Below are positions 1 through 64,000 of a stretch of DNA of 64,000 nt, piece after piece. The position numbers and the translations under genes are program-made. The DNA comes from an uncultured Anaerolineaceae bacterium (GTDB lineage: Bacteria > Chloroflexota > Anaerolineae > Anaerolineales > DRMV01): NCBI GenBank assembly GCA_964446575.1, contig CAYUOX010000072.1, forward strand, positions 3,327 to 67,326, given 5' to 3'. Each line of letters opens with the position of its first letter. Within the stretch, counting starts at the first letter, position 1. The notes beneath the pieces are model-generated. The model saw nothing but the letters and a program-made list of their open reading frames with translations. It ran no database searches and was not told where the DNA came from.

Positions 1-216
1 CGTTGCCCCTCTGATATCCACGACCAACCTTGTCGGCAATGCGGGCCTACCGCTGGAGATTTCCATCTCTGGCGGCATCCGGTGTTGTTCCCAACTTCCC
101 TGATTCGGCCAAGCAAGATTTTTGTCAGATAATGGTGCGGATGCGCAAGCATCGTGCGAGGAAGGGGTAGGACGCCTGAAAGTCGAAAACCCCTTCTTTT
201 GTGCTACAGTATAAGC

Positions 217-551
217 GTCACAAGCAACCGTAGCCGACGAATCAGCCAATGCTTCCCAGAAAGGAGGTGAAACCGCATCAAACGATAAACCCTCGTTGCC
301 AAATCCCTGATTTAGAAGGAGGTGTTGGGCGAGCCACTTCAAGCGATGGAAATCGAACATCCAAGCCGTGAGGAGGCGTCATTGATGAGCATAACTTCCG
401 CATCATCCTTCTAAGTGAGGAGGTGTTGTTGACCCCGAATGGCCCCTGATTGGTCATCCCCCACGCAAGGAGGTGCTTATCGAGGAACATCCGTAGTTCT
501 TCTCCCCCTACCTCCCCAGCAAGCCGAGGCCGGCATGGCCTCGGCTTTTTG
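217..551 (+). ncRNA. Candidate ~330-nt non-coding RNA with five Shine-Dalgarno-complement boxes, ending in an intrinsic terminator
   Basis: No credible ORF. (A/G)AGGAGG(T/C)G boxes have GGAGG starting at 263, 318, 372, 419 and 469. Promoter-like TGcTACAGT/TATAAG at 202-215. CCTACCTCC at 507-515. Hairpin plus T-run at 521-551. The 5' end is a guess. Confidence 0.35.
521..551 (+). terminator. Intrinsic terminator
   Basis: AAGCCGAGGCC (521-531) pairs with GGCCTCGGCTT (537-547) around a 5-nt loop. The T-run extends to 550. Confidence 0.8.
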
Positions 552-560
552 TGTCCGCAG

Positions 561-566
561 TATAAT
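561..566 (+). promoter_or_regulatory. -10 box TATAAT upstream of cutA
   Basis: Consensus TATAAT lies 35 nt upstream of ATG 601. There is no convincing -35, because that position overlaps the terminator. Confidence 0.3.
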
Positions 567-600
567 GCGTGCGCGTAGCCTATATCCCGGAGGTTTGACC

Positions 601-942
601 ATGACCACGTTTATTCAGGTCTTCACCACGGTGGACGCGGAAGACAAGGCTCAGGAGTTGGCGCGCGCGGTGGTAGAGGCCCGACTCGCGGCATGTGCCC
701 AGATTTTGGGGCCGATGCACAGTGTGTATTGGTGGCAGGGCGCGGTGGAGCAAGCCCGCGAGTGGTTGCTGTTGTTCAAGAGTCGCGCGGATTTGTACCC
801 CGACCTTGAGGCTTTGTTGCGGCGCGTGCATCCTTATGACACGCCCGAGATCTTGGCGGTGCCAGTTACCGCGGGGCTGGATGCGTATTTGACTTGGATG
901 AATCGCGAGTTGCGCCCGCGTGGTGATGCCGCGCGCCTTTGA
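601..942 (+). CDS. cutA: Divalent-cation tolerance protein CutA1
   Basis: 113 aa. MTTFIQVFTTVDAEDKAQELARAVVEARLAACAQI...YWWQG...PYDTPEI is the CutA1 pattern. GGAGG at 589-593 sits 7 nt before the ATG. The ORF-track start at 439 is rejected because it reads through the terminator. Confidence 0.85.
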   Translation: MTTFIQVFTTVDAEDKAQELARAVVEARLAACAQILGPMHSVYWWQGAVEQAREWLLLFKSRADLYPDLEALLRRVHPYDTPEILAVPVTAGLDAYLTWMNRELRPRGDAARL

Positions 943-1055
943 ACCCCGCCGCGGTGGTATACTTGTCTCAGGTCGCGAGCCTGCCAAGGCCGACGCCGCG
1001 CGCGTCGGCCGCGACGCGTGACAGGCAGGCGAGTTTGCGCGGCCAGGAGATGACC

Positions 1056-1832
1056 ATGGCACGGACTCGATCCCAGCGCGGCGCGCGGGGGAGGTGGTGG
1101 GTCGCGTTAGCAGTGTTGGCCTTGCTGGGTGTCGCGGGCCTGTGGTGGTTCCGCCAACAGCAAGGCCCTGATGCCGCGACGCGTGCGGTGCTGGAACGCA
1201 TGTTGGATGGTTGGACCCGCTGGAACTCGGTGGCCGGGGAGGCTGTGGTGCTGTTCGTGGGCGACGACGGGCAGCAGCAGGGTTTTCGTGAGCGCTTCAT
1301 CGTGCAGAAGCCCTTTTTGGCCCGCTTTGAAGTCTTGGACCTGGACGCGCAGGTGGTGCAGGGCGTGTGGATGACCGATGGGGTGACCACGTACTTTTTC
1401 CAGCCAGGGCGGGGCTATAGCGAGGGCGATCTGCCCCAATATCTTGATAAGCGACAAGCCCAATTGCCCAAGACTTGGGGTGCCCTCAAGCGTGGCCAGG
1501 AAGTGCAGCATCCCTTCCAGGCCGAGATCCCCTCGCCCATTGCCCAGTTTTTGTTCCCCCTGACCTTTGTGCGTAAGGCCCCAGGCATTGAATATCGCTT
1601 GGAAGAGGAGAGCACGCTGCTGGAGCGGCCGGTGTGGATTTTGACCATTGTCGACGAAGAAAATCAAGCCGAAGAGCGGTTATGGGTGGACCAGGAGACG
1701 GGCGTGGTGCTGCGGTATGTGCAAATTCTGGCCGGTCAGCCTCGCGTGCGGTATGACGTGCTCATGTTCGTGGTCGACGAACCTTGGGACGAGGTGTGGT
1801 TTGCTCCCAAAGAAGGGCAAAGTATCGAGTAG
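1056..1832 (+). CDS. Membrane-anchored hypothetical protein, LolA/RseB/DUF4367-like fold suspected
   Basis: The N-terminus has a basic stretch followed by a hydrophobic helix (RWWVALAVLALLGVAGLWWF). AGGAG at 1045-1049 precedes ATG 1056. The family assignment rests on sequence feel only. Confidence 0.55.
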   Translation: MARTRSQRGARGRWWVALAVLALLGVAGLWWFRQQQGPDAATRAVLERMLDGWTRWNSVAGEAVVLFVGDDGQQQGFRERFIVQKPFLARFEVLDLDAQVVQGVWMTDGVTTYFFQPGRGYSEGDLPQYLDKRQAQLPKTWGALKRGQEVQHPFQAEIPSPIAQFLFPLTFVRKAPGIEYRLEEESTLLERPVWILTIVDEENQAEERLWVDQETGVVLRYVQILAGQPRVRYDVLMFVVDEPWDEVWFAPKEGQSIE

Positions 1833-1928
1833 CCTTTGAGAGGGTTTGGGGTTGTAATATATGGCTTTGAGCATAGGTGATATTCGGCATCTCATGGGCA
1901 TTTAAGGGTGGGCTGAAGCGGGCGTCCG

Positions 1929-1937
1929 TGGTAAAAT
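1929..1937 (+). promoter_or_regulatory. Extended -10 promoter candidate for the nuo cluster
   Basis: TGgTAAAAT lies about 55 nt upstream of the nuoA ATG. There is no clear -35. Confidence 0.3.
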
Positions 1938-1989
1938 GCGGAGCGTTCGCGCAGGCTGCCCGTAACTTTGTATGCCAGGAGCAAGGGCT

Positions 1990-2349
1990 ATGGATCCTAC
2001 CTGGGTGTTCATCGGCGTGTTCTTCGTGCTCGCGCCCTTGTTGGCCGCGGCGCCCATCGTCATTGGCCATTATCTGGGCCCGCACAAGCCCAATCCTATC
2101 AAAAACGACGTTTATGAGTGTGGTTTGAAGACCGTGGGCGACGCGTGGGTGCGCTTCAAGGTGCAGTATTATTTGTTCGCCCTGGTCTTTTTGATCTTTG
2201 ACGTCGAGTTGGTCTTCCTGTATCCGTGGGCGGTGGCGTATGATATGTTGCCCACCTTTGCCGTGTTGGAGGGCCTGCTCTTCATGATCATGTTGCTGGC
2301 CGCGCTGATTTACGCGTGGAAGCGCGAGGCGCTGGATTGGTACGATTAG
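1990..2349 (+). CDS. nuoA: NADH-quinone oxidoreductase subunit A
   Basis: 119 aa. YECG...FKVQYYLFALVFLIFDVELVFLYPWA is the NuoA/ND3 signature. AGGAG lies 8 nt upstream of ATG 1990. Confidence 0.9.
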   Translation: MDPTWVFIGVFFVLAPLLAAAPIVIGHYLGPHKPNPIKNDVYECGLKTVGDAWVRFKVQYYLFALVFLIFDVELVFLYPWAVAYDMLPTFAVLEGLLFMIMLLAALIYAWKREALDWYD

Positions 2350-2378
2350 GACGGATGGTCGCATTCCATCCGTCCTAA
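2346..2378 (+). promoter_or_regulatory. Perfect 13-bp stem-loop at the nuoA/nuoH junction
   Basis: TTAGGACGGATGG (2346-2358) pairs with CCATCCGTCCTAA (2366-2378) around a 7-nt loop. The left arm contains the nuoA TAG stop. The hairpin is followed by CTTTGTGG rather than a long T-run. Confidence 0.6.
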
Positions 2379-2405
2379 CTTTGTGGACGCCCGGAGGAAG
2401 GGTAA

Positions 2406-3626
2406 ATGGCCTTTCTGCAAGACCCTACCATCGTCGTCGAGTGGCTGCGTCAGTTGTTCTTAGGCTGGGGGCTGTCGCCGTCCCTGGCCAGTTTGCTGCT
2501 GTATGTGGTGGGCGCGCTGGCCTTGGCCACGGGCCCGCTGCTGTGGGTCATCTTCCTGATTTGGTTTGAGCGCAAGGCCGTGGCTCGCATCCAAGACCGC
2601 TTGGGCCCCAACCGGGTCGGGCCTTATGGCTTGCTGCAGCCTTTTGCCGATGTGCTCAAACTGCTGACCAAAGAAGACATCATCCCGGCCAAGGCCGACA
2701 AGGTGCTGTATTGGATGGCGCCGATTCTCTCGCTGGCCGGGGTGTTGCTGCTGTGGCCGGCCATCCCCTTGGGTAAGGGCATTGGCGGCAATGTGAATGT
2801 CGCGGTGCTGTATTTGGTCGCGGTGGGCACGCTGAGCACCTTCGCTATTTTGATCGCGGGTTGGTCGGCCAACAACAAATACGCGCTCTTGGGCGCGTTC
2901 CGCACCGTGGCCCAGATGATTTCCTACGAAGTGCCCATCGTGCTGGCCTTGCTGGTGCCGGTGTTGTTGGCCCGTAGCATGAACTTGCAAGACATCGTGG
3001 CCGCGCAAGATGTGTGGTTTGTGGTGGCCGCGCCCTTGGCCGCGCTGATTTTCTTCATCGCCAGCATCGCGGAGGTGGGGCGCACGCCTTTCGACCTGCT
3101 GGAAGCCGAGTCGGAGATCATCGCCGGCTTTCATATTGAATACTCGGGCATGAAGTTCGCCATGTTCTTCGCGGGCGAGTTCTTGCACGCGTTCACCACC
3201 GGCGTATTGGGCGCGGTGCTGTTTTTCGGCGGCTGGCGCGGGCCTGGCGCGGAGGCCTATCCCCTGCTGGGCTTGTTCTACTTGTGGCTCAAGGCTTTCT
3301 TGCTCTACTTCGTGATCGTCTGGATTCGGGGGAGTTTCCCGCGGGTGCGCATTGACCACTTGTTGGACTTTACATGGAAGTTCCTCACGCCGTTGGCGCT
3401 GGTCGTGCTCATGGTGACCGCGCTGCTGGACAAGGCGTTGGCGGCCGCGGGGCCGTGGGCTCGGGCGTTGGGCTTGCTGGTGGCCAATGGGCTGATTTGG
3501 CTGGTGGTCCAGCGCTGGCTGCGCGGGGTCGAGAAGCGCCTGGAGCCGCCCATGGTGGCCCAGCCCGGCCAGTACCCTGTGGCCCGGTACACACCGCCCG
3601 AGCCGCAGGCCGCGGAAGGCGACTGA
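2406..3626 (+). CDS. nuoH: NADH-quinone oxidoreductase subunit H
   Basis: 406 aa, polytopic. FERKAVARIQDRLGPNRVGPYGLLQPFADVLKLLTKED is the NuoH/ND1 signature. Confidence 0.95.
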   Translation: MAFLQDPTIVVEWLRQLFLGWGLSPSLASLLLYVVGALALATGPLLWVIFLIWFERKAVARIQDRLGPNRVGPYGLLQPFADVLKLLTKEDIIPAKADKVLYWMAPILSLAGVLLLWPAIPLGKGIGGNVNVAVLYLVAVGTLSTFAILIAGWSANNKYALLGAFRTVAQMISYEVPIVLALLVPVLLARSMNLQDIVAAQDVWFVVAAPLAALIFFIASIAEVGRTPFDLLEAESEIIAGFHIEYSGMKFAMFFAGEFLHAFTTGVLGAVLFFGGWRGPGAEAYPLLGLFYLWLKAFLLYFVIVWIRGSFPRVRIDHLLDFTWKFLTPLALVVLMVTALLDKALAAAGPWARALGLLVANGLIWLVVQRWLRGVEKRLEPPMVAQPGQYPVARYTPPEPQAAEGD

Positions 3627-3650
3627 GCCCCGTTTGAAGGAGAAACGCGC

Positions 3651-4181
3651 ATGGTCACGACCTTCGTTTTCGTGCTCACCGCTGCCGTGATGTTGGTGGC
3701 CGCGCTCATTGCCGTGCTCAAGGACAACTTGGTCCACGCGGCGATGGGGTTGGTGGTCACGCTCTTTGGCACCGCGGTGCTGTTCGTGCTGCTGGAATCG
3801 TACTTTTTGGCCGTGGCCCAAGTGGTCATCTACGTAGGGGCCATTGCCATTCTCATTGTCTTCTCCATCATGCTCACTCGTCGGGTGGGTGCCCATTGGG
3901 GGCGGCAGACCAACGCGACTTGGCCCTGGGCTTTGCTGACCGCGGGCGTGCTCACGGTGCTCTTCGCCCTGATGGTGCGAGGCTGGGATCCGGATGCCGT
4001 GTTGCCCGCGGCGGCCGGGGTGCCCGAGGACATCACCGCGCGCTTGGGCGCGGCGCTGGTCGACCCCAACGGCTACGTGGTGCCCTTTGAGGTCGCGTCG
4101 GTGCTGCTGTTGGCCGCGCTCATCGGCGCGGTGTATGTGGCCTGGGGCGGCCGCAAGGCCGGGAAGGAAACGCAAGGATAG
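3651..4181 (+). CDS. nuoJ: NADH-quinone oxidoreductase subunit J
   Basis: 176 aa. The NuoJ/ND6-like N-terminal helices are present (NLVHAAMGLVVTLFGTAVLFVLL...VVIYVGAIAILIVF). Confidence 0.9.
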   Translation: MVTTFVFVLTAAVMLVAALIAVLKDNLVHAAMGLVVTLFGTAVLFVLLESYFLAVAQVVIYVGAIAILIVFSIMLTRRVGAHWGRQTNATWPWALLTAGVLTVLFALMVRGWDPDAVLPAAAGVPEDITARLGAALVDPNGYVVPFEVASVLLLAALIGAVYVAWGGRKAGKETQG

Positions 4182-4196
4182 CCCTGGGAGGTCGGC

Positions 4197-4505
4197 ATGG
4201 TTCCTCTGTCGTGGTATCTCATCGTGGCCGCGCTGCTGTTCGGCATTGGTGTCTACGGCGTGTTGGCCCGTAAGAACGCGGTGGCCATTCTCATCGGCCT
4301 GGAGTTGATGTTCAACGCGGTGCTGGTGAACGTGCTGGCCTTTTGGCGCTACTTACAGCCCACTGGCACCGCGGGGTTGGTCTTCGCGGTGGTCATTTTC
4401 GCGGTGGCCGCGGCCGAGGTCGCCGTGGGCTTGGCGTTGTTCATCGCGGTGTACCGCCGTTTCGGTTCGTCGGACGTGGATGACATCAATCTGCTGAAGT
4501 GGTGA
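4197..4505 (+). CDS. nuoK: NADH-quinone oxidoreductase subunit K
   Basis: 102 aa with three transmembrane helices (TM). LIGLELMFNAV...AAAEVAVGLAL is the NuoK/ND4L pattern. Confidence 0.9.
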   Translation: MVPLSWYLIVAALLFGIGVYGVLARKNAVAILIGLELMFNAVLVNVLAFWRYLQPTGTAGLVFAVVIFAVAAAEVAVGLALFIAVYRRFGSSDVDDINLLKW

Positions 4506-4581
4506 GAGGGCCGGGCTGCCGCGCGGCAAGCGCTCGCACCGCCTGCGCCCCTATCTCGCACGCTTTCGTCGAGGAAGGCCT

Positions 4582-6768
4582 ATGGAGACCAAGATTCTGT
4601 GGCTGTTGCCCCTCTCGCCCTTGGTGGCTTTTGCCCTCATCGTGCTGTTCGCGCACCGCAACCGGGCGCTGAGCCATACCCTGGCGATTCTCAGCGTCGT
4701 GCTGTCGTGGGCGGGGAGCATGTTCGTATTTTGGCGCGCGCTGCAAGTGGGCGCCGAGCATTTGGCCGAAGAGCCTTTCCACAGTGTCATCAACTGGTTG
4801 CCCATCGGCAATGGCTTCTTCCGTTTGGGCGTGCAATTGGACCCCTTGGCCGCGATCGTGCTCTTCTTCGTGGCGTGGACCATTGTGATGATTTTCATCT
4901 ATTCGGTGGGATATCACAATTTCGGCCAGCCTGAGGGCGACCACGACGAAAAAGGCCTCCCACCCCATGGCGCTACGGTGGAGCATAACGGGCACAAACA
5001 TAAGGTGCCCTCTATTGAGCCCATGTATTCCCGTTTCTTCGCGTTCGTGTCGCTGTTCGCGTTTGGCATGTATTTGCTGGTGGTTAGCGACAACTTGCTC
5101 ACCCTGTTTGCGGGCTGGGAGATCATGGGCTTGTGCTCCTTCTTGCTCATTGGCTTTTGGTTCAAGAAGCCCTCGGCCCGCGACGCGGCCATCAAGGCCT
5201 TCATGACCACTCGGGTGGGCGATGTGTTCATGCTGTTGGGCATCGCGTACTTGTATACCCAAGTGGGTTCGCTGCGCTACGCAGACATTTTCAACCCCGA
5301 AACCCTGCACCACTTGGCCACACATCCGGCGCCGGTGCTGGGCATGTCGGCCGCGGGGCTGATTGGGTTACTGCTCTTCATCGGCACGGTGGGCAAATCG
5401 GCCCAGTGGCCGTTGCACGTGTGGTTGCCCGACGCGATGGAAGGCCCCACGCCGGTCTCGGCCATGATTCACGCCGCGACCATGGTCTCCGCGGGCGTGT
5501 ATTTGACCATTCGCATCTTCCCGCTGTTGGCCGCGGCTGGGCATGAGACCGCGTTCACATCGCCGATGCCCATCATTGCCTTTATCGGCGCGTTTACCGC
5601 GCTGTTCGCCGCCACCATCGCGGTGGCCCAAAACGACATCAAGCGGGTGTTGGCTTACTCCACCATCTCCCAGTTGGGGTACATGGTGGCCGCGGTGGGC
5701 ATTGGCGCCTATGTGGCGGCTGCGTTCCACTTGGTGACCCACGCGTTCTTCAAGGCCTTGCTGTTCTTGGGTTCGGGTTCGGTCATCCACGGCATGGAGC
5801 ACGGCGTGCTGCACACCGGGCAGCATATCGACCCGCAGAATATGTACAACATGGGCGGCTTGCGGCGCAAGATGCCCATCACGTTTTGGACCTTCCTCAT
5901 TGGCGGTTTCGCGCTCTCGGGCTTCCCCGTGGTGACCGCGGGCTTTTGGTCCAAAGATGAGATCTTGAGCGAAGCCTTTGGCTTGGGGCACATGGGCGTG
6001 TTTTGGACCCTGGCCATCGCCGCGTTCTTGACCGCGTTCTACACCATGCGGCAAATTACGCTCACGTTCTTGGGCCGCCCACGCACCGAGGCCGCGGCCC
6101 ACGCGCATGAAACACCCCTGACCATGACTGGCCCGTTGATGGTGTTGGCGGTGTTCGCGGTGGCCTTTGGCTGGCTGGGCGTGCCTGAGCACTTCCCGAT
6201 TTTGGGGCACATGTTGCCTGCCTGGTTCCAAGAGTGGGTGGGCGCGACCTTCCACGGCATCGTGCCCGAGCACGGCGAGTTGACCTTCTCCTACTTCCCG
6301 CTGACCGTGTCCTTGGTGGTGGCCTTGGGGGGGCTGCTGGTAGGTTGGCTGGTCTATCGCGGGGTGCAGCGGGCCGATCAGCCTGATCCCCTGGAGCGGG
6401 TGCTTGGCCCCATCTACGGCCTGTTAGAGAACAAGTATTACTTCGACGAACTGTACACCTACTTGCTGGTCAAGCCCGCCTATTGGTTCGGCGCGGTGTT
6501 CACCTTCCGCTGGATGGATCGCACCCTCATCGACAACAACTTGCACGCCATCGCGTATCTGTCTTGGCGCCTGGGGAACTTCTTGCGCAACCGCATTGAC
6601 TTGCCCATTGTCAACGGCCTGGGCGACGCGATCGCGGAAGGGACCAAGGGCGCCGGCCGGCTGTTGCGTGTGGTGCAGTCGGGCCGAGTGCAGCATTATA
6701 TGCTCATGGCCTTGGTCAATGCCGCGGCGTTGTTGGCGTTGGTGTACTACTTCGTCGCCCGTTCGTGA
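4582..6768 (+). CDS. nuoL: NADH-quinone oxidoreductase subunit L (unusually long, 728 aa)
   Basis: Antiporter-like core (GWEIMGLCSFLLIGFW, SAQWPLHVWLPDAMEGPTPVSA). The C-terminal lateral-helix region runs ENKYYFDELY...VNGLGD...LRVVQSGRVQHY. Confidence 0.95.
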   Translation: METKILWLLPLSPLVAFALIVLFAHRNRALSHTLAILSVVLSWAGSMFVFWRALQVGAEHLAEEPFHSVINWLPIGNGFFRLGVQLDPLAAIVLFFVAWTIVMIFIYSVGYHNFGQPEGDHDEKGLPPHGATVEHNGHKHKVPSIEPMYSRFFAFVSLFAFGMYLLVVSDNLLTLFAGWEIMGLCSFLLIGFWFKKPSARDAAIKAFMTTRVGDVFMLLGIAYLYTQVGSLRYADIFNPETLHHLATHPAPVLGMSAAGLIGLLLFIGTVGKSAQWPLHVWLPDAMEGPTPVSAMIHAATMVSAGVYLTIRIFPLLAAAGHETAFTSPMPIIAFIGAFTALFAATIAVAQNDIKRVLAYSTISQLGYMVAAVGIGAYVAAAFHLVTHAFFKALLFLGSGSVIHGMEHGVLHTGQHIDPQNMYNMGGLRRKMPITFWTFLIGGFALSGFPVVTAGFWSKDEILSEAFGLGHMGVFWTLAIAAFLTAFYTMRQITLTFLGRPRTEAAAHAHETPLTMTGPLMVLAVFAVAFGWLGVPEHFPILGHMLPAWFQEWVGATFHGIVPEHGELTFSYFPLTVSLVVALGGLLVGWLVYRGVQRADQPDPLERVLGPIYGLLENKYYFDELYTYLLVKPAYWFGAVFTFRWMDRTLIDNNLHAIAYLSWRLGNFLRNRIDLPIVNGLGDAIAEGTKGAGRLLRVVQSGRVQHYMLMALVNAAALLALVYYFVARS

Positions 6769-6816
6769 GGCGGACCCGGTGCCCGTCATCATTACCGCAG
6801 GGAGTGAAAGCAAGCC

Positions 6817-8355
6817 ATGGACTTCCTGACCAACCACTTGCTCACGCTGATTCTGTTCACGCCCCTTTTGGGCGCGGTGGTGCTGTGGTTCCTGCCCGAC
6901 GACAAGAAGACCCAACGTTGGGCCGGGTTCCTCTTCAGTTTGGTGCCTTTGGCCCTGACCTTGTGGCTGTGGGCCCGTTTCGATTTCGCCCGCGCGGCCG
7001 AATTCCAGTTCCAAGAACGGGCCGTGTGGTATGGCCCCATCAACGCCTCCTATCACTTGGGCGTGGATGGGGTGGCCTTGACCATGGTCCTGCTGACCAC
7101 GTTCTTGACGCCCTTGGCGTTGCTGGCCTCTTTCTCGGTGCAAGACCGGGTCAAGGTGTATTACATGCTCTTCCTCTTCCTCGAGACGGGCATGCTGGGC
7201 GTGTTTCTCTCCCTGGACTTGATGCTGTTCTTTGTGTTCTGGGAGATCGGCCTGGTGCCCATGTTCTTCCTCATCTTTCTGTGGGGCAGCCCCAAAGGGG
7301 AGCGGCATGTTTGGCCTGGCCTGACGGTGCCTTCGCGGGTGTATGCCGCGTTCAAGTTCATGATTTACACCATGGCCGGTTCGCTGGGGCTGTTGCTGGC
7401 CATCCAAATGCTGGGTGTGGTCACGGGCACGTTCGACCTGCCCACGGTCATCGAGCGGTGGAATCAAGCCTCGGGCACTATCTTGGGTTTTGAGGCCAGC
7501 ACCCTCAAGGCCATGGCCTTTTGGGCCTTTGCCATTGCCTTCGCGCTCAAAGTCCCGGTGTGGCCCTTCCACACCTGGTTGCCCGACGCCCACACCGAGG
7601 CGCCTACCGCGGGCTCTATGATCCTGGCTGGCGTGCTGCTGAAACTGGGCGCGTTCGGTTTCCTGCGCTTCGTGTTGCCCTTATATCCCGAACAGGCCAA
7701 GCAGTACGCGGCCGCGTTGGCCTTTATGGGCATGATGGCCATCATCTTCGGCGCGTTCGCGGCCTGGGGCCAAGAGGACTTCAAGCGCCTGGTGGCTTAC
7801 TCGTCGGTGAACCACATGGGTTTCGTGGTGCTGGCCATCGCCGCGGCCGCGTGGGCTGCTGGCACCGAGCACGCCAACATCGCGCTCAATGGCGCGGTGC
7901 TGCAAATGTTCAACCATGGCCTGACCGCGGCGGGCATGTTCTTCTTGGTCGGCGCCATTTACGAGCGCGCCCACACTCGGGAACTCAAGAAATTCGGCGG
8001 CTTGTTCGGCCACATTCCCGTGTATGCGGGGATGTTGGTGTTTACATCCATGGCCTCGCTGGGCTTGCCCGGCCTCAACAGTTTCGTGTCCGAATTCCTC
8101 ATCGTGCGAGGGGCGTGGCCGGTGTTCCAACTGTTCACCGCGCTGAGCATGATTGGCTTGCTCATCACCGGCGCCTACATTCTCAAGGGGATCAAGGATG
8201 TGCTCTTTGGGCCTTTGACCGAGTTGGCCGACCATCTGACCGATTTGACCCTGCGCGAAGTGTTGGTCATGGTGCCGCTCATGGCGCTGATGCTGATCTT
8301 GGGCGTGTGGCCCATGTGGTTACTGGAAGTCATCAATCGGGCCGTGGGCGGATAG
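6817..8355 (+). CDS. nuoM: NADH-quinone oxidoreductase subunit M (copy 1)
   Basis: 512 aa. YHLGVDGVALTMVLLT, FWEIGLVPMFFLI and HTWLPDAHTEAPTAGSMILAG are NuoM/ND4 motifs. Confidence 0.95.
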   Translation: MDFLTNHLLTLILFTPLLGAVVLWFLPDDKKTQRWAGFLFSLVPLALTLWLWARFDFARAAEFQFQERAVWYGPINASYHLGVDGVALTMVLLTTFLTPLALLASFSVQDRVKVYYMLFLFLETGMLGVFLSLDLMLFFVFWEIGLVPMFFLIFLWGSPKGERHVWPGLTVPSRVYAAFKFMIYTMAGSLGLLLAIQMLGVVTGTFDLPTVIERWNQASGTILGFEASTLKAMAFWAFAIAFALKVPVWPFHTWLPDAHTEAPTAGSMILAGVLLKLGAFGFLRFVLPLYPEQAKQYAAALAFMGMMAIIFGAFAAWGQEDFKRLVAYSSVNHMGFVVLAIAAAAWAAGTEHANIALNGAVLQMFNHGLTAAGMFFLVGAIYERAHTRELKKFGGLFGHIPVYAGMLVFTSMASLGLPGLNSFVSEFLIVRGAWPVFQLFTALSMIGLLITGAYILKGIKDVLFGPLTELADHLTDLTLREVLVMVPLMALMLILGVWPMWLLEVINRAVGG

Positions 8356-8441
8356 CCCAGCCCGCGGGGGCGTTCGCCCCAGGGCAGGCCTTTCCCGCCT
8401 GGGGATGACGCGAAGTCTCGACCTGACGAACGAGGTGCGCG

Positions 8442-9920
8442 ATGAACCTTCCGCTGCTGTCCCTCATCATCTTCTTGCCCATTGTGGCCGGCACGGTGAT
8501 GTTGCTGTGGCCCAATGCCAGCCGTGACGCCATCCGCCGGTTGGCGTTGGTGACTGCGACCATCACCTTTGCCTTGTCCGCGTGGCTATATGTGGCCTAC
8601 GACTTCGTGGCCGGGGGGTACCAGTTTGTCGAAAAGTACCCCTGGCTGCCCGAACTGGGCATTTCGTATCATGTGGGCGTGGATGGCTTGAGCGCGCCCC
8701 TGATCTTGCTCACTGGCGTGGTCATTTTCACCGGTACCTTGGTCTCGTGGAACATCGACCGCCCGCGCGAATTCTTTGGCCTGTTGTACATCTTGGCCAC
8801 CGGCGTGTTCGGCGTGTTCGCCGCGCTGGACCTGTTCACGCTGTTCTTCATGTATGAAGTCGCGGTCTTCCCCATGTATTTGCTCATCGTCATTTGGGGG
8901 TGGGAGAAGACGCGCGAATACGCGGGCATGAAGTTGACCCTCTACCTGCTGGTGGGCTCGGTGCTGGCCCTGGTCGGCGGTTTGGCCATGGTGTTCGCGG
9001 CTCGCGACAATTTGGGGTATTTGACCTTTGACTTGTTGGAACTGGAAAAGGCCGGCCTGTCCGTGGGCTTCCAGAAGTTCTGGTTCCCCATCGTGTTTTT
9101 CGGCTTTGCCGTGCTGGGCGGCATCTTCCCAGTGCATAACTGGAGCCCGGATGGCCATGTGGCCGCGCCCACCGCGGTGTCCATGTTCCACGCGGGCGTG
9201 CTGATGAAGTTGGGCGCGTTCGCGGCCTTGCGGGTTGGCGTCATGCTTATGCCCGAGGGCGCCAAGTTCCACCTGCCTTGGATCATCTTGCTCACTCTGG
9301 TCAATGTGGTGTACGGCGCGTTCATCGCGTCGGTGCAGCAAGACTTCAAATATGTCATTGGCTTTTCGTCGGTATCGCACATGGGCCTGGTCATCATGGG
9401 CATCGCTACCCTCAATCACGATGGCCTGTTGGGGTCGGGGGTGCAGATGTTCTCCCATGGTGTGATGACCGCCCTCTTCTTTGCCGTGGTCGGCATGGTG
9501 TATGACCGCACCCACACCCGGCACATCCCCAGTTTGGGCGGCATGATGAAGAAATTGCCGTGGGCCGGGGTGGCGTTCATCATCGCGGGCCTGACTTCCA
9601 TGGGCATGCCTGGCTTTTCGGGCTTCATCGCGGAGTTCCCCATCTTCATGGGCGTGTGGCGCTACGAGCCGTGGATCGCCATCGTGGCCGCGATCTCCAT
9701 TGTGGTGACTGCGTCCTATGTGTTGCGGGTCGCGCACAAAGTGTTCTTCGGTCCGCTGCCTGAAGAGTTCAAAGACATCCCTGACATCAACGTGTTTGAC
9801 CGGGTGGCGTTGGTGACGTTGGTTTTCTTCCTTGTCGGCATCGGCGTGTTCCCGCACATGATGGTGCCCTGGATTGAATCCGGCGTCAACTATGTGTTGA
9901 CGATTTTGGGAGGTGCGTAA
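8442..9920 (+). CDS. nuoM: NADH-quinone oxidoreductase subunit M paralog (copy 2)
   Basis: 492 aa. YHVGVDGLSAPLILLT, MYEVAVFPMYLLI and HNWSPDGHVAAPTAVSMFHAG mark a second ND4-family antiporter-like subunit in tandem. Confidence 0.9.
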   Translation: MNLPLLSLIIFLPIVAGTVMLLWPNASRDAIRRLALVTATITFALSAWLYVAYDFVAGGYQFVEKYPWLPELGISYHVGVDGLSAPLILLTGVVIFTGTLVSWNIDRPREFFGLLYILATGVFGVFAALDLFTLFFMYEVAVFPMYLLIVIWGWEKTREYAGMKLTLYLLVGSVLALVGGLAMVFAARDNLGYLTFDLLELEKAGLSVGFQKFWFPIVFFGFAVLGGIFPVHNWSPDGHVAAPTAVSMFHAGVLMKLGAFAALRVGVMLMPEGAKFHLPWIILLTLVNVVYGAFIASVQQDFKYVIGFSSVSHMGLVIMGIATLNHDGLLGSGVQMFSHGVMTALFFAVVGMVYDRTHTRHIPSLGGMMKKLPWAGVAFIIAGLTSMGMPGFSGFIAEFPIFMGVWRYEPWIAIVAAISIVVTASYVLRVAHKVFFGPLPEEFKDIPDINVFDRVALVTLVFFLVGIGVFPHMMVPWIESGVNYVLTILGGA

Positions 9921-9921
9921 A

Positions 9922-11376
9922 GTGAGCGCGCTGAACTCTGCAATGTTGCTGGCCTTATTGCCAGAACTATTGGTGCTGGCCTTGATGGGGCTGGTGCTCA
10001 TCACCGACCTCTCGGGCCGGGTAAGAGGGCGCAATCTGGGCTGGCTCACCATCGTCGGCCTGGTGGCGGTGGTGTTGATCAGCGTGAGCACCGTCATGCC
10101 CGACGCCGCGGGCGAGGCCGTGTGGGGCGGCACGCTGAAGCACGATGCGCTGTCTTTCGTGTTTCGGATGTTGTTTCTCATTGCGGCCGCGCTGACGGTC
10201 TTCTTCGTGCTGGATGTGCCCGGCTTGGGCGATCGGGGCGCTTTCTACTTGCTGCTGTTGGCGTCGGTGCTGGGCATGATGCTCATGGCCATGGCCAACG
10301 ACATCATCATGCTCTTCTTGGCCATGGAAACCGCGACCATTCCCTTGTATGTGTTGGCCGGCTTCTTTACCGGCCGCCGCGAATCGGTCGAGGCCGGCTT
10401 CAAATACCTGCTGTTTGGTGCGCTGGCCTCGGGCGTCATGCTCTATGGCCTGAGTTTGCTCTACGGCTTCTCGGGCGGCGAGGTGGAATTCGCCGCGTTG
10501 GCCCAAGGTCTGGCCGAGACCCAAGCGCCGACTTGGGCGGTGTTGGCTGCGCTCATGGTTGTGCTGGCCGGCTTCGCCTTCAAAGTGGCCGCGGTGCCCT
10601 TCCACTTTTGGGCGCCCGATGTGTATCAAGGCGCGCCAACGCCCATCGCGGCTTTTTTGTCCACGGCGTCCAAAGCCGCGGGGTTCGTACTGCTGGTGCG
10701 GGTCGCGTTGGTGGCCTTCCCGAGCGCAACCTTGCCGTGGTGGGGCGCGGCCCTGGCGGCCATGGCGGCCGCGACCATGACATTGGGCAACGTCTTGGCG
10801 CTGACCCAAACGGACCTCAAGCGGTTGCTGGCCTACTCGTCCATCGGCCACGCGGGTTACATTCTCATGGGCGTGGTTGCGGCCACCAAATTGGGCTTGA
10901 CCGCGGTGGTTTTCTACCTGCTGGTCTACATGCTGACCAACCTGGCCGCGTTCGGCATTGTAGCCGTGTTGGAACGCAGCACCGGCTCCAGCGCGGCGGC
11001 GCACTTGGCTGGCTTGTACAAACGCTCGCCGTGGCTGACCCTGGCCACGTTGGCCGCTTTTCTCAGCCTGGCGGGGGTGCCGCCCTTCGCGGGGTTCGTG
11101 GCCAAGGTGTGGGTCTTCATGGCCGCGGTTGAGGCCAAATTGGAATGGTTGGCCGTGATCGCGGTGCTCAACTCCATTGTGGGCATTTACTACTACCTGG
11201 TGGTGCTCAAGGTGGCCTATGAGTATGATCCGCCCGCGGACGCGGCGCCCATCGTGGTCTCACGGCCCGTAGTTTGGGCCTTGGCCGTGCTGGCCGTGTT
11301 CATCGTCGTCGCGGGCGTGGCCTTTGGCCCGTGGTTTGGCTGGGGCCAATGGGCGGCCGCGGCCCTGTTCCCATGA
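9922..11376 (+). CDS. nuoN: NADH-quinone oxidoreductase subunit N
   Basis: NuoN/ND2 motifs are present (MLFLAMETATIPLYVLAGF, FHFWAPDVYQGAPTP). GTG 9922 is chosen because GGGAGG (9908-9913) lies 8 nt upstream. The track start at 9913 overlaps that SD. Confidence 0.9.
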   Translation: MSALNSAMLLALLPELLVLALMGLVLITDLSGRVRGRNLGWLTIVGLVAVVLISVSTVMPDAAGEAVWGGTLKHDALSFVFRMLFLIAAALTVFFVLDVPGLGDRGAFYLLLLASVLGMMLMAMANDIIMLFLAMETATIPLYVLAGFFTGRRESVEAGFKYLLFGALASGVMLYGLSLLYGFSGGEVEFAALAQGLAETQAPTWAVLAALMVVLAGFAFKVAAVPFHFWAPDVYQGAPTPIAAFLSTASKAAGFVLLVRVALVAFPSATLPWWGAALAAMAAATMTLGNVLALTQTDLKRLLAYSSIGHAGYILMGVVAATKLGLTAVVFYLLVYMLTNLAAFGIVAVLERSTGSSAAAHLAGLYKRSPWLTLATLAAFLSLAGVPPFAGFVAKVWVFMAAVEAKLEWLAVIAVLNSIVGIYYYLVVLKVAYEYDPPADAAPIVVSRPVVWALAVLAVFIVVAGVAFGPWFGWGQWAAAALFP

Positions 11377-11463
11377 GCGCGGGGGTGGGTGCACCGCGGA
11401 CGCGGCTTGGCGGCGTGGTGCGCTTGCCACTTCTGGCTTGTGGGCAAACCCCTCCTCCACTGC

Positions 11464-11538
11464 CATCCCCCCTCCCCTTGCCAGGGAGGGGGGATGTGTT
11501 CATGCGGTGCGCGCGGCGCAAATCGCGTCGCGCACCGC
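11464..11538 (+). terminator. Two consecutive GC-rich hairpins downstream of nuoN (no U-tract)
   Basis: Hairpin 1 is CATCCCCCCTCCC (11464-11476) with GGGAGGGGGGATG (11484-11496). Hairpin 2 is GCGGTGCGCG (11504-11513) with CGCGCACCGC (11529-11538). A terminator role is inferred from position only. Confidence 0.4.
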
Positions 11539-11703
11539 GACCTTCTGCCTTGGCCTTCTTGGTGCTATTCGCGGTCTTGGGGGCAGGCGCCGGCCCTCGC
11601 GGGCTGGGCTCCTCGCCCCGTCGCCCTGCGCGGCCCTGCCCGCAATGCCCAGCATCGCTTGGCCTCTCGCGCGGTGCTGCGCGTACCATCTCGGCGCAGG
11701 CAA

Positions 11704-11712
11704 TGGTATAAT
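11704..11712 (+). promoter_or_regulatory. Extended -10 promoter (TGgTATAAT) for the OmpR-type regulator
   Basis: TGGTATAAT lies 67 nt upstream of ATG 11779. Confidence 0.45.
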
Positions 11713-11778
11713 GGGCTCAACGGTCGCCCAAACGGGCCCGTCGGGAGGGGAGCGTTCGACACGATCACGATAGGACCC

Positions 11779-12537
11779 ATGCCCATGAGGACCCCAGCGC
11801 CCGCGACCACTTTGGTCCTTTGGTTGGAGAGCACCCGTCGCAAGACGCCCGATTGGGCATCGGCGGTGGGGCGGCGAGGGTTTCAGGTTTTGGTGGCCCG
11901 CACCGGTCGTGAAGGCGTCGAACAACTCGCGGTGGCTTACCCCGAGGTGGCGGTCATCAATGCCCTCTCGTTCAATTCGTCGGGGCGGCGCTTGAGTCGC
12001 ATGTTGCGCCAGCATGCGCCCCAGTTGCCCCAATTGCTGTTGACGGATAAACCGCTGCCTCCGCAAGCCTTGTTGGCCGACGTGGTGCTCACGCCACCTT
12101 TTACGGCCCGCAAAATCGTCAATCGCCTGCGCCGTTTGCTGGCCTTGGCCGAAGGCCGGCGATGCCTGGAAGTCGGTCCCTTGCGCCTGGATTTGGACAA
12201 TCGCCGCCTGTATTGCAACGGCCGTGAGCACGATTTGACCCCGCGGCTGGCCCGCCTGTTGCGGGTCCTCATGGAACACGCGGGCTATGTCGTGCCGCGC
12301 GAGGTGCTCTTCCGCAAGGTTTGGCAAACCGAATACACGGGCGACACCCGCACGTTGGATGTGCACATCAGTTGGCTGCGCCGCGTGCTGGAAGAGGATC
12401 CCCGCAATCCGCGTTGGCTGCGCACGGTGCGGGGGCGCGGCTATTTGCTGAACGTATATGAGGGCAGCAGCAAACCCCCGCGGGTGCGGCCGTGCGATGG
12501 CAGCGACGCCTTCGACACTATCCCCATTGTTGAGTGA
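11779..12537 (+). CDS. OmpR/PhoB-family winged-helix regulator with degenerate (pseudo-)receiver domain
   Basis: The C-terminus LDLDNRRLYCNGREHDLTPRLARLLRVLMEHAGYVVPREVLFRKVWQTEYTGDTRTLDVHISWLRRVL...VRGRGYLL is a trans_reg_C domain. The receiver-like N-terminus has N where the phospho-Asp is expected (AVINALSF). The start is ATG 11779; the track start at 11389 is rejected. Confidence 0.8.
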   Translation: MPMRTPAPATTLVLWLESTRRKTPDWASAVGRRGFQVLVARTGREGVEQLAVAYPEVAVINALSFNSSGRRLSRMLRQHAPQLPQLLLTDKPLPPQALLADVVLTPPFTARKIVNRLRRLLALAEGRRCLEVGPLRLDLDNRRLYCNGREHDLTPRLARLLRVLMEHAGYVVPREVLFRKVWQTEYTGDTRTLDVHISWLRRVLEEDPRNPRWLRTVRGRGYLLNVYEGSSKPPRVRPCDGSDAFDTIPIVE

Positions 12538-12545
12538 GTAGCGCC

Positions 12546-13073
12546 ATGCAACACTTGTGGGCACCGTGGCGTATGGATTATATCCAAGGGCAAGCCGGGC
12601 GGCCGCCAGATGGCGAATGCGTGTTTTGCTGGGCCGCACGGCAGGCCGAAGACGGCCCTGAAAACTTGGTCGTTGTGCGCGGTCGCCATAATTATGTCAT
12701 CCTCAACCGCTTCCCCTACACAGGCGGCCATTTGATGGTCGTGCCCTACGCGCACGTGGCCGACCTTACCGCGTTGTCGGCTGCCGCGCGCGCGGAGATG
12801 ATGGACTTGGCTTCGGAGGCTGTGGCCATTTTGCGCGCGGAATATCGGCCTCAGGGCTTCAACCTGGGCATGAACTTGGGCCGGGTCGCGGGCGCGGGCA
12901 TTGCCGAGCACGTCCACTTGCATGTGGTGCCACGCTGGGCTGGCGATACCAACTTCATGACCACGGTGGGCCAAGTGCGGGTGCTGCCCGAGGCCCTGGA
13001 GCAGACCTACGCGCGGCTGCGCGCGGCTTGGCAGCGCCGCCGCGCGGCGCAAACTGCGTCGACAACCGAATAG
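12546..13073 (+). CDS. HIT-family (histidine triad) nucleotide hydrolase/transferase
   Basis: Carries the HVHLHVVPRW histidine-triad motif and NRFPYTGGHLMVVP. The start is ATG 12546; an alternative GTG at 12534 overlaps the upstream stop. Confidence 0.85.
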   Translation: MQHLWAPWRMDYIQGQAGRPPDGECVFCWAARQAEDGPENLVVVRGRHNYVILNRFPYTGGHLMVVPYAHVADLTALSAAARAEMMDLASEAVAILRAEYRPQGFNLGMNLGRVAGAGIAEHVHLHVVPRWAGDTNFMTTVGQVRVLPEALEQTYARLRAAWQRRRAAQTASTTE

Positions 13074-13080
13074 GTCGCAC

Positions 13081-13104
13081 AAGCCGCCTGAGGCGGCTTT
13101 TTTG
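13081..13104 (+). terminator. Intrinsic terminator after the HIT gene
   Basis: AAGCCGCC pairs with GGCGGCTT around a 3-nt loop, followed by a T-run (13098-13103). Confidence 0.85.
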
Positions 13105-13142
13105 TCGCCTTGCGCCATCTTTCACCCCCAAAGGAGGCTTCC

Positions 13143-14336
13143 ATGACCGTACCCGTTATTCTCAGCGCTGTGCGAACCCCGATGGGCCGTTTTCGGGGCG
13201 CGTTGAGCCCCTTGCGCGCACCTCAGTTGGGCGCGGTGGCCATCCGCGCCGCGGTCGCGCGCGCCGGGATCCCCGACCCCGCCGACATCGAGGAAGTCAT
13301 CATGGGCCAGGTGGTCACCGCGGGCGAAGGGCAAAACCCGGCCCGCCAAGCCAGCATCTTCGCAGGTTTGCCACCCACCTTGGGCGCGTTCACCGTCAAC
13401 AAAGTGTGTGGTTCGGGCCTCAAAGCCGTCATGCTGGCCGCCCAGGCCATCAAGGCCGGCGACGCGCAGGTCATGGTCGCAGGTGGCATGGAAAGCATGA
13501 GCCGTCCGCCTTTCTTGGTCTATGGCCGCATGGGAGAACTCCGTTTCGGCAGCACCAAACTGGTGGACGCGCTCCAATACGATGGCCTGTGGTGCCCCTT
13601 TGAGGACTGGGCCATGGGCGACGCCGCGGAGTTCATTGCCGAGCAGTTCGGCATTACCCGCGAAGAGATGGACCGCTTCGCGTATGAAAGCCACATGAAG
13701 GCCATCAAGGCCATGGACGAGGGCAAGTTCGACGCGGAGATCGTGCCCGTCGAAGTGCCTGGCCGTAAAGGGCAGGTTACCGTGGTCGACAAGGACGAGA
13801 CCCCGCGGCGTGATACGTCGTTGGAGAAGTTGGCCAAACTGCGCCCGGCCTTTCGCAAGGACGGCAAAGTCACCGCGGGCAACGCGCCCAGCCTCAACGA
13901 TGGTGCCAGCGCGGTGGTGGTCGCCTCTGAGGCCTACGCGGCGCGCATTGGCGCCCAGCCTTTGGCCCGCATTGTGGGCTATACGTACGCCGCGGTCGAA
14001 CCCAAGTGGATCTTCGACGCACCCGCCAAGGCCATGCCCAAGTTGTTGGACAAGGTGGGTTGGACTCTGGACGATGTGGACCTCATCGAACTCAACGAAG
14101 CCTTCGCAGCCCAGGTGCTGGCCAATGGCAAAGCGCTGGCCCCGTTGGGTTGGGATTGGTCCAAAGTCAACGTGCACGGCGGTGCCATCGCACTGGGACA
14201 CCCCATTGGGGCCAGCGGCGCGCGCGTGCTGACCACCTTGGTGCACGCGTTGCGCACGTATGGGCTGCGCCGGGGCATTGCTGCGCTGTGTTTGGGTGGT
14301 GGCGAAGCGGTGGCCATGGCCGTTGAGCGCGTCTAA
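13143..14336 (+). CDS. Acetyl-CoA C-acetyltransferase (thiolase II)
   Basis: 397 aa. Carries NKVCGSGLKAV (active-site Cys), NVHGGAIALGHPIGASGARVL and CLGGGEAVAM. AAAGGAGG lies upstream of ATG 13143. Confidence 0.95.
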   Translation: MTVPVILSAVRTPMGRFRGALSPLRAPQLGAVAIRAAVARAGIPDPADIEEVIMGQVVTAGEGQNPARQASIFAGLPPTLGAFTVNKVCGSGLKAVMLAAQAIKAGDAQVMVAGGMESMSRPPFLVYGRMGELRFGSTKLVDALQYDGLWCPFEDWAMGDAAEFIAEQFGITREEMDRFAYESHMKAIKAMDEGKFDAEIVPVEVPGRKGQVTVVDKDETPRRDTSLEKLAKLRPAFRKDGKVTAGNAPSLNDGASAVVVASEAYAARIGAQPLARIVGYTYAAVEPKWIFDAPAKAMPKLLDKVGWTLDDVDLIELNEAFAAQVLANGKALAPLGWDWSKVNVHGGAIALGHPIGASGARVLTTLVHALRTYGLRRGIAALCLGGGEAVAMAVERV

Positions 14337-14364
14337 GCCGGCTGGCAGACGCGATGGGCAAAAG

Positions 14365-14389
14365 AAAGGCGACCCCAGCGGTCGCCTTT
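14365..14389. terminator. Bidirectional intrinsic terminator between the convergent thiolase and moeA genes
   Basis: AAAGGCGAC pairs with GTCGCCTTT. The flanks are T-rich on both strands (GCGTTTCTT on +, CTTTCTTTTG on -). Confidence 0.7.
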
Positions 14390-14414
14390 GCGTTTCTTCA
14401 CGTTTAGACGCGCC

Positions 14415-16397
14415 TCAACCCTGGGCCTGGTCTTCGTTGGCTACGATCCAGCGCACTTGCCCCATGGGCGCGGGGTCATAACCGGGCAAGGCCGCCACCG
14501 CGCGGCGGAACGCGTCGTCGGCCAACACCTCCCACACCGGGGCCAGCGTTGGGCTCTCGTAGTGCTCCGCGGGCACCACCAAATCATACTGCTCGGTGAA
14601 CAGAGGGATGAAGTCTAAATCCAAGGCCTGGGCGGCCGCGGCAATGCCCAAGCCGACATCAGCCCGCCCTGAGGCCACCGCGGCAGCAACGGCCAAGTGC
14701 GTATATTCCTCTTGGTCGTAGCCTTGCACTTGCTCGGCGCGAATGCCCAACCGCGCCAAGTGATAATCGAGCAAGATGCGCGTGCCCGCGCCGCGCTGGC
14801 GGTTGACGAAGCGCACATCAGGCCGGATCAGGTCTTCCAACCCGCGCAGGCCTTTGGGGTTGCCGCGCGGCACGATGAGCCCTTGTTGGCGATAGGTAAG
14901 GGTGACCAGGGCCACTTTTCGGCCGGGAAGGTAGCGTCGCACATACCCCGCGTTGTATTCACCGGTCTCGGGGTCCAGCAAGTGTGCGCCGGCCAGGTGG
15001 GCTTCACCCCGTCGCAGCGCGACCAAGCCGCCCAGACTGCCCACGTGCGCGGAGGCGAGGCGCCGTCCGCGGGGGGCCAGATACTGCGCCATAAGGTCCA
15101 ACGCCACGTCGTGCGAGCCAATGGCCAAGATGCTGCGGGCCAACTCGTGAGGGGGGCGATAGAGCCGCACTTCGACCTCGGCGCCTGCAGGCAACCCTTG
15201 CACGCCCCGAGGCACGATGACAATGCCGTCCGCACGCACCAGCGATGTGATGACGCCCGCGCCGCGCGATAAGGGCGCGGCCAGCCAACGGCTGCCAACC
15301 CGCCCCACGGCCACGCGCACATAGTCGTCGTCACCGGCGGGCGATGTCAGTTTGCGGGTCAAGTGGGCGCGCAAGGTTTGCGGTTCATGCGCCGCGCGGC
15401 CCAGCCAACGGGCCAGGAGGGGTTCGACGAAGATCTCGCCCGTGAGCGCGGCCGACACCGGATAACCCGGCACGCCCAAAATGGGCACCTGCCGGCCCGG
15501 CAAGTGCACCATCCCCATGATCACCGGGTGCCCCGGACGCACCGCAATGCCGTGCACCAGCAGTTCCCCCAGGCTTTCGACCACGCGCGCGGAAAAATCT
15601 TCTGAACCCGCGGACGAGCCCGCGTTGAGCAACACCAGGTCGTGGGTGCGGGCCGCGTCGGCCACCCGCTCGCGGATGAGGTCGAAGTCGTCGGGTGTGA
15701 TGGGGTAGCGGGTCGCCTGCCCGCCCCAACGGTTCACTTGCGCGGCCAGCACAACCGAGTTGAATTCGATGATGTCGCCGGCTCGGGGTTCGGTGCCAAT
15801 GGGCACGAGTTCGGTTCCGGTGGGCAGGATGGCGACCTTGGGTTTGCGGGCCACGATCAGGTGGGTGAACCCCGCGGCCGCAAGCGCGCCCAAATCGGCC
15901 GGGCGCAGCACGTGCCCCGCGGGCAGCACCAGTTGGGTGGCCACGATGTCTTCGCCCATGGGCCGCACGTGCTTCCACGGCGGCAGCGCGACGCGTACCC
16001 GCACCGTGTGGGGGCGTCGGGGGTCGGTCGCGGGGCGTCCGGCCGCATCCAGGGGTTCGGTTTGTTCGATGGGCACCACCACGTCGGCCCAGGGGGGCAA
16101 GGGATCGCCGGTGTCGACATAGACCGCGTCGGGGCCATAGCGCAGGTCGACGGGGTGCGTGGGTGAGGCGCCGGCCAGCGCGGCCGCGCGCGTGGCAAAG
16201 CCGTCCATCGCGGCCGCGTGATAGTGGGGCGACGAAAGGCGGGCGAATGCGGGCTCGGCCAGCACGCGCCCCACCGCGTTTTCGTCCAGGGGGATGCGCT
16301 CGGTGCCCAGTCGCGCGGTCAACCCCGCGCGGGCCAGGGCTTCTTCCCAGCGACGGCGGGCTTCGTGCAACGGCACATCGTGCAGGTAGACGCTCAT
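14415..16397 (-). CDS. moeA: Molybdopterin molybdenumtransferase MoeA fused to a C-terminal periplasmic-binding-protein-like (PBP-like) domain
   Basis: 660 aa from ATG 16397 (MSVYLHDVPLHEA...). The MoeA N and central domains are recognisable (SPHYHAAAMDGFA, GTELV, LLNAGSSAGSEDF). The last ~250 aa (HVGSLGGLVALRRGEAHLAG...FVNRQRGAGTR...GLGI) look like a PBP-like anion-binding fold. Confidence 0.85.
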   Translation of the reverse strand: MSVYLHDVPLHEARRRWEEALARAGLTARLGTERIPLDENAVGRVLAEPAFARLSSPHYHAAAMDGFATRAAALAGASPTHPVDLRYGPDAVYVDTGDPLPPWADVVVPIEQTEPLDAAGRPATDPRRPHTVRVRVALPPWKHVRPMGEDIVATQLVLPAGHVLRPADLGALAAAGFTHLIVARKPKVAILPTGTELVPIGTEPRAGDIIEFNSVVLAAQVNRWGGQATRYPITPDDFDLIRERVADAARTHDLVLLNAGSSAGSEDFSARVVESLGELLVHGIAVRPGHPVIMGMVHLPGRQVPILGVPGYPVSAALTGEIFVEPLLARWLGRAAHEPQTLRAHLTRKLTSPAGDDDYVRVAVGRVGSRWLAAPLSRGAGVITSLVRADGIVIVPRGVQGLPAGAEVEVRLYRPPHELARSILAIGSHDVALDLMAQYLAPRGRRLASAHVGSLGGLVALRRGEAHLAGAHLLDPETGEYNAGYVRRYLPGRKVALVTLTYRQQGLIVPRGNPKGLRGLEDLIRPDVRFVNRQRGAGTRILLDYHLARLGIRAEQVQGYDQEEYTHLAVAAAVASGRADVGLGIAAAAQALDLDFIPLFTEQYDLVVPAEHYESPTLAPVWEVLADDAFRRAVAALPGYDPAPMGQVRWIVANEDQAQG

Positions 16398-16481
16398 GGT
16401 TCGGCTCCGGTGCCGCGCCGCGAGGGCGCGTGATGGCGAAATCCCATGCCGCGGCCGCATGTGCCCGCGACCGCAAGGCCG

Positions 16482-16487
16482 ATTATA
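16482..16487 (-). promoter_or_regulatory. -10 TATAAT for moeA
   Basis: The minus strand reads GGCGAGGTATAATCGG, ~85 nt upstream of ATG 16397 and just downstream of the accC terminator. Confidence 0.4.
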
Positions 16488-16504
16488 CCTCGCCGCGGAT
16501 GGCG

Positions 16505-16541
16505 AGAAAACGCAGGCCAGCCCCGCGATTCAGGCTGGCCT
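16505..16541 (-). terminator. Intrinsic terminator after accC
   Basis: The minus strand reads AGGCCAGCC-loop-GGCTGGCCT followed by GCGTTTTCTC. Confidence 0.65.
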
Positions 16542-16583
16542 ACGCGATAACGCCGTGAGGCGCGGCGTTTGGGGCGCCGTTGT

Positions 16584-18113
16584 CTACCATCCCCAGCGCT
16601 TCCAGACCCCGGCGCGCTTCCACAGCGACACGCGGCCGCCTTCGGCCGGGCGAATGATTTGCGCGGCCTCTTGTGCTTGCTTGTGGGCCACCAGCGTGGC
16701 CATGAGCGCGGCGATAGGGGCCAGGTCTTCCCGCAGCACCATCGCGTCCGCGTCTTCCATCGAAAAGCGCTCTTCGACAAAGCGGGTGTCGAATTGGCCG
16801 GCCATAAAACGGTGCTGCTCCAGCAGGTTTTGGTGAAAGGGGATGTTGGTGCGCACGCCCACGATCTTGTACTCTTCCAACGCACGGCGCAAACGCAGGG
16901 TGGCGTGCGCGCGGGTTTCGCCCCAGACGATGAGTTTGGAGATCAACGAATCATAGTAGGGCGTGATCTCGAACCCCGCGAACACGCCGGTGTCGACTCG
17001 CACACCAGGGCCTGTGGGCAGCGCGTGGTACAAAATCGTACCTGTGGAGGGCAGAAAATCGTTGTAGGGGTCTTCGGCGTTGATGCGGCTTTCGATGGCC
17101 CACCCTTTGATTTGGATGTCTTCTTGTCGGTAGCGCAACTGGCGGCCGCGCGCGATGCGAATTTGCTCTTTGACAATGTCGACGCCGGTGACGGCCTCGG
17201 TGACGGGGTGCTCTACTTGGATGCGGGTGTTCATCTCCAAGAAGTAGAAGTTCTTGTCCTTGTCCATGAGGAACTCGACCGTGCCGGCATTGATGTAATT
17301 CACCGCGGCCGCGGCTCGCACGGCCACCGCGCCCAAACGCTGCCGCAAGGCCTCGTCGGTATCCACGAAGGGTGAGGGTGCTTCTTCCAGCAACTTCTGA
17401 TGTCGGCGCTGGATGGAGCACTCGCGCTCACCCAAGTGGATGATGTTGCCGTACGCGTCGGCCAGCACTTGCACTTCGATGTGCCGCGCGCCTTCAATCA
17501 TTTTTTCCAGGTAGACCCGGTCGTCGCCAAACGCGGCTTTGGCCTCTTGCCGGGCCAGTTGCAGCGCGGCGGGCATCTCTTCGGGCGAGCGCACGATGCG
17601 CATGCCTTTGCCACCGCCCCCCGCGGCAGCCTTGATCATGAGGGGGAACCCGATTTGCGGGGCCAGGGCCAGTAGATCCTCGTCTCGCAGGTCTTCTTCG
17701 GCCTCGGTGCCGGGCACCACAGGCACGCCCGCGGCCTTCATGCGGCGGCGGGCTTCGACCTTATCGCCCATCGCGGCGATGGCGTCGGGCTTGGGCCCGA
17801 TGAACACCAGGCCCGCGTCTTCGACCATGGCCGCGAACTCCGCGTTCTCGGCCAAAAACCCATAGCCCGGATGGATGGCCTCGGCCCCGCTTTTGCGCGC
17901 GATGTCGATGATTTTGTCCATGCGCAGGTATGACTCTTGCGCCGGCGGTGGGCCCAGGCGATAGGCTTCGTCGGCAAAGCGCACATGGAGGGCCTGCCGG
18001 TCCGCGTCGGAGAACACGGCCACGGTCTTCAGCCCCAACTCTCGGCAGGCCCGCAACACACGGACCGCGATTTCACCACGGTTGGCGATGAGCACTTTCG
18101 TAAAGGGTGGCAT
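16584..18113 (-). CDS. accC: Biotin carboxylase subunit of acetyl/propionyl-CoA carboxylase
   Basis: 509 aa. Carries MPPFTKVLIANRGEIAVRVLRACRELG, HPGYGFLAENAEFA and the EMNTRIQVEHPVTE motif. There is no biotin carboxyl carrier protein (BCCP) domain. Confidence 0.9.
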   Translation of the reverse strand: MPPFTKVLIANRGEIAVRVLRACRELGLKTVAVFSDADRQALHVRFADEAYRLGPPPAQESYLRMDKIIDIARKSGAEAIHPGYGFLAENAEFAAMVEDAGLVFIGPKPDAIAAMGDKVEARRRMKAAGVPVVPGTEAEEDLRDEDLLALAPQIGFPLMIKAAAGGGGKGMRIVRSPEEMPAALQLARQEAKAAFGDDRVYLEKMIEGARHIEVQVLADAYGNIIHLGERECSIQRRHQKLLEEAPSPFVDTDEALRQRLGAVAVRAAAAVNYINAGTVEFLMDKDKNFYFLEMNTRIQVEHPVTEAVTGVDIVKEQIRIARGRQLRYRQEDIQIKGWAIESRINAEDPYNDFLPSTGTILYHALPTGPGVRVDTGVFAGFEITPYYDSLISKLIVWGETRAHATLRLRRALEEYKIVGVRTNIPFHQNLLEQHRFMAGQFDTRFVEERFSMEDADAMVLREDLAPIAALMATLVAHKQAQEAAQIIRPAEGGRVSLWKRAGVWKRWGW

Positions 18114-18134
18114 GGCGCGTCTCCTGCGCGAGGG

Positions 18135-19688
18135 TCACAGCGGAATGTTGCCGTGCTTCTTGGGCGGGTTGCTGTCGCGCTTGTTGGCCAGCATTTGCAG
18201 CGCGTTGATCAGGCGGGGTCGGGTCTCGCGCGGCTCGATGACATCGTCGATGTAGCCCCGGGCCGCGGCCCGATAAGGGTGCGCGAACTCCTGGCGATAC
18301 ATGTCCACCAATTCTTTCTTCTTTGCCTCGGGGTCGTCGGCCGCGGCCAACTCTTTGCGGAAGATGATGTTGACCGCGCCATCAGGCCCCATGACCGCGA
18401 TTTCGGCCGTGGGCCAAGCCAGATTCAAATCCCCGCGAATGTGCTTGCTGCTCATCACATCGTACGCGCCGCCATAGGCCTTGCGGGTGATGACCGTGAG
18501 TTTGGGGACTGTGGCTTCGCAGTAAGCGTAGAGCAATTTGGCCCCCGCGCGAATGATGCCCCCGTGTTCTTGGGCCGTGCCCGGCATGAACCCGGGCACA
18601 TCCACAAAAGTCACCACGGGTATGTTGAACGCGTCGCAAAAGCGAATGAAGCGCGCGGCTTTCTCTGAGGCGTGGATGTCCAGCACGCCGGCCAGCACCG
18701 CGGGTTGGTTGGCCACGATGCCCACGCTGTAGCCGCCCAAGCGGGCGAATCCCACCACAATGTTGGGCGCGAATTGCTCGTGAATCTCGAAGAACTCGCC
18801 GTTGTCGACCACGCGGGTAATGACATCGCGAATGTCGTAGGGCTTGGCAGGATCATGCGGCACGATGTGATCCAACTCGGGGTCTTGCCGCAAGGGGTCG
18901 TCGCCGGTGTCAACGAACGGCGGGTCTTCCATGTTGTTCTGGGGGAAGTAGCCCAGCAATTTGCGTGTCAGATACAGCACATCGGCCTCTGTGTCGGCCA
19001 CCACGTGGGCCACGCCCGATTTGGACGCGTGCACGTCCGCGCCGCCCAACTCTTCGAACGTGACATCCTCGTGGGTGACGGCTTTGACCACCTGCGGCCC
19101 GGTAACGAACATGTATGACTTGCCCCGCACCATGAAAACAAAGTCGGTCAAAGCCGGCGAATACACCGCGCCCCCCGCGCTGGGCCCCATGATGAGACTG
19201 ATTTGGGGGATGACCCCTGAGGCCAGCGTGTTGCGCAGAAAAATGTCCGCGTATCCACCCAGGGAGTCGACGCCCTCTTGCACGCGCGCGCCTCCCGAAT
19301 CGTTGATGCCGATAATCGGCGCACCGTTCTTCAGGGCCATGTCCATGATTTTGACGATTTTGGCCGCGTGGGCTTCGCCCAGGCTGCCGCCCATCACGGT
19401 GAAGTCCTGCGAAAAAACAAAGACTAAACGGCCGTCAATGGTGCCCCAGCCGGTGACCACACCATCGCCCAAATATTTGCGCTTTTCTAAGCCAAAGCCC
19501 GTGGCCCGGTGGGTGACGAACATGTCGATCTCGCGGAACGAGCCCTTATCCAACAGCAAATCCAGCCGCTCGCGCGCGGTGAGTTTGCCCTGCTTGCGGC
19601 GCTTCTCGATGCGTTCGGGCCCGCCTCCTTGTAAGGCCTGGGCCCGCAATTCGCGTAAACGCTGGATTTTGGGGTCGACTTCGCTCAT
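18135..19688 (-). CDS. pccB: Acyl-CoA carboxylase carboxyltransferase (propionyl-CoA carboxylase beta / methylmalonyl-CoA carboxyltransferase family)
   Basis: 517 aa from ATG 19688 ([51 protein letters not shown]). AAGGAGG precedes the start. The 658-aa track ORF is an upstream GC-shadow extension. Confidence 0.9.
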
Positions 19689-20164
19689 GTTGCCTCCTTG
19701 GAACGATGTGCGGCGAAAGATGCGGGAGCATCCGCCTGGGTGGTCAAGCGGTGCAAGGCCAGCCAAAACCCGATTTTCGCGGCCGTGACGCCGGCGGCAA
19801 CCAGCGCAGCCGGCGTGCTGGGGGCCTCGGGGACCCAAAACAATCGTTCGGCAAAGGACCACAGCAGATACGCCACGCCCAGGCCACGCGCCTCGCGGCG
19901 GGCCCATGCCGCGCCGCGCACGAACGCGAGCAGCCAAGGCAGGCCGATCCCCAGCACCAGCGCGCTCACGCCCGCGACCCACGGCCATCCCACGCGCCAC
20001 GGCCATTCCTCCAGCACCCCCGAGCGCGCCAGGCGAAACACCAGGGACAAACGCAGTCCGTGGCGCGCGAGCACGCCCACGGCCAGGGCCATCATCAACC
20101 GCCGGGCCCAACGTGCGGTAACCTCATCATCCGCGGCAGGGCCGCGCCGAGCATCCTCGCTCAT
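19685..20164 (-). CDS. Small hydrophobic protein (about 4 predicted TM helices), unknown function
   Basis: 159 aa from ATG 20164. It fills the otherwise empty 470-nt gap between the sigma gene and pccB. ATGA overlaps occur at both ends (20161-20164 and 19685-19688). Hydrophobic segments include [30 protein letters not shown] and [19 protein letters not shown]. Confidence 0.5.
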
Positions 20165-21645
20165 CCTTCCAAACTCTCCCGCAAGAAATAGCGCCGACTG
20201 GGATGGCGCAGTTTGCGCAAGGCGCGGGATTCGATCTGCCGAATGCGCTCGCGCGTGACGTTGAACTTGCGGCCCACCTCCTCCAGCGTGTAGACCTTGC
20301 CGTCCAGTAGGCCGAAGCGCAATTCGATGACCTCGCGCTCTCGGTCGGTGAGCACGGCCAGCGCGTTGCGAATTTGCTCCCGCAAGGCTTCTTGCCAAGT
20401 GTACTCGCTGGGATGGGGCGTTTGCTTGTCTTCGATGAAGTCGGCCAGTTGGCTTTCTGCGTCCGAGCCGACCGGGCTTTCCAGCGAAAGGGGCTCTTCT
20501 GCAATGCGCAGCACTTGGCGCACCTTTTCCACGGCTTGGCGCAGGCGTTGCTTGTCGCGCGGGCTCAGGGGCCGCTCACGCGCCCAAGCCTGCCGAATGC
20601 GCTGGGCGGTTTCGGCATCCAAATAGCCGCTGGCCACCGCGAGTTCTTCGGGGGTCGGGTCGCGGCCCAGTTGCTGAACCAGTTGTTGCCGAATGCGGTT
20701 CAGTTTGTGATAGTTTTCCATTAGGTGCACGGGCACCCGAATGGTGCGCGACTGGTCCGCGATCGCGCGCGACACGGCCTGCCGAATCCACCACGTGGCG
20801 TAGGTGCTGAACTTGTACCCTCGGGCCGGGTCGAATTTCTCCACGGCCCGCAACAACCCCAAGTTGCCCTCTTGGATCAGGTCCAGAAAAGGCACGCCTT
20901 GGTTGGTGTAGCGCTTGGCCACGCTCACCACCAAGCGCAGGTTGGCCCGCACCAGGGTTTCGCGCGCCCGTTCGGCCCGGCGGGCGATCTCTTGGCGGTG
21001 GGCTTGCAATGCCGCATCGTCGGGCAACATGCGGCTAAACCCGGCCTTGCTGGGCCACGATTGGCGGCGCTTCCAACGGCGTTCCAACCCGCCGCGCGCC
21101 TTAGGCGGCAGCAAATACAGCGCGACCAGCACGTCGAAGGCTGCGCGCGCGAACGCGTCCCAGGTCTCGTCTTTGCCCCACGGCCCTTGGTGCAAGAATT
21201 CGTGCAAATAGGACCGGGCCTGTCGGTCGGGCCAACGCTGGGGCAAGTGTTGCGCTTCTTCGAGCAAGGCCAGCGGGTCGGGCCGCGGGAAGCCGTATCG
21301 GGCGACCGCGTCTTCCACCTGCTGCCACGCGTGCAGCATCTGGTCGTACACCGCCCGAAAGATGGCCTTCCAGCGCGACGTGCCCCGCCGCGCGGCCGGG
21401 GGGTGCTCCTCCAGGCGTTGGATGCGGCGTTCGGCCTCGATCATGACCGAAAGCCAGAATTCTTGCACCGCGGTCAGCAATTCTTGCTGGCCGATTTCGC
21501 GCAAGTAGAGGTGCACCGGGTCCGTACCCAGGTCTGCGGGGTGCTCGCGTTCCAAGTTCCAGGCTTCGATGTCTTCGAGTTCCCGGGCGGTAGGTTGCAG
21601 GTCCGCCTCGGGGTTGTCCCACAGACGGGCCTCGTCGTCGCTCAT
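20161..21645 (-). CDS. Sigma-70 family factor (group 1/2-like) with a long insertion between regions 1.2 and 2.1
   Basis: 494 aa. Carries [17 protein letters not shown] (region 1.2), [11 protein letters not shown]...[38 protein letters not shown] (region 2) and [26 protein letters not shown] (region 4.2). GAGGAGG precedes ATG 21645. Confidence 0.9.
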
Positions 21646-23510
21646 AGGACCTCCTCGGTCGTGCACTTGGCGTGCTGCTCCGCGACATCTATGTTTTTTA
21701 ACACCACCTGGGCCCGTTGGATAGCCTCCAGGTGGGCGGCCTGCTCACTGGGAGGGGCCAGGCGCATGAGCGCGATGCGTTGGTCCAGTTCTTGCTTGTA
21801 GGCTTCGCGGCGCAGGTGCAGCACCAGCAGCAGGGCTTCGCGCGCCCGTCGCGCGGGGGCGTGGGTGCGCAGTTCGGCCACTGCCGCTTGGCAGGCTTGC
21901 CACACGGCGGCCAGGGAAGGATCCAGGTGGCGGGCCAGGTACTCGTCTTCCGACACTTCGAATTGTTCCAGCGCGCGTTGCCACACTTGCCACAGCGCGC
22001 GGTGGGGGCCATGGCGGAAGTCGTCAACGCCCACGGGGGGCAAGCCCACGGCCCGCAAGCAGCGGTCCACCCGGGCTTGCACGTTGGCATCGGTGAGCAG
22101 CAGGCCCAGCAGCACCTGTTCGCGTCGCGGCGCGCGAGGGGTGGGCGGCGCGGCCCCAGGGTCGGTTTTGGATCGGGGCCGGCCCCGGGCAGGGCGCCGT
22201 TGGGTGACCAGCGCGGCAACGCTGGCATAAGACGTGCCCAACAGGTCGGCCAGGTGGCGAATATAGGCTTCGCGCTCCACCGGGTTGGCCACCAGCCGCA
22301 GCAGGTCGGCCATCTCTTGGGCAAAGCGCGCCCGCTCGCGCGGGTCGTGGGGGTCCAACTCGGCCGCGCGCCAATCCATCACGAACAGCAGCAGCGGCCG
22401 CGCTTGGGCTAACCGTTGCTCCCACTGCGTGGGGTCGCGGCGCACGAGTTCGTCCGGGTCCACGCCTTCGGGCAGGGTGACGACGCGCAACTGCACGTCT
22501 AAGCGCTGCTCATAACGCACGAACCCGCGCATGTCGAGCACGGGCTCTTGGCCGTCGGTAGCCCGCTCGGCCACTTCCAGGCTGCGCAACATCGCGCGCC
22601 GGCCCGCGGCGTCGGGGTCCAGCGCCAACACGATGCGCTTGGAATAGCGCTTCAGCAGGCGCAGGTGGTGTTCGGTGAGCGCGGTGCCCATGGGCGCGAC
22701 CGCGTAGTCGTGCCCGGCTTGGTGCAGCGCGATGACATCCATGTAGCCTTCGACCACTACGGCCAAGTCGCGGCGGCGGATGGCGCTTTTGGCCTTGTCC
22801 AGCCCGTAGAGCAGGCGGCTTTTGTCGAACAGCGGCCCCTGGGGGGAATTCAAGTATTTGGGCACGCCGTCCGGCTCCAGGGTGCGCGCGCCAAAGCCGG
22901 CCATACGTCCGCGCTCGTCGCGAATGGGGAACATGACCCGATGGCGAAAACGGTCGTAGACCCGGCCGGTATCGTCGTTCCGCGAGACCAGCCCGGCCGC
23001 GACCAAATCGTCCACCGAACGGCCTTGCGCCAGAAAGTGGCGTAGCAGGTTTTCGTAGCCCGCGGGCGCGTAGCCCAGCCCAAAGGCTTCGATGGTGGCG
23101 TCGTTCAGACCGCGGTCACGCAGATAGGCATACGCCACCCGACCTTGCTCGGTGGTCAAGTGATGGCGGAAGAACAGGCTGGCCTCTTCCAACAGTTCGC
23201 GCAAAGGCGCGTGCGGGTCGGCCGCGTGGCCTTGGTGCAACACCACGCCAGCCCGCCGGGCCAATACTTGCAAGGCCTCGCGGAAGTCGAGGTTTTCGCG
23301 TTCTTGCAGAAAGGTGAACACATCGCCGCCCTTGCCGCAGCCAAAGCAGCGCCACGTTTGGGTCTCAGGAAAGACCACAAACGACGGCGTGCGATCGTCG
23401 TGGAAGGGGCAGCGCGCGATGTAATTCTTGCCGCTGCGCCGCAACTCCACATATTCGCCAATGAGGTCGACGATGTCGACTCGGGCTTTAATGTCATCTA
23501 CCACCGTCAT
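21642..23510 (-). CDS. dnaG: DNA primase
   Basis: 622 aa. Contains the [34 protein letters not shown] zinc ribbon and a TOPRIM region ([12 protein letters not shown]). Confidence 0.95.
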
Positions 23511-23519
23511 GGCGGTCCC

Positions 23520-24764
23520 TCATGGCGTGGGGTCGGGGCGGGGCAGGTCCGTCCCGAGAATTTCGCGCGCGGCCTCCAGCAAGGCGCGGCGTTCTTCGGC
23601 CGACTTGTGTTTGGTCTGCCAGTAGAGGTCCAGCAATTCCAACGGCGATAGGCTGCTGGCGGGCGTATCTGGGGGCAAGCGGAGCCGATTTTCCGCGCGC
23701 GGGCGCCGAATGAGGCGAAAGGAAAGCGCGGCGGCCGCGTGGCGGCGCAACGCGTCTTCATCGATGGCCCGCTCCAGGGCCTGGGGGTATTCCACCACCA
23801 GGCGCACCAGCGCGCCTTCTAAGGCTTCGGCCGGGCCCAACGCGTCCAGCAAGCGCTGGGTCGCACCGTCGGCCTGTTCCAAACGCACAAAGCGGTGCAC
23901 GAAAGGCCGCAAGTGGGGGATGGGGCGCCATTCCACGCGCGTGTGACCGCGCGTCACTTCGGCCAACACAAAGCCCTTGTCTTCGTCGGCCTCGCCGAAA
24001 TCGATGCGCTCGATGGACCCCGCGTACACCAACGGCGGGTGTCCGTCGGGGTTGAGCACCTGGTGTTTGTGGATGTGGCCCAGGGCCACGTAATCCAGCC
24101 GGGGGTGTTGCAGCACATCGCGGGGCAGGTGGAAGTCGGCATCCAGGGCCAGGCTGCGCTCAGAGCCAATGCGCGCGCCCCGCACCGTCGCGTGGGCGGT
24201 CAGCACCGCGGGCAAGTCGTCATCCAGGCCTTTCAGCCAGGTGAGCACCATGTGCCGCAGTCGCGCTTCCACGGCTTCTTGCCAGTCGGGGGTGTGCAGG
24301 GGCAAATCCAGCGCGGCGACAACGCGCGAGCGGGTGAGCCAGGGGATGCCGATGAGGTGCACGGCCACGCCGAACAAGTCATCGGGCCCCCACAGCACCG
24401 GTCGGTCCACCACCCGCACATAGGGCGTCTCCAAAGTGGCGAAGACCTCCAGCGCGTGGGCGCGACCCAACGCGGGGGACAAATCGTGGTTGCCCACCAC
24501 CAGCACGGTGGGAATGCGCGCGTCGGATAGGCGCTTGATGCGTTTGGCCCATTCGCGCAAGTAGGTTGGCGCGGGGGCGCGGTCTTTGAACGCGTCGCCC
24601 GCGAAGACGACCAAGTCGACGCGCTCGTCAATGGCTGTGTCGACAATGGTGTCGAGGGCGCGCAAAAAGTCCATCACCCGCACGGGCAATCCTGTTGCGG
24701 GGTCACGGCGGCCATAGGTGGCAATGTCGATATGCGCGTCGGCAAAATGCAACAGCCGGGGCAT
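23520..24764 (-). CDS. sbcD: SbcD/Mre11-type nuclease (calcineurin-like metallophosphoesterase)
   Basis: 414 aa from ATG 24764 (MPRLLHFADAHID...DLVVFAGDAFKD...VVGNHD...GHIH). GAGGAG precedes the start. Confidence 0.8.
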   Translation of the reverse strand: MPRLLHFADAHIDIATYGRRDPATGLPVRVMDFLRALDTIVDTAIDERVDLVVFAGDAFKDRAPAPTYLREWAKRIKRLSDARIPTVLVVGNHDLSPALGRAHALEVFATLETPYVRVVDRPVLWGPDDLFGVAVHLIGIPWLTRSRVVAALDLPLHTPDWQEAVEARLRHMVLTWLKGLDDDLPAVLTAHATVRGARIGSERSLALDADFHLPRDVLQHPRLDYVALGHIHKHQVLNPDGHPPLVYAGSIERIDFGEADEDKGFVLAEVTRGHTRVEWRPIPHLRPFVHRFVRLEQADGATQRLLDALGPAEALEGALVRLVVEYPQALERAIDEDALRRHAAAALSFRLIRRPRAENRLRLPPDTPASSLSPLELLDLYWQTKHKSAEERRALLEAAREILGTDLPRPDPTP

Positions 24765-24851
24765 GATGCTCCTCGTGGGCGAACCCGGCTTCAAGTATAA
24801 CACGTGGCCCGGCCCGACCGCGCGTTTTTCCACCCGCCGGGCCGTGGGTTG

Positions 24852-24857
24852 TATAAT
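24852..24857 (+). promoter_or_regulatory. -10 TATAAT candidate
   Basis: GGTTGTATAATGAG lies 48 nt upstream of ATG 24905. Confidence 0.3.
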
Positions 24858-24904
24858 GAGAAAAACGATTGGTCCTCTTGGTTCTTTGGGGGCGGGAGCC
24901 ATCG

Positions 24905-25324
24905 ATGCATGTCCAACTTTCGCCGATCCGCCGCGGGGCCGCGGCCCTGAGCGCGTTGCTGGCGTTGGTCGTCATTGGCCAACTGCTGGGGGCTGTGTGG
25001 CGGTTTTACGCCCCAATGTTGACCCGAAGCGAGGCCATATGGTTCGGAGCGTGGGGCGTGCTGGCGTTCCTGGCCGCGCTGGCGCCGTGGTTCTACGCTC
25101 GCGCGCCGCGGCTGGCCGGATGGCTGCCCTACGCGGCCGCGGCTTTGTTCCTGGGGCTGGTCGTGCCGGGTCTCTTCAGCATAAGCGTGCACATGCTGGT
25201 GGCCGGGTTGCTCGAATTGCTCGCGGGTTGGCTGTTGGCCCCTGGGTGGTCGCGGGTGGGGCTCGTGTTTGTCGTGGCGCTGAGCATCACGGCCGGCTTG
25301 CTGGCCTGGGTTTGGCTTGGTTAG
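24905..25324 (+). CDS. Hypothetical integral membrane protein
   Basis: 139 aa with four hydrophobic segments. GGGAG lies 6 nt upstream of ATG 24905. Confidence 0.6.
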   Translation: MHVQLSPIRRGAAALSALLALVVIGQLLGAVWRFYAPMLTRSEAIWFGAWGVLAFLAALAPWFYARAPRLAGWLPYAAAALFLGLVVPGLFSISVHMLVAGLLELLAGWLLAPGWSRVGLVFVVALSITAGLLAWVWLG

Positions 25325-25358
25325 CCGGGGGAAAGCCTCCGATGCGGCCCCGCGGGCC

Positions 25359-25393
25359 AAAAAAAGAGCGAGGGCCCATGGTAGGACCCTCGC
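25359..25393 (-). terminator. Intrinsic terminator downstream of the ferredoxin gene
   Basis: The minus strand reads GCGAGGG...CCCTCGC followed by TCTTTTTTTGG (an A7 run at 25359-25365 on the + strand). Confidence 0.6.
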
Positions 25394-25496
25394 CAGGCAA
25401 CCTGTGACTTGGCCGCCGAATCACCGCGCGGCCAGAGATTCGACGCACCCCGCGGTCGAGCCAGGCCGCGCTCGGCTGGCCAACCGCGCCAAAGGC

Positions 25497-25910
25497 TTAC
25501 TCCTCCAGCGCCGCGTACCCGGTTCCCTCGGAGAAGTAGCGCGCATTGGCTTCGATGTCGGGGGTGAGGTCCACCTCTTGCCCGGCCTCCAGGACCACAG
25601 TGCAAGGGATGTTCTCTTCCTCGCCGCTGTGGTTGGTATGGGTGTAGGGTTCGCCGCCTTCGCATTCGCTGACCGGCAGGCTGATGCGCTCGCCGCCCTT
25701 GGCAACGTAGGGCGCGGGCACCTCGTCTTCAGGGAAGATCGCCTCGAACGGGCACTCGGGCACGCACGCACCGCAATCGATGCAGGTGTCGGGATCGATA
25801 TAAAACAGCGGCCACTCGTCCACGGGCTTGCCGGGGACGATGCACTCCACGGGGCAGACCTCTACACAGGCCGCGTCCCGGAGACACAGGCGGGTGATGA
25901 CATGAGTCAT
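25497..25910 (-). CDS. Ferredoxin, two Fe-S cluster motifs, with an acidic ~70-aa C-terminal extension
   Basis: 137 aa. CLRDAACVEVCP plus CIDCGACVPECP give 7Fe-type cysteine spacing. GAGGAGGAG precedes ATG 25910. Confidence 0.85.
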   Translation of the reverse strand: MTHVITRLCLRDAACVEVCPVECIVPGKPVDEWPLFYIDPDTCIDCGACVPECPFEAIFPEDEVPAPYVAKGGERISLPVSECEGGEPYTHTNHSGEEENIPCTVVLEAGQEVDLTPDIEANARYFSEGTGYAALEE

Positions 25911-25945
25911 AGGACTCCTCCTCACAAGGGAATGGGGTTGCCTCC

Positions 25946-25954
25946 ATTATAGCA
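25946..25954 (-). promoter_or_regulatory. Extended -10 promoter (TGcTATAAT) for the ferredoxin gene
   Basis: The minus strand reads TTTTTGCTATAATGGAGG, 36 nt upstream of the ATG. Confidence 0.5.
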
Positions 25955-26030
25955 AAAATCTCGGCCTTGGGGGATAGCACCAAAGGGTTTTTGCAAATTT
26001 TCGTTTCGCAAATCGCGCGGGATGACACCC

Positions 26031-26265
26031 CAAACCCGGACCGACACGGCGCTGGACTCTGACCTGGCGCCCCGCCGCAGCACGGGCTTTCTCTTCCCCG
26101 AAGCCACGGCCAAGTCGTTGGCCTTTGCTGTGCGGCGGGCGTTGGCGATCTTCGCCGAGCCTCGCCGCTGGCAGGCCCTGCAGCGCCGGGGAATGCGCCG
26201 CGATTTTTCCTGGCAGGCTTCCGCGCGGGCCTACCAGCGACGGTACCGCGCGTTGCAGCAGGTGA
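26031..26265 (+). pseudogene. glgA: C-terminal remnant of a glycogen/starch synthase gene
   Basis: STGFLFPEATAKSLAFAVRRALAIFAEPRRWQALQRRGMRRDFSWQASARAYQRRYRAL matches the extreme C-terminus of GlgA (E. coli ...[21 protein letters not shown]...[27 protein letters not shown]). The in-frame sequence upstream is not GlgA-like and hits a stop at 25950-25952. Confidence 0.7.
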
Positions 26266-26334
26266 AACGGCGACCTCCTTCGTCAAGAAGAGGCTCTCAC
26301 CAAAAAGGCGGGCCCGCCTTCCTCTGCCTTCAGG

Positions 26335-27885
26335 CTATTCTCCTTGGGCCCACTCGATCATCTTGGTCAAAGGAAGTTCTCCCACGCTGGCGTTGTCGTT
26401 GAGCAGCAGCATGACGAGGTTGGGCCAGAACAAGGTGCGTTCGGGCAAATCCTCCACAGAGCACGCCGCAGTTTCGTCAGCCCAGGGGTACCATGCCAAA
26501 GCACGGGTGCCGAAGCATTCGCCCGCCTGAGCGTCGCTCCACAGGTGCAGCAGATCTCCTAAGGCATTCCGCGTGATGCGGTAAGTTATACCGGCCAAGG
26601 CAATTCTATCAGAGTCGGCCACTTCTTTTTGGGCGTGGGCTTCCCACAAAGCCGCTGCGACAGGCACCCAAGCGTCGCCCTCTTGGGCCCAGGTCACAGG
26701 CCGGATGTCAAATTGGAGCCCCTCCATGGGGGTCAGGTTGGCGTATGTGGCCCAGAGGGCGTCCTCAGGGTCATTGGTCGCCATGACCATCGTCACCCCT
26801 ACATACCCGTTGTACATGCTCAGAATGTCGGCCAGTTTGCGGCACTGCCGATCCTCTTCTAAGGTAGGTCCCTGAGTCTGGCCGCCAAGTTGCTGAAGCA
26901 ATTGCCAAACTTGGTCATTTTGATCCCAATCGATCTCCAAGGGCACCCCTGTAGGTTCAAAGGGGTAGTAACAGCCCGGCGCGTAGGTGAATTGAAGCGG
27001 GGGCGGGGTTGGGACAGGGTTTAGGGACAAGTCGCCAAAGGGGTTCCAGCCAGAACTCGCCGCAGCCTGCAACTCAGGAGGCAACTCTTCCAGAAGGGGC
27101 GGTGGATGAATATCCGGCAGGGTGAACACTGGGGCGTCTGGCCACACCAGATAAGCCACCGGCACCTCGCCGAAGAACCAGCGCGGTTGCGCTTCTTCAG
27201 GTGTTCGCGTGGGCGGAATGTACGCCCATTCCTGGTTCGCTTGATCCGAAGCCGGAGGCCACTGCGCAGGATCGGCAGGCCGCACGGTCAGATCGGGGTC
27301 GTAGAAGGCCGCACATGCCGTGAAGACGGTCACGCCCAAAGCGGGGAAATCGTAGCGGCCGGCCAACCCCAAGGTCCAACCGACGAATGCAATGTGCAAG
27401 AAGGGCTGAGCGTTGGCTTCTCCGAGGCTCAGGACCGCTACAGGAATCTTTTGGTCCCACCGATACCATCCCCAGTCCAACAGGGAGGCCCCAGCCCATC
27501 CCTTCTTTCGTATTACCCGCGTTAGTTGGGGGTGTTGTTCATAGTAGTCAGGCCAGTACGCCAACCATCGCTCCATCAACTTCTGAGGATGTTGCTGCAA
27601 GGCCTGACGGACGGGGCGCATCTCTGGGCTGTAACACGAAGCCGGTAGGCGAACCGTTTCGCCGGTCCAGGGATTTTGCCAGGTGATATCAGGCACAGGC
27701 GTGGGCGACGGGGTAAAGGTGGGGGTGGGGGTAAGGGTCGGGGTGAGGGTGGCGGTGGGGGGGACGGTAGGAGAGGACGTTGAGGAAGGCGACGGCGCCG
27801 CGAGGGGCGCTGGGGATGCCGGCGCGGAGGTACATGCCGCGAAGACGATCAAGAAGCCAAGGAAGGATAGCCATGTCAGACGCAT
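26335..27885 (-). CDS. Probable secreted lipoprotein, unknown function, with a Pro/Thr/Ser linker
   Basis: 516 aa. The signal plus lipobox-like sequence is MRLTWLSFLGFLIVFAAC, followed by a ~50-aa P/T/S-rich linker. AGGAG precedes the ATG. GC is lower than the neighbours (47-52% in two counted 60-nt lines). Confidence 0.75.
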   Translation of the reverse strand: MRLTWLSFLGFLIVFAACTSAPASPAPLAAPSPSSTSSPTVPPTATLTPTLTPTPTFTPSPTPVPDITWQNPWTGETVRLPASCYSPEMRPVRQALQQHPQKLMERWLAYWPDYYEQHPQLTRVIRKKGWAGASLLDWGWYRWDQKIPVAVLSLGEANAQPFLHIAFVGWTLGLAGRYDFPALGVTVFTACAAFYDPDLTVRPADPAQWPPASDQANQEWAYIPPTRTPEEAQPRWFFGEVPVAYLVWPDAPVFTLPDIHPPPLLEELPPELQAAASSGWNPFGDLSLNPVPTPPPLQFTYAPGCYYPFEPTGVPLEIDWDQNDQVWQLLQQLGGQTQGPTLEEDRQCRKLADILSMYNGYVGVTMVMATNDPEDALWATYANLTPMEGLQFDIRPVTWAQEGDAWVPVAAALWEAHAQKEVADSDRIALAGITYRITRNALGDLLHLWSDAQAGECFGTRALAWYPWADETAACSVEDLPERTLFWPNLVMLLLNDNASVGELPLTKMIEWAQGE

Positions 27886-27947
27886 AAGCGACTCCTACGA
27901 GGATGCTCTGGGCCCAAGAATCGACCAGTCAGTCAGTTGGCTTTCTT

Positions 27948-27976
27948 ATTATAGCCATTGGGGTTTTCTTTGTCAA
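27948..27976 (-). promoter_or_regulatory. Consensus sigma-70 promoter TTGACA-N17-TATAAT
   Basis: The minus strand reads GCTTTGACAAAGAAAACCCCAATGGCTATAATAAG, ~60 nt upstream of ATG 27885. Confidence 0.7.
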
Positions 27977-28237
27977 AGCCGCTTGAGGGCTGTTCGAAAA
28001 ATCGACGTATCACCATGAGCCGTGGTTTGGCCCCATGCCCTGCGGGGTCCATCTGGAGCGCTGCGCGGAACGACCCCCGGAATCGATCGCCAATAGAGAA
28101 AGCGGCCGATTCACTCCGGTTTGTTTTTCCAACGGCCCTCCATACCCTGGAGGGCATCCGAAAATCCCCATTTGGCTCTCCTTCCCTCTGTGCTCTCCGC
28201 GTCCCTGGGTGAAATTTTCGAACACCCCTCGAGTGGC

Positions 28238-28266
28238 TTGACGCTGGCGGGAGGTTTTGGTAGAAT
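28238..28266 (+). promoter_or_regulatory. Near-consensus promoter TTGACG-N17-TAGAAT for tRNA-Glu
   Basis: -35 at 28238-28243 and -10 at 28261-28266. The tRNA 5' end is 14 nt downstream. Confidence 0.75.
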
Positions 28267-28279
28267 GCAGGGCGTGAGT

Positions 28280-28351
28280 GCCCCCATCGTCTAGGGGTTA
28301 GGACACGGGCCTTTCAAGCCCGCGGCCGGGGTTCGAATCCCCGTGGGGGCA
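28280..28351 (+). tRNA. tRNA-Glu (anticodon UUC), CCA not encoded
   Basis: The cloverleaf was folded by hand. The acceptor stem is GCCCCCA/TGGGGGC. The anticodon stem is CGGGC/GCCCG with loop CTTTCAA. The T arm is CGGGG-TTCGAAT-CCCCG. The discriminator is A, followed by CAG. Confidence 0.95.
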
Positions 28352-28354
28352 CAG

Positions 28355-28389
28355 GGCGACCGTCCGCATACGGCGGTCGCCTTTTCTTT
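28355..28389 (+). terminator. Intrinsic terminator after tRNA-Glu
   Basis: GGCGACCG (28355-28362) pairs with CGGTCGCC (28374-28381), followed by TTTTCTTT. Confidence 0.75.
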
Positions 28390-28427
28390 GACCGCCCGCG
28401 TCTCGCTTCCTCCTGCGGAGGTGTTTC

Positions 28428-29573
28428 ATGGCCAAGCGTCCCAAACGACGTATTGCCATCCTCACCGGCGGCGGTGATGCGCCCGGCCTCAACGCGGCCA
28501 TTCGGGCCGTGGTGCGGCACGCGGTGTTTACCCTGGGGTGGGAGGTCCTGGGCGTGCGCAACGGCTACAATGGCTTCTTGCAGCCCGACGGCGTCTTCCC
28601 TTTGACCCTGGACATGGTGCGCGGGATTTTGCCTCTGGGCGGGACCATTCTGGGCGCCGCCAACCGGGGCAATCCCTTTGCCCAAGAGATGGAAGTGAAC
28701 GGCCAGAAGGTGCTGGTGGATGTGTCGGATGACATTGTGGCCCGCATCCACGAGTTGCAGTTGGACGCGGTGATCGTCACCGGTGGCGATGGGACCTTAG
28801 GCGCGGCGTTGGACCTTTATCGGAAGGGCGCGCCTATCGTGGGCATTCCGAAGACCATCGACAACGATGTGCCGGGCACGGATTTCACCATCGGTTTCGA
28901 CACCGCGGTCAGCGTGGCCGCTGAGGCCTTGGACCGCCTGCACACCACCGCGGAATCGCACCATCGGGTCATGGTGGTGGAACTCATGGGGCGGGATGCG
29001 GGCTTCATCGCGCTGCACGCGGGCATCGCGGGCGGTGCTGACATCATCTTGGTGCCCGAGATCCCCTTTCACTATGAAGTGCTGGCGGCCAAAGTGTTGG
29101 GACGCATTCGGCGAGGGCGCATGTTCAGCATTGTGGCCGTGGCCGAAGGCGCGTACCCTGTGGGTGGCGAGAAAGTCTATCGCCAACCTGGTGATGGGCT
29201 GACCGTGGCCCGTTTGGGCGGCATCTCGCTCTATGTGGCCGACTATATTGCCAAGGCCACGGGCACCGAAACTCGGGCCCTGATTTTGGGCCATTTGCAG
29301 CGGGGCGGCACGCCGACCGCGCGCGACCGTTTGCTGGCCACGCGCTTTGGGGCCGAAGCGGTGCGCATCGTCGCCCAGGGCCAATTGGGGGTGATGGTCG
29401 CGCTGCACGGCACGCGCGTGCGCGCTTTGCCCTTAGAAGAAGCGTTGGCCCAGCGCCCCAAGCGCGTGCATCCTGATGACGATGTCGTCCAGGCCGCGCG
29501 GGCCATTGGCACGGTGTTTGGGGATGAAATCGACCGCCTGGAGGGCGAACGCCCGCTGGCCGAAGAGGAGTAA
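28428..29573 (+). CDS. pfkA: 6-phosphofructokinase (ATP- or PPi-dependent not resolved)
   Basis: 381 aa. Carries RIAILTGGGDAPGLNAAIRAVV, IVTGGDGTL, IPKTIDND and MGRDAGFIAL motifs. Confidence 0.9.
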   Translation: MAKRPKRRIAILTGGGDAPGLNAAIRAVVRHAVFTLGWEVLGVRNGYNGFLQPDGVFPLTLDMVRGILPLGGTILGAANRGNPFAQEMEVNGQKVLVDVSDDIVARIHELQLDAVIVTGGDGTLGAALDLYRKGAPIVGIPKTIDNDVPGTDFTIGFDTAVSVAAEALDRLHTTAESHHRVMVVELMGRDAGFIALHAGIAGGADIILVPEIPFHYEVLAAKVLGRIRRGRMFSIVAVAEGAYPVGGEKVYRQPGDGLTVARLGGISLYVADYIAKATGTETRALILGHLQRGGTPTARDRLLATRFGAEAVRIVAQGQLGVMVALHGTRVRALPLEEALAQRPKRVHPDDDVVQAARAIGTVFGDEIDRLEGERPLAEEE

Positions 29574-29576
29574 TCC

Positions 29577-29927
29577 ATGCCCAAAGTGACCACGATCCAA
29601 GAAGTGTTCGATTTGTTGCCGCGTTATTTTCGGCCCGAGAAGGCTCGCGATGTACGGGCCGTGGTGCAGTTCCACATCACCGGCCCCCAAGGGGGCGATT
29701 GGGTGGTGCAGGTGGATCAAGGCGTGCTGACCGTGACCCGTGGGGTGCATCCGGGCCCCGCGGACCTCACTGTTACGGTGTCGGACGCCCACTATTGGGC
29801 TTTGTTGCGGGGCGAAATGGACCCCGTCGCCGCGTATATGCGCGGGCGGCTGCGCATCCAAGGTGATTTGAAGTTGGCCTATCGCCTGCAAGACCTCTTC
29901 CGTATGCCGGACGAAAGTGTGGCATAA
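29577..29927 (+). CDS. SCP2 sterol-carrier-like domain protein
   Basis: 116 aa. The SCP2 tail pattern is ...[39 protein letters not shown]. Confidence 0.75.
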
Positions 29928-30021
29928 TAGGTTAGCGGTCCGAAGTTGGAGGTTGGGTAAGGAGCAGGGCCCGAAAGAGGAAAAACGGACACCCCACCCA
30001 TCCACAGCCGAGGGAAAATGT

Positions 30022-31383
30022 ATGAAACGCATAACAGTTGTTGGCACTGGTTATGTGGGCCTGGTCACCGCGGCCGGGTTCGCCGACCTGGGCAACCAGG
30101 TCATCGCGTTGGACATTGACGAGGCCAAAATCGCGCAATTGCGCCGCGGAGAGATGCCCATTTATGAGCCAGGCTTGGCCGAAATGGTCGCGCGCAATGT
30201 CAAGGCCGGCCGGCTGTCGTTCACCACATCGTATGCCGAGGCTATCCCTGGCGCGGAGTTCGTGTTTATCGCGGTGGGCACGCCCCAGGCCGTCAATGGC
30301 GAGGCCGACCTGCGCTATGTCGAGGCCGCGGCTCGGTCGGTGGCTGAGCACATGACCGCCCCCCTGATCATCGTCAACAAATCCACCGTGCCGGTGGGCA
30401 CGGGCGATTGGGTGGCTGAAATCGTGCGCCGCCATCAAAGGGAGCCGATCCCCTTTTCGGTGGTGTCGTGCCCCGAGTTCCTGCGCGAAGGGTCCGCGTT
30501 GTACGACTTCATGAACCCACACCGGGTGGTGTTGGGGTCGTTGGACCCTGAAGCCGCGGAGAAGGTGGCGCAATTGCATTTGCCCTTGCGCGCGCCCATT
30601 CTCATCACCGATCTGCGCACAGCCGAGATGATCAAATACGCGTCCAACGCGTTTTTGGCCACTAAGATTTCGTTCATCAACGAAATGGCCAACATTTGCG
30701 AGGCCTTGGGCGCGGATGTGAAGGAAGTGGCGCGCGGCATGGGGTATGACCCCCGCATTGGGCCGCTGTTTTTGGAAGCCGGGTTGGGCTTTGGAGGCTC
30801 GTGCTTCCCCAAGGATGTGCAGGCCCTGGCCCGCATGGCCGAAGACATGGGCCGACACCCACAGTTGTTGCACGCGGTGCTGGACATCAACGCGGATCGG
30901 CGGCGCATGGCCGTGGAGCGGGTAGAAGCGCTGTTGGGCGGTGACCTGCGCGGCAAGGTGGTGGGGCTGTTGGGCTTGGCCTTCAAGCCCAACACCGACG
31001 ACATGCGCGAGGCGCCTTCCATCGACATCGCGCGCGGGCTTTTGGCTCGCGGCGCGCACGTGCGGGCTTATGACCCCATCGCCATGAACAACGCGCGGCG
31101 CATTCTGCCTGAAGTGGAGATGATGCCCGACCCCTACACCTTGGCCCAAGGCGCGGACGCGTTGGTGGTGGTCACCGAGTGGAACGAGTTTAAGCAATTG
31201 GATTTGGAGCGCATTCGTGAGGTCATGCGGCAGCCGGTTCTGTTCGACGGGCGCAACATTTACGATCCGGCCCGTATGGCCGAGTTGGGCTTCGTGTATC
31301 GTGGCGTGGGCCGGGGGTACCCCTTGCCCGAGGCCGTGCGCAACGGCGCCCCGCCGCCGGGGTCGAACATGGCCCACAGTTGA
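30022..31383 (+). CDS. ugd: UDP-glucose 6-dehydrogenase
   Basis: 453 aa from ATG 30022. Carries [25 protein letters not shown] and [11 protein letters not shown] (catalytic Cys). Confidence 0.9.
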
Positions 31384-31416
31384 GGCCGCGCGGGGAAGGG
31401 ACGAGCGACGAGTGCC

Positions 31417-32754
31417 ATGCGCGTTTATTTGGACACTTTGGGCTGCCGCCTGAATCAAGCCGAAATCGAGCGTCTGGCCCGTTATTTTCGTGCCGCGGGG
31501 CACGAGATTGTGGCTGCGCCCCACGAAGCCGACTTGGCCGTGCTCAACACTTGCGCGGTCACGCAAAAGGCCGTGGCCGATAGCCGGCAGCGCGCTCGGC
31601 AGTTGCACCGGGCCGGGGCCCCGGCGTTGGCGTTGACCGGGTGCTGGGTCTCGCTGGAGCCCCAAGCCGCGGCCCAATTGCCGGGGGTGCGGTGGGTCGT
31701 GCCCAACGCGGCCAAAGATAGCCTGCCCGCGCGCGTCTTGGGCGTGCCATTGGAAGACTTCGACTTGGAGCCTGTGGCGCGCGAGCCGTTGCCCGGTTTG
31801 CGCATGCGCACTCGGGCCTTCGTCAAGGTCCAAGACGGTTGCGATAACCGTTGCACCTTCTGCATCACCACCCTCGCGCGCGGGCCTGGGCGCAGCCGTC
31901 CGCTGGAGGAGGTGTTGGACGATGTGCGGGCCGCGCTGCGCGGGGGCGCGCGCGAGGTGGTGCTCACCGGCGTGCACCTGGGCTCGTGGGGGCACGACTT
32001 GACCCCGCGGCGTCACTTACGTGATCTGGTGGCCGAACTCTTGCACCGGCTGGATATCCCGCGCTTGCGCTTGTCGTCGCTGGAGCCGTGGGACTTGGAC
32101 GCGGCGTTTTTTGACCTGTGGCAAGACCCGCGGTTAGCGCGGCATTTGCATTTGCCTTTGCAATCGGGCTGTGCGGCCACTCTGCGGCGTATGGCCCGCA
32201 AGATCACGCCCGAGGGTTTTCGGGCCTTGGTTGAGGCCGCGCGGGCGCGCATTCCCGATGTGGCCATTACCACCGACATTATCGTGGGTTTTCCGGGCGA
32301 GACCGAGGAGGAGTTCGCGATCAGCCTGGCCTTTGTGGAATCGTTGGCGCTGGCCGGGGGGCACGTGTTCACCTATTCCGAGCGGCCGGGCACCGCGGCG
32401 GCGCGCATGCCGGGCCAAGTGCCGCATCGGGTGCGCAAGGCCCGTAACGCGCGCATGCGCGCGGTGTTGGACGCGGCCGCGGCCCGTTATCGCACCCGCT
32501 TCGTAGGCCGCACGTTGACGGTGTTGTGGGAACGGGCTGTGCGGTTGGATGCACAAGGTTGGCTGGTGCAGGGCTTGAGCGACAACTATCTGCGCGTCCG
32601 CGCGCGCGTGGCCCAAAATCTGTGGAACCAATTGGCCGACGTGCGCATCATCCGAGTGGCCGAGGACGGGGTGCTGGAGGGCGAGGTGGTTGCTGCCGCG
32701 CGCGCCCTCGCCGCGCAGCCCGGCCCAAGCGGAGCGAAGTCCACTTCTTACTAA
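31417..32754 (+). CDS. mtaB: Radical-SAM tRNA methylthiotransferase (MtaB/MiaB family)
   Basis: 445 aa. Has an N-terminal UPF0004 Cys triad (GCRLN...NTCAV...GC), a CDNRCTFC radical-SAM motif and a C-terminal TRAM-like segment. Confidence 0.8.
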   Translation: MRVYLDTLGCRLNQAEIERLARYFRAAGHEIVAAPHEADLAVLNTCAVTQKAVADSRQRARQLHRAGAPALALTGCWVSLEPQAAAQLPGVRWVVPNAAKDSLPARVLGVPLEDFDLEPVAREPLPGLRMRTRAFVKVQDGCDNRCTFCITTLARGPGRSRPLEEVLDDVRAALRGGAREVVLTGVHLGSWGHDLTPRRHLRDLVAELLHRLDIPRLRLSSLEPWDLDAAFFDLWQDPRLARHLHLPLQSGCAATLRRMARKITPEGFRALVEAARARIPDVAITTDIIVGFPGETEEEFAISLAFVESLALAGGHVFTYSERPGTAAARMPGQVPHRVRKARNARMRAVLDAAAARYRTRFVGRTLTVLWERAVRLDAQGWLVQGLSDNYLRVRARVAQNLWNQLADVRIIRVAEDGVLEGEVVAAARALAAQPGPSGAKSTSY

Positions 32755-32791
32755 AAATTAACAGGGGAAGGCCTGCACGGCCAGGCAGGTG

Positions 32792-32800
32792 TGCTAAAAT
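32792..32800 (+). promoter_or_regulatory. Extended -10 promoter candidate (TGcTAAAAT) for trxB
   Basis: Lies 36 nt upstream of ATG 32836. Confidence 0.4.
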
Positions 32801-32835
32801 GGGGGTTCGGAGACTGTAAGCCAAGGAGGCGCAGG

Positions 32836-33840
32836 ATGGAATTCAAATTGGGCGGTATCACCACCGGCCCCGAGACCACGGGGCCCGAACACACCAAGTT
32901 GCTGATCTTGGGGTCGGGGCCCGCGGGCTTGACAGCCGCACTGTATGCGGCCCGGGCTGGGCTGGAGCCGTTGGTGCTGACGGGGTTGGAGATCGGCGGT
33001 CAAGTCGCGCTGACGCACATTGTCGAAAATTACCCCGGCTTCCCCGATGGGGTAGGGGGGCAAGAGTTGGTGGACCGCTTCAAGGCGCAGGCCGAGCGTT
33101 TTGGCGCGCGCTTGGTCATGGACACGGCCACCGAGGTGAATTTGCAGGTGCGCCCCTTCGAGGTCAAGACGTATGGCAACACCTATACCGCGGACGCGCT
33201 GATCATTGCTACCGGCGCGTCGCCCCGTAAATTGGGTGTGCCTGGTGAAGCCGAACTCACCGGCCGGGGGGTGTCTTATTGCGCGACTTGCGACGGCTGG
33301 TTCTTCCAAGACAAAGACGTTATCGTGGTGGGCGGCGGTGATAGCGCGCTGGAAGAGGGCCTGTTCCTCACCCGCTACGCGCGCACGGTCACGGTGGTGC
33401 ACCGTCGGGACCAGTTCCGCGCTGGGGCCATCATGCAGCAGCGGGCCAAGGAAAACCCCAAGATGTCTTTCTTGATGAACACGGTGGTGACCGCGATCTT
33501 GGGCGACGAACAGGTCGAGGCCGTGCGGCTGAAGAACGTGCAAACAGGCGAGGAATACGAAAAGCCCATCGACGGCGTGTTCATCTTCATTGGGCACATC
33601 CCCAACACCGATTTGTTCAAAGGGCAGTTGGATGTGGACGCGCGCGGCTACCTCAAGGTGCGCGATTGGGTGGTCACCAGCATCCCTGGCGTGTTCGCGG
33701 CGGGCGAGGTGGCTGACCCGGTCTATCGCCAGGTGATCACCTCCGCGGGCATGGGCGCGGCCGCGGCGATTCGCGCGGGGCATTATTTGGACGAAATGGC
33801 CTTTGAGGCGCAAGAAGCGGCCAAGGCCCAACAGGATTGA
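32836..33840 (+). CDS. trxB: Thioredoxin-disulfide reductase
   Basis: 334 aa. Carries ILGSGPAGLTAALYAAR, the redox motif CATCDG and the GGGDSALEEG NADPH site. AAGGAGG precedes the ATG. Confidence 0.95.
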   Translation: MEFKLGGITTGPETTGPEHTKLLILGSGPAGLTAALYAARAGLEPLVLTGLEIGGQVALTHIVENYPGFPDGVGGQELVDRFKAQAERFGARLVMDTATEVNLQVRPFEVKTYGNTYTADALIIATGASPRKLGVPGEAELTGRGVSYCATCDGWFFQDKDVIVVGGGDSALEEGLFLTRYARTVTVVHRRDQFRAGAIMQQRAKENPKMSFLMNTVVTAILGDEQVEAVRLKNVQTGEEYEKPIDGVFIFIGHIPNTDLFKGQLDVDARGYLKVRDWVVTSIPGVFAAGEVADPVYRQVITSAGMGAAAAIRAGHYLDEMAFEAQEAAKAQQD

Positions 33841-33853
33841 CGTCCCCCATCAG

Positions 33854-33883
33854 CCCGCCTCACGGGTCGAGGCGGGTTTTTTT
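33854..33883 (+). terminator. Intrinsic terminator after trxB
   Basis: CCCGCCTC pairs with GAGGCGGG, followed by T7. Confidence 0.85.
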
Positions 33884-33985
33884 GTGCTTTGGATGTAGAG
33901 AGTTATGCAGATGCGTGCATGGCTCGAGGCATACGCCTCAGGGCTTGGGTTTGGGACAATGCTATATGTCATTGGCCCGGCGTTT

Positions 33986-33991
33986 TATAAT
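33986..33991 (+). promoter_or_regulatory. -10 TATAAT candidate upstream of mdh
   Basis: CGTTTTATAATGAATG lies ~90 nt upstream of ATG 34080. There is no clear -35. Confidence 0.3.
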
Positions 33992-34073
33992 GAATGCAGA
34001 ACACGAGCGAGCGCGCGTGGGCGCGCGCCTTGAAATGATGAGCGCCATCCAGCCTTTTCGTCAAAAGGAGTGA

Positions 34074-35009
<936 letters not shown>

Positions 35010-35024
35010 CCCTTCGCCGCGGAC

Positions 35025-35056
35025 GCGGGGGAGGTCCTTCGTTGCGCCTCCCCCGC
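35025..35056 (+). promoter_or_regulatory. 10-bp GC hairpin between mdh and gltA (no U-tract)
   Basis: GCGGGGGAGG (35025-35034) pairs with CCTCCCCCGC (35047-35056). Confidence 0.5.
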
Positions 35057-35083
35057 CCGGCTCGACAACCAGGAGGTTGGATT

Positions 35084-36388
35084 ATGTTGCTGAAGCAAGT
35101 CTTGGCCCAAAAGGTTCCCGAATGGCAGGCGCGCGTGCGTAAACTGGCCAAGGAACTGGGCGAGACCCCCATCGACACCGTGCACATCCGCCAGACCGTG
35201 GGCGGAATGCGGGGGTTGAAGGTCTTGGTGACCGATATCTCCTATGTGGACCCCTACAAGGGCATCCACTTCCGGGGCTATACCATCCCCGAGATCTTGG
35301 AGGCCTTGCCCAAGCCGGCGGAGGGCGATATGCCCTATGTCGGCGGCTTGTACTGGCTGCTGATGACGGGTGACCTGCCCACCAAGGAGCAGGCCCTGGC
35401 CGTGGAGGACGCTTGGAAGGAGCGCATGGCCCTGCCCGAAGAGACCCAGGCCGTCATTCGGGCGATGCCCAAGGAGACGCACCCCATGACCTTGTTCACC
35501 TTGGGCATTCTTTCCATGCGCAACGACAGCGTCTTCGCGCCGAAATACGCCGCGGGCGAACTCAAGAAGACCGAACTCTGGGGCCCCACGTTGGACGACG
35601 CCTTGTTGCTCACGGGCCGTTTGCCCGCCCTGGCCGCGTTCATCTACAGTTACAAGTACGGCGACGGTTCGTATAAGGCCCCGAACCCCGACTTGGATTG
35701 GGGCGCGAACTTCGCGTACATGATGGGGCTGGACACGCCCGTGTATCGCAACTTGTCGCGGCTGTATTTCATCTTGCACTCGGATCACGAGGTGGGCAAT
35801 GCCAGCGCGCACACCGCGCACCTGGTCAACTCCACCCTGGCCGATGTGTTCTATGCCTTTGCCGCGGGCATGAGCGCGTTGGCCGGCCCGCTGCATGGTT
35901 TGGCCAACCAAAACGCGCTGCGCTGGCTCATGGGCGCGTACGAGAAATACGGCGGCGTGCCCACCGCGGCGCAAATGGAAGAATACGCGTGGGACACCCT
36001 CAACTCGGGCCAGGTGATCCCCGGCTTTGGCCACGCGGTGCTGCGGGCTACCGACCCGCGCTATAAGGCCTTCTATGAGTTCGCCGAGGCCCAAATGGCC
36101 GACAGCAGCCTGTTCCAGACCGCGCAGGTGGCTTATCAGGTCATCCCCAAAGTGCTGCAAGAGCACGGCAAGGCCAAGAACCCGTGGCCTAATGTGGACG
36201 CGATGAGCGGCGTGCTGCAAAAGCACTTCGGCGTCGAGCCCGAGTTCTACACCGTGCTCTTCGGCTTGGGTCGCGCGCTGGGCATCACTTCGCACCTGAC
36301 ATGGGCGCGCGCGGTGGGCCTGCCCATCGAACGCCCCAAGTCGGTGACCACCGACATGCTCTTCGAGATGGCCGAGAAGGCCGCCTGA
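35084..36388 (+). CDS. gltA: Citrate synthase
   Basis: 434 aa from ATG 35084 (an AGGAGG lies upstream). Carries HSDHEVGNASAHTAHLV, GPLHGLANQ and PGFGHAVLR motifs. Confidence 0.95.
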   Translation: MLLKQVLAQKVPEWQARVRKLAKELGETPIDTVHIRQTVGGMRGLKVLVTDISYVDPYKGIHFRGYTIPEILEALPKPAEGDMPYVGGLYWLLMTGDLPTKEQALAVEDAWKERMALPEETQAVIRAMPKETHPMTLFTLGILSMRNDSVFAPKYAAGELKKTELWGPTLDDALLLTGRLPALAAFIYSYKYGDGSYKAPNPDLDWGANFAYMMGLDTPVYRNLSRLYFILHSDHEVGNASAHTAHLVNSTLADVFYAFAAGMSALAGPLHGLANQNALRWLMGAYEKYGGVPTAAQMEEYAWDTLNSGQVIPGFGHAVLRATDPRYKAFYEFAEAQMADSSLFQTAQVAYQVIPKVLQEHGKAKNPWPNVDAMSGVLQKHFGVEPEFYTVLFGLGRALGITSHLTWARAVGLPIERPKSVTTDMLFEMAEKAA

Positions 36389-36410
36389 CGCGCGGCCGTG
36401 CCAAGCCCGA

Positions 36411-36450
36411 AAACGCCAAGGGAGCCCCGCGGGGCTCCCTTGTGTTGTAT
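36411..36450. terminator. Bidirectional terminator between convergent gltA and the LysM gene
   Basis: Perfect palindrome CAAGGGAGCCCCGCGGGGCTCCCTTG (36417-36442). The + flank is TGTTGTATT and the minus flank is GCGTTTTCG. Confidence 0.7.
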
Positions 36451-36472
36451 TGCGCCTTGTCCGCGCTGCGGC

Positions 36473-37612
36473 CTACGGCGTTGCCGTGGCCGCGGGGGCC
36501 AAGCCCTGCCACACGAACGTGCGGGCTTCGCTGACCGCGCCGGCTGGCTCCCAAATCGGATTGCCATCCTCATCCGTGCCCACCTGACGCACCGTGACCA
36601 CCGACCAGCGATACACGTGCGGCAGGGCTTCTTGATGCCGAAACTCCTCGGGCACGATAAGTTTGGTGTCGGTCACATAGGCCACCAAACGCCGTTCTTC
36701 GTCGGCGGTGATGTCGACGATGGTCACCGCATAGGCCTCATTGTCGCGCAGTTCGCCCACCGCGGCCCACTGCAAGGTTACCGTATCCGCCAGGTCGTAG
36801 ACCGCGCCATCGGGTGGCAGCAGCAACTGAGGCGCAGGGTAGGGCGGAGGTGGCGTGGGCGTCGGCGTCGGCCCCGGTGTGGGGTTCCGCATGCACAAGG
36901 GAATGACCAACGTCCAGCCTTCTTGCACGAAGTTGTTGACCAGGCCGTTCCACTCTTTGATGGCTTCAATGGGAACATTGTAGTTCAGCGCAATGGCCGA
37001 GAGCGTGTCGTTGGCGCGCACCGTATAAGTGACCTTGCTGCACGCTGTTTCAGTGGCCTCTTGCGGGCTCAACGTGGCCGTGGGCGGAGGCGTCGGTGTG
37101 GGGGTCGGGTGCGGGATGAGCAGTTTCTGCCCGACCACCAGCGTGCAGGTCGTGCCCAGGTTGTTGAGCAGCATGATGGATTGCACCGACACATCAAAGG
37201 TCGCGGCAATCGACAGGCACGTGTCGTTGGCCTGCACGATGTAGGTCAACGGCGTAGGGGTGGGCAACGGTGTGGCGGTGGGCGTTGGGGTGATGGGGGT
37301 GGGGGACGGTGACGGTGTGGCCGTGGCTGTTGGCGATGGCTTTGGCGTGGGTTCGACAATGCGGTTTGTGCCGCTGAGCAGCACATACACCGCGCCCGCA
37401 CCCAAGGCGACGAAAAAGGCCAGCACGGCCAGGGCTACAGGCAAACTGAGGGTAATCTCCGGGAAGCGTCCACTGCGAAAGACCTCGGCCTCAGGAAGCG
37501 CCGCGGCCTCGTCCGCGGCGACATCCAGCGCGGCACCGCACACGGGGCATTGCGTCGCGTCGTCGGGGACGCGCGAACCGCAAGTGGGACACAAACGGGG
37601 TTCTGCGTTCAT
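36473..37612 (-). CDS. Zinc-ribbon / single-TM / LysM-repeat peptidoglycan-binding protein
   Basis: 379 aa. Has CPTCGSRVPDDATQCPVCG, then a TM helix and P/T linkers. Two LysM units follow (TYIVQANDTCLSIAATFDVSVQSIMLLNNL... and TYTVRANDTLSAIALNYNVPIEAIKEWNGL...). Confidence 0.85.
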   Translation of the reverse strand: MNAEPRLCPTCGSRVPDDATQCPVCGAALDVAADEAAALPEAEVFRSGRFPEITLSLPVALAVLAFFVALGAGAVYVLLSGTNRIVEPTPKPSPTATATPSPSPTPITPTPTATPLPTPTPLTYIVQANDTCLSIAATFDVSVQSIMLLNNLGTTCTLVVGQKLLIPHPTPTPTPPPTATLSPQEATETACSKVTYTVRANDTLSAIALNYNVPIEAIKEWNGLVNNFVQEGWTLVIPLCMRNPTPGPTPTPTPPPPYPAPQLLLPPDGAVYDLADTVTLQWAAVGELRDNEAYAVTIVDITADEERRLVAYVTDTKLIVPEEFRHQEALPHVYRWSVVTVRQVGTDEDGNPIWEPAGAVSEARTFVWQGLAPAATATP

Positions 37613-37647
37613 ACTTCCTCTCTCGCCGGGTAGTTCCCAGCCAGCGC

Positions 37648-37656
37648 ATTATACCA
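37648..37656 (-). promoter_or_regulatory. Extended -10 promoter (TGgTATAAT) for the LysM gene
   Basis: The minus strand reads GCGATGGTATAATGCGC, 36 nt upstream of ATG 37612. Confidence 0.55.
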
Positions 37657-37778
37657 TCGCCATGCGTCCAGCGGGAACCGCGCCAAGAGCGTGACCCAAT
37701 CGCAGCAGGGGCAGAACGGTAGAAGACGGCACCTCGCGCGCCCGAGTCGCGCAGCGCGCGGGCCCGTGGCGTTGGGGG

Positions 37779-38627
37779 TCAATCCCACTGATAGGCCACG
37801 CCGACCAAGCCTGGCCCGGTGTGGATGCCCAGCACAGGTCCGATGATTTGGCGGACGACCTCAAGGGGCTGGAGGTGGAGGAGCAAGCCGGCCTCGATGC
37901 CCGCGAGCATGTCGGGGGCGTTGGCGTGCATCAAAGCCAAGCGCAAGTTGGGCTTACCGCGGGTGCGGGCCACGACTTCGTCGATCATGCGCTCCACAGC
38001 CCGCCGGAAGGTATGGGTACGGGCCACCAGCGCGGGCCCACCGTCGCGAATTTCCAACACGGGCAAAATGCGCAGGGCCGCGGCCAGGCGATACTCCAGG
38101 GGCCCCAGGCGACCACTGCGCCGCATGTAAGCCAATGTGCGCGGCACGAACAACATGCCACTGCGGGCGCGGGCCTGGGCCGCGGCCTCCCGAACGCCTT
38201 CCAGATCGGCACCTTGTTTGGCCGCGCGCGCCGCGGCCAGCACCTGGAACCCCAACGCCATGGAGGTGGTCTGCGAATCCTCCACCACGATGCGCGCGTC
38301 CGGAACTTGCTGTCGCGCAGCCAGCGCGGCGCGATAGGTGGCCGAAAAACGGGCTGAAAGGAACAGCCCATAGACATCATGCCCGCTGTAGGCCAACGAC
38401 CGAAACACCTCGGCAAAGGCGTCGGGGCTGGGGTGAGAGGTTGTGGGCAACTCCTTGGTCGTTCCCAAACGGGCGTAGAAGTCCGCGGGCGAAAGGTCAA
38501 CTCCTTCGCGATAGGCGCGGCCTTCCCATAAGATCGATAGCGGGACGACGGTGATGTCGTAGCGCGCGATTTGGTCCGCGGGCAAGTCCGCGGTGCTGTC
38601 GGTCACAATAGCTACAGGTCGTACCAT
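37779..38627 (-). CDS. DegV-family fatty-acid-binding protein
   Basis: 282 aa. VAIVTDSTADLP...ITVVPLSI...ELPTTSHPSP is the DegV signature. Confidence 0.85.
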   Translation of the reverse strand: MVRPVAIVTDSTADLPADQIARYDITVVPLSILWEGRAYREGVDLSPADFYARLGTTKELPTTSHPSPDAFAEVFRSLAYSGHDVYGLFLSARFSATYRAALAARQQVPDARIVVEDSQTTSMALGFQVLAAARAAKQGADLEGVREAAAQARARSGMLFVPRTLAYMRRSGRLGPLEYRLAAALRILPVLEIRDGGPALVARTHTFRRAVERMIDEVVARTRGKPNLRLALMHANAPDMLAGIEAGLLLHLQPLEVVRQIIGPVLGIHTGPGLVGVAYQWD

Positions 38628-38653
38628 TTGGATCCACCTTCCCAGGACTTTCC

Positions 38654-38662
38654 ATTATAGCA
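38654..38662 (-). promoter_or_regulatory. Extended -10 promoter (TGcTATAAT) for degV
   Basis: The minus strand reads CCCGTGCTATAATGGAAAG, 27 nt upstream of ATG 38627. Confidence 0.5.
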
Positions 38663-38669
38663 CGGGTTT

Positions 38670-38703
38670 GGGGGATGGGGGGAATGAATGGGGGGGCCGG
38701 GGG
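38670..38703 (+). other. G-quadruplex-forming motif
   Basis: Four G-tracts of 5, 6, 7 and 5 G (38670-74, 38677-82, 38690-96, 38699-703) are separated by loops of 2, 7 and 2 nt. Confidence 0.4.
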
Positions 38704-38851
38704 ACGAGGGAGAAGAGGCGCGGGCTCATCGGGTGGCAAGGACGAGGCCGGCGGCGGCGTGGGAGGCTTTTGGCAGACTCGTACCTACTGACTGCGTATA
38801 GCCATAGTCTCTCCGCAATGCTCGTTTCAAAGAACAAAAACAACAATGTCT

Positions 38852-38929
38852 GGCGGTGTGCGCGTTGGGGCCGTGGGCGGCTGCGCGAGGCTGGGCGGCG
38901 GTGTGCGCGTTGGGGCGTGGGCGGCTGCG
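38852..38929. repeat. Intergenic direct repeat, 34 nt + 33 nt, 45-nt period
   Basis: GGCGGTGTGCGCGTTGGGG(C)CGTGGGCGGCTGCG occurs at 38852-38885 and at 38897-38929. The copies differ by a single 1-nt indel. Confidence 0.7.
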
Positions 38930-38954
38930 GTGCGGGACGGTATGTGGCGGAGAC

Positions 38955-38984
38955 GAAAAAGGGCGCGGCCGCGCGGCCGCGCCC
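38955..38984 (-). terminator. Intrinsic terminator after the Cys-repeat lipoprotein gene
   Basis: GGGCGCGGCC pairs with GGCCGCGCCC around a 4-nt loop, followed on the minus strand by TTTTTCG. Confidence 0.75.
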
Positions 38985-39010
38985 TGGGCCAACCTCAGCC
39001 AATGCCTGGC

Positions 39011-41413
39011 TTATGGCGCTGAGCAAACCCACCAACACCCATCGTATTCGCAGCTCTCCCATTCCGAACCGTCGTTGCAGTACCACAAACCTTGGTTCGC
39101 GTCATACCAACAGGCGTCGTCGGCTTCACAATCATTGTCGCCAAAGCTCACGCTACACACCCAGTCGCAACCGTCGTATTGGCAATCGTCCCATTGGTCG
39201 CCGTCATTGCAACTCCAGGTGTTGTCTGGGTTCTGCCAGCAGTAATCCGCAGGAAGACACGCGGATGGCTGCCCTTCGCAGTACCACCAGCACCCGTCGT
39301 AGTTGCAGGTTGTCCATTGGCTGCCGTCGTTGCAGTACCACGTGCCATCCACGTCTTGCCAACAGGCATCGGGGAGTTCGCATTGGGCCGAGTCGTTGCT
39401 GTCGCAGATCCACCAACACCCATCGTAATAGCAGGTCGCCCATTGACTGCCATCGTCGCAGTACCACGTGCCATCCACGTCTTCCCAGCAAGCATTGGGG
39501 GCTTCGCAGGTTTGGACCTCGCCCTCACAGAGCCAATCGCAGCCGTTGTAGTTGCAGAGATCCCAGAGCGAGCCGTCTTCACAAAGCCACAAGCCTACGT
39601 TCGCGTCGTAGAAGCACGCGTCCGGTGAGGCGCAGGTCCACGGCACGTTCTCGCACTGCCAAGCGCAGCCATCATACGTGCACTCGTCCCACAAGAATTC
39701 ATCGCCGCAGTTCCACATCCCCAGCGCGTCGTCGTAGGTGCACATGTCGTCGGGTTGGCAAGTGTCGTCATCCGGAGCAGTGCCCCCAGATTCGCAGTTC
39801 CACCAACAGCCATCGTAGTCGCAGGTTTGGAACGCCATGCCGTTGTCGCAAGCCCACGTGCCATCGGCCTGCGGGTGGCACAAATCTGCAGGTTGGCACT
39901 CGACCAGCAAATTGGAGCATTCCCAAGTGCAGTTGTCGACATAAGTGCACGATTCCCAGGCCCCATCGGAGCACTTCCACAAGTTGTCTCGGGCCAACTC
40001 GCAGTCGTTGGGCAGGTCGCACGCGGCTTGCTGCCCGCTGCAGATCACGGTGCAGTCGGAGGTAATGACCGTGCATTGTTCAGCCGCGTATTCGGTGGGT
40101 ACGCCTGCCTCATCGCACAAGGCGGAGCCGTCGGGTTGCAGGGTGCAGCCTGCGTTTTCAAACGCGGTTTGCACCTCGCAGACCTCGCCACACTTCCATG
40201 AGCACGTGTCGGGGTCCCAAGTGCAGTCGATCAATTGCGCGGAGGCGATTTCTGAGCCGGCCATATCGTAGCATTGCCACTGGTTGGGCTTGCCCGCGGT
40301 TGGCATGCAGACATCGTAAGGTGGCGGCTTGATCTGGCACGTTTCGGCCGTGGTGGCGACGGTAAACCATTCCTCGCCGGTGCACAGGCAAGGTTCGTCA
40401 CCGGTGGGTTCAAAGCCAAACGCGGCTCGACACGTGCTATCGACCTCGGCCACGGCTTTGATGGGGTAGTTGGGGGAGCGGGTGTAGGGCTCGCCGGCTT
40501 GGCTCAGGGTGTAGGCGTCGTGCAGCACCATGCGCTGCGGGTCTCGCACGCCGCTATCGGCCCAGGCTTGCCATAAGAAACCCTCGATTTGGGCGTTGAA
40601 CACCGATTTGTGGATCGCAAGCAGCACCAAGGGCACGCTTTGCTCGTCCGGCTTTTCCCATGTCCACATAGCCCAGGCCAGGCCACGTTTTTGTTGTGCC
40701 CCGTCATAGACCACGGTCTCGTAGCCGTCGCCCTGGAATGGCGCGTCGCTGCCGCAAATTTGTTGGCCTTCGACATCGCCGTTCGCGTCGCGACGCACCT
40801 CCACGCCCTTTTCTTGCCATTGTTGCGCGGTGAGCGGACCTTTCACCCGCACCAGCCAGTCGCCACGGCCATCGCGGTTGAGGTCCATCTCCAGGGCGTA
40901 GTCGCCTTGGGGCGCGTTGGCACCTTCGCGCAGGCCATACAGGCGCAGGCCCAGAATGTACCAGTCTTGGTGGGCCACCAGGGTGGCCAGGGTGATGTCC
41001 AGGTCAGGGTAGTAATTTTGTTGGGTTTGGGACGAGAAGGGGCGTTCGTAGACATTGATCGCGTAGGCGTCACCACCTCGGGGGTCGAAGCCCTTTCTTG
41101 TGGGGAAGGCCAGCAGGCCGGACGGGTAGTCGGGCATGGCCGTGTATTGCTGGTCCTTGACCTGCTGGGTTAGGCCGTAGAAGGCGGCAGCGGTGGTGGG
41201 CAATGGGGTGGGGATGGGTTGGGACGTGGGTTGGGCCAAGGCCTTGGGGGTTGGCGCGCTCGCGGCCGTGGGTGGCGGCGAGGTCGGCGCTACGGTGGGC
41301 ATGGGGGTGGCCTTGTTCCCTGAACACGCGGCCAGTAAGAGCACCAGCAACACGGTCAGCACGCCACAGGCGCGCTGCCGGCTGCTACATCGGTAGAAGA
41401 GGATTCGAAACAT
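39011..41413 (-). CDS. Large exported lipoprotein with eight C-terminal tandem 6-cysteine/Trp-rich repeats, unknown family
   Basis: 800 aa from ATG 41413 (GGGAGG lies 7 nt upstream; the track start TTG 41437 is less likely). The signal plus lipobox is VLTVLLVLLLAAC, followed by a P/T linker. The C-terminal 336 aa form eight ~41-aa repeats. Confidence 0.8.
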   Translation of the reverse strand: MFRILFYRCSSRQRACGVLTVLLVLLLAACSGNKATPMPTVAPTSPPPTAASAPTPKALAQPTSQPIPTPLPTTAAAFYGLTQQVKDQQYTAMPDYPSGLLAFPTRKGFDPRGGDAYAINVYERPFSSQTQQNYYPDLDITLATLVAHQDWYILGLRLYGLREGANAPQGDYALEMDLNRDGRGDWLVRVKGPLTAQQWQEKGVEVRRDANGDVEGQQICGSDAPFQGDGYETVVYDGAQQKRGLAWAMWTWEKPDEQSVPLVLLAIHKSVFNAQIEGFLWQAWADSGVRDPQRMVLHDAYTLSQAGEPYTRSPNYPIKAVAEVDSTCRAAFGFEPTGDEPCLCTGEEWFTVATTAETCQIKPPPYDVCMPTAGKPNQWQCYDMAGSEIASAQLIDCTWDPDTCSWKCGEVCEVQTAFENAGCTLQPDGSALCDEAGVPTEYAAEQCTVITSDCTVICSGQQAACDLPNDCELARDNLWKCSDGAWESCTYVDNCTWECSNLLVECQPADLCHPQADGTWACDNGMAFQTCDYDGCWWNCESGGTAPDDDTCQPDDMCTYDDALGMWNCGDEFLWDECTYDGCAWQCENVPWTCASPDACFYDANVGLWLCEDGSLWDLCNYNGCDWLCEGEVQTCEAPNACWEDVDGTWYCDDGSQWATCYYDGCWWICDSNDSAQCELPDACWQDVDGTWYCNDGSQWTTCNYDGCWWYCEGQPSACLPADYCWQNPDNTWSCNDGDQWDDCQYDGCDWVCSVSFGDNDCEADDACWYDANQGLWYCNDGSEWESCEYDGCWWVCSAP
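39014..40021 (-). repeat. Coding tandem repeat array, 8 units of 39-46 aa
   Basis: Each unit follows C-x5-C-x9-10-C-x7-8-C-x4-5-C-x3-C with a conserved W before Cys3 and a conserved Y-[DN]-G-C-x-W-x-C. An example is CELPDACWQDVDGTWYCNDGSQWTTCNYDGCWWYC. The units are diverged at the DNA level. Confidence 0.85.
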
Positions 41414-41580
41414 GGTTGTACCTCCCTCGGTAACCAAGCGACGGACCGTTCTGCGAATCTCATAAAGGGCTTTCGTCAGGCCAGCGTCAGGGAGGCTGGG
41501 CGCCAGCGCTCCTCAGCAGCGCGCGGTAGAATGGAGGCGCTGAGGCGCGCCCTTGCCGGGCCGCGTGGCGGAGGAGAGCC

Positions 41581-42921
41581 ATGGATCAAGCACCCGATTT
41601 GTTCGATCACGCGCAGCGTCACGACGCGGCGCAGCACATGCCTTTGGCCGCGCGCATGCGGCCCCGCACGTTGGATGAATTCGTCGGGCAAACGCATTTG
41701 GTCGGGCCGGGCCAGCCTTTGCGTCGGGCGGTCGAGCATGGCCGCGGGTTCCCTTCCCTCATCTTGTGGGGACCACCCGGCACGGGCAAAACCACCTTGG
41801 CCCACATTCTGGCCCGGTCGTGGGACGCGCATTTCGTCGCGCTTTCGGCTGTGTTGGCTGGCAAGGCCGACCTGGTGCGGGCCATCGAGACCGCGCGCGA
41901 GCAGCGCAAGTATTTTGGGCGGCGCACTGTGCTGTTCGTTGACGAAGTGCATCGTTGGAACAAGGCCCAGCAAGACGCGCTGTTGCCGTATGTGGAAGAT
42001 GGGACGCTCATTTTCATCGGCGCGACAACCGAAAACCCGTACTTCGAGGTCATTGCCGCGCTGGTGTCGCGGTCGCAGGTGTTTCAACTGCACCCCTTGA
42101 CGGCGGAGCAGGTGCGGCAGGTGCTGACGCGCGCACTGAACGACCCGCGGGGCTATGGTGGGCAGGCCGTAGAAGTGACCGACGAGGCGCTGGATTTCTT
42201 GGCCCAGGCCGCGGGCGGCGACGCGCGGCGGGCGCTCAACGCGTTGGAGATGGCCGTCGAGAGCCGTTCCCCCGACGCTCAGGGTGTGCGACGGGTGGAC
42301 TTGCCCTGGATGCAGGCCGTGCTTCAACGCCGCGCGGTGCGCTATGACAAGGCGGGCGACGCGCACTACGACACCATTTCCGCGTTCATCAAGTCGGTGC
42401 GTGGGTCTGACCCTGACGCGGCCCTGTATTGGCTGGCCGTGATGCTCGAGGCCGGCGAAGACCCCCGCTTCATTTTGCGCCGGCTGCTCATCTTGGCCGC
42501 GGAAGACGTTGGCTTGGCCGACCCCCAGGCCTTGGTGCACACCGTGGCCGCGGCTCAAGCCTTTGATCGGGTCGGCTTACCTGAAGGATATTACCATTTG
42601 GCCCAGGCCACGCTCTATTTGGCCACCGCGCCCAAATCCAACAGCACCAAGGCAATTTTCGCCGCGCAAGATTTCATTCGCCAGCATGGCGTGGGGCCGG
42701 TGCCCCTGCACCTGCGCGACAGCCATCGAGATCGCGAGGCCCTGGGCCACGGGCAGGGTTATCAGTATCCTCACGACGAGCCTGGGCATTTTGTGCGTCA
42801 AGTCTATCGGCCGCCCGAGGCCCAAACGGCCCGCTTTTATGTTCCCTCAGGCCAAGGCTACGAGCAGGCCATTGCCCAGCGTTTGCGGGCCTGGTGGGGC
42901 GAGGACGCCGACGCCGCGTAA
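41581..42921 (+). CDS. rarA: Replication-associated recombination protein A (MgsA/RarA AAA+ ATPase)
   Basis: 446 aa. Carries LAARMRPRTLDEFVGQTHL, the Walker A GPPGTGKTT and a C-terminal ...HLRDSHRDREALGHGQGYQYPHD. Confidence 0.9.
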   Translation: MDQAPDLFDHAQRHDAAQHMPLAARMRPRTLDEFVGQTHLVGPGQPLRRAVEHGRGFPSLILWGPPGTGKTTLAHILARSWDAHFVALSAVLAGKADLVRAIETAREQRKYFGRRTVLFVDEVHRWNKAQQDALLPYVEDGTLIFIGATTENPYFEVIAALVSRSQVFQLHPLTAEQVRQVLTRALNDPRGYGGQAVEVTDEALDFLAQAAGGDARRALNALEMAVESRSPDAQGVRRVDLPWMQAVLQRRAVRYDKAGDAHYDTISAFIKSVRGSDPDAALYWLAVMLEAGEDPRFILRRLLILAAEDVGLADPQALVHTVAAAQAFDRVGLPEGYYHLAQATLYLATAPKSNSTKAIFAAQDFIRQHGVGPVPLHLRDSHRDREALGHGQGYQYPHDEPGHFVRQVYRPPEAQTARFYVPSGQGYEQAIAQRLRAWWGEDADAA

Positions 42922-42928
42922 GGGCCTG

Positions 42929-42955
42929 GCCGCGCGCCTCGTGGTGGCGCGCGGC
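42929..42955. terminator. GC hairpin between convergent rarA and a membrane-protein gene (no U-tract)
   Basis: GCCGCGCGCC pairs with GGCGCGCGGC around a 7-nt loop. Confidence 0.35.
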
Positions 42956-43010
42956 AACCTCGCGGCGCGGGGCTGCGTTTGAGGCGCGTTCGCGCGCGCC
43001 GCGGGGCTGT

Positions 43011-43385
43011 TCAGCACTCGCCGCGCTCGCGGCGCGCGGCCTTGTAGTAGGGGTCCGCGTACACGGCCACCGAATTTTCGATGAACATGAACAGCAGCAC
43101 GCCGGTAAGGGCTTCGTACACGAACCCCTCGGTGGCTCGGAAGAAGGCCATGATGAACGCGGCCAGCCCGCCCACGATCAAGGCCATCTTGAGCGCGTTC
43201 ATCGGCCGCGGGGTGGCCAACGGCACCAGGCGCATCCACATCCACAGCATCAAGCCGGTGAACAGCCAGCGCCAGTAGGGGGTCATGCCAGGCACGCCCC
43301 CGACCACGAGAAAGAACGACACGGCCGCAGCCCACAGTCCTGCGGCCCAATGCAGGGAACGAAAGAACGAGGCTCGGCGTTGCAT
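43011..43385 (-). CDS. Hypothetical small membrane protein
   Basis: 124 aa with 3-4 hydrophobic helices. GAGGAG precedes ATG 43385. Confidence 0.6.
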   Translation of the reverse strand: MQRRASFFRSLHWAAGLWAAAVSFFLVVGGVPGMTPYWRWLFTGLMLWMWMRLVPLATPRPMNALKMALIVGGLAAFIMAFFRATEGFVYEALTGVLLFMFIENSVAVYADPYYKAARRERGEC

Positions 43386-43423
43386 GGCTCACTCCTCAAG
43401 AAACGCGTGGTGTGCGGGCGGAC

Positions 43424-43458
43424 CAAAAATTCAGGGCACGACAACAGCCGTGCCCTGA
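43424..43458 (-). terminator. Intrinsic terminator after the PBP gene
   Basis: TCAGGGCACG pairs with CGTGCCCTGA around an 8-nt loop, followed on the minus strand by ATTTTTGG. Confidence 0.75.
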
Positions 43459-43463
43459 TGTGC

Positions 43464-45725
43464 TCATCCTCCGAAGGCGGAAGGTTGCGGCGCGAAGCCT
43501 TGCCCTTCGGGCGGCGTCTCTTCGCCTTCCTCCTCTTCCTCTTTCTTGACGCCGAAACTTTCTTCCCAGGGGTAGAGCGTATAGGGCTTGTCGTAGAAGT
43601 AGGCCTCCAGAATGCGTCGAGTGACGGGCGCGGCAAAGTTGCCGCCCGAGCCGCCGTGTTCCAGCACGACCACCACCGCGATGTCGGGCCGGTCAGGATC
43701 TTGTCCGTCGGTGAAGGCCACGAACCACGCGTGGGGTTCAACGCCGGCCATGGTCTCCGCGGTGCCGGTCTTGCCGTAGGTCGGAATCGGCCAGTTGGGG
43801 AACACATGGTGGGCCGTGCCGTCGGGGTGATGGACCACCTGGTACATGCCCTCGCGCAGCGCGGCCAACGTCTCGGGTGAAATGGGCAGGGTGCCTTGTT
43901 CTTCCACCGTGAATTGGGTCACGATCTGCCCGTTGGCGTCGACGGCTTTTTCGACCAGTTGCGGCCGCAACAAACGCCCTCCATTGCCGATGGCCGCGAC
44001 CATGCGGGCGATTTGCAGGGGCGTGACCAGCACATCGCCCTGGCCAATGGCTTGGTTGACCGCGTCGAACGCGGATTGGGGCACGGGGATGTAGCCGGCC
44101 TCTTCTTCAATTTGTTCGATGCCCGTGGGCTGGCCCAAGCCAAATCCCAGTGCCATGTCGTGCACCGCGGTGGTGTAGCCCGCGTTGTACATCGCCAAGC
44201 CCAAGTGCCAGAAGAACGGATTGCACGACCGCCGCAGGCCCCCAATGATGTTGAGAGGCCCACTGGGTGGCAGTTCGTATTCCAAGGTCCAGTCGGTGAG
44301 GGTCACGCCTTGCAATTCGGTGAACTCATAGCCGCAGTCGTAGATGTAGTCCAAGTTGACGATGCCCGTTTCCAGGGCCGCGGCCATGGTGACCAGTTTG
44401 AACACCGAACCGGGGGGATATTGCCCTTGTGCGGCGCGGTTGAGCAGCGGGTCGCCGGGGTTTTGGAAGATGGCCTGCAGTTCGGCTTGGCTGTTGTAGT
44501 TGTTGGGCTCGAACGCGTTGGGGTTGAACCCCGGTCGTGAGCACATTGCCAGCACGCGGCCTGTGTCGCGTTCCAAGACCACCGCGGCAGCCGCGGCAAA
44601 GTCTTTGATGGCAAAGCAGGTCCAGCGCTGCAAGTCCAGGTTCAAGGTGCTGTAAATGGTGCCGGGCAAACCAGGGTCGGCTTGGCCCAGGGTGGCCACG
44701 ACCTCTTGGGAGGCCGGATCTAAGACGTGCAGCACGCCCCCGCTATGGCCGCGCAAGATGTCTTCCCCCCACCGCTCCAGGCCGGCCCGCCCGACGCGCG
44801 CGCCGATGGAATACCCCCGCCGGCGATAGTAATCGACCTCGTCAGGCTGGATGGGACTGACATACCCCACTGTGTGGGCGGTCTCCGCGTCCCAATAGTA
44901 ATGGCGGCCGGTGTAGGCTTGCACGATCACGCCGCTGAAACTCAGGAGCGCGTCGTACCACGGTTGCAGGCGTTCCGCGGGTTGTTCATCGACGGCGATA
45001 TACCACTCTGGTTGCGCATAGGCATAGAGTTTGGCAATGTCTTCGGCGCGGCGTTCGGTGATGCGGGCCAGCAGGCTCAGCAGTTTGCCTTCTTCGTCTT
45101 CGGGAATTTGCCCCGGCACTACGCCGATGGCATAGCCCTCGGTCACTGTGGCCAACACCGTGCCTTGGCGATCTAAGATGTCGCCCCGCTGGGGTTGGAG
45201 CACTTCCAGCCGCAGGCGCCGGCCGCCGGCCAGTTCGGGCAGCAACATCGCGGGGTCCCACTGAACCCGCCAGACGCCGTCTTCCAAGTGTAGGTTCATC
45301 GCGGTCTCGCGGGTTAGGTCGCCGAAGATGACTGTGCGATAGGTGAGGCGATAGCGCACTTGGGCCTGCTCGCCTTGCACCAGCGCGGAGAGCATGTCAA
45401 AGTCCACCTGCAAGGCGGTGGTCTCAACCAGCACGTGGCGCAGATAGTCCGCGAAGTCGTCCAGGGTGAGCGCGTCGCGGCTCACTTGCGTGAGCATCGC
45501 GTACATGGCTGGATAATCTTCTTCGGGCCAGGCCCGCAAGAAGGCTTCAGTGACGGCTTCGGGGGATGGCGGCAAGGGTGTTGCCGTGGCCGTGACCGGC
45601 AGCGGGGTCGGGGGGGCGGTGGCCGGGGGCTGGGTAGGTGTTGCCGATGCCCGACCGCACCCCACCAACGCACCGACGGCGACCAAGGCGGTCAGAAAGG
45701 CCAGCCAGAAATACCGGGCGTTCAT
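43464..45725 (-). CDS. Class B penicillin-binding protein (transpeptidase) with an NTF2-like MecA_N-type N-terminal domain
   Basis: 753 aa from ATG 45725. Has a lipobox-like ALVGC. The N-terminal segment PEAVTEAFLRAW...VRYRLTY...VWRVQWDPAML looks NTF2-like. The SxxK motif is GSVFK, and KTGTAE is also present. Confidence 0.9.
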   Translation of the reverse strand: MNARYFWLAFLTALVAVGALVGCGRASATPTQPPATAPPTPLPVTATATPLPPSPEAVTEAFLRAWPEEDYPAMYAMLTQVSRDALTLDDFADYLRHVLVETTALQVDFDMLSALVQGEQAQVRYRLTYRTVIFGDLTRETAMNLHLEDGVWRVQWDPAMLLPELAGGRRLRLEVLQPQRGDILDRQGTVLATVTEGYAIGVVPGQIPEDEEGKLLSLLARITERRAEDIAKLYAYAQPEWYIAVDEQPAERLQPWYDALLSFSGVIVQAYTGRHYYWDAETAHTVGYVSPIQPDEVDYYRRRGYSIGARVGRAGLERWGEDILRGHSGGVLHVLDPASQEVVATLGQADPGLPGTIYSTLNLDLQRWTCFAIKDFAAAAAVVLERDTGRVLAMCSRPGFNPNAFEPNNYNSQAELQAIFQNPGDPLLNRAAQGQYPPGSVFKLVTMAAALETGIVNLDYIYDCGYEFTELQGVTLTDWTLEYELPPSGPLNIIGGLRRSCNPFFWHLGLAMYNAGYTTAVHDMALGFGLGQPTGIEQIEEEAGYIPVPQSAFDAVNQAIGQGDVLVTPLQIARMVAAIGNGGRLLRPQLVEKAVDANGQIVTQFTVEEQGTLPISPETLAALREGMYQVVHHPDGTAHHVFPNWPIPTYGKTGTAETMAGVEPHAWFVAFTDGQDPDRPDIAVVVVLEHGGSGGNFAAPVTRRILEAYFYDKPYTLYPWEESFGVKKEEEEEGEETPPEGQGFAPQPSAFGG

Positions 45726-45792
45726 CGCATATCCGCTCCCAAGGCGGGGAAGGCAGGCCTCGTGACCTGCGCGCGGCTTGCTCGGGCCGCGT

Positions 45793-46455
45793 TCAAGGGA
45801 TGCCGATAGCACAATTGTACCCGAAGGCCTGCGCGCAGCGGGCGATCATGCCGCTTGGTTGGCCGCACCCCCATTGGGCCAAGACGCGCGCGATGGCACA
45901 CACAGGCAGGCCCACCACGTTGGCAAAACATCCCTCGATGTGGGTTACGGGGCGAAAGGTGGGGTTTTGAATCGCGTAAGCCCCGGCTTTGTCCAAAGGG
46001 TCGCGACTGGCCACGTAGGCTCGGATTTCGTCCTCGGTGAACGCGCGCATGTGCACAGTGGCACGAACCACTTCGTGATGAGCGCGCTTCTGCGCGGGCC
46101 AGAGCAACGCGAAGCCGGTGAGGACGTGGTGCGCGCGGCCTTGGAGTTCGCGCAGCATGGCAACCGCGTGGGCTGGGTGGCGCGGCTTGCCCAAGATGCG
46201 CGCGCCATCCACGACCGCGGTGTCCGCGGCCAGGACGATCTCGTTGGCCGCGGCCTGGGCCGCGAGCGCTTCGGCCTTGGCCTGGGCCAAACGCGCGACA
46301 TACGCGGCAGGCGCCTCGCCCGCGCGGACGCGTTCGTCCACCTGGGGCACTTGCACCCGCACGGGCAGCCCCAGCCAATGCACCAAAGCGCGGCGTCGCG
46401 GGGAGCCCGAGGCCAATAACAAACGACACGGTGGGGCAGCGGTTTGGGTCGTCAT
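45793..46455 (-). CDS. maf: Maf-like nucleoside-triphosphate pyrophosphatase
   Basis: 220 aa. Carries LLLASGSPRRRAL, LGKP and DKAGAYAIQ. Confidence 0.85.
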   Translation of the reverse strand: MTTQTAAPPCRLLLASGSPRRRALVHWLGLPVRVQVPQVDERVRAGEAPAAYVARLAQAKAEALAAQAAANEIVLAADTAVVDGARILGKPRHPAHAVAMLRELQGRAHHVLTGFALLWPAQKRAHHEVVRATVHMRAFTEDEIRAYVASRDPLDKAGAYAIQNPTFRPVTHIEGCFANVVGLPVCAIARVLAQWGCGQPSGMIARCAQAFGYNCAIGIP

Positions 46456-46465
46456 TGGCGCGTTG

Positions 46466-46491
46466 GGGGGCGATGCCAGCGCATCGCCCCC
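46466..46491 (-). promoter_or_regulatory. 11-bp GC hairpin between rpoD and maf (no U-tract)
   Basis: GGGGGCGATGC pairs with GCATCGCCCCC around a 4-nt loop. Confidence 0.5.
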
Positions 46492-46496
46492 GGCGG

Positions 46497-47699
46497 TTAC
46501 TTCAGATATTCCCGCAACTGCTGTTGAATCTCGGGCTTACGCAGGCGGGCCAGGGCTTGGGCTTCGATCTGCCGCACCCGCTCGCGGGTGATGCCCATCT
46601 TGCGGCCGACCTCTTCCAAGGTATAAGGTTTGCCATCCAGCAGCCCATAGCGCAATTGCAAGATGCGCACTTCGCGCGGGGGCAGGGTGTTGAGCAGTTT
46701 TTCCAGGTGTTCGCGCAGCAGGGCTTGGATGGCGTTCTCGTCGGGCGCCTGCGCGTCTTCGTCTTTGATAAAGTCGCCCAAGACCGATTTCTCGTCGTCG
46801 TCGGTGGGCATCTCCAGCGACAAGGGATGCCGCGCGACTTGGATCATATATTCCACTTTCTTGGGCGGGATGCCCAACTCTTTGGCCAACTCTTCGATGG
46901 AGGGCTCGCGGCCCAGTTTCTGCGTCAGTTGGTGTTGCGTGCGCAGCAGTTTGTTGATTTGGTCGCCCATGTGGACGGGCACGCGAATGGTCCGCCCTTG
47001 GTCAGCAATGGCGCGGGTCACGGCTTGGCGAATCCACCAGGTCGCGTAGGTGCTGAACTTGTGCCCGCGGCGGTAGTCGAACTTCTTGGTGGCCCGAATG
47101 AGGCCGATGTTGCCCTCTTGGATGAGGTCCAAGAACGGCACGCCGCGACCGATGTATTTCTTGGCCACGCTGATGACCAAGCGCGAGTTCGCGATGATGA
47201 GTTGTTCGCGCGCGCGCCAGCCGTCCTCGATGATGCGCCGCAGTTCTTCGCGGCGTTTCGGGCTCACCTTGCCCCGGGCCAGTTCCGCGCGCGCCTGACG
47301 GCCCGCTTCGATGCGTTTGGCCAACTCGACCTCTTCTTCCGCGGTCAGCAGGGGGATGCGCCCCACTTCTTTGAGGTACAGGCCGATCATGTCGTCGGTG
47401 TCGATGTTGGCCAGATAGTCTTCCTCATCCGCGTTTTTGGTCGCTTTGGGGGCCTCTTCCTCTTCTTCCAGCAACTCTTCGTCGCTGGGCTCTTCGCTGG
47501 GTTCGTCTTCCAAATAGGCCACCCCAGCGCTGATGAGCGCGGCAAAAATTTCCTCCAATTGGTCCAGGTCCCCGTCTTCGATCTTGGGGAAGAATTGGAG
47601 GATGTCATCGTAAGTCACATACCCTTTTTCGCGGCCCAGTTCCACCAATTGGGCCACGGCCGAGAATTCTTCTTCATACAAAAATTCTTCGCCAATCAT
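46497..47699 (-). CDS. rpoD: Primary-type RNA polymerase sigma factor (group 1)
   Basis: 400 aa. Has an acidic region 1.1, then [59 protein letters not shown] and [26 protein letters not shown]. Confidence 0.95.
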
Positions 47700-47833
47700 C
47701 GTGCCTTGCCCTCACCTCGTCAAGAATGGGTCTTGCATCCTCTCTTCATGGTAGCCCAAGAAGGCTCCCTTGTCTCCCTATCTATCCTCACCATATGCGC
47801 GGGCAGACGCGCCCTTTGCTTTAGATGCCTGCC

Positions 47834-48469
47834 TTAGGGCGTTGGTGACGGCGTTGGCGTGGTGGTCGGCGGCGCGATCTCGTCCAGCAAATCCAAGAGC
47901 GAACCTACCGCGTATTGTCCGACGGCGACCAGTTGGGCGTTGTCGCCCACCCGTAAGTAGTAACCGTTTTGCAGCGGCGTGGATGCGCCGACCCACAAGA
48001 CAATGTGTTGGCCGTCGCGGGTTTCGAGCACGATGCGTTTTTCGGGTTGGGCCAGGCCCACGGTCGCGGGGTCGGTGTCAGGCGGCAAAGTGGCCAAGAT
48101 GCGGGCGTAGACCATGCCTTCCAGCGCGCTGTTGACGCGCCAGGCTTCTGGCGGTGTCGCGTCGGCGGGCTCCGCGACCTCCCATTGGGGCTCGGCCGCG
48201 GCGGAGGTTTCCGCAGCGGGTGTTGGCGCGGGGGTAGGGGTGGCCTCGACGCGCACCAACACCACCCGCCGGTCCGCGTCTTGGGCTTCCAGCACGATGC
48301 GCACCACCGCCTCCGGCTCCAGGTCGGGCAACAGCCGGGGCATGGGGGTGGCTGTGGGCTCGCTGGTAGCCGTGGCCTCAGCGCGGCTTTGGTTCTCGCG
48401 CGCCCACCATGTCAGGCCGACCAGCGCCAGAAACACGCCGACCAAGATCCATGTGCTGCGGCGGATCAT
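47834..48469 (-). CDS. DUF4340-like membrane-anchored protein (last gene of the GldG-type ABC operon)
   Basis: 211 aa with an N-terminal anchor WILVGVFLALVGLTWW. GGAGGTG precedes the ATG. The family is called from its position after a GldG-like gene and its general pattern. Confidence 0.65.
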   Translation of the reverse strand: MIRRSTWILVGVFLALVGLTWWARENQSRAEATATSEPTATPMPRLLPDLEPEAVVRIVLEAQDADRRVVLVRVEATPTPAPTPAAETSAAAEPQWEVAEPADATPPEAWRVNSALEGMVYARILATLPPDTDPATVGLAQPEKRIVLETRDGQHIVLWVGASTPLQNGYYLRVGDNAQLVAVGQYAVGSLLDLLDEIAPPTTTPTPSPTP

Positions 48470-48475
48470 GGCCGT

Positions 48476-50050
48476 TCACCTCCGCATGCGTCGGCGGAAC
48501 CACACCACACCGCCCACGAGCAGCACCGCGCCGGGCAATAGGCAAATGGACGACAAGGCCAGCACGGTCAGGCCATAGCCGGCCAGCGGCTTGAGGTAGC
48601 GCTGGGTCTGCGGCTTGGGTGTGATGGTGATGAGGTTCTCTTGCCCCGCAGCCCAGTCGACGGCATCGAGCAGCAGCAAGCCGTTGCCATAGGCCTGATA
48701 GAAACCGTTGCGCGCGAAATCGGCATCGCCGATGACCACCACGCGCGCGCCGGTCAGGGTGTCGTGGGCGACCACGACCAAGGGCACGGGACCGGCCAGA
48801 TCTTGCCCTTCGTCATAGGCCACTTGCGCGCCTCCCTCGGGCGTGGCGGTGTGGAAGGCCGTCAGGTCGGTCTCGGCCCAAGCGCGTTCAGTGGTCTGGA
48901 CGAGGGCTTCGACGGTGAGGGTGGACGGCGCATCGTCCAGCGCGCGCACGCTGCGGGCCACGGGGAAGAGCACCACCAGGCCGGCCAGGTTTTGGGTGAC
49001 GGGGTGCCGCTCGGTGGGAACGCCCACCGCGATCAGGGGCTGTTGGGGTGACGAAGTGTCGACCACGACCGTGTCGTCCACTTGCACGAACCAATGCTCG
49101 GCCAGGTACGCGCGCAACTCAGGGCTGGGCTCCGCAGCGCCTTCTACCGATGTGTTGAACAAGAAGATGACGCTGCCGCCGTTGGCCAAATAGTCTTCCA
49201 CGGCCTGAAGTTCTTTGTCCGTCAGGGGCTCCATCGGCCCGGCAAACACCACGACATCCGCGTCGTCGGGCAAGGTGCCTTCCGCGGGCAGGCTCCAGGT
49301 GCGAACGGTGAAGTTGCGGTTGACCAGTTCTTCTTTGAACATGGAGTAGCCCGCATCGCCCAAGGTTTCGATGTCGGCCTCGCCGTGGCCGGTGACGAAC
49401 ACAACCACCCGTTCCTCAGGGCGCAGCAGCCGGGCCAGCGCGTTGGCGATTTCTTCGTCGGACAAAAAGCGCACCTGTTCGTGGCGCTCGCCTTGCACCA
49501 ACACGACCGTGCCGTCGCGCGTGACCCCATATTGCTGGGCCAGGGCCGGGTTGGCAATGGGGTCGACGAATTGGTATGTGAACTGGCCGTTGCTGGCCAG
49601 CGCGAACTTGTCCAAGGTTTCACGCGCGAAGTCGCGGTTGATATTGACGGAGTAGAAGGCGTACGCGGTGACGGGCTCTTCCAGATTTTGCAGCAGTTCT
49701 TGCACTTCGGGCGGCAAGGTGTTGCTTTTGTCTTCGGTGAGGTCCCAGCGTTGGGGGTACAGGGTGGCCAAGTAGTTGAGCGCGGCCAAGATGCCCACAA
49801 AGGCCAACGAGAGCACCAACGCGTTGCTGCCATAGCGGGCTTCGCGGCCGGTCAGCCAGCGCCGCACCCGGTCGGGTTCCAAATAGATGAAGACGGCCAA
49901 GCCCACCAGCGCGAGGGCCAACCCAATGCGCACTGGCGGGTCGAACGCCCGCATAACCACATACGCCCCCGCGGCGAACAGGGCGCTTGCCAGGGCCAAG
50001 CCCAGCGCGACCCACGGAAGCCACGCGCGCCAAGTTTTGGTCGGGTTCAT
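48476..50050 (-). CDS. GldG-like ABC-transporter accessory protein (ABC-type uncharacterized transport system family)
   Basis: 524 aa from ATG 50050. GGAGG lies 8 nt upstream, and there is an ATGA overlap with the permease stop at 50047-50050. It has terminal TM helices and a VVFVTGHGE motif. Confidence 0.8.
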   Translation of the reverse strand: MNPTKTWRAWLPWVALGLALASALFAAGAYVVMRAFDPPVRIGLALALVGLAVFIYLEPDRVRRWLTGREARYGSNALVLSLAFVGILAALNYLATLYPQRWDLTEDKSNTLPPEVQELLQNLEEPVTAYAFYSVNINRDFARETLDKFALASNGQFTYQFVDPIANPALAQQYGVTRDGTVVLVQGERHEQVRFLSDEEIANALARLLRPEERVVVFVTGHGEADIETLGDAGYSMFKEELVNRNFTVRTWSLPAEGTLPDDADVVVFAGPMEPLTDKELQAVEDYLANGGSVIFLFNTSVEGAAEPSPELRAYLAEHWFVQVDDTVVVDTSSPQQPLIAVGVPTERHPVTQNLAGLVVLFPVARSVRALDDAPSTLTVEALVQTTERAWAETDLTAFHTATPEGGAQVAYDEGQDLAGPVPLVVVAHDTLTGARVVVIGDADFARNGFYQAYGNGLLLLDAVDWAAGQENLITITPKPQTQRYLKPLAGYGLTVLALSSICLLPGAVLLVGGVVWFRRRMRR

Positions 50051-50793
50051 CCGCGCCACCTCCGGCTTTCAATGATGACCGTGCCCATGAGCAGGCCGAA
50101 CGCGGTCACACTGAGGTAATACACCACGCCCTGCAAGTCGATCACTCCACGGAAGAATGCGGTGTAGAAATGATGGCCAAAATCCAAGTAGCGCAGCAGG
50201 CCTTCGCTGGGGCTTCCTGCGGCGGCCAAACTGCTGATCATCCACAAAAAGAGGAACAAGGCCAACGTGACCACAAAGGCGGCCACTTGACTGCGAAACA
50301 GCGCGGACACTGCCACCCCCAGGGCCAGCAGGGCCGCGCTGACCAACAGCAAGCCCAAATAGCCGCTCACCACCGGCCCCCAATCCAACCCTGGCTCGGT
50401 CAGCAGATGCAACGCCAAGGGGTAGATCAAGGTGAGGGCCAGCAACACGACCACGAACAACAGCGCGCCCAACCATTTGCCCACAACCAATTCCCAATCG
50501 CGCACCGGCGCCGTGAGCAGCAATTCGAGGGTGCCGCTGGCTTGCTCCCCGGCCAGCAGGCGCATGGTCAGCGCGGGGATGGAAAAGACCAACAAGGTCA
50601 GCATCGGACCGATGACGATGTCGGCATTGGGTGGTGGGGCTCCCTGGAACAGGCTGAACGCATAGGCCCGCTGCAGGCTGTTGTTGACAATGAGCCCCAG
50701 GACGAACAGATATAGAAACAGCACCAAATAGCCGGCCGGGCTGGTGAAATAACGCCGGAACTCCCGGCGGGCGATGATCCACACCGTGCGCAT
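50047..50793 (-). CDS. ABC-2 type transporter permease (GldF-like)
   Basis: 248 aa with six hydrophobic segments. It follows the ATPase gene directly. Confidence 0.8.
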   Translation of the reverse strand: MRTVWIIARREFRRYFTSPAGYLVLFLYLFVLGLIVNNSLQRAYAFSLFQGAPPPNADIVIGPMLTLLVFSIPALTMRLLAGEQASGTLELLLTAPVRDWELVVGKWLGALLFVVVLLALTLIYPLALHLLTEPGLDWGPVVSGYLGLLLVSAALLALGVAVSALFRSQVAAFVVTLALFLFLWMISSLAAAGSPSEGLLRYLDFGHHFYTAFFRGVIDLQGVVYYLSVTAFGLLMGTVIIESRRWRG

Positions 50794-50796
50794 GGG

Positions 50797-51801
50797 TCAG
50801 GCCTCCTCGTCGTCCTCGGGTGCGGAGGTTGGGGGGGCGTCGTCCGCGGTCGAGGGCGCCTCATTTGGCCCCGCGCCCTCTTCGCGAATGAGTTGCAAGA
50901 AGATGTCCTCCAACGAGAGCGAAACCGTGCACATTTCGTGCAGGTCATATCCCGCGTCCAGCACCGTGCGGGCCAGCACAGGGCGCAAGTCGCGGCTGGC
51001 CTCGGGGGCCAATTCAACCTCCCAGTGGTGGGCATCGACCTGGTGCACGCGCAGCACCCCTTTCAGTGCGGTCAAACGCGACTGCAAATCGTCGCCGCGG
51101 TCCGCACCGCTCACCCGCAGCCGGATGCGTTGCGCGCCGCGCAAGCGCAGTTCCAGTTCTTCGGGCGTGTCTTCGGCCAGAATGCGCCCTTGGTTGAGAA
51201 TGAGCACCCGGTCGCACAACGCTTGGGCTTCCGAGAGGATGTGCGTCGACAGCATGACCGTGTGTTCTTGGCCGATCTCGCGAATCAAGTTGCGCACCTC
51301 GACCCGCTGCGCGGGGTCCAACCCCATCGTCGGCTCGTCCAAAATGAGCACCTCGGGGCGGTGCAGAATCGCCTGGGCCAGACCGACCCGCTGCCGCATC
51401 CCGCGCGACAGGCTGCCGATGAAACTCTCACTGCGGTGCAGCAGGTCGACCCGTTCCAAGACTTCTGCGATGCGCTCGTCCAGGTTGGGCACCTGGCGTA
51501 ACTGGCCCATGAAGGCCAAATAGTCCCACACCGTCATGTCGTCATAGAGGGCAATGTTCTCGGGCAAATAGCCCACACGGCGCCGCACTTCCAACGATTC
51601 GTCCACCACGTGATAACCCGCAATCCACGCGTCGCCGTCGGAGGGCGGCATATAACCGGTGAGAATGCGCATCGTGGTGGTCTTGCCCGCGCCGTTGGGA
51701 CCCAAAAAGCCCACGATCTCTCCCTTGTGGGCTTCGAAAGTGAGGTGGTCGATGGCGAGACGCCGACCATAATACTTGGTGAGGCCGCGCGCTTTGATCA
51801 T
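50797..51801 (-). CDS. ABC transporter ATP-binding protein (GldA-like) with an acidic C-terminal tail
   Basis: 334 aa from ATG 51801. Carries the Walker A GPNGAGKTT, the signature LSRGMRQR and the Walker B VLILDEP. Confidence 0.9.
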   Translation of the reverse strand: MIKARGLTKYYGRRLAIDHLTFEAHKGEIVGFLGPNGAGKTTTMRILTGYMPPSDGDAWIAGYHVVDESLEVRRRVGYLPENIALYDDMTVWDYLAFMGQLRQVPNLDERIAEVLERVDLLHRSESFIGSLSRGMRQRVGLAQAILHRPEVLILDEPTMGLDPAQRVEVRNLIREIGQEHTVMLSTHILSEAQALCDRVLILNQGRILAEDTPEELELRLRGAQRIRLRVSGADRGDDLQSRLTALKGVLRVHQVDAHHWEVELAPEASRDLRPVLARTVLDAGYDLHEMCTVSLSLEDIFLQLIREEGAGPNEAPSTADDAPPTSAPEDDEEA

Positions 51802-51902
51802 CTTGCCGCTCTCCAGAGGCAAAAATAAAAGACCCCGCTCGGTGGCCTTGGGTTGGGAATCGGCTGAGAGGGTTTGAGCCGGGTGGAATTGCGCTGTAAT
51901 TC

Positions 51903-51930
51903 ACTATACCCGTTTTGGCCCAAAAGTCAA
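51903..51930 (-). promoter_or_regulatory. Near-consensus promoter TTGACT-N16-TATAGT for the ABC operon
   Basis: The minus strand reads GGCTTGACTTTTGGGCCAAAACGGGTATAGTGAAT, ~100 nt upstream of ATG 51801. Confidence 0.65.
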
Positions 51931-52065
51931 GCCACCTTCGCGCCCTTTTTTGTGATTTGGGGATTTTGCTCCGCGCACGGCCGGCCCCTTTTTCCAAACA
52001 ACCAAGGCCTTCGTCCCACCAGGGATTAAAGCCCCGTGAAAGTTGCGTCGCGAACCAAGCCACGT

Positions 52066-52095
52066 TTGGCGAAAAGGCGTCTTTTGTGCTATGAT
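52066..52095 (+). promoter_or_regulatory. Promoter candidate TTGGCG-N18-TGcTATGAT for the receiver/GAF/ParA operon
   Basis: The extended -10 TGCTATGAT lies at 52087-52095, 84 nt upstream of GTG 52179. Confidence 0.45.
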
Positions 52096-52178
52096 AGGGG
52101 TGTGGCTGGGCAACTTCCTTAAAAGGGGGCCCAGACGAATGGTATTTACTCAATCTCTTAGGAAGAAGGACGGACTCC

Positions 52179-52544
52179 GTGGCCGGAAAATGCATCCTCT
52201 ATGTCGAAGACAACGCGGACAACCGCATGTTGATCCGGCGGCTGCTCATGGCCGAGGGCTTTGAACTCATCGAAGCCGAGAACGCGGACCAAATGTGGGC
52301 CGTCCTCAAAGAGCACCGCCCGGATTTGATTCTCATGGATTTGCACTTGCCGGGGGTCGATGGGTTCACCCTGACGCGCCAAGTGACATCCGACCCCCGC
52401 TACGCGGACATTCCAGTAGTGGCCCTGACGGCCGACGTGCTGCGCGACACGCCGCAGCGTTGCAGCGAGGCCGGATGCGTGGGCTACATCACCAAGCCCA
52501 TTGACGTGGATTCGTTCATCGAAAACCTGCGGCGCTTTTTGTGA
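52179..52544 (+). CDS. Stand-alone response-regulator receiver (CheY-like)
   Basis: 121 aa with a GTG start. Carries ILYVEDN...DLILMDLHLPGVDG...VVALTAD...YITKPID, so all phospho-transfer residues are present. Confidence 0.85.
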   Translation: MAGKCILYVEDNADNRMLIRRLLMAEGFELIEAENADQMWAVLKEHRPDLILMDLHLPGVDGFTLTRQVTSDPRYADIPVVALTADVLRDTPQRCSEAGCVGYITKPIDVDSFIENLRRFL

Positions 52545-52565
52545 GTCGCAGTGGGGAGAGCACCC

Positions 52566-53000
52566 ATGACTCTGGAATCGCAAGCGTCGGTGCCCGACGC
52601 GGCTGCAGACGACAAGCCGTTGGTGCTGGTGGTGGAGGACAACGTCGCCAATTTCGTCCTCATCGCCCGCATGTTGGGGTTCATCGGCATTGAGACTAAA
52701 TGGAAAACCTCGGGCTACGAAGTGGTCGAATTCGCCCAACGGATGCCTCGACTGGATTTGATCTTGATGGATCTGCGCCTGCCCTATGAGAGCGGTTACG
52801 AGGCGTTGGAGAAAATTCGCGCTTCGGAGCATCTCAAAGATGTTCCCGTGGTCGCGGTGACCGCGGAGGCCAGCCAGGAGCAAATGCGCAAAGCCCGCGA
52901 AGCCGGCTTCAACGGCTTCATCGGCAAACCCTTAGACCCTGATCGCTTTCCCGAGCAAATTCGGCGCATCTTGGCCGGCGAAGAGGTGTGGGAGTTGTGA
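52566..53000 (+). CDS. Stand-alone response-regulator receiver (CheY-like)
   Basis: 144 aa from ATG 52566 (GGGGAG lies 7 nt upstream). Carries VLVVEDN...DLILMDLRLPYESG...VVAVTAE...FIGKPLD. Confidence 0.85.
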   Translation: MTLESQASVPDAAADDKPLVLVVEDNVANFVLIARMLGFIGIETKWKTSGYEVVEFAQRMPRLDLILMDLRLPYESGYEALEKIRASEHLKDVPVVAVTAEASQEQMRKAREAGFNGFIGKPLDPDRFPEQIRRILAGEEVWEL

Positions 53001-53064
53001 GGGTGCTGCACCCGCGTTGTACCCCGGAGTGTGGGACTGCGCATCCTATGGTGAGGTTTGAGGC

Positions 53065-56000
53065 ATGAGTTTGCCGCCCATTCCGTTCGACCCCGACGAC
53101 CGGGAGCCTGACGCCACGCCTCCTCCGGTGCCCCCGGCCGACGCGGAAGCCTTCGCCGATTTGGCCTTCGACGAAGAGCCCGAGAGCGCGGCACCATCGG
53201 CGCCCCCTCGGCCCCAGGAGACGACCGGCCGGCCGCGCCGTCGGTTCCGCCGGCGTTTGGTGCTGCGCTTGGCATTGCTGCTCCTCGGCAGTGTGCTCCT
53301 GCCGCTGACCATCGAAGGAATCTGGTTCTACTATCGCACCTACAGCGAAGCCGTGCAACTGAACCTGCGCCGTGAAGAACTGGTCCTGGACTTTGCCTTC
53401 AGCGATTTGAATGCCTGGCTGGTGCAGCGGCAGGCGCGGGTGGAAACCGCGCTGACCATGCAGGACCTCCAAGACGCGCTCCACGTGCTTTGGACGGCCT
53501 CGCCCGAGAGCCGTCGCTTCGCCAACGCGCGCAGCATTTTGCTGCATCGTTTGGAACAACGCACCCGAACCGAGGGCGGCGTGCCCCTGTACACCGATTT
53601 TGCGCTGGTCACCCCGGCCCAAAAGGTGTTGATCGCCAGCGAGCCCGAATGGGAAGGCAAACCCTTGGCCGAAGTGCCTTTTGGCCCATCGCTGCAACAG
53701 CGGTGGGACATTGCCACAGCCCAGACCTGGCATTGGGTGTACCCGCTGGATACACCTAACCCCACCGATGACGCTTTGGGCGTGGGCAGCACTTTTCCGC
53801 TGTACGACCAGGACGGTAACTTGCAAGGCCTGCTGGTTGGCTTGGCCTCCGACCTGATCGTGCAAGAGACGCTGACGCGTTTGGGCCGTTGGCTTCCGCA
53901 AGGGCAGAGCGTCTTCGTGACCGAAGAGGGGCGGGTCTACCAGTGGGATTCTTCCATGCAAACCCTGCAGATGGTGGACGACCCCTTGCTGGCCCAACTG
54001 GTGTCTGTGCTGGCGCAGCAGCCGCGCGAAACCGTGCTGCTGGGCGAGGTCGACCGTTGGGACGTCTTGTTGGCCCGTTGGGGATTGGGGTCGGCCACCC
54101 GTTTAGTGCCTTATGCCCACACCGATCTGCAGGTTGTCTTTCCTTTGTGGTGGTTAGACGCACCCGGCATCATCGGTTTGGCTGGGTGGATCGAACCCTT
54201 GCGGGCCACGCTGGTGGTGAGCAATCCCGAGTCGATTGCCGTGGCCGGCGTGACCAATCTGCTGCGTTTGCGCCTGTGGGTGTGGAGCGCGCTGTTGGTT
54301 TTGACCTTGGGCGTGGCCGTGTTGTTCGGCCGTCGCTTGTTGCGCCAAGTGTATGACCTGGTGCGGGTGGCCGAAGCCTTTGCTCAAGGCCATTGGGATC
54401 AGCGGGCCGAGGTGGTGGGCAACGACGAGATGGCCTTGCTGGCCTATACTTTCAACGATTTGGCCGACCAATTGCAAGAGACCTATGCCACTATGGAGCG
54501 CGAACTGAACTTGCGCACCCAACAGGTGCAGTTGGTGGTGACCATGGCCACCGTCGCGCTGGAAGGGGGCTCGGAATCTGCACAAGTGTTGCGCACCATC
54601 TTACAGCGGATGGGTGAGCGCTTCCCGCGCTTTGCCTACTTGTCGTTGCGCTTGTGGCACGCGCCCGACCAAGGTTGGCAACCCGCGGCGCGCATTTCGC
54701 GCTTACCTCAAGCCGTGAACTTGGCCTTGCGCTCCTTCGAGCCACATTTGGCCTCAGAAGTCGGGCGCACCCTGGACATGCGCATGTGGGCCAACGAAGA
54801 CGGCCAGACTTTGCGCTTGCCCCCGCCGCTGAGTTGGATGGTGGGCGTGCCGCTGAGCACCCCCCAACGCCTCATGGGCGTGCTGTTCGTCGGCGGCGTC
54901 GATACCAGCCTGCCGGGCGAGTACGACCGCTTCGCGCTGCGCTTGCTGGCCCGTCAATTGTCGTTGGTGCTGGAGTATCTGCACTTGAACCGCGGGCAAG
55001 CGTTGGAGGCTGAAAAGCAACGCGTGATTCGGCATCTGCTGGAACGCTTGCCGTCGCTGAGCCACAGTTCCCAAGTCGTGCCGGCTTTGGTGGAAGGGCT
55101 CGGCGAGGCCCGCGCGCAAGGGGTGTTGCTCGTGCCTTCGCCCGAGTTGACCGACACTTGGAGCGTGGCCTATCCGCCGGCGAAGGATGACAAGGCGACC
55201 ACGTCGGTGCGCAACTTGCTCTCTCTCATCAGCGATGGGCCGGCCCACCTGGTGGTAGACGAGGGCGAAGGTATGGGCGTGGCCGTATTGGCCCGGCTCT
55301 ACAACTGGCAGACCATTGGCTTGTATCCGGTGCGCGACCCTCAAGGCCGCATCTTGGCTGTGTGGGCGCGTGGCACCCGCTTGGGCGAAAGCGAAACCCC
55401 CTTGGACCGCGAGCGGGAACGCTTGTTCACCGATTTGCTGGGCTGGGCGTTCTTGTACGCGGACATCCAGCAGCGGCTTTCGGTGTGGGAAGTGGTGCAA
55501 AAGATCTTGGAATACGCGCCCGAAGCGCCCTCTGAGGGCCACCTCTACTTGCGGGCGTGGGATTTGCTGCAAAAATACTTGCCCGAGGCCGATTTCTTTG
55601 TGGCCTCGCATCGGGGCGGCAGCAGCGCGTACACATTCATCTATCCGCACGGACAGCGTTACTACCACACCACTGTCACGCCCGTCGAACAGTCCTTGAT
55701 ACAGCAAGTGGCTGAGCGGGGGCAACCGCTGTTGTTGAGCGACAAGCACAAAGTCATCGCCCAGGCGGGCAAGGTCATGCGGGTCGCGACGCGCATCCCC
55801 GAATCGTGGCTGGGCGTGCCCGTGGTGCTGGGCCAGCAACGCTTGGGCGTCATCGGCTTGGTGCAATGGGAGAAACCGCGCGCGTTCTCGGCCGAACATC
55901 TCGCGTATTTGCGCACGTTGAGCCAGGGGCTGGCCGGCGTGATGTTCTCCATCCAGCAGGAAAGCCGCTTGCGGCGTCGCATCGAGCGCGAGCAGTCGTT

Positions 56001-56163
56001 GCGGACGTTCGCCCAACGCCTCACAGGGCTCACCGACGTGCGCAACATGTTGGAGTTCAGCGCAGCCGAAATTCAGCGCCTGTTCGAAGCGCGTCAGGTC
56101 GAAATCGAGTTGTTCGTCACGCCCCAAGAGACCGAAGAGGACGGCGCGACCGCCGAAGGGTAG
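53065..56163 (+). CDS. Membrane sensor: 2 TM + ~330-aa extracytoplasmic domain + HAMP + multiple GAF-like domains, no output domain seen
   Basis: 1032 aa. Has an acidic/Pro-rich N-terminus. TM1 is RLALLLLGSVLLPLTI and TM2 is LWVWSALLVLTLGVAVLF. The HAMP-like segment is RRLLRQVYDLVRVAEAFAQGHWDQRAEVVGNDEMALLAYTFNDLADQL. Degenerate GAF units follow. Confidence 0.85.
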   Translation: MSLPPIPFDPDDREPDATPPPVPPADAEAFADLAFDEEPESAAPSAPPRPQETTGRPRRRFRRRLVLRLALLLLGSVLLPLTIEGIWFYYRTYSEAVQLNLRREELVLDFAFSDLNAWLVQRQARVETALTMQDLQDALHVLWTASPESRRFANARSILLHRLEQRTRTEGGVPLYTDFALVTPAQKVLIASEPEWEGKPLAEVPFGPSLQQRWDIATAQTWHWVYPLDTPNPTDDALGVGSTFPLYDQDGNLQGLLVGLASDLIVQETLTRLGRWLPQGQSVFVTEEGRVYQWDSSMQTLQMVDDPLLAQLVSVLAQQPRETVLLGEVDRWDVLLARWGLGSATRLVPYAHTDLQVVFPLWWLDAPGIIGLAGWIEPLRATLVVSNPESIAVAGVTNLLRLRLWVWSALLVLTLGVAVLFGRRLLRQVYDLVRVAEAFAQGHWDQRAEVVGNDEMALLAYTFNDLADQLQETYATMERELNLRTQQVQLVVTMATVALEGGSESAQVLRTILQRMGERFPRFAYLSLRLWHAPDQGWQPAARISRLPQAVNLALRSFEPHLASEVGRTLDMRMWANEDGQTLRLPPPLSWMVGVPLSTPQRLMGVLFVGGVDTSLPGEYDRFALRLLARQLSLVLEYLHLNRGQALEAEKQRVIRHLLERLPSLSHSSQVVPALVEGLGEARAQGVLLVPSPELTDTWSVAYPPAKDDKATTSVRNLLSLISDGPAHLVVDEGEGMGVAVLARLYNWQTIGLYPVRDPQGRILAVWARGTRLGESETPLDRERERLFTDLLGWAFLYADIQQRLSVWEVVQKILEYAPEAPSEGHLYLRAWDLLQKYLPEADFFVASHRGGSSAYTFIYPHGQRYYHTTVTPVEQSLIQQVAERGQPLLLSDKHKVIAQAGKVMRVATRIPESWLGVPVVLGQQRLGVIGLVQWEKPRAFSAEHLAYLRTLSQGLAGVMFSIQQESRLRRRIEREQSLRTFAQRLTGLTDVRNMLEFSAAEIQRLFEARQVEIELFVTPQETEEDGATAEG

Positions 56164-56174
56164 GAGTGTAATCC

Positions 56175-57887
56175 ATGAGCCGAGTGTCTGCGAGCCATCA
56201 AGAGAGCGCGCCCTATCAGTCGGCCTCTTTTGGGCAGCAAATGCACCTTTATCGGGAGCGTTTGCTCTCCCTCTTGCTGACCTTGGTTGGCACTTTGCTG
56301 CCCGCGTTGTTCGCCGCGTATCTATGGCGTTTTTGGGACTACCCCGTCCTGCGCTGGATTTATCTGGCGTTGTTGACGGCCAGTTTCCTTTTGGGGTGGG
56401 GCCGGGCCTTGATCCCCTTCCCCTATTCGGTGCGGGTGGGCTTTCTGTTGGGCATGGTCTACATCATGGCCGTGTACGCGGCGCTCTTTTACGGCAATCT
56501 GGGCGAGGCCAACTTGTCGTTCCTTTTCAATGTGTTGGCCGGTGCGGTGTTCCTCTCGGGGTGGCTGGTGGTGCTCAACACCGTGTTCGCGGTAGGGCTG
56601 CATTTCTTGACCAGTTACTTGGTGGTGGAGCAGGGCCTGACGCTGGCTAAGTTGACCAATGTGCCTGCCAACATCCTGCTGGCCCCTACCCAATGGGTGT
56701 ACACCAGCAGCGCTTTTCTCATCGTGAGCATTGGCGTGGTGGGGCTGTTGTATTTCATCCAGAAGCGCTTTGAAACCACGCTGGAAGACACGATTCAACT
56801 CACGCGCATCTTAGAGCAAGAACGCCAGCGCCTGAGCGATCGTGAGCGCTTGCTGCGCCGCCGGGTGCGCCAAATTCGGGCTGCCAGTGAAATCGTCAAT
56901 ACGCTGGGCGCGATTTCAGACCCAAAGAAACTCATGGACGAGGTGGTGGACCAAATCCAGCGCCAGTTCGGCTTGTATTATGTGGGGATCTTCTTGGTCG
57001 ACGAAAGTTTCGAGTTCGCGGTGTTGCGGGCCGGCAGTGGTCAGGCCGGGCAGCGCATGGTCACCGAGGGGTATCGCCTGCCGTTGGGCGGGACCTCGAT
57101 GATCGCGTGGGCCATCACGCACCAAGAGCCGCGCGTGGCGTTGAATGTGCAGCAAGATCCCACCCACTACGAAAACCCCTATCTGCCCTACACCCGCTCT
57201 GAGTTGGCGTTGCCCTTGGTCGCGCGTGGCGAGGTTCTGGGCGCGATGACTATCCAATCGGATCGGGCCGATGCCTTTGACGAAGAGGATTTGCGCACGC
57301 TGCAAACGCTGGCCAATAGTGTGGCCTTGGCCTTGTCGAATGTGCTCATGGTGCAGCGCCTGCAAAACCAGTTGCGCGAAATCGAAGCGTTGCAGCAACG
57401 CCTGTTGGGCCAGACATGGGGCGAGTTGACCCAAGGCTTGCTGGTGCGTCGCGAGGCCCCCAAAGTCGGTCCGGCCGCGGTCGAAGAGACCGACGAAGGC
57501 GCGACGCTCACGCTGCCCATTCGCCTCTATCACCAAAAAATCGGCGAAGTGCGCATCGCCAGCCCGCGGCCATGGCAGGAGGGCGAGGCCGACTTGTTGG
57601 AAGGCATTGTCGCCCTGCTCACCAACCACCTCATGGTGGCCCGCCTGTTGGATGAAGTGCAGCAATACGCGCGGCGTGAGGAAGTGCAGAACGAACTCGC
57701 GGCCCGCTTTGCGTCCGCGCTGGATTTCGAATTGCTGGCCCGGTCCGCGCTGGAGGGGTTGAGTGAGGCCTTCCAAGTTCAAGAAGCCTGGTTGGTGTTG
57801 GATGTCTTCGGCAGCACCAACGGCGACACCGCGGAAGGCACGCCGGCCGAGCAACCTGGCCCTCGGCCCGGAGGTGAAGCGGCATGA
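56175..57887 (+). CDS. Polytopic membrane protein (about 6 TM) + coiled coil + GAF domain, no output domain seen
   Basis: 570 aa. The GAF domain reads FGLYYVGIFLVDESFEFAVLRAG...SELALPLVARGEVLGAMTIQSDRADAFDEEDLRTLQTLANSVALAL. AGGAG precedes ATG 56175. Confidence 0.85.
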   Translation: MSRVSASHQESAPYQSASFGQQMHLYRERLLSLLLTLVGTLLPALFAAYLWRFWDYPVLRWIYLALLTASFLLGWGRALIPFPYSVRVGFLLGMVYIMAVYAALFYGNLGEANLSFLFNVLAGAVFLSGWLVVLNTVFAVGLHFLTSYLVVEQGLTLAKLTNVPANILLAPTQWVYTSSAFLIVSIGVVGLLYFIQKRFETTLEDTIQLTRILEQERQRLSDRERLLRRRVRQIRAASEIVNTLGAISDPKKLMDEVVDQIQRQFGLYYVGIFLVDESFEFAVLRAGSGQAGQRMVTEGYRLPLGGTSMIAWAITHQEPRVALNVQQDPTHYENPYLPYTRSELALPLVARGEVLGAMTIQSDRADAFDEEDLRTLQTLANSVALALSNVLMVQRLQNQLREIEALQQRLLGQTWGELTQGLLVRREAPKVGPAAVEETDEGATLTLPIRLYHQKIGEVRIASPRPWQEGEADLLEGIVALLTNHLMVARLLDEVQQYARREEVQNELAARFASALDFELLARSALEGLSEAFQVQEAWLVLDVFGSTNGDTAEGTPAEQPGPRPGGEAA

Positions 57888-60800
57888 TCTCCGACGAGCG
57901 AACCCTGTCCATCCCGCGGCCTCAGCACACGCTGCGACGCACGGTGCGCCAGTTCACCGTGACCATTGCATTGGTCATGGTGTTGTTGGGCGTGTTCGTG
58001 GGCTATCAAGTGTTTTCGTTGCGGGCTATTGTGTTGCAGATGTACAAAGACATAGAGCCGTTGCTGTTGAGCAACGAAACCATCGCGCTCATCGAACGCT
58101 CGGCCCACATTCTGCGGGAGATTCAATCTTCGCTGCACGACCCCGAAGCCATCGAAGCCAATCAGTTGCGGTGGAGCGAACAATTGGTCGCGCTGCACAG
58201 CGCGTTGGACTCCAACCGCCGCGATCTCGAAGCCTTTGTCGATACACTGCCCGTAGACGACCCCTTGCAGCCGCCGCTGGCGCGCTCGTGGGCGTTGCTG
58301 CGTGAGACCACCCGCTTGGTCCAAGAGATCACCCAGGCGATCAACCACCGCCGTTGGGATGACGCGGACGCGCTGATTCGGCGTTTCTTCACCGTATACG
58401 AGGAATATCACCTCGCGCAACGCTTCATTGTGCGCAGTTTCGAAGAGCGCCGCGACGCCACCCTGGCGCGCATGCTGCGGGCCCTGCGGCAAATCCTCTT
58501 CCAACCGGCTGTGACGGCCGCGGTCTCGCTGATCTTGGTGTGGTTCTTCGCCCGCTTCGTGATCGTGCGCATCATTCGGCCGTTGGAGGAAACCGCCGCG
58601 GGCGTGTTGCGCTTCGCGGAGGGCGACTACAACTACCGCTTGGAAGTGCCGGAAGAGGCCGAGGGCGAGGTCGCCTATTTGCGTCGGGTGTTCAACGTGA
58701 TGGCTGAGCGGGTGCAAGCCGCGCAGTTGACATTGGAGCAACGGGTCGCGGAGCGCACCTACGCGCTCCAACGCCGCGTGGCCCAGATTCAGGCCGCGGC
58801 CGACATCGCCCGTTTGCTCACCTCGTTGCGCGCGCCTGAGGTCCTGCTGGAACGCACCGCCCGCCTCATTGCCGAGCGTTTCGGCTACTACCATGTGGGC
58901 ATCTTTTTGCTGGACGAGACCGGCGAATGGATGGAACTGCGCGCGGCCAGTAGCGAAGGTGGTTTGCGCATGGTCGCCCGGCGGCACCGGCTGCGGGTCG
59001 GCGAAGAGGGCGTGGTCGGCTTTGTCGCTCGCACCGGCAACCCGCGCATTGTGTTGGACGTGGAAGAGGACCCGCATTATGTGCGCCCTGAAGAATTGGC
59101 GTTGACCCGCTCCGAAATGGCCTTGCCGCTGCGCGTTGGCGGGCGCATCTTGGGCGTGTTGGACATCCAAAGCACGCAGCCCAACGCGTTTTCCCCTGAA
59201 GACGTGACCACCTTGCGCGTGGTCGCCGACCAATTGGCCGTGGCCTTAGACAACGCCTATCTGTTGCAACGCATGGAACGCGCGTTGGACGAATTGCACT
59301 GGGTGCAGCGGCAACTTTCCCGCCGCGGGTGGGAGGAGTTCTTGCGCGTCGCGCCGGCCCAAGTCTACCGCCGCACCGCGCGCGGCGAGTTTGAGGCCTT
59401 GCCCGAGCACGTCGAAGAACGGCCACGCGATGCCGAAGCCCAGTTCCACGAATTGCAGGTGCCGATTTCGGTACGCGAGCAGCCCATCGCCACGCTGGTG
59501 CTGCGCCGTCTGCAGCCGTGGCAAGAGCCTGAGCGTCAGATGCTGCAAGACTTGGCCGATCGGCTGGGCTTGGCCTTGGAAAGCGCGCGTTTGTTCTACA
59601 TCGCGCAACGCCGCTCGGCCTGGCTGCAAGCCGCGGTGGAACTGGGGCGCATTCTGCGCTCTTGGGATGAAGAAACCCTGTTGCGCGAGTTCGTGCGGGC
59701 CCTGCTGGAGCGTTTCCCCCTGTGGCGCGCGGCGCTGTATATCTATCGGGCAGACGAACGCCGCCTGGAAGTGCACGCGGCCGCAGGCGACCGCTGGGAA
59801 GATTTGCTCGCACCACCGCCCCACGCGGTTCCTCTGCCCTCGGACGACCCCTTGGGCCAAGCCGCCCAGCGACGCGCGCCCATGCTGTTGAATTCCCCCG
59901 AGGCCATGCAGGCCTTCGAAGACACCGCGCCGGTGCCGCCGGGTGGCTCGCGGTTGGTACTGCCGATTTTGCTGGGCGAAGCCTTGTTTGGCGTGTTGGA
60001 CTTGCACGCGGAACGGCCGCGGGCGTTTTTGGAGGCCGACATCACGGTCTTGCGGCTGCTGGTGGATTCGTTGGGCGTGGCCTTGCTCAACGCCCGCTTG
60101 GTGGCCCGTTTGCGGGTGCTGCTGGGCGAACAGCAGCGCCTGCAAGCCGCGTTGGCCCAAGCGACCGCGGCCGCGTCGGTGCCCGAAGCCCTGGACGTCG
60201 TGGTGCAGGCCCTGTACGAACTGGAACCTCCGCAGTCCGCGGCCATCTACTTGCCGGCCGAGGACGACCCCTCCCGCTTGCTTCGGATCGCGGCTCGGCA
60301 CCACCCCGAGGCGGGCGCTCCCTGGCCAGACGAGGTCGCGGTCCAAGACGAACAGCACCCCGTCGCCTGGGCCTTCAGCCATCAAGGTGCCTTGTGGTTC
60401 AACGAGGTCGATTGGTTCGACGACCGAATGCGCGGCCAAGGCTCGTTGTTGGTCGTGCCGATCGTGTACGGCGAGGAGCCCCTGGGGGTGATCGCCCTGC
60501 GCCATGGGCAGGCCAACGCTTATAGCGAAGACTTCTGGGGCCTGGCCCATACCGCGGCCGCCGCCGTCGGGAGTCTGCTGTCGAACCTGCGCTTGTTGGA
60601 GCAGGTCCAACGGCGCTCCGCGCAACTGCAACTGCTCTACGACTTTACCGCGGCCATCTCCGGATACACCGACTTCACCGCTTTGGTCCAAGACGCGGTG
60701 GCGCGCTTCCGCAGCATTTTCGACGCCCTGCACGCGGGCATCTTGATTTACGATTTAGAGCGGAGCGTGGTGCGTCTGGTGGCCACGGCCTCGCGCGCGC

Positions 60801-61414
60801 CCGACGTGCCAGGGGCAGCAGATTGGGGGCCGCGCGATTTGCCCATGGTGGAGGGTTCGCCTTTTGTGCGCTTGCGCGAAAACCCGCGCGTGTTGGTGGT
60901 CACGCAGCAACAATTGCAGCACGCGCCCGCGCGCCTGCGCGCGGCCATCGAAGCGCGCGGGGTGCGCAGCCAGGTGCTCGCTCCCCTCATTGTGGGCGAC
61001 GAACTCCTGGGTTTGGTCGCGCTGGGCTTTGAGACCGACGAGCCCCCCTTGGGTACCTCCGATTTGGCCGTGCTGGAGCAGTTGGCCCGCCAGTTGTCCT
61101 TGGCCATGGAGTTGACCCGCTTGCTCGAACGCTTGGAGCGCCGCGCACAGCGCGAGCGCTGGGTGCGGGAGATCACCGTGCGGATGCGTTCCAGCAGCGA
61201 TCCGTTGGCGATTTTGCGCATGGCCCTGGAAGGCTTGCGCGAGCAGTTGCATCTGCAAGAAGCGCAAATTCTGCTGACCCGCCCGGCCGGAACGCCACCC
61301 GTTGTGGGCAAAGGTGCGCGTCCCGGCTCCGCGCCCTCGACCAAAACCCGTGGCGATGGTCGGGAGGGACCGTCCGCGGCGGCAGCACCCGCCGCGGATG
61401 GAGAGGAGGCTTGA
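57884..61414 (+). CDS. Membrane sensor: 2 TM + helical extracytoplasmic domain + HAMP + 4-5 GAF domains, no output domain seen
   Basis: 1176 aa. There is an ATGA overlap with the upstream stop (57884-57887). The HAMP segment is RIIRPLEETAAGVLRFAEGDYNYRLEVPEEAEGEVAYLRRVFNVMAERV. A GAF example is FGYYHVGIFLLDETGEWMELRAA...SEMALPLRVGGRILGVLDIQSTQPNAF. Confidence 0.85.
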   Translation: MISDERTLSIPRPQHTLRRTVRQFTVTIALVMVLLGVFVGYQVFSLRAIVLQMYKDIEPLLLSNETIALIERSAHILREIQSSLHDPEAIEANQLRWSEQLVALHSALDSNRRDLEAFVDTLPVDDPLQPPLARSWALLRETTRLVQEITQAINHRRWDDADALIRRFFTVYEEYHLAQRFIVRSFEERRDATLARMLRALRQILFQPAVTAAVSLILVWFFARFVIVRIIRPLEETAAGVLRFAEGDYNYRLEVPEEAEGEVAYLRRVFNVMAERVQAAQLTLEQRVAERTYALQRRVAQIQAAADIARLLTSLRAPEVLLERTARLIAERFGYYHVGIFLLDETGEWMELRAASSEGGLRMVARRHRLRVGEEGVVGFVARTGNPRIVLDVEEDPHYVRPEELALTRSEMALPLRVGGRILGVLDIQSTQPNAFSPEDVTTLRVVADQLAVALDNAYLLQRMERALDELHWVQRQLSRRGWEEFLRVAPAQVYRRTARGEFEALPEHVEERPRDAEAQFHELQVPISVREQPIATLVLRRLQPWQEPERQMLQDLADRLGLALESARLFYIAQRRSAWLQAAVELGRILRSWDEETLLREFVRALLERFPLWRAALYIYRADERRLEVHAAAGDRWEDLLAPPPHAVPLPSDDPLGQAAQRRAPMLLNSPEAMQAFEDTAPVPPGGSRLVLPILLGEALFGVLDLHAERPRAFLEADITVLRLLVDSLGVALLNARLVARLRVLLGEQQRLQAALAQATAAASVPEALDVVVQALYELEPPQSAAIYLPAEDDPSRLLRIAARHHPEAGAPWPDEVAVQDEQHPVAWAFSHQGALWFNEVDWFDDRMRGQGSLLVVPIVYGEEPLGVIALRHGQANAYSEDFWGLAHTAAAAVGSLLSNLRLLEQVQRRSAQLQLLYDFTAAISGYTDFTALVQDAVARFRSIFDALHAGILIYDLERSVVRLVATASRAPDVPGAADWGPRDLPMVEGSPFVRLRENPRVLVVTQQQLQHAPARLRAAIEARGVRSQVLAPLIVGDELLGLVALGFETDEPPLGTSDLAVLEQLARQLSLAMELTRLLERLERRAQRERWVREITVRMRSSSDPLAILRMALEGLREQLHLQEAQILLTRPAGTPPVVGKGARPGSAPSTKTRGDGREGPSAAAAPAADGEEA

Positions 61415-61415
61415 C

Positions 61416-62261
61416 ATGGCCGGAGGTCCATCCGTCCAACCCCGCATTTGGGCTTTTGCCCATCAAAAAGGCGGTGTGGCCAAGACGACCAGCGCGCTGG
61501 GCGTCGCGGGGGCCTTGACCGAAATGGGCCACCGCGTGCTGGCCGTCGACTTGGACCCCCAAGCCAGTCTGACGCTGGCTTTGGGGCACCGGCCCGCGGA
61601 AATTCACACCTCGCTGGCCCAAGTGCTGGCCAATCAGGTGCCTTGGCACGCGGCCTTGCTCAAAACCGATGTCGAAAATTTGGATGTGTTGCCGGCCACG
61701 GGGCGCTTGAGTCAAATCGGCAGCCATTGGCTGGGCGCGGGGGTGTACGACGGCGTGCGTCGCGTGTTGCAGCCAATTCGGGGATACGACTTCATCGTGC
61801 TGGACACGCCTCCCTCGCTGAGCATCTTTACCGTCAACGCTTTGGTGGCAGCCCATTTGCTCTTGATTCCCACCCAGCCGGAATATTTCTCGGCCTATGC
61901 CATTCGCCATGTGCTGCAATTGGTGCAGTGGGTGCGCGATACGTACAACCCGGAACTCAAGTATCGCATCTTCATCACCATGTTCCAAAAGCGCAATCGT
62001 GCCCATGCCCTGATTCGCTCGCGTTTGGAAACCACGTTTGGCGTAGGTCTGTGTCAAACCTTAGTGGGTGTGGACACCAAATTGCGCGAAGCCGCGATCG
62101 CGGGTTTGCCGATTCAATATTTCGCTTCGCGTTCACGCGCCGCAGACCAATACCGGGCTTTGACCCAGGAGGTACTGGCTTATGACCAGCAAACGCCGAC
62201 GCAAGTCCTCATCCAGTCCCGCCAAGAAGCGGCTGGAAGAGCGACTGCTGGCGCTGAATGA
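61416..62261 (+). CDS. ParA/MinD-family P-loop ATPase (orphan, no ParB seen)
   Basis: 281 aa. ATG 61416 lies 1 nt after the upstream stop and is preceded by GAGAGGAGG. Carries the deviant Walker A AHQKGGVAKTT, VLAVDLDPQASLT and the Walker B FIVLDTPPS. Confidence 0.85.
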   Translation: MAGGPSVQPRIWAFAHQKGGVAKTTSALGVAGALTEMGHRVLAVDLDPQASLTLALGHRPAEIHTSLAQVLANQVPWHAALLKTDVENLDVLPATGRLSQIGSHWLGAGVYDGVRRVLQPIRGYDFIVLDTPPSLSIFTVNALVAAHLLLIPTQPEYFSAYAIRHVLQLVQWVRDTYNPELKYRIFITMFQKRNRAHALIRSRLETTFGVGLCQTLVGVDTKLREAAIAGLPIQYFASRSRAADQYRALTQEVLAYDQQTPTQVLIQSRQEAAGRATAGAE

Positions 62262-64000
62262 GGATTTGGAACCATCGTCCCAGCCCTCGGTCGCCCCGCC
62301 CACGCCCACACCCCCCGCGGTAGACACGGAAACGCCTCCTTCGGGCTTGTTGGTCGACCCATGGGCGACCGCGGCGCTGGACACGGGCCAATTGGTGGTC
62401 GACACCGACGCCTGGACAACGCTGCTGGAGCAGACCACCTTTGGCCTGCGCGCGGACGCGCAAGGCCACGTTGAGACCCACCGCCAACCGTTGACCCCGG
62501 TGGGCGAAGATAGTCTGCGCACGCACGAGCCACGCTGGACCCGCACCGACGACCAAGCCGTGTTGTCGTTGCCGTTGATGTATCAGAACTTCGAAATCCT
62601 GTTCGAAGGTCTGGCGCCGTCGGAGCGGCAATGGCTGGAAGAAGATCGCGAAATCGTGCGGCAGACTTTGGAGCAGTTGGCCCTGGCCCTGCAAGACGCG
62701 TACTTGTTCACCAGCACGCAGCAGGCTTTGGCAGAGGTCGAGCGTCTGTACAAAGCCACCAGCCAACTGCTGGAAGGCACCACCTTTGCCCAAGGTCTGC
62801 AAGTCTTGGCCGAATATACGGTATTGGGCCGGGCCCAGGCCCTGTATCTTTACCTGCCCGGCCTGCGCGCCCCGCGGCCCGAGGGCGGGGCCGCGCCTGA
62901 GCACATGCGCTTGTATGCGCGCTGGCCCGAAACCGCGCCTGCCCACATGCCCGACGAACTGCATTTGCGGCCTACGGATGTCCCGCGCCGTATGTTGTGG
63001 GCCTTGCCGAGGGATGATTCCCGTCTGCCCGCGGCGGTGCAGCAGGCGCTGCAGGCGATGGATGTGCAGGCTGTGACCGTGGTGCCCTTGTTCGTCGGCC
63101 CTGACTTGGTCGGCGCGCTGGCCGCGGTGTTCGCCGAAACTCCTCCTGCGCCCCCGGCTCGTGAGCAGCGCATCCTCAATGCCTTGTTGCGCCAGGTGGC
63201 CGGCTATGTGCGCAGCCTGGCCTTGCAAGAAAACCTGCGTTTTACGCTGGAACTGACCAACCGTTTGTACCGCATCGCGCTGGGCCTCAGCCGGGCTGAT
63301 AGTTTCGACGACATCATGCAGGTGATGTGGGAACACACGCCTTTGGGCCAGGGCGCGTTGTCGATTTCTTGTGTGTTGTTCGAGCCCGCGATGACCGAGT
63401 CGCAAATGCCTCGCTGGCTCGTGACCGCGTCGGTGGTCGCGAACGGCAAACCTGTGCCAACCCATTGGCCGCGTTTGCCCTTCGCGCCCTTGTTCGAGAC
63501 CGCGCTCACCGTAGAGGGGCCCTACTTGGTCGAAGACCCCGAAGGGGAGAACATCCTGCGGCGCGTTTTCTTGGAAGGCAAGCCATATCTGATTCATGAC
63601 ATGGCTTCCGAAGTGGCGTTGTCGCAATCGTTCCTCAACGAATATCGGCAACGCATCCCGGCCCGCAGCGGTATTCTGGTCCCCTTGCGGGTAGGCGATG
63701 CGGTGGTGGGTATGCTGACCGGCACCTACCCTGACCTGCGCGCGTGGACCCAAGACGATTTGCAAATTCTGTTGGTGGCTGCGGCCCAAGCCGCGGTGCG
63801 GGTGCGCAGTTTGTATTTGCTGCAAGTCAGTGAGCGCCGGGCCCGCCAGTTGGAGACGGCATCGGTCATCGCGCGCGACATCGGTCGAACGCTGTCGCTG
63901 GAGACGTTGCTCAATCGCGCGGTCAATTTGATTCGCGAGCGCTTTGGCTTCTACCACGCGACCGTGTTCTTGCTCGACGAACGCGGCGAATACGCGGAGG
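62182..64000 (+). CDS. Cytoplasmic multi-GAF protein with a basic N-terminal tail (partial, continues beyond the window)
   Basis: It is absent from the ORF track because it has no stop within the window. I translated the first ~250 codons and the last 14 by hand and found no stop, and the frame is consistent at both ends. It reads MTSKRRRKSSSSPAKKRLEE... and ends ...IRERFGFYHATVFLLDERGEYAE (start of a GAF). AGGAGG lies 9 nt upstream of ATG 62182. The start overlaps the ParA gene by 80 nt, so it is uncertain. Confidence 0.7.
   Translation, partial: MTSKRRRKSSSSPAKKRLEERLLALNEDLEPSSQPSVAPPTPTPPAVDTETPPSGLLVDPWATAALDTGQLVVDTDAWTTLLEQTTFGLRADAQGHVETHRQPLTPVGEDSLRTHEPRWTRTDDQAVLSLPLMYQNFEILFEGLAPSERQWLEEDREIVRQTLEQLALALQDAYLFTSTQQALAEVERLYKATSQLLEGTTFAQGLQVLAEYTVLGRAQALYLYLPGLRAPRPEGGAAPEHMRLYARWPETAPAHMPDELHLRPTDVPRRMLWALPRDDSRLPAAVQQALQAMDVQAVTVVPLFVGPDLVGALAAVFAETPPAPPAREQRILNALLRQVAGYVRSLALQENLRFTLELTNRLYRIALGLSRADSFDDIMQVMWEHTPLGQGALSISCVLFEPAMTESQMPRWLVTASVVANGKPVPTHWPRLPFAPLFETALTVEGPYLVEDPEGENILRRVFLEGKPYLIHDMASEVALSQSFLNEYRQRIPARSGILVPLRVGDAVVGMLTGTYPDLRAWTQDDLQILLVAAAQAAVRVRSLYLLQVSERRARQLETASVIARDIGRTLSLETLLNRAVNLIRERFGFYHATVFLLDERGEYAE

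Follow-up and report, generated by a model that had tools for sequence, protein, structure and literature searches.

6S RNA is a non-coding mimic of open promoter DNA that sequesters RNA polymerase, and the CsrB/CsrC and RsmX/Y/Z RNAs, whose families come mainly from Gammaproteobacteria, are stand-alone sRNA genes with a regulated promoter, an intrinsic terminator and many GGA-containing purine motifs that turn over in number and position. In Bacillus thuringiensis cry3A, the STAB-SD element, a non-initiating Shine-Dalgarno (SD) sequence, binds the 30S subunit via the 16S 3' end (Agaisse & Lereclus 1996; Mathy et al. 2007; PMC4113751), and the bound 30S protects the RNA from RNase J1 (PMC4113751). 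In P6 of the OLE RNA, an intramolecular mimic of the SD:anti-SD pairing is bound by ribosomal protein bS21 (PMC12054373). RosA of Bacillus subtilis is a sponge for RoxS and FsrA that mimics the SD region (PMC8216469), and axe-txe provides an example of a toxic or regulatory minigene (PMC8708949).

Comparing these systems with a short locus in a 64-kb stretch of Chloroflexota DNA (the window, by which we mean the whole stretch analysed), we found that the locus is nearest to the sponge or decoy sRNAs and to STAB-SD in its working and is a member of neither. We know of no bacterial RNA that presents several perfect ribosome-binding sites while encoding nothing. As in STAB-SD, the SD sequences of the locus are complementary to the canonical 16S 3' end, do not mark the start of a gene and are followed by no conserved ORF. 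However, a protein-coding mRNA carries just one STAB-SD, in its 5' UTR, whereas here four to five boxes occur with no coding sequence, in another phylum. Neither does the locus resemble a 5' UTR in its surroundings: the transcript would end at 521-551, and the genes downstream are CutA in the window and a transposase in the orthologue. The features of the locus are as follows, in window coordinates, with L131 denoting the locus that contains the orthologue.

113-150, + strand: block AGCAAGATTTTTGTCAGATA upstream of the promoter, containing the direct repeats GCAAGA/GCAAGC (113-118, 145-150); conserved in the orthologue.
161-200, + strand: upstream hairpin and T-run, an inverted repeat (161-168/189-196) followed by TTTT; ends the radical-SAM operon and forms the 5' border of the unit.
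176-212, + strand: promoter region, with conserved blocks CTGAAAGTCGAAAAC (176-190, -35 area) and TTTTGTGCTACAGTAT (197-212).
217-551, + strand: predicted primary transcript, non-coding, about 320-335 nt with a predicted 5' end, between the conserved promoter and terminator.
261-269, + strand: SD box 1, AAGGAGGTG, in the context GAAAGGAGG; aligns with orthologue box A (L131 7755-7763).
316-324, + strand: SD box 2, AAGGAGGTG, from the motif search.
370-378, + strand: SD box 3, GAGGAGGCG, from the motif search.
385-414, + strand: mini-ORF MSITSASSF, the sole AUG-started frame, 9 codons, 8 nt after box 3; absent in the orthologue.
417-425, + strand: SD box 4, GAGGAGGTG, from the motif search.
467-484, + strand: SD box 5 (467-475) with its extension, AAGGAGGTGCTTATCGAG; the most conserved unit, 18/18 identical to L131 7952-7969.
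507-520, + strand: C-rich anti-SD-like box with core CCTCCCCAGC (511-520); conserved at L131 7984-7993.
521-551, + strand: intrinsic terminator, stem 521-531/537-547 and T-run 546-550; stem conserved, loop different in L131.

Both borders of the predicted transcript are conserved. The terminator had been called strong in a first-pass annotation of this DNA, and its properties agree: the stem (521-547) is GC-rich with 12 pairs, is followed by a T-run, gives a local fold z of -5.4 and is kept in the orthologue, and it is a terminator on the + strand only, with no T-run on the minus strand. On the 5' side, the window begins 14 nt after the stop codon of the upstream gene, which is visible on L001, an identical contig with one difference, and in the orthologue the stop codon of the radical SAM (rSAM) gene is followed by a separate terminator. 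The same annotation had placed a promoter-like element at 202-215. The block that overlaps it (197-212) stands, while its reading as TATAAG is disfavoured: since TTTTGTGCTACAGTAT is identical at 16/16 positions to L131 7692-7707, an extended -10 of the form TG-n-TACAGT (202-210) is favoured and likely, although a simple scan for sigma-70 consensus promoters made no call at the locus. Conservation extends upstream of TTTTGTGCTACAGTAT to a block CTGAAAGTC(G/A)AAAAC and, further 5', to AGCAAGATTTTTGT(C/G)AGATA with GCAAGA direct repeats, which stand at L131 7608, 7630 and 7640 in the orthologue; the repeats of the 113-150 block are possible transcription-factor sites. The GC content of 217-551 is about 0.51 versus about 0.60 in the flanking genes. 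These data support an autonomous unit that lacks a credible ORF and is bounded by a promoter and a terminator of its own, and we infer that it is separately transcribed as a regulated non-coding RNA.

Between these borders, the + strand contains five matches to RAGGAGGYG, all at the places where the boxes had been reported, four of them AGGAGGTG and one AGGAGGCG, making five 9-nt boxes in 215 nt. Chance is a poor source of such a cluster. None of 300 dinucleotide shuffles of the window reached three RAGGAGGYG per 250 nt (observed, five), none contained five AGGAGG (0/300), and both strands of the 64-kb window together hold 11 matches to the full motif versus 2.23 expected. Bare GGAGG is a weak statistic, with clusters of at least four per 250 nt in 86 of 200 shuffles; the window itself has a single such cluster. 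Because bare-GGAGG clusters are this frequent in shuffles, the significance against chance is carried by the 6- to 9-nt box. Tandem Repeats Finder detected no tandem array, and the units have little in common besides the box.

A single orthologue of the element was found, at L131 7692-8028, also present as L132 and L140. In its species, the adjoining rSAM protein (P0128, the closest rSAM relative) is 64.5% identical, and neutral sites are saturated, because identity at four-fold sites between the rSAM genes is 34.6%, near the 31% expected by composition. The orthologue nevertheless keeps TTTTGTGCTACAGTAT, the first box, the last unit AAGGAGGTGCTTATCGAG, CCTCCCCAGCA and the terminator stem, and since this conservation holds at saturating divergence, it argues against neutrality. 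The interior of the element is unalignable between the two species, with SD boxes still present: four in the orthologue, with GGAGG at 7757, 7796, 7851 and 7954, the units other than the last being paralogous variants of the AAGGAGGTGCTTATCGAG unit. Divergence of the interior with retention of the boxes is, as read from the two sequences, motif turnover of the kind seen in sponge RNAs. The even spacing that had been described (47-55 nt) is a property of the window genome only; the check for box periodicity in relatives, which ran on this one orthologue, gave a different number of boxes (five versus four) and different spacings (39, 55 and 103 nt). An (A/C)AUCC pentamer said to follow each box had a similar fate: all five copies are where they had been noted (302, 358, 404, 455 and 488; P ~0.011 versus shuffles of the region), but the motif is not conserved, with two copies and no enrichment in the orthologue (P = 0.31). 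Judging from this comparison, in which conservation rests on two species, selection appears to keep the promoter, the boxes (not their number or spacing), one extended unit, the C-rich box and the terminator, and we conclude from the sequences that the element is real and under selection.

The same observations make it very improbable that the boxes act at the DNA level, where a regulator (for instance the STAND NTPase encoded nearby) would bind them, or are a cluster without function. Direct repeats lying about five helical turns apart in the window (47-55 bp), with a STAND NTPase gene near, would suit a DNA-binding regulator, but the spacing is not conserved (39, 55 and 103 bp), the STAND protein was searched for a DNA-binding domain and none was found, and the motif is exactly that of an SD, on the strand bounded by the conserved promoter and terminator. 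Absence of function is at odds with conservation despite saturating divergence.

Aligning the nine boxes of the two species shows what is conserved in them. Position 1 varies among A, G and C, and AGGAGG at positions 2-7 never changes; seven boxes have U and two have C at position 8, while eight have G and one has A at position 9. The SD sequence AAGGAGGUG complements the canonical 16S 3' tail CACCUCCUU in full, the tail of the host being assumed canonical, and the conservation spans positions 2-9, that is, the complement of the 16S tail beyond GGA alone. The claim that four boxes are full complements of this tail is thus borne out by the four AGGAGGTG copies, and the conserved part is the whole 8-9 nt. 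Conservation of the 16S-tail complement suggests that the partner is an RNA carrying CACCUCCU(U), the 30S subunit being the obvious one. Our main reading, tentative and somewhat short of probable, is that the locus encodes a multivalent mimic of ribosome-binding sites that would bind 30S subunits.

A sponge for something other than the ribosome would have much the same layout. Candidate ligands are a GGA-binding protein of the CsrA/RsmA kind and an anti-SD-like, C-rich sRNA, the latter in the manner of RosA on RoxS, and we regard this explanation as doubtful. With its promoter, terminator and boxes that turn over, the locus shares the stand-alone organization of CsrB/CsrC/RsmX/Y/Z described above, and multiple ARGGA motifs between promoter and terminator are laid out as in CsrB/RsmZ and sRNA sponges; each of the nine boxes includes a GGA that follows AA, GA or CA. 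In the Csr/Rsm RNAs, however, the (A)GGA motifs sit in hairpin loops, whereas the locus has a full 8-9 nt SD, fewer and wider-spaced sites (four to five in about 330 nt, not predicted in hairpin loops, by folds that differ between the species) and conservation of the whole 16S-tail complement rather than of GGA. It also matches no Rfam CsrB/Rsm family. More generally, an Rfam scan of the window gave no match at gathering or permissive thresholds, and E values up to 10 returned only chance matches to unrelated families; a scan of the orthologue gave nothing relevant either. The CsrB/RsmZ likeness proposed in the first-pass annotation survives in that the boxes are retained by selection as in a decoy or sponge, and fails in family membership and in a motif that extends beyond GGA. 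The signature regular expression for CsrA was negative in a six-frame translation of the 64-kb window, which is a weak test. As for an sRNA ligand, an SD-mimicking sponge of a C-rich sRNA is documented in Bacillus (PMC8216469), and the locus resembles RosA in being a G-rich decoy of SD type, on a transcript of its own, by which a C-rich regulator could be titrated. Sponges of that type have one or two sites, however, compared with a perfect 9-nt SD repeated four to five times here, and no cluster of C-rich motifs occurs on the DNA examined.

That the locus holds no credible ORF was confirmed: a six-frame comparison of the two orthologues found no common ORF, every frame being interrupted, and their tblastx matches comprise the boxes and the terminator only. 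A 70-aa minus-strand ORF (281-490) was rejected as a gene, since it is interrupted in the orthologue and a search of 1.84 billion representative proteins yielded no relatives, only giant repetitive proteins; Pfam detected no domain in this ORF or in a 40-aa plus-strand ORF. The short frames reported after the boxes are present at 3, 9, 6 and 5 codons, namely an AUC start with 3 codons after box 1, MSITSASSF after box 3, a UUG start with 6 codons after box 4 and a second AUC start with 5 codons after box 5, but box 2 has no start codon at 3-10 nt and does not fit that description. In the nine units of both species, the codons 4-9 nt after the box include AUH (AUC/AUU/AUA) in 7/9, UUG in three, AUG in 1/9 and GUG in none. 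The frames that follow have 2-13 codons and encode unrelated peptides, except for two alternative frames that start at AUU and run for 22 and 35 codons. Since the boxes mostly precede near-cognate AUC/AUU/AUA/UUG codons and early stops, we propose that productive translation would be absent at them, with 30S held and not used.

These frames suit 30S capture without productive translation, and a minigene array would look equally so. In such an array, a polycistronic series of 2-13-codon ORFs, the act of translation would matter and not the peptide, and the poly-micro-ORF reading is limited to this form because the peptides are not conserved. Such translation could load ribosomes, cause peptidyl-tRNA drop-off or sense the fidelity of initiation, in the way of minigenes of the lambda bar type or of IF3-sensitive AUU starts. 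Known minigenes (lambda bar, axe-txe) share with the locus a strong SD, an ORF of a few codons and an effect from translation rather than from the product, but they are AUG-started and single, whereas the locus would have four to five in tandem with mostly AUC, AUU, AUA or UUG starts. A start-like codon stands 4-9 nt past every box but window box 2 and is followed by an early stop, and stop codons often lie just 5' of the next box or overlap it; however, a start-like codon is expected in about half of random sequences, and box 2 has no start at usable spacing. Likewise, AT[ACT]GA[AGT] (AUH-GAR) occurs 4-7 nt after the box in 4/4 orthologue units (P = 0.008), which favours an array, and this extension could reflect actual initiation or recognition of a longer motif by a protein, but an extension common to units may stem only from duplication. 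Against the array, AUG is one of nine starts and GUG none, AUC, AUU and AUA are poor initiators, and neither peptides nor ORF lengths are conserved. Taken together, we consider a minigene array unlikely.

Structure prediction adds one local feature to this picture of linear motifs. Thermodynamic folding has the boxes mostly base-paired, with probabilities of being unpaired of 0.01-0.38, as expected of any G-rich motif, and the predicted folds, in which most boxes fall in stems, are not the same in the two species. Global fold z-scores are weak (-2.3 for the window and -0.6 for the orthologue, which folds no better than shuffles) and therefore fit a linear-motif function. Locally, the last GGAGG is joined to the CCUCC box in the minimum-energy folds of either species, by 7 and 5 bp, respectively; in the window, the predicted pair joins box 5 (467-475) with 511-517. 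The anti-SD-like box had been noted before the terminator, and it is indeed present as CCTACCTCC at 507-515, with its core CCTCCCCAGC kept in the orthologue and a CCTCCCC box conserved. Both arms of the predicted pairing are invariant, and therefore there is no covariation support for the SD:anti-SD pair. The arrangement resembles OLE RNA in that an SD-like segment is predicted, in both species, to pair with a CCUCC(U) segment inside a non-coding RNA. OLE differs in being about 600 nt long and highly structured; there is no Rfam OLE match here, and only one of the four to five boxes could pair in this way.

The conserved C-rich box also lends itself to a different division of labour, in which the boxes are only stabilizers, STAB-SD-like roadblocks to a 5' exonuclease, and the regulatory part lies elsewhere, for example in CCUCCCC acting as an anti-SD seed on mRNAs. 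Box 1, with GAAAGGAGG as its context, begins about 45 nt into the predicted transcript, STAB-SD elements both bind 30S and stop RNase J1 (PMC4113751), and the conserved CCTCCCCAGC adjoins the terminator. Nevertheless, a single 5'-proximal SD would be sufficient for stabilization, yet four to five are kept along the RNA; the C-rich box is itself predicted to be paired to box 5; and no candidate targets were found in the cassette mRNAs, where a search for CACCTCCTT-like targets found no intergenic site inside the cassette. This explanation is improbable in our view.

The genomic neighbourhood was analysed on both sides of the element. On L001, the upstream genes encode a 444-aa protein, a 1023-aa AAA_16/TPR STAND NTPase and a 505-aa radical SAM/SPASM enzyme, forming a cassette of P-loop proteins, a STAND NTPase and a radical SAM/SPASM enzyme that resembles peptide maturases. 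Downstream in the window are cutA (601-942), a 258-aa gene and the nuo operon, whereas the downstream gene in L131 is a UPF0236/Mutator-type transposase. Names carried by relatives of the rSAM and NuoH proteins assign the organism to Chloroflexota. The element lies directly 3' of the radical SAM gene in both species, indicating that in these two lineages the RNA gene moves together with an accessory cassette, at its 3' end. A type III toxin-antitoxin antitoxin RNA (ToxI-like) was considered and rejected, as there is no tandem array and the downstream gene is not conserved (cutA versus transposase).

Its position next to a maturase-like gene raises the question of whether the element is an mRNA for precursor peptides of the radical SAM/SPASM enzyme, in the style of a RiPP cluster. 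The best NCBIfam matches of the enzyme are the DynA, nif11-type and PapB peptide maturases, all below cut-offs, and its AlphaFold (AF2) model (pLDDT 83) is closest to anSME, CteB, ChlB, TigE and SuiB and has an RRE-like N-terminal domain; the element follows the gene immediately on the 3' side in both species. However, the two species have no ORF or peptide motif in common, the candidate frames have 2-13 codons and mostly non-AUG starts, and cassettes whose rSAM is 37-52% identical (L133, L134, L141, L142 and L143) are without the element. A precursor-peptide mRNA is hence scarcely credible here. An all-against-all comparison of small ORFs in the cassette loci was uninformative, giving only off-frame echoes of real genes.

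The element is very narrowly distributed, occurring in two uncultured Chloroflexota lineages in the collections reached. In lineages with a NuoH 92-93% identical, the order peptidase/PrsW, CutA, nuo is retained, and the element and cassette upstream of cutA are absent. Loci of CutA relatives likewise keep the CutA-nuo synteny and lack both. Searches for the three-box pattern in GTDB genomes gave no homologue among the matches listed (at least 120): 110 of 120 lie in open frames (EEV-type coding repeats), and the remaining 10 belong to unrelated tandem arrays or to repeats resembling CRISPR. In viral contigs (IMG/VR), the three-box pattern matched coding repeats or ordinary small phage genes and no further copy, and a pattern of the conserved 3' domain matched in JGI metagenomes only the known orthologue and three chance or coding sequences. 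Similarly, blastn against phage and plasmid collections had no match, and nhmmer, with a profile built from both orthologues, recovered the known copies only among all fetched loci.

Returning to the mimic of ribosome-binding sites, its mechanism as we propose it would begin with exposed boxes base-pairing with the anti-SD tail of 30S subunits, and the bound 30S would also shield the RNA, as at STAB-SD elements. The 3'-most box would alternatively pair with the internal CCUCCCC just before the terminator, forming an SD:anti-SD duplex. The RNA would belong to an accessory island with the P-loop/STAND NTPase and radical-SAM/SPASM cassette, and the outcome may be titration of initiation capacity or only self-stabilization.

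A more far-reaching proposal, which we think unlikely as it stands, is a dedicated 30S decoy, a translational counterpart of 6S RNA that would be carried by and induced with the STAND-NTPase/radical-SAM island. When induced, such a decoy would soak up free, initiation-competent 30S on four to five ultra-strong SD sites leading nowhere, thereby throttling translation in stress or in an island-triggered, perhaps defensive, response. The likeness to 6S RNA is one of concept only, substrate mimicry of a core machine, with a ribosome-binding site offered to 30S as the hypothesis for this locus; there is no homology, and 6S RNA works through a conserved structure, compared with repeated linear motifs here. 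Titration of ribosomes demands a very high RNA copy number, and to our knowledge no dedicated 30S-decoy RNA has been described.

The two orthologues amount to a natural experiment, in which only a promoter, boxes, one predicted SD:anti-SD pair and a terminator survive saturating divergence. The adjoining cassette of STAND NTPase and radical SAM/SPASM genes is conserved in Chloroflexota, and its adjacency to the RNA gene is a lead to the function of both. If the boxes bind 30S, the locus would at least extend the STAB-SD principle to a free-standing RNA, and it would show that substrate mimicry serves in nature to control translation initiation globally.

The element, a predicted non-coding RNA gene, lies 3' of a cassette that is conserved in Chloroflexota and encodes a STAND NTPase and a radical SAM enzyme, found at the following loci:

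L001:268-6349, directly upstream of the window, on an ENA contig near-identical to the window start
L131:71-7515, at the locus of the orthologous element
L134:250-7470, a related cassette without the element
L143:1-6533, likewise without the element, with a GNAT acetyltransferase as an additional gene

The cassette comprises the STAND NTPase (~1020-1060 aa, AAA_16 + TPR), two proteins of ~380-465 aa with weak P-loop/STAND-like matches, and a radical SAM/SPASM enzyme (~490-510 aa) with an RRE-like N-domain, whose nearest folds are anSME, CteB, ChlB, and SuiB. A precursor-peptide gene was sought in the cassette, and none was found. Over 620 nt, the window and L001 differ solely by G/A at position 245, within the element's 5' leader.

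Between cassette and element, about 70-100 nt 5' of the predicted start of the latter, a block is conserved between the window and L131:

window 113-150 and L131 7600-7650, AGCAAGATTTTTGT(C/G)AGATA with GCAAGA direct repeats

The GCAAGA repeats number two in the window, 32 nt apart, and three in L131, with spacings of 22 and 10 nt; the block looks like a binding site for a response-regulator-type factor. Two modules similar to each other are also present, in each of which a terminator T-run leads into TTTTGTG...CAGTATAA:

window 194-215, 5' of the element
window 546-566, 5' of cutA

This pair may represent a duplicated terminator-promoter junction. The promoter of the tRNA gene at 28280, by contrast, is canonical: TTGACG-17-TAGAAT, at about 28237-28266. 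An open frame also runs into cutA:

window 439-942, opening at ATG 439, spanning box 5 (the 3'-most SD box) as well as the terminator, and sharing the cutA reading frame

The true cutA start at 601 carries a GGAGG SD of its own, and we take this extension as chance.

Other non-coding arrays carry AGGAGG in every unit:

L036:2768-3300 (Paenibacillus thermotolerans)
L123:1-480, unit AGGAGGCGCCATGATTGATG, i.e., SD + ATG
L098:6250-6700
L107:2100-2750

In these arrays, tandem units of 52-53 nt, almost identical to one another, each contain a hairpin; the arrays have no sequence relationship to the element.

In L131, the next gene after the orthologous element encodes a transposase:

L131:8125-8811, UPF0236/Mutator-family transposase

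Its position is consistent with the cassette and RNA sitting in mobile or accessory DNA.

What the first reader, a model, noticed from the sequence alone, without database searches (positions are those of the whole stretch)
52066..64000. Operon of more than 12 kb: two orphan receivers, four output-less HAMP/multi-GAF proteins and an embedded ParA-like ATPase
At least seven co-directional genes (52179 to beyond 64000) are packed with 1-64 nt gaps or overlaps, including an ATGA overlap at 57884-57887.
- The three membrane proteins carry three different input modules. One has a ~330-aa extracytoplasmic domain between 2 TM. One has a ~6-TM polytopic domain. One has a ~160-aa helical extracytoplasmic domain between 2 TM.
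- Two of the three have a HAMP segment, and all continue into chains of GAF domains.
- None of the three complete proteins ends in a histidine kinase, GGDEF/EAL, cyclase, methyl-accepting (MCP) or DNA-binding module that I can recognise.
- Two canonical CheY-like receivers open the operon, but no kinase is visible.
- A ParA/MinD-type ATPase sits between the third and fourth GAF proteins.

ParA-like ATPases embedded in signalling operons are known to position chemoreceptor arrays (PpfA in Rhodobacter, ParC in Vibrio). By analogy, this could be a spatially organised, GAF-based signalling scaffold of a type I do not recognise as described.
Basis: partly seen in the sequence, partly recalled or inferred. 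Interest (0 to 1): 0.72.

Follow-up and report, generated by a model that had tools for sequence, protein, structure and literature searches.

The report
ParA-linked multi-sensor histidine kinase cluster
This is a large signalling gene cluster conserved across Anaerolineae-type Chloroflexota whose "missing" kinase is simply cut off by the window end, but whose embedded ParA-type ATPase seems to be paired with that kinase through a ParB/ParP-like N-terminal peptide.

Summary
They are tightly packed on one strand.

The "no kinase" puzzle is a window-edge artefact. A metagenome contig identical to the window bar one base shows that gene 7 is a 1223-aa cytoplasmic GAF-HisKA-HATPase_c histidine kinase. 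A receiver-fused threonine-synthase-like enzyme and an EamA exporter follow it.

The whole cluster is conserved in Anaerolineales/Chloroflexota MAGs, down to about 41-45% ParA identity. The order is REC-REC, several output-less GAF sensors, ParA, GAF-kinase, ThrC-like/REC, EamA.

The gene after ParA nearly always overlaps the end of ParA. It opens with a conserved basic peptide, consensus M-[PS]-KKK-x-[IL]-[DN]-KRL-[DNE]-x-LF-x-D. Chloroflexota ParP-like CheW proteins carry the same kind of peptide after their own ParA-like genes, and classical ParB sits in the same position.

My reading is an ordinary two-component core with accessory sensors, plus a ParA that positions or regulates the kinase/GAF complex. 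That pairing looks undescribed, but it is inferred from sequence only.

Verdict: a new variant of a known kind, of moderate interest.

The parts
52066..52095 (+). Promoter-like site (TTGGCG-18-TATGAT with an upstream TG) in the 377-nt gap before REC1
   Evidence: Consensus scan. It is a pattern match only (3 sites found against 1.9 expected in shuffles). The upstream ABC-transporter gene is divergent.
52179..52544 (+). REC1: single-domain response regulator, 121 aa
   Evidence: Response_reg 1.1e-25. The acidic pair (VEDN), phospho-acceptor Asp (LILMDLHLP), Thr (ALTA) and Lys (TKP) are visible. A REC-REC pair opens the cluster in L003, L005, L006, L008, L011, L094 and L095.
52551..53000 (+). 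REC2: single-domain response regulator, 149 aa (the metagenome gene call starts at 52566, giving 144 aa)
   Evidence: Response_reg 6.2e-21. Canonical residues are visible.
53065..56163 (+). G1: membrane sensor without an output domain. It has 2 TM, a periplasmic domain of about 315 aa (weakly dCache-like), a HAMP, three GAF or GAF-like modules, and ends in a truncated GAF start
   Evidence: Pfam HAMP 1.1e-08 and GAF_2 7.9e-14. TM segments 65-83 and 405-423. dCache_1 E 0.007, and a full-length weak GAF at 505-640. hhalign of residues 660-800 against GAF gives E 0.0018. Orthologues in relatives hit dCache_1 clearly.
56175..57887 (+). G2: six-TM (MASE11-like) sensor followed by a signalling helix, one GAF, a beta-hairpin and helices, with no output domain
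   Evidence: GAF 1.2e-18. Six hydrophobic segments. AlphaFold2 model m4ca1ac253027, pLDDT 79. Foldseek against PDB finds only GAF folds. Orthologues at 33-41% identity hit PF20969 MASE11. By my reading of the Pfam column, roughly 85 of 107 relatives carry no output domain.
57884..61414 (+). G3: 2-TM sensor with an extracytoplasmic segment of about 168 aa, a HAMP, four full GAFs plus one half-GAF, and a truncated GAF start at the C-terminus. No output domain. Its start overlaps the G2 stop (ATGA)
   Evidence: GAF_2 8.9e-57 in 4 stretches and HAMP 1.2e-06. Local GAF profile segmentation: 315-460, 501-570, 593-739, 763-904, 928-1080. TM segments. Its first GAF is 52% identical to the kinase-proximal GAF of the histidine kinase.
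61416..62261 (+). ParA/Soj-type ATPase, 281 aa, starting 1 nt after the G3 stop
   Evidence: AAA_31 6.6e-42 and CbiA 6.3e-16. Deviant Walker A QKGGVAKTT. K18, K23, D45, D47, D130 and R224 are invariant in 25 homologues. The closest solved structures are 8ray and T. thermophilus Soj 1wcv. The ParAs from conserved clusters form one Chloroflexota clade.
62182..62271 (+). N-terminal basic peptide of the kinase (MTSKRRRKSSSSPAKKRLEERLLALNEDLE). I propose it is the ParA-contact / ATPase-activating peptide. It is encoded across the 3' end of ParA
   Evidence: AGGAGG lies 9 nt upstream of ATG 62182. In 37 loci the gene after ParA starts with M-[PS]-KKK-x-[IL]-[DN]-KRL-[DNE]-x-LF-x-D. Counts at the motif positions are R 31/37, L 30/37, L 34/37 and F 34/37. 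The same peptide type heads ParP-like CheW proteins. Its function is inferred, not shown.
62182..64000 (+). 5' part (606 of 1223 codons) of a cytoplasmic GAF-chain histidine kinase. The kinase core lies beyond the window end, at what would be window positions about 64355-65070, with the stop at 65853
   Evidence: Contig L001 differs from the window at 1 of 12585 shared bases. The full protein has GAF x3-4, HisKA 1.8e-20, HATPase_c 1.2e-31 and a weak receiver 4.9e-05. There are no TM segments, and the H-box SHELRTP and the N, G1, F and G2 boxes are present. The first receiver has Asn in place of the phospho-Asp in this lineage.

Best explanation
The region is the 5' two-thirds of a roughly 17-kb, nine-gene signalling cluster conserved in Anaerolineae-type Chloroflexota. 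The gene order is REC, REC, three output-less membrane sensors (G1-G3), a ParA-type ATPase, a soluble GAF-chain histidine kinase (gene 7, cut by the window end), a threonine-synthase-like PLP enzyme fused to a receiver, and an EamA-family exporter.

**Shown**
- The kinase exists and is canonical.
- The receivers are canonical.
- G1-G3 have no transmitter domain.
- The cluster and its gene order are conserved across many species-level genomes.
- The gene after ParA starts inside the end of ParA with a conserved basic peptide.

**Inferred mechanism**
1. G1-G3 sense three different extracytoplasmic or membrane cues. They pass the signal through HAMP and signalling helices into their GAF chains.
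2. Having no output of their own, they act as accessory co-sensors of the only transmitter in the cluster, the TM-less kinase. This probably works through GAF/helix contacts, because the membrane-proximal GAFs of G2 and G3 are close paralogues of the kinase-proximal GAF of the kinase.
3. The kinase phosphorylates REC1, REC2 and the receiver of the ThrC-like enzyme directly. There is no Hpt domain, and the kinase's own receiver has lost its Asp in this lineage.
4. The outputs are the two single-domain regulators and control of the PLP enzyme, which is coupled to the exporter.
5. The ParA-type ATPase binds the N-terminal basic peptide of the kinase (a GAF-only protein in some relatives), as ParA/MinD ATPases bind ParB, MinE, PomX, McdB, TlpT or ParP. 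It thereby positions, partitions or sequesters the kinase/GAF complex, most likely on the nucleoid.
For: **Kinase and downstream genes.** Searches give the extension (1 mismatch in 12585 nt). One search gives HisKA, HATPase_c, PALP plus Response_reg, and EamA. One search shows the motifs and the absence of TM segments in the kinase.

**Conservation.**
- Contexts of ParA homologues at 78%, 64%, 54%, 50%, 48% and 45% identity all show the cluster.
- Among 31 species-representative genomes with ParA at 180 bits or more: 21 of 23 with enough upstream sequence have long GAF genes upstream, 20 of 25 have the kinase downstream, 14 of 21 have ThrC-like/REC, and 15 of 21 have EamA.
- Only 1 of 49 lower-scoring loci has the cluster, and that one has a frameshifted ParA.
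- Anchoring instead on ThrC-like/REC (3 of 3) or on G2 (2 of 2) recovers the same cluster while the outer flanks differ.

**Output-less sensors.**

**Shared GAF type.** 52%, 43% and 37% identity between the signature GAFs, against 30% or less for the other GAF pairs.

**ParA competence.** Walker A, A' and B are invariant. The Arg aligning with the Soj 'NVRL(A/S)EA' arginine is also invariant.

**Peptide.**
- It is conserved in 37 loci, straddles the ParA stop, and is followed by low-complexity linkers.
- In the same scan, classical ParB (K-x-LGRGL-x-ALL) occupies the same position after ParA.
- Chloroflexota CheW-domain proteins with ParP architecture carry the same peptide type after their ParA-like genes. 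The ParP architecture is described in PMC5706961.
Against: - No experiment or co-folding supports any protein-protein contact. G1-G3 to kinase coupling rests on co-location and GAF paralogy only.
- Part of the peptide is encoded in the ParA overlap, so some of its conservation could be shared constraint. The L-F-x-D part lies outside the overlap in most loci.
- One cluster (L094) lacks ParA, yet its kinase keeps the motif with fewer basic residues.
- Four ParAs of the same clade are stand-alone. Linkage is therefore not obligatory, and this ParA clade could also be the class's general Soj.
- The membrane anchoring of G1-G3 sits awkwardly with nucleoid-based positioning.
- ThrC-like/REC is much more conserved (60-70% identity) than the rest. 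It may be a housekeeping enzyme whose link to this kinase is only positional.
- NCBIfam ThrC scores fall just under their cut-offs.
Confidence: 0.6

Rival explanations
1. This is the reader's model: a kinase-independent, GAF-based scaffold. The GAF proteins and ParA form a spatially organised signalling structure that does not work through a histidine kinase.
For: Three sensors lack any output. In four loci (L008, L009, L041, L044) the peptide-bearing protein after ParA is a GAF-only protein rather than the kinase. ParA's direct partner may therefore be a GAF chain as such.
Against: A canonical HisKA/HATPase_c kinase lies in the same operon here and downstream of ParA in 20 of 25 relatives with enough sequence. 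Three of the four loci with a GAF-only partner (L008, L009, L044) still show a kinase further downstream. None was detected within the 10-kb flank of L041. Three canonical receiver domains are encoded alongside.
Confidence: 0.08
2. ParA acts as a regulatory switch rather than a positioning motor. Its ATP-bound dimer binds the kinase's N-terminal peptide and sequesters or allosterically gates the kinase, much as MinD-, MipZ-, FlhG- or BcsQ-like relatives recruit or inhibit partners. Alternatively it couples kinase activity to nucleoid or replication state.
For: The evidence is the same as for the ParA-peptide pairing. The peptide is fused directly to the enzyme rather than to a scaffold. The membrane-bound sensors argue against free travel of the whole complex on the nucleoid.
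Against: There is no sequence feature that separates this from positioning. The closest structures are Soj-type partition ATPases, and the DNA-binding arginine position is conserved. The known ParA partners with peptide-linker-cargo architecture are positioning systems (PMC7993993, PMC5706961).
Confidence: 0.2
3. The cluster is a set of co-located but functionally separate modules. ParA is simply the lineage's chromosomal or orphan Soj, ThrC-like/REC plus EamA is housekeeping amino-acid metabolism, and both happen to neighbour an ordinary multi-sensor two-component operon.
For: Stand-alone members of the same ParA clade sit in housekeeping contexts. One cluster lacks ParA. ThrC-like/REC is highly conserved and very abundant.
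Against: Gene order is kept while the outer flanks change. ParA is translationally coupled on both sides: 1-nt spacing upstream and a 14-80-nt overlap downstream. No ParB is adjacent, and the downstream gene carries the peptide instead. The receiver fused to the ThrC-like enzyme needs a kinase, and the adjacent kinase is the obvious donor.
Confidence: 0.12

Closest known systems
ParC-ParP (Vibrio, Pseudomonas): a ParA-like ATPase and its CheW-like adaptor that localise chemosensory arrays
   Same: A ParA-like gene is embedded in a signalling operon and followed at once by its partner. The partner is built as an N-terminal ParA-contact region, a low-complexity linker, and a domain that inserts into the signalling complex (PMC5706961). 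Chloroflexota ParP-like CheW proteins carry the same N-terminal peptide type as the kinase here.
   Different: The cargo here has no MCP, CheW or CheA domain. The peptide is fused directly to a GAF-chain histidine kinase, or to a GAF-only protein. Localisation to poles, nucleoid or elsewhere is unknown.
PpfA-TlpT (Rhodobacter sphaeroides): ParA-like segregation of the cytoplasmic chemoreceptor cluster
   Same: A soluble signalling protein with a basic N-terminal extension is the proposed activator and cargo of a ParA-like ATPase encoded in the same operon (summarised in PMC7993993). The kinase here is likewise cytoplasmic.
   Different: This is two-component rather than chemotaxis chemistry, and there are additional membrane-anchored output-less sensors. 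No experimental data exist.
ParABS, McdAB and PomXYZ: ParA/MinD ATPases with activating partners
   Same: Deviant Walker A ATPase of the Soj type. [quoted passage not shown]
   Different: No ParB or parS, no carboxysome genes, no PomX/Y. The partner is an enzyme (a kinase) rather than a DNA-binding or scaffold protein.
Multi-input two-component networks with kinase-less or accessory sensors (for example RetS/LadS-GacS, LuxP-LuxQ); from my own knowledge
   Same: Several sensor proteins converge on one transmitter, with single-domain receivers as outputs or phosphate sinks.
   Different: The accessory sensors here are HAMP/GAF chains with no transmitter remnant at all. They are encoded three to six in a row and are paralogous to the kinase's own sensor chain.
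Threonine synthase (ThrC, PRK08197 type with an N-terminal zinc ribbon)
   Same: A full-length PALP domain (2.6e-65), the SFKDR lysine motif, and best NCBIfam hits to ThrC models.
   Different: It carries a C-terminal canonical receiver domain. It scores just below the ThrC equivalog cut-offs (265 against 303 bits; 155.6 against 167.1). It is always paired with an EamA exporter and this kinase.

Membership tests
ParA/MinD (deviant Walker A) ATPases | Deviant Walker A motif KGGxxK[ST] with the signature lysine, plus the Walker A' and B aspartates | tested here: met
   QKGGVAKTT. K18, K23, D45, D47 and D130 are invariant in 25 homologues. AAA_31 143.9 bits against a cut-off of 27, and CbiA 58.9 against 25.4.
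ParA/MinD (deviant Walker A) ATPases | [quoted passage not shown] | tested here: met
   This is met at sequence level only. The downstream gene starts with a conserved basic peptide in 37 loci. The rule itself comes from PMC7993993. Binding and activation were not tested.
ParA/MinD (deviant Walker A) ATPases | ATP-dependent dimerisation, binding to a surface (nucleoid or membrane), and partner-stimulated ATPase activity | not testable with these tools
   The only indication is that invariant R224 aligns with the arginine of the Soj 'NVRLAEA' motif. There is no C-terminal amphipathic membrane helix.
ParABS chromosome/plasmid partition system | An adjacent ParB-type (or ParG/ParR-type) centromere-binding partner | tested here: not met
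   The downstream gene is a GAF histidine kinase. No ParB domain appears in any of the nine products. Classical ParB N-termini do appear after non-cluster ParAs in the same scan.
ParC/ParP- or PpfA/TlpT-type chemosensory array positioning | Cargo made of MCP, CheW and CheA proteins | tested here: not met
   No MCPsignal, CheW or CheA domains are present in the cluster. CheW-bearing partners occur only in separate Chloroflexota loci, L047 and L062.
Classical two-component system (HisKA-type kinase plus receiver) | Kinase with an H-box histidine and an HATPase_c catalytic domain | tested here: met
   HisKA 73.1 bits and HATPase_c 109.8 bits. SHELRTP and the N, G1, F and G2 boxes are present. The kinase core lies just beyond the window, on a contig with 1 mismatch in 12585 nt.
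Classical two-component system (HisKA-type kinase plus receiver) | Receiver domains with the acidic pocket, phospho-Asp, Thr/Ser and Lys | tested here: met
   REC1, REC2 and the receiver of the ThrC-like enzyme all qualify.
Hybrid histidine kinase phosphorelay | A phospho-accepting receiver on the kinase, plus an Hpt domain | tested here: not met
   The kinase's first receiver has Asn at the phospho-Asp position in the window lineage (L001, L003, L005); the other 26 of 29 kinases in the alignment have Asp. No Hpt domain was listed in any cluster.
Threonine synthase (ThrC) | A score above the curated equivalog cut-off, plus the PLP-lysine motif | tested here: inconclusive
   PRK08197 scores 265.3 against a cut-off of 303, and TIGR00260 scores 155.6 against 167.1. 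SFKDR is present. Substrate was not tested.
dCache_1 sensor domain (G1 periplasmic region) | A Pfam PF02743 match above the gathering score | tested here: inconclusive
   16.4 bits against a cut-off of 45 for the isolated segment. Counterparts in relatives have unmarked PF02743 hits on record, meaning E-value at most 1e-5.
MASE11 membrane sensor domain (G2) | A Pfam PF20969 match | tested here: inconclusive
   The window protein has no hit at E 0.1 or better. Orthologues at 33-41% identity carry PF20969. The six-helix bundle is modelled with pLDDT of about 85-90.

The most novel reading that the evidence does not exclude
Anaerolineae-type Chloroflexota carry a ParA-positioned "GAF-some". In this reading, arrays of output-less membrane GAF sensors dock a soluble histidine kinase whose own N-terminal peptide makes it the cargo and activator of a dedicated ParA. 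The complex would then be spaced and inherited along the long filamentous cells. Its output would be phosphorylation control of a receiver-fused threonine-synthase-like enzyme coupled to an EamA exporter, which would make and release an amino-acid-derived signal or metabolite. That would be the first ParA-organised two-component (non-chemotaxis) signalling machine, with a directly regulated biosynthetic enzyme as its output.
Probability: 0.15. Interest if true: 0.85.

Novelty: new variant of a known kind. Interest (0 to 1): 0.6.

Why it matters
ParA/MinD ATPases are known to organise chromosomes, plasmids, carboxysomes, division sites and chemoreceptor arrays. A histidine kinase that carries the ParA-partner peptide itself would add ordinary two-component signalling to that cargo list.

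It would also give a sequence rule for finding further cargos in Chloroflexota: a basic N-terminal peptide of the K-R-L-x-x-L-F type encoded across the ParA stop codon.

The cluster poses two other concrete questions:
- How do transmitter-less HAMP/GAF sensors, three to six in a row, pass signals to a soluble kinase?
- Why is a threonine-synthase-like enzyme, fused to a receiver and paired with an exporter, so strongly conserved (60-70% identity) across a whole bacterial class?

All of these can be tested with purified proteins. That matters because most of these organisms are uncultured.

Tried and rejected
1. **Hidden output domains in G1-G3.** I ran whole-protein and segment-wise Pfam and NCBIfam scans, a PDB sequence search, an AlphaFold2 model of G2 with Foldseek, and hhalign of the unannotated G1 middle. 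Nothing but GAF or GAF-like modules turned up. The idea of a cryptic transmitter was dropped.
2. **The ORF 61448-62185 as ParA.** Its translation is a low-complexity wrong frame. The real gene is 61416-62261.
3. **The metagenome gene call for gene 7 (TTG 62347).** I rejected it in favour of ATG 62182, because of the Shine-Dalgarno site and the conserved peptide.
4. **A riboswitch or other RNA leader.** Rfam at gathering thresholds finds only one tRNA in the whole window.
5. **Other related signalling genes elsewhere in the window.** None were found.
6. **Literature.** Searches for ParA-like plus GAF plus Chloroflexi, threonine synthase plus receiver, MASE11, and ParA cargo plus histidine kinase found no description of this cluster. 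The library is incomplete, so this is absence of evidence only.
7. **Organism identification.** The cluster-member look-up gave no names. The best species-representative genome is only 55% identical in ParA. The source is an unnamed Chloroflexota lineage.
8. **ParA-peptide co-loss test.** The one cluster without ParA (L094) still keeps the motif, so the test was inconclusive. Stand-alone ParAs of the same clade suggest the gene can sit elsewhere.
9. **An amino-acid-binding dCache motif in G1.** I looked by eye and saw no convincing match. I did not pursue it.

Full report
**1. Checking the observation**

ORF listing and translation plus Pfam confirm seven co-directional genes between 52179 and the window end.
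- REC1, 52179-52544, and REC2, 52551-53000, both with a canonical Response_reg domain.
- G1, 53065-56163, 1032 aa.
- G2, 56175-57887, 570 aa.
- G3, 57884-61414, 1176 aa.
- A ParA-type ATPase, 61416-62261. AAA_31 scores 6.6e-42 and the Walker A motif is QKGGVAKTT.
- A GAF-rich gene that runs off the window.

The spacing is 6, 64, 11 and 1 nt.

A hydropathy scan supports the stated topologies. G1 has two TM segments about 315 residues apart. G2 has six hydrophobic segments. G3 has two TM segments about 168 residues apart. HAMP is found in G1 and G3.

A promoter-like site sits at 52066-52095. Terminator-like hairpins inside the operon are no more frequent than in shuffled sequence.

Two details needed correction. 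The listed ORF 61448-62185 is a wrong frame. Gene 7 starts at ATG 62182, inside the 3' end of ParA, with AGGAGG nine nucleotides upstream.

**2. The missing kinase**

An exact-protein look-up of ParA returned a 51-kb metagenome contig (L001). It differs from the window at 1 of 12585 shared bases.

On that contig gene 7 is 1223 aa long. Its architecture is as follows:
- a basic N-terminal peptide and a Pro-rich linker;
- three to four GAF or GAF-like modules;
- HisKA (1.8e-20, H-box SHELRTP);
- HATPase_c (1.2e-31, with N, G1, F and G2 boxes);
- two receiver-like domains.

It has no TM segment.

The next two genes encode a zinc-ribbon/PALP enzyme fused to a canonical receiver, and an EamA-family transporter. 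The best NCBIfam hits for the enzyme are threonine synthase models, just under their cut-offs.

So "no kinase visible" is true only because the window ends about 350 nt before the kinase core.

**3. Are G1-G3 really output-less?**

Yes, as far as the tools can see.
- Whole-protein and segment-wise Pfam and NCBIfam scans find only HAMP, GAF and a weak dCache.
- A local GAF profile splits G3 into four full GAFs and one half-GAF.
- The unannotated middle of G1 aligns end to end, weakly, with GAF.
- An AlphaFold2 model of G2 built on 44 homologues (pLDDT 79) shows six TM helices, a long signalling helix, one GAF, a beta-hairpin, two helices and a disordered tail.
- Foldseek against PDB returns only GAF folds.

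All three proteins end with what looks by eye like the first helices and strand of a further GAF that then stops.

By my reading of the Pfam column, roughly 85 of the 107 database relatives of G2 likewise carry no output domain.

**4. Conservation**

Contexts of ParA homologues at 78, 64, 54, 50, 48 and 45% identity all show the same cluster. The order is REC-REC, three to six output-less dCache/HAMP/MASE11-GAF proteins, ParA, GAF protein(s) and a hybrid GAF kinase, ThrC-like/REC, then EamA.

I scanned one genome per species with a ParA profile and scored synteny locally. Among the 31 loci with ParA at 180 bits or more, all from Anaerolineales/Chloroflexota MAGs:

| Feature | Loci with it / loci with enough flanking sequence |
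|---|---|
| Long GAF genes upstream | 21 / 23 |
| Kinase downstream | 20 / 25 |
| ThrC-like/REC | 14 / 21 |
| EamA | 15 / 21 |

Only 1 of the 49 lower-scoring loci (Actinomycetota, Bacillota and others) has the cluster, and that one has a frameshifted ParA.

Anchoring on ThrC-like/REC (3 of 3) or on G2 (2 of 2) recovers the same cluster, while the genes beyond it differ.

ThrC-like/REC is the most conserved member. Its top 120 relatives are 60-93% identical and all have the PALP plus receiver architecture.

**5. ParA and its probable partner**

The ATPase is Soj-like. Its closest solved structures are 8ray and T. thermophilus Soj. The Walker A, A' and B residues are invariant. So is an arginine that aligns with the arginine of the Soj 'NVRLAEA' motif. 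From my own knowledge, the equivalent residue in B. subtilis Soj is needed for non-specific DNA binding. I did not test that here.

There is no adjacent ParB. Instead, the gene after ParA starts 11-80 nt inside ParA in most cluster loci, and its product opens with a conserved peptide. The consensus is M-[PS]-K-K-K-x-[IL]-[DN]-K-R-L-[DNE]-x-L-F-x-D-[LI]. Across 37 loci the counts are Arg 31, Leu 30, Leu 34 and Phe 34. In many loci the peptide is followed by a low-complexity Pro/Ala/Lys/Glu linker. In the window the peptide reads MTSKRRRKSSSSPAKKRLEERLLALNEDLE.

This is the signature reported for activators of ParA/MinD ATPases. [quoted passage not shown]

Three internal controls from the same scan support the reading.
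- Classical ParB proteins (K-x-LGRGL-x-ALL) occupy exactly this position after non-cluster ParAs.
- In two other Chloroflexota loci (L047, L062) the gene after a ParA-like gene encodes MSERKKKVEAALNNLF or MRRKSKIESALNSLF, then a long linker, then a CheW domain (9e-39 and 2e-29). That is the architecture of ParP, the adaptor that ties chemosensory arrays to the ParA-like ParC (PMC5706961).
- The peptide sits on different proteins in different genomes: the kinase in most, a GAF-only protein in L008, L009, L041 and L044, and a 249-aa protein with no recognised domain in L010. Position after ParA is the constant.

**6. Caveats on the ParA model**

- Part of the peptide is encoded in the overlap with ParA, so the constraint there is shared.
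- One cluster (L094) lacks ParA, yet its kinase still begins MPTKSILNRLETFF.
- Four ParAs that nest inside the cluster clade are stand-alone in housekeeping neighbourhoods. Together with L094 this suggests the gene can be encoded elsewhere. It also leaves open that this clade is the class's general Soj.
- No interaction has been modelled or measured.

**7. How it most likely works**

*Shown:* a canonical kinase, three canonical receivers (REC1, REC2 and the ThrC-like receiver), three transmitter-less sensors, a competent-looking ParA, and conserved order with translational coupling.

*Inferred:*
- G1-G3 act as accessory sensors for the only transmitter, the soluble kinase. The membrane-proximal GAFs of G3 and G2 are 52% and 37% identical to the kinase-proximal GAF of the kinase. 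Other GAF pairs are 30% identical or less. This fits either a shared ligand or hetero-association.
- In the window lineage the kinase's own receiver has Asn instead of the phospho-Asp; the other 26 of 29 kinases in the alignment have Asp. No Hpt domain is encoded. Direct His-to-Asp transfer to the stand-alone receivers is therefore the simplest route here.
- The outputs are the two single-domain regulators and the receiver-fused PLP enzyme with its exporter.
- ParA, through the N-terminal peptide, positions, partitions or gates the kinase/GAF complex.

I put about 0.95 on the two-component core and the conservation. I put about 0.65-0.7 on the peptide being a ParA-contact motif, about 0.5 on G1-G3 feeding the kinase, and about 0.6 on the ThrC-like receiver being its substrate.

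**8. Comparison with known systems and novelty**

The system works like ParC-ParP and PpfA-TlpT. Each has a ParA-like ATPase in a signalling operon, with a partner built as peptide, linker and cargo. It is not a member of those systems, because no MCP, CheW or CheA domain is present. It is not ParABS either, because there is no ParB. It is a genuine HisKA-type two-component system.

I found no paper describing this cluster, a ParA-paired histidine kinase, or a receiver-fused threonine synthase. The library is partial, so this is not proof of novelty.

I class it as a new variant of a known kind and score interest at 0.6. The headline puzzle, receivers without a kinase, dissolves. What remains is a class-wide, roughly 17-kb signalling cluster with a ParA whose likely cargo is a kinase, which is unusual and directly testable.

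Noticed in passing
L047 3195-4942; L062 1045-2629: Other Chloroflexota loci have a ParA-like gene followed by a protein built as a basic N-terminal peptide (MSERKKKVEAALNNLF / MRRKSKIESALNSLF), a long Pro/Ala/Ser linker and a CheW domain. That is a ParC/ParP-like pair. In L062 a REC-PAS-GAF-HisKA kinase follows.
   Followed up: partly
L054-L090 (for example L055 10740 onward, L063, L067): In Actinomycetota (Solirubrobacterales, Gaiellales, Thermoleophilia) the ParA gene is followed by a protein of about 400-540 aa that begins MARRNKRASMREGPLADLFRST. This is a conserved ParA-partner N-terminus that differs from the classical ParB LGRGL motif. I did not identify the protein.
   Followed up: no
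L094 6028-21680, and L028 10016-10810 / L040 9998-10774: One otherwise complete cluster (REC-REC, four GAF genes, kinase, ThrC-like/REC) has no ParA gene. Conversely, ParAs nesting in the cluster clade stand alone next to polyprenyl synthase/GidA-family or PlsX genes. Whether the two arrangements occur in the same genomes is unknown.
   Followed up: partly
Beyond the window: L001 12,830-13,150 (kinase receiver); compare L006, L011, L013 and others: The first receiver of the kinase has Asn in place of the phospho-accepting Asp (FINPFLP) in the window lineage only (L001, L003, L005). The other 26 of 29 kinases in the alignment keep LDIMMPG. This looks like a lineage-specific switch from a hybrid kinase to a pseudo-receiver.
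   Followed up: partly
L006 18642-20786; L010 16939-20789; L014, L018, L021, L023, L024, L027, L030, L078 (minus strand after EamA): In many relatives a second two-component module follows EamA on the opposite strand. Where Pfam calls are on record (L006, L010) it is an OmpR-type regulator, a REC-GAF-HisKA-HATPase kinase and often a further GAF kinase. The other loci were scored only with the local REC and kinase-core searches. The module is absent from the window lineage, which has a PolX/PHP polymerase and an ABC transporter there instead.
   Followed up: no
L001 14535-16238 (would be window 65950-67653) and homologues P0228-P0347: The threonine-synthase-like enzyme with an N-terminal zinc ribbon and a C-terminal receiver is very abundant and 60-93% identical across Chloroflexota metagenome proteins. 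That is far more conserved than the sensors or ParA. Whether it is the only ThrC of these organisms was not determined.
   Followed up: partly
window 28280-28351 (+): This is the only Rfam hit at gathering threshold in the 64-kb window: one tRNA gene (66.5 bits).
   Followed up: no
L078 10026-13161; L027 12979-16597; L010 14083-15737: ParA, the kinase or the ThrC-like gene is split into two or three ORFs in some MAG contigs. These may be assembly frameshifts or real pseudogenes. They lower the synteny counts slightly.
   Followed up: no
L008 13807-14601; L009 15069-15452; L010 10755-11504: Lineage-specific insertions occur between ParA and the kinase. They are a Methyltransf_19 gene, a 127-aa protein with no domain hit, and a 249-aa domain-less protein that carries the ParA-partner peptide by itself.
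   Followed up: no
L042 811-3339: In a Caldilineaceae MAG the gene after a ParA-like gene encodes an 843-aa protein that begins MTHNKSLEEQLQSLFSG and carries a PD40/WD40-like repeat (Pfam 6.9e-08). It may be yet another cargo class with a related N-terminus that has few basic residues.
   Followed up: no
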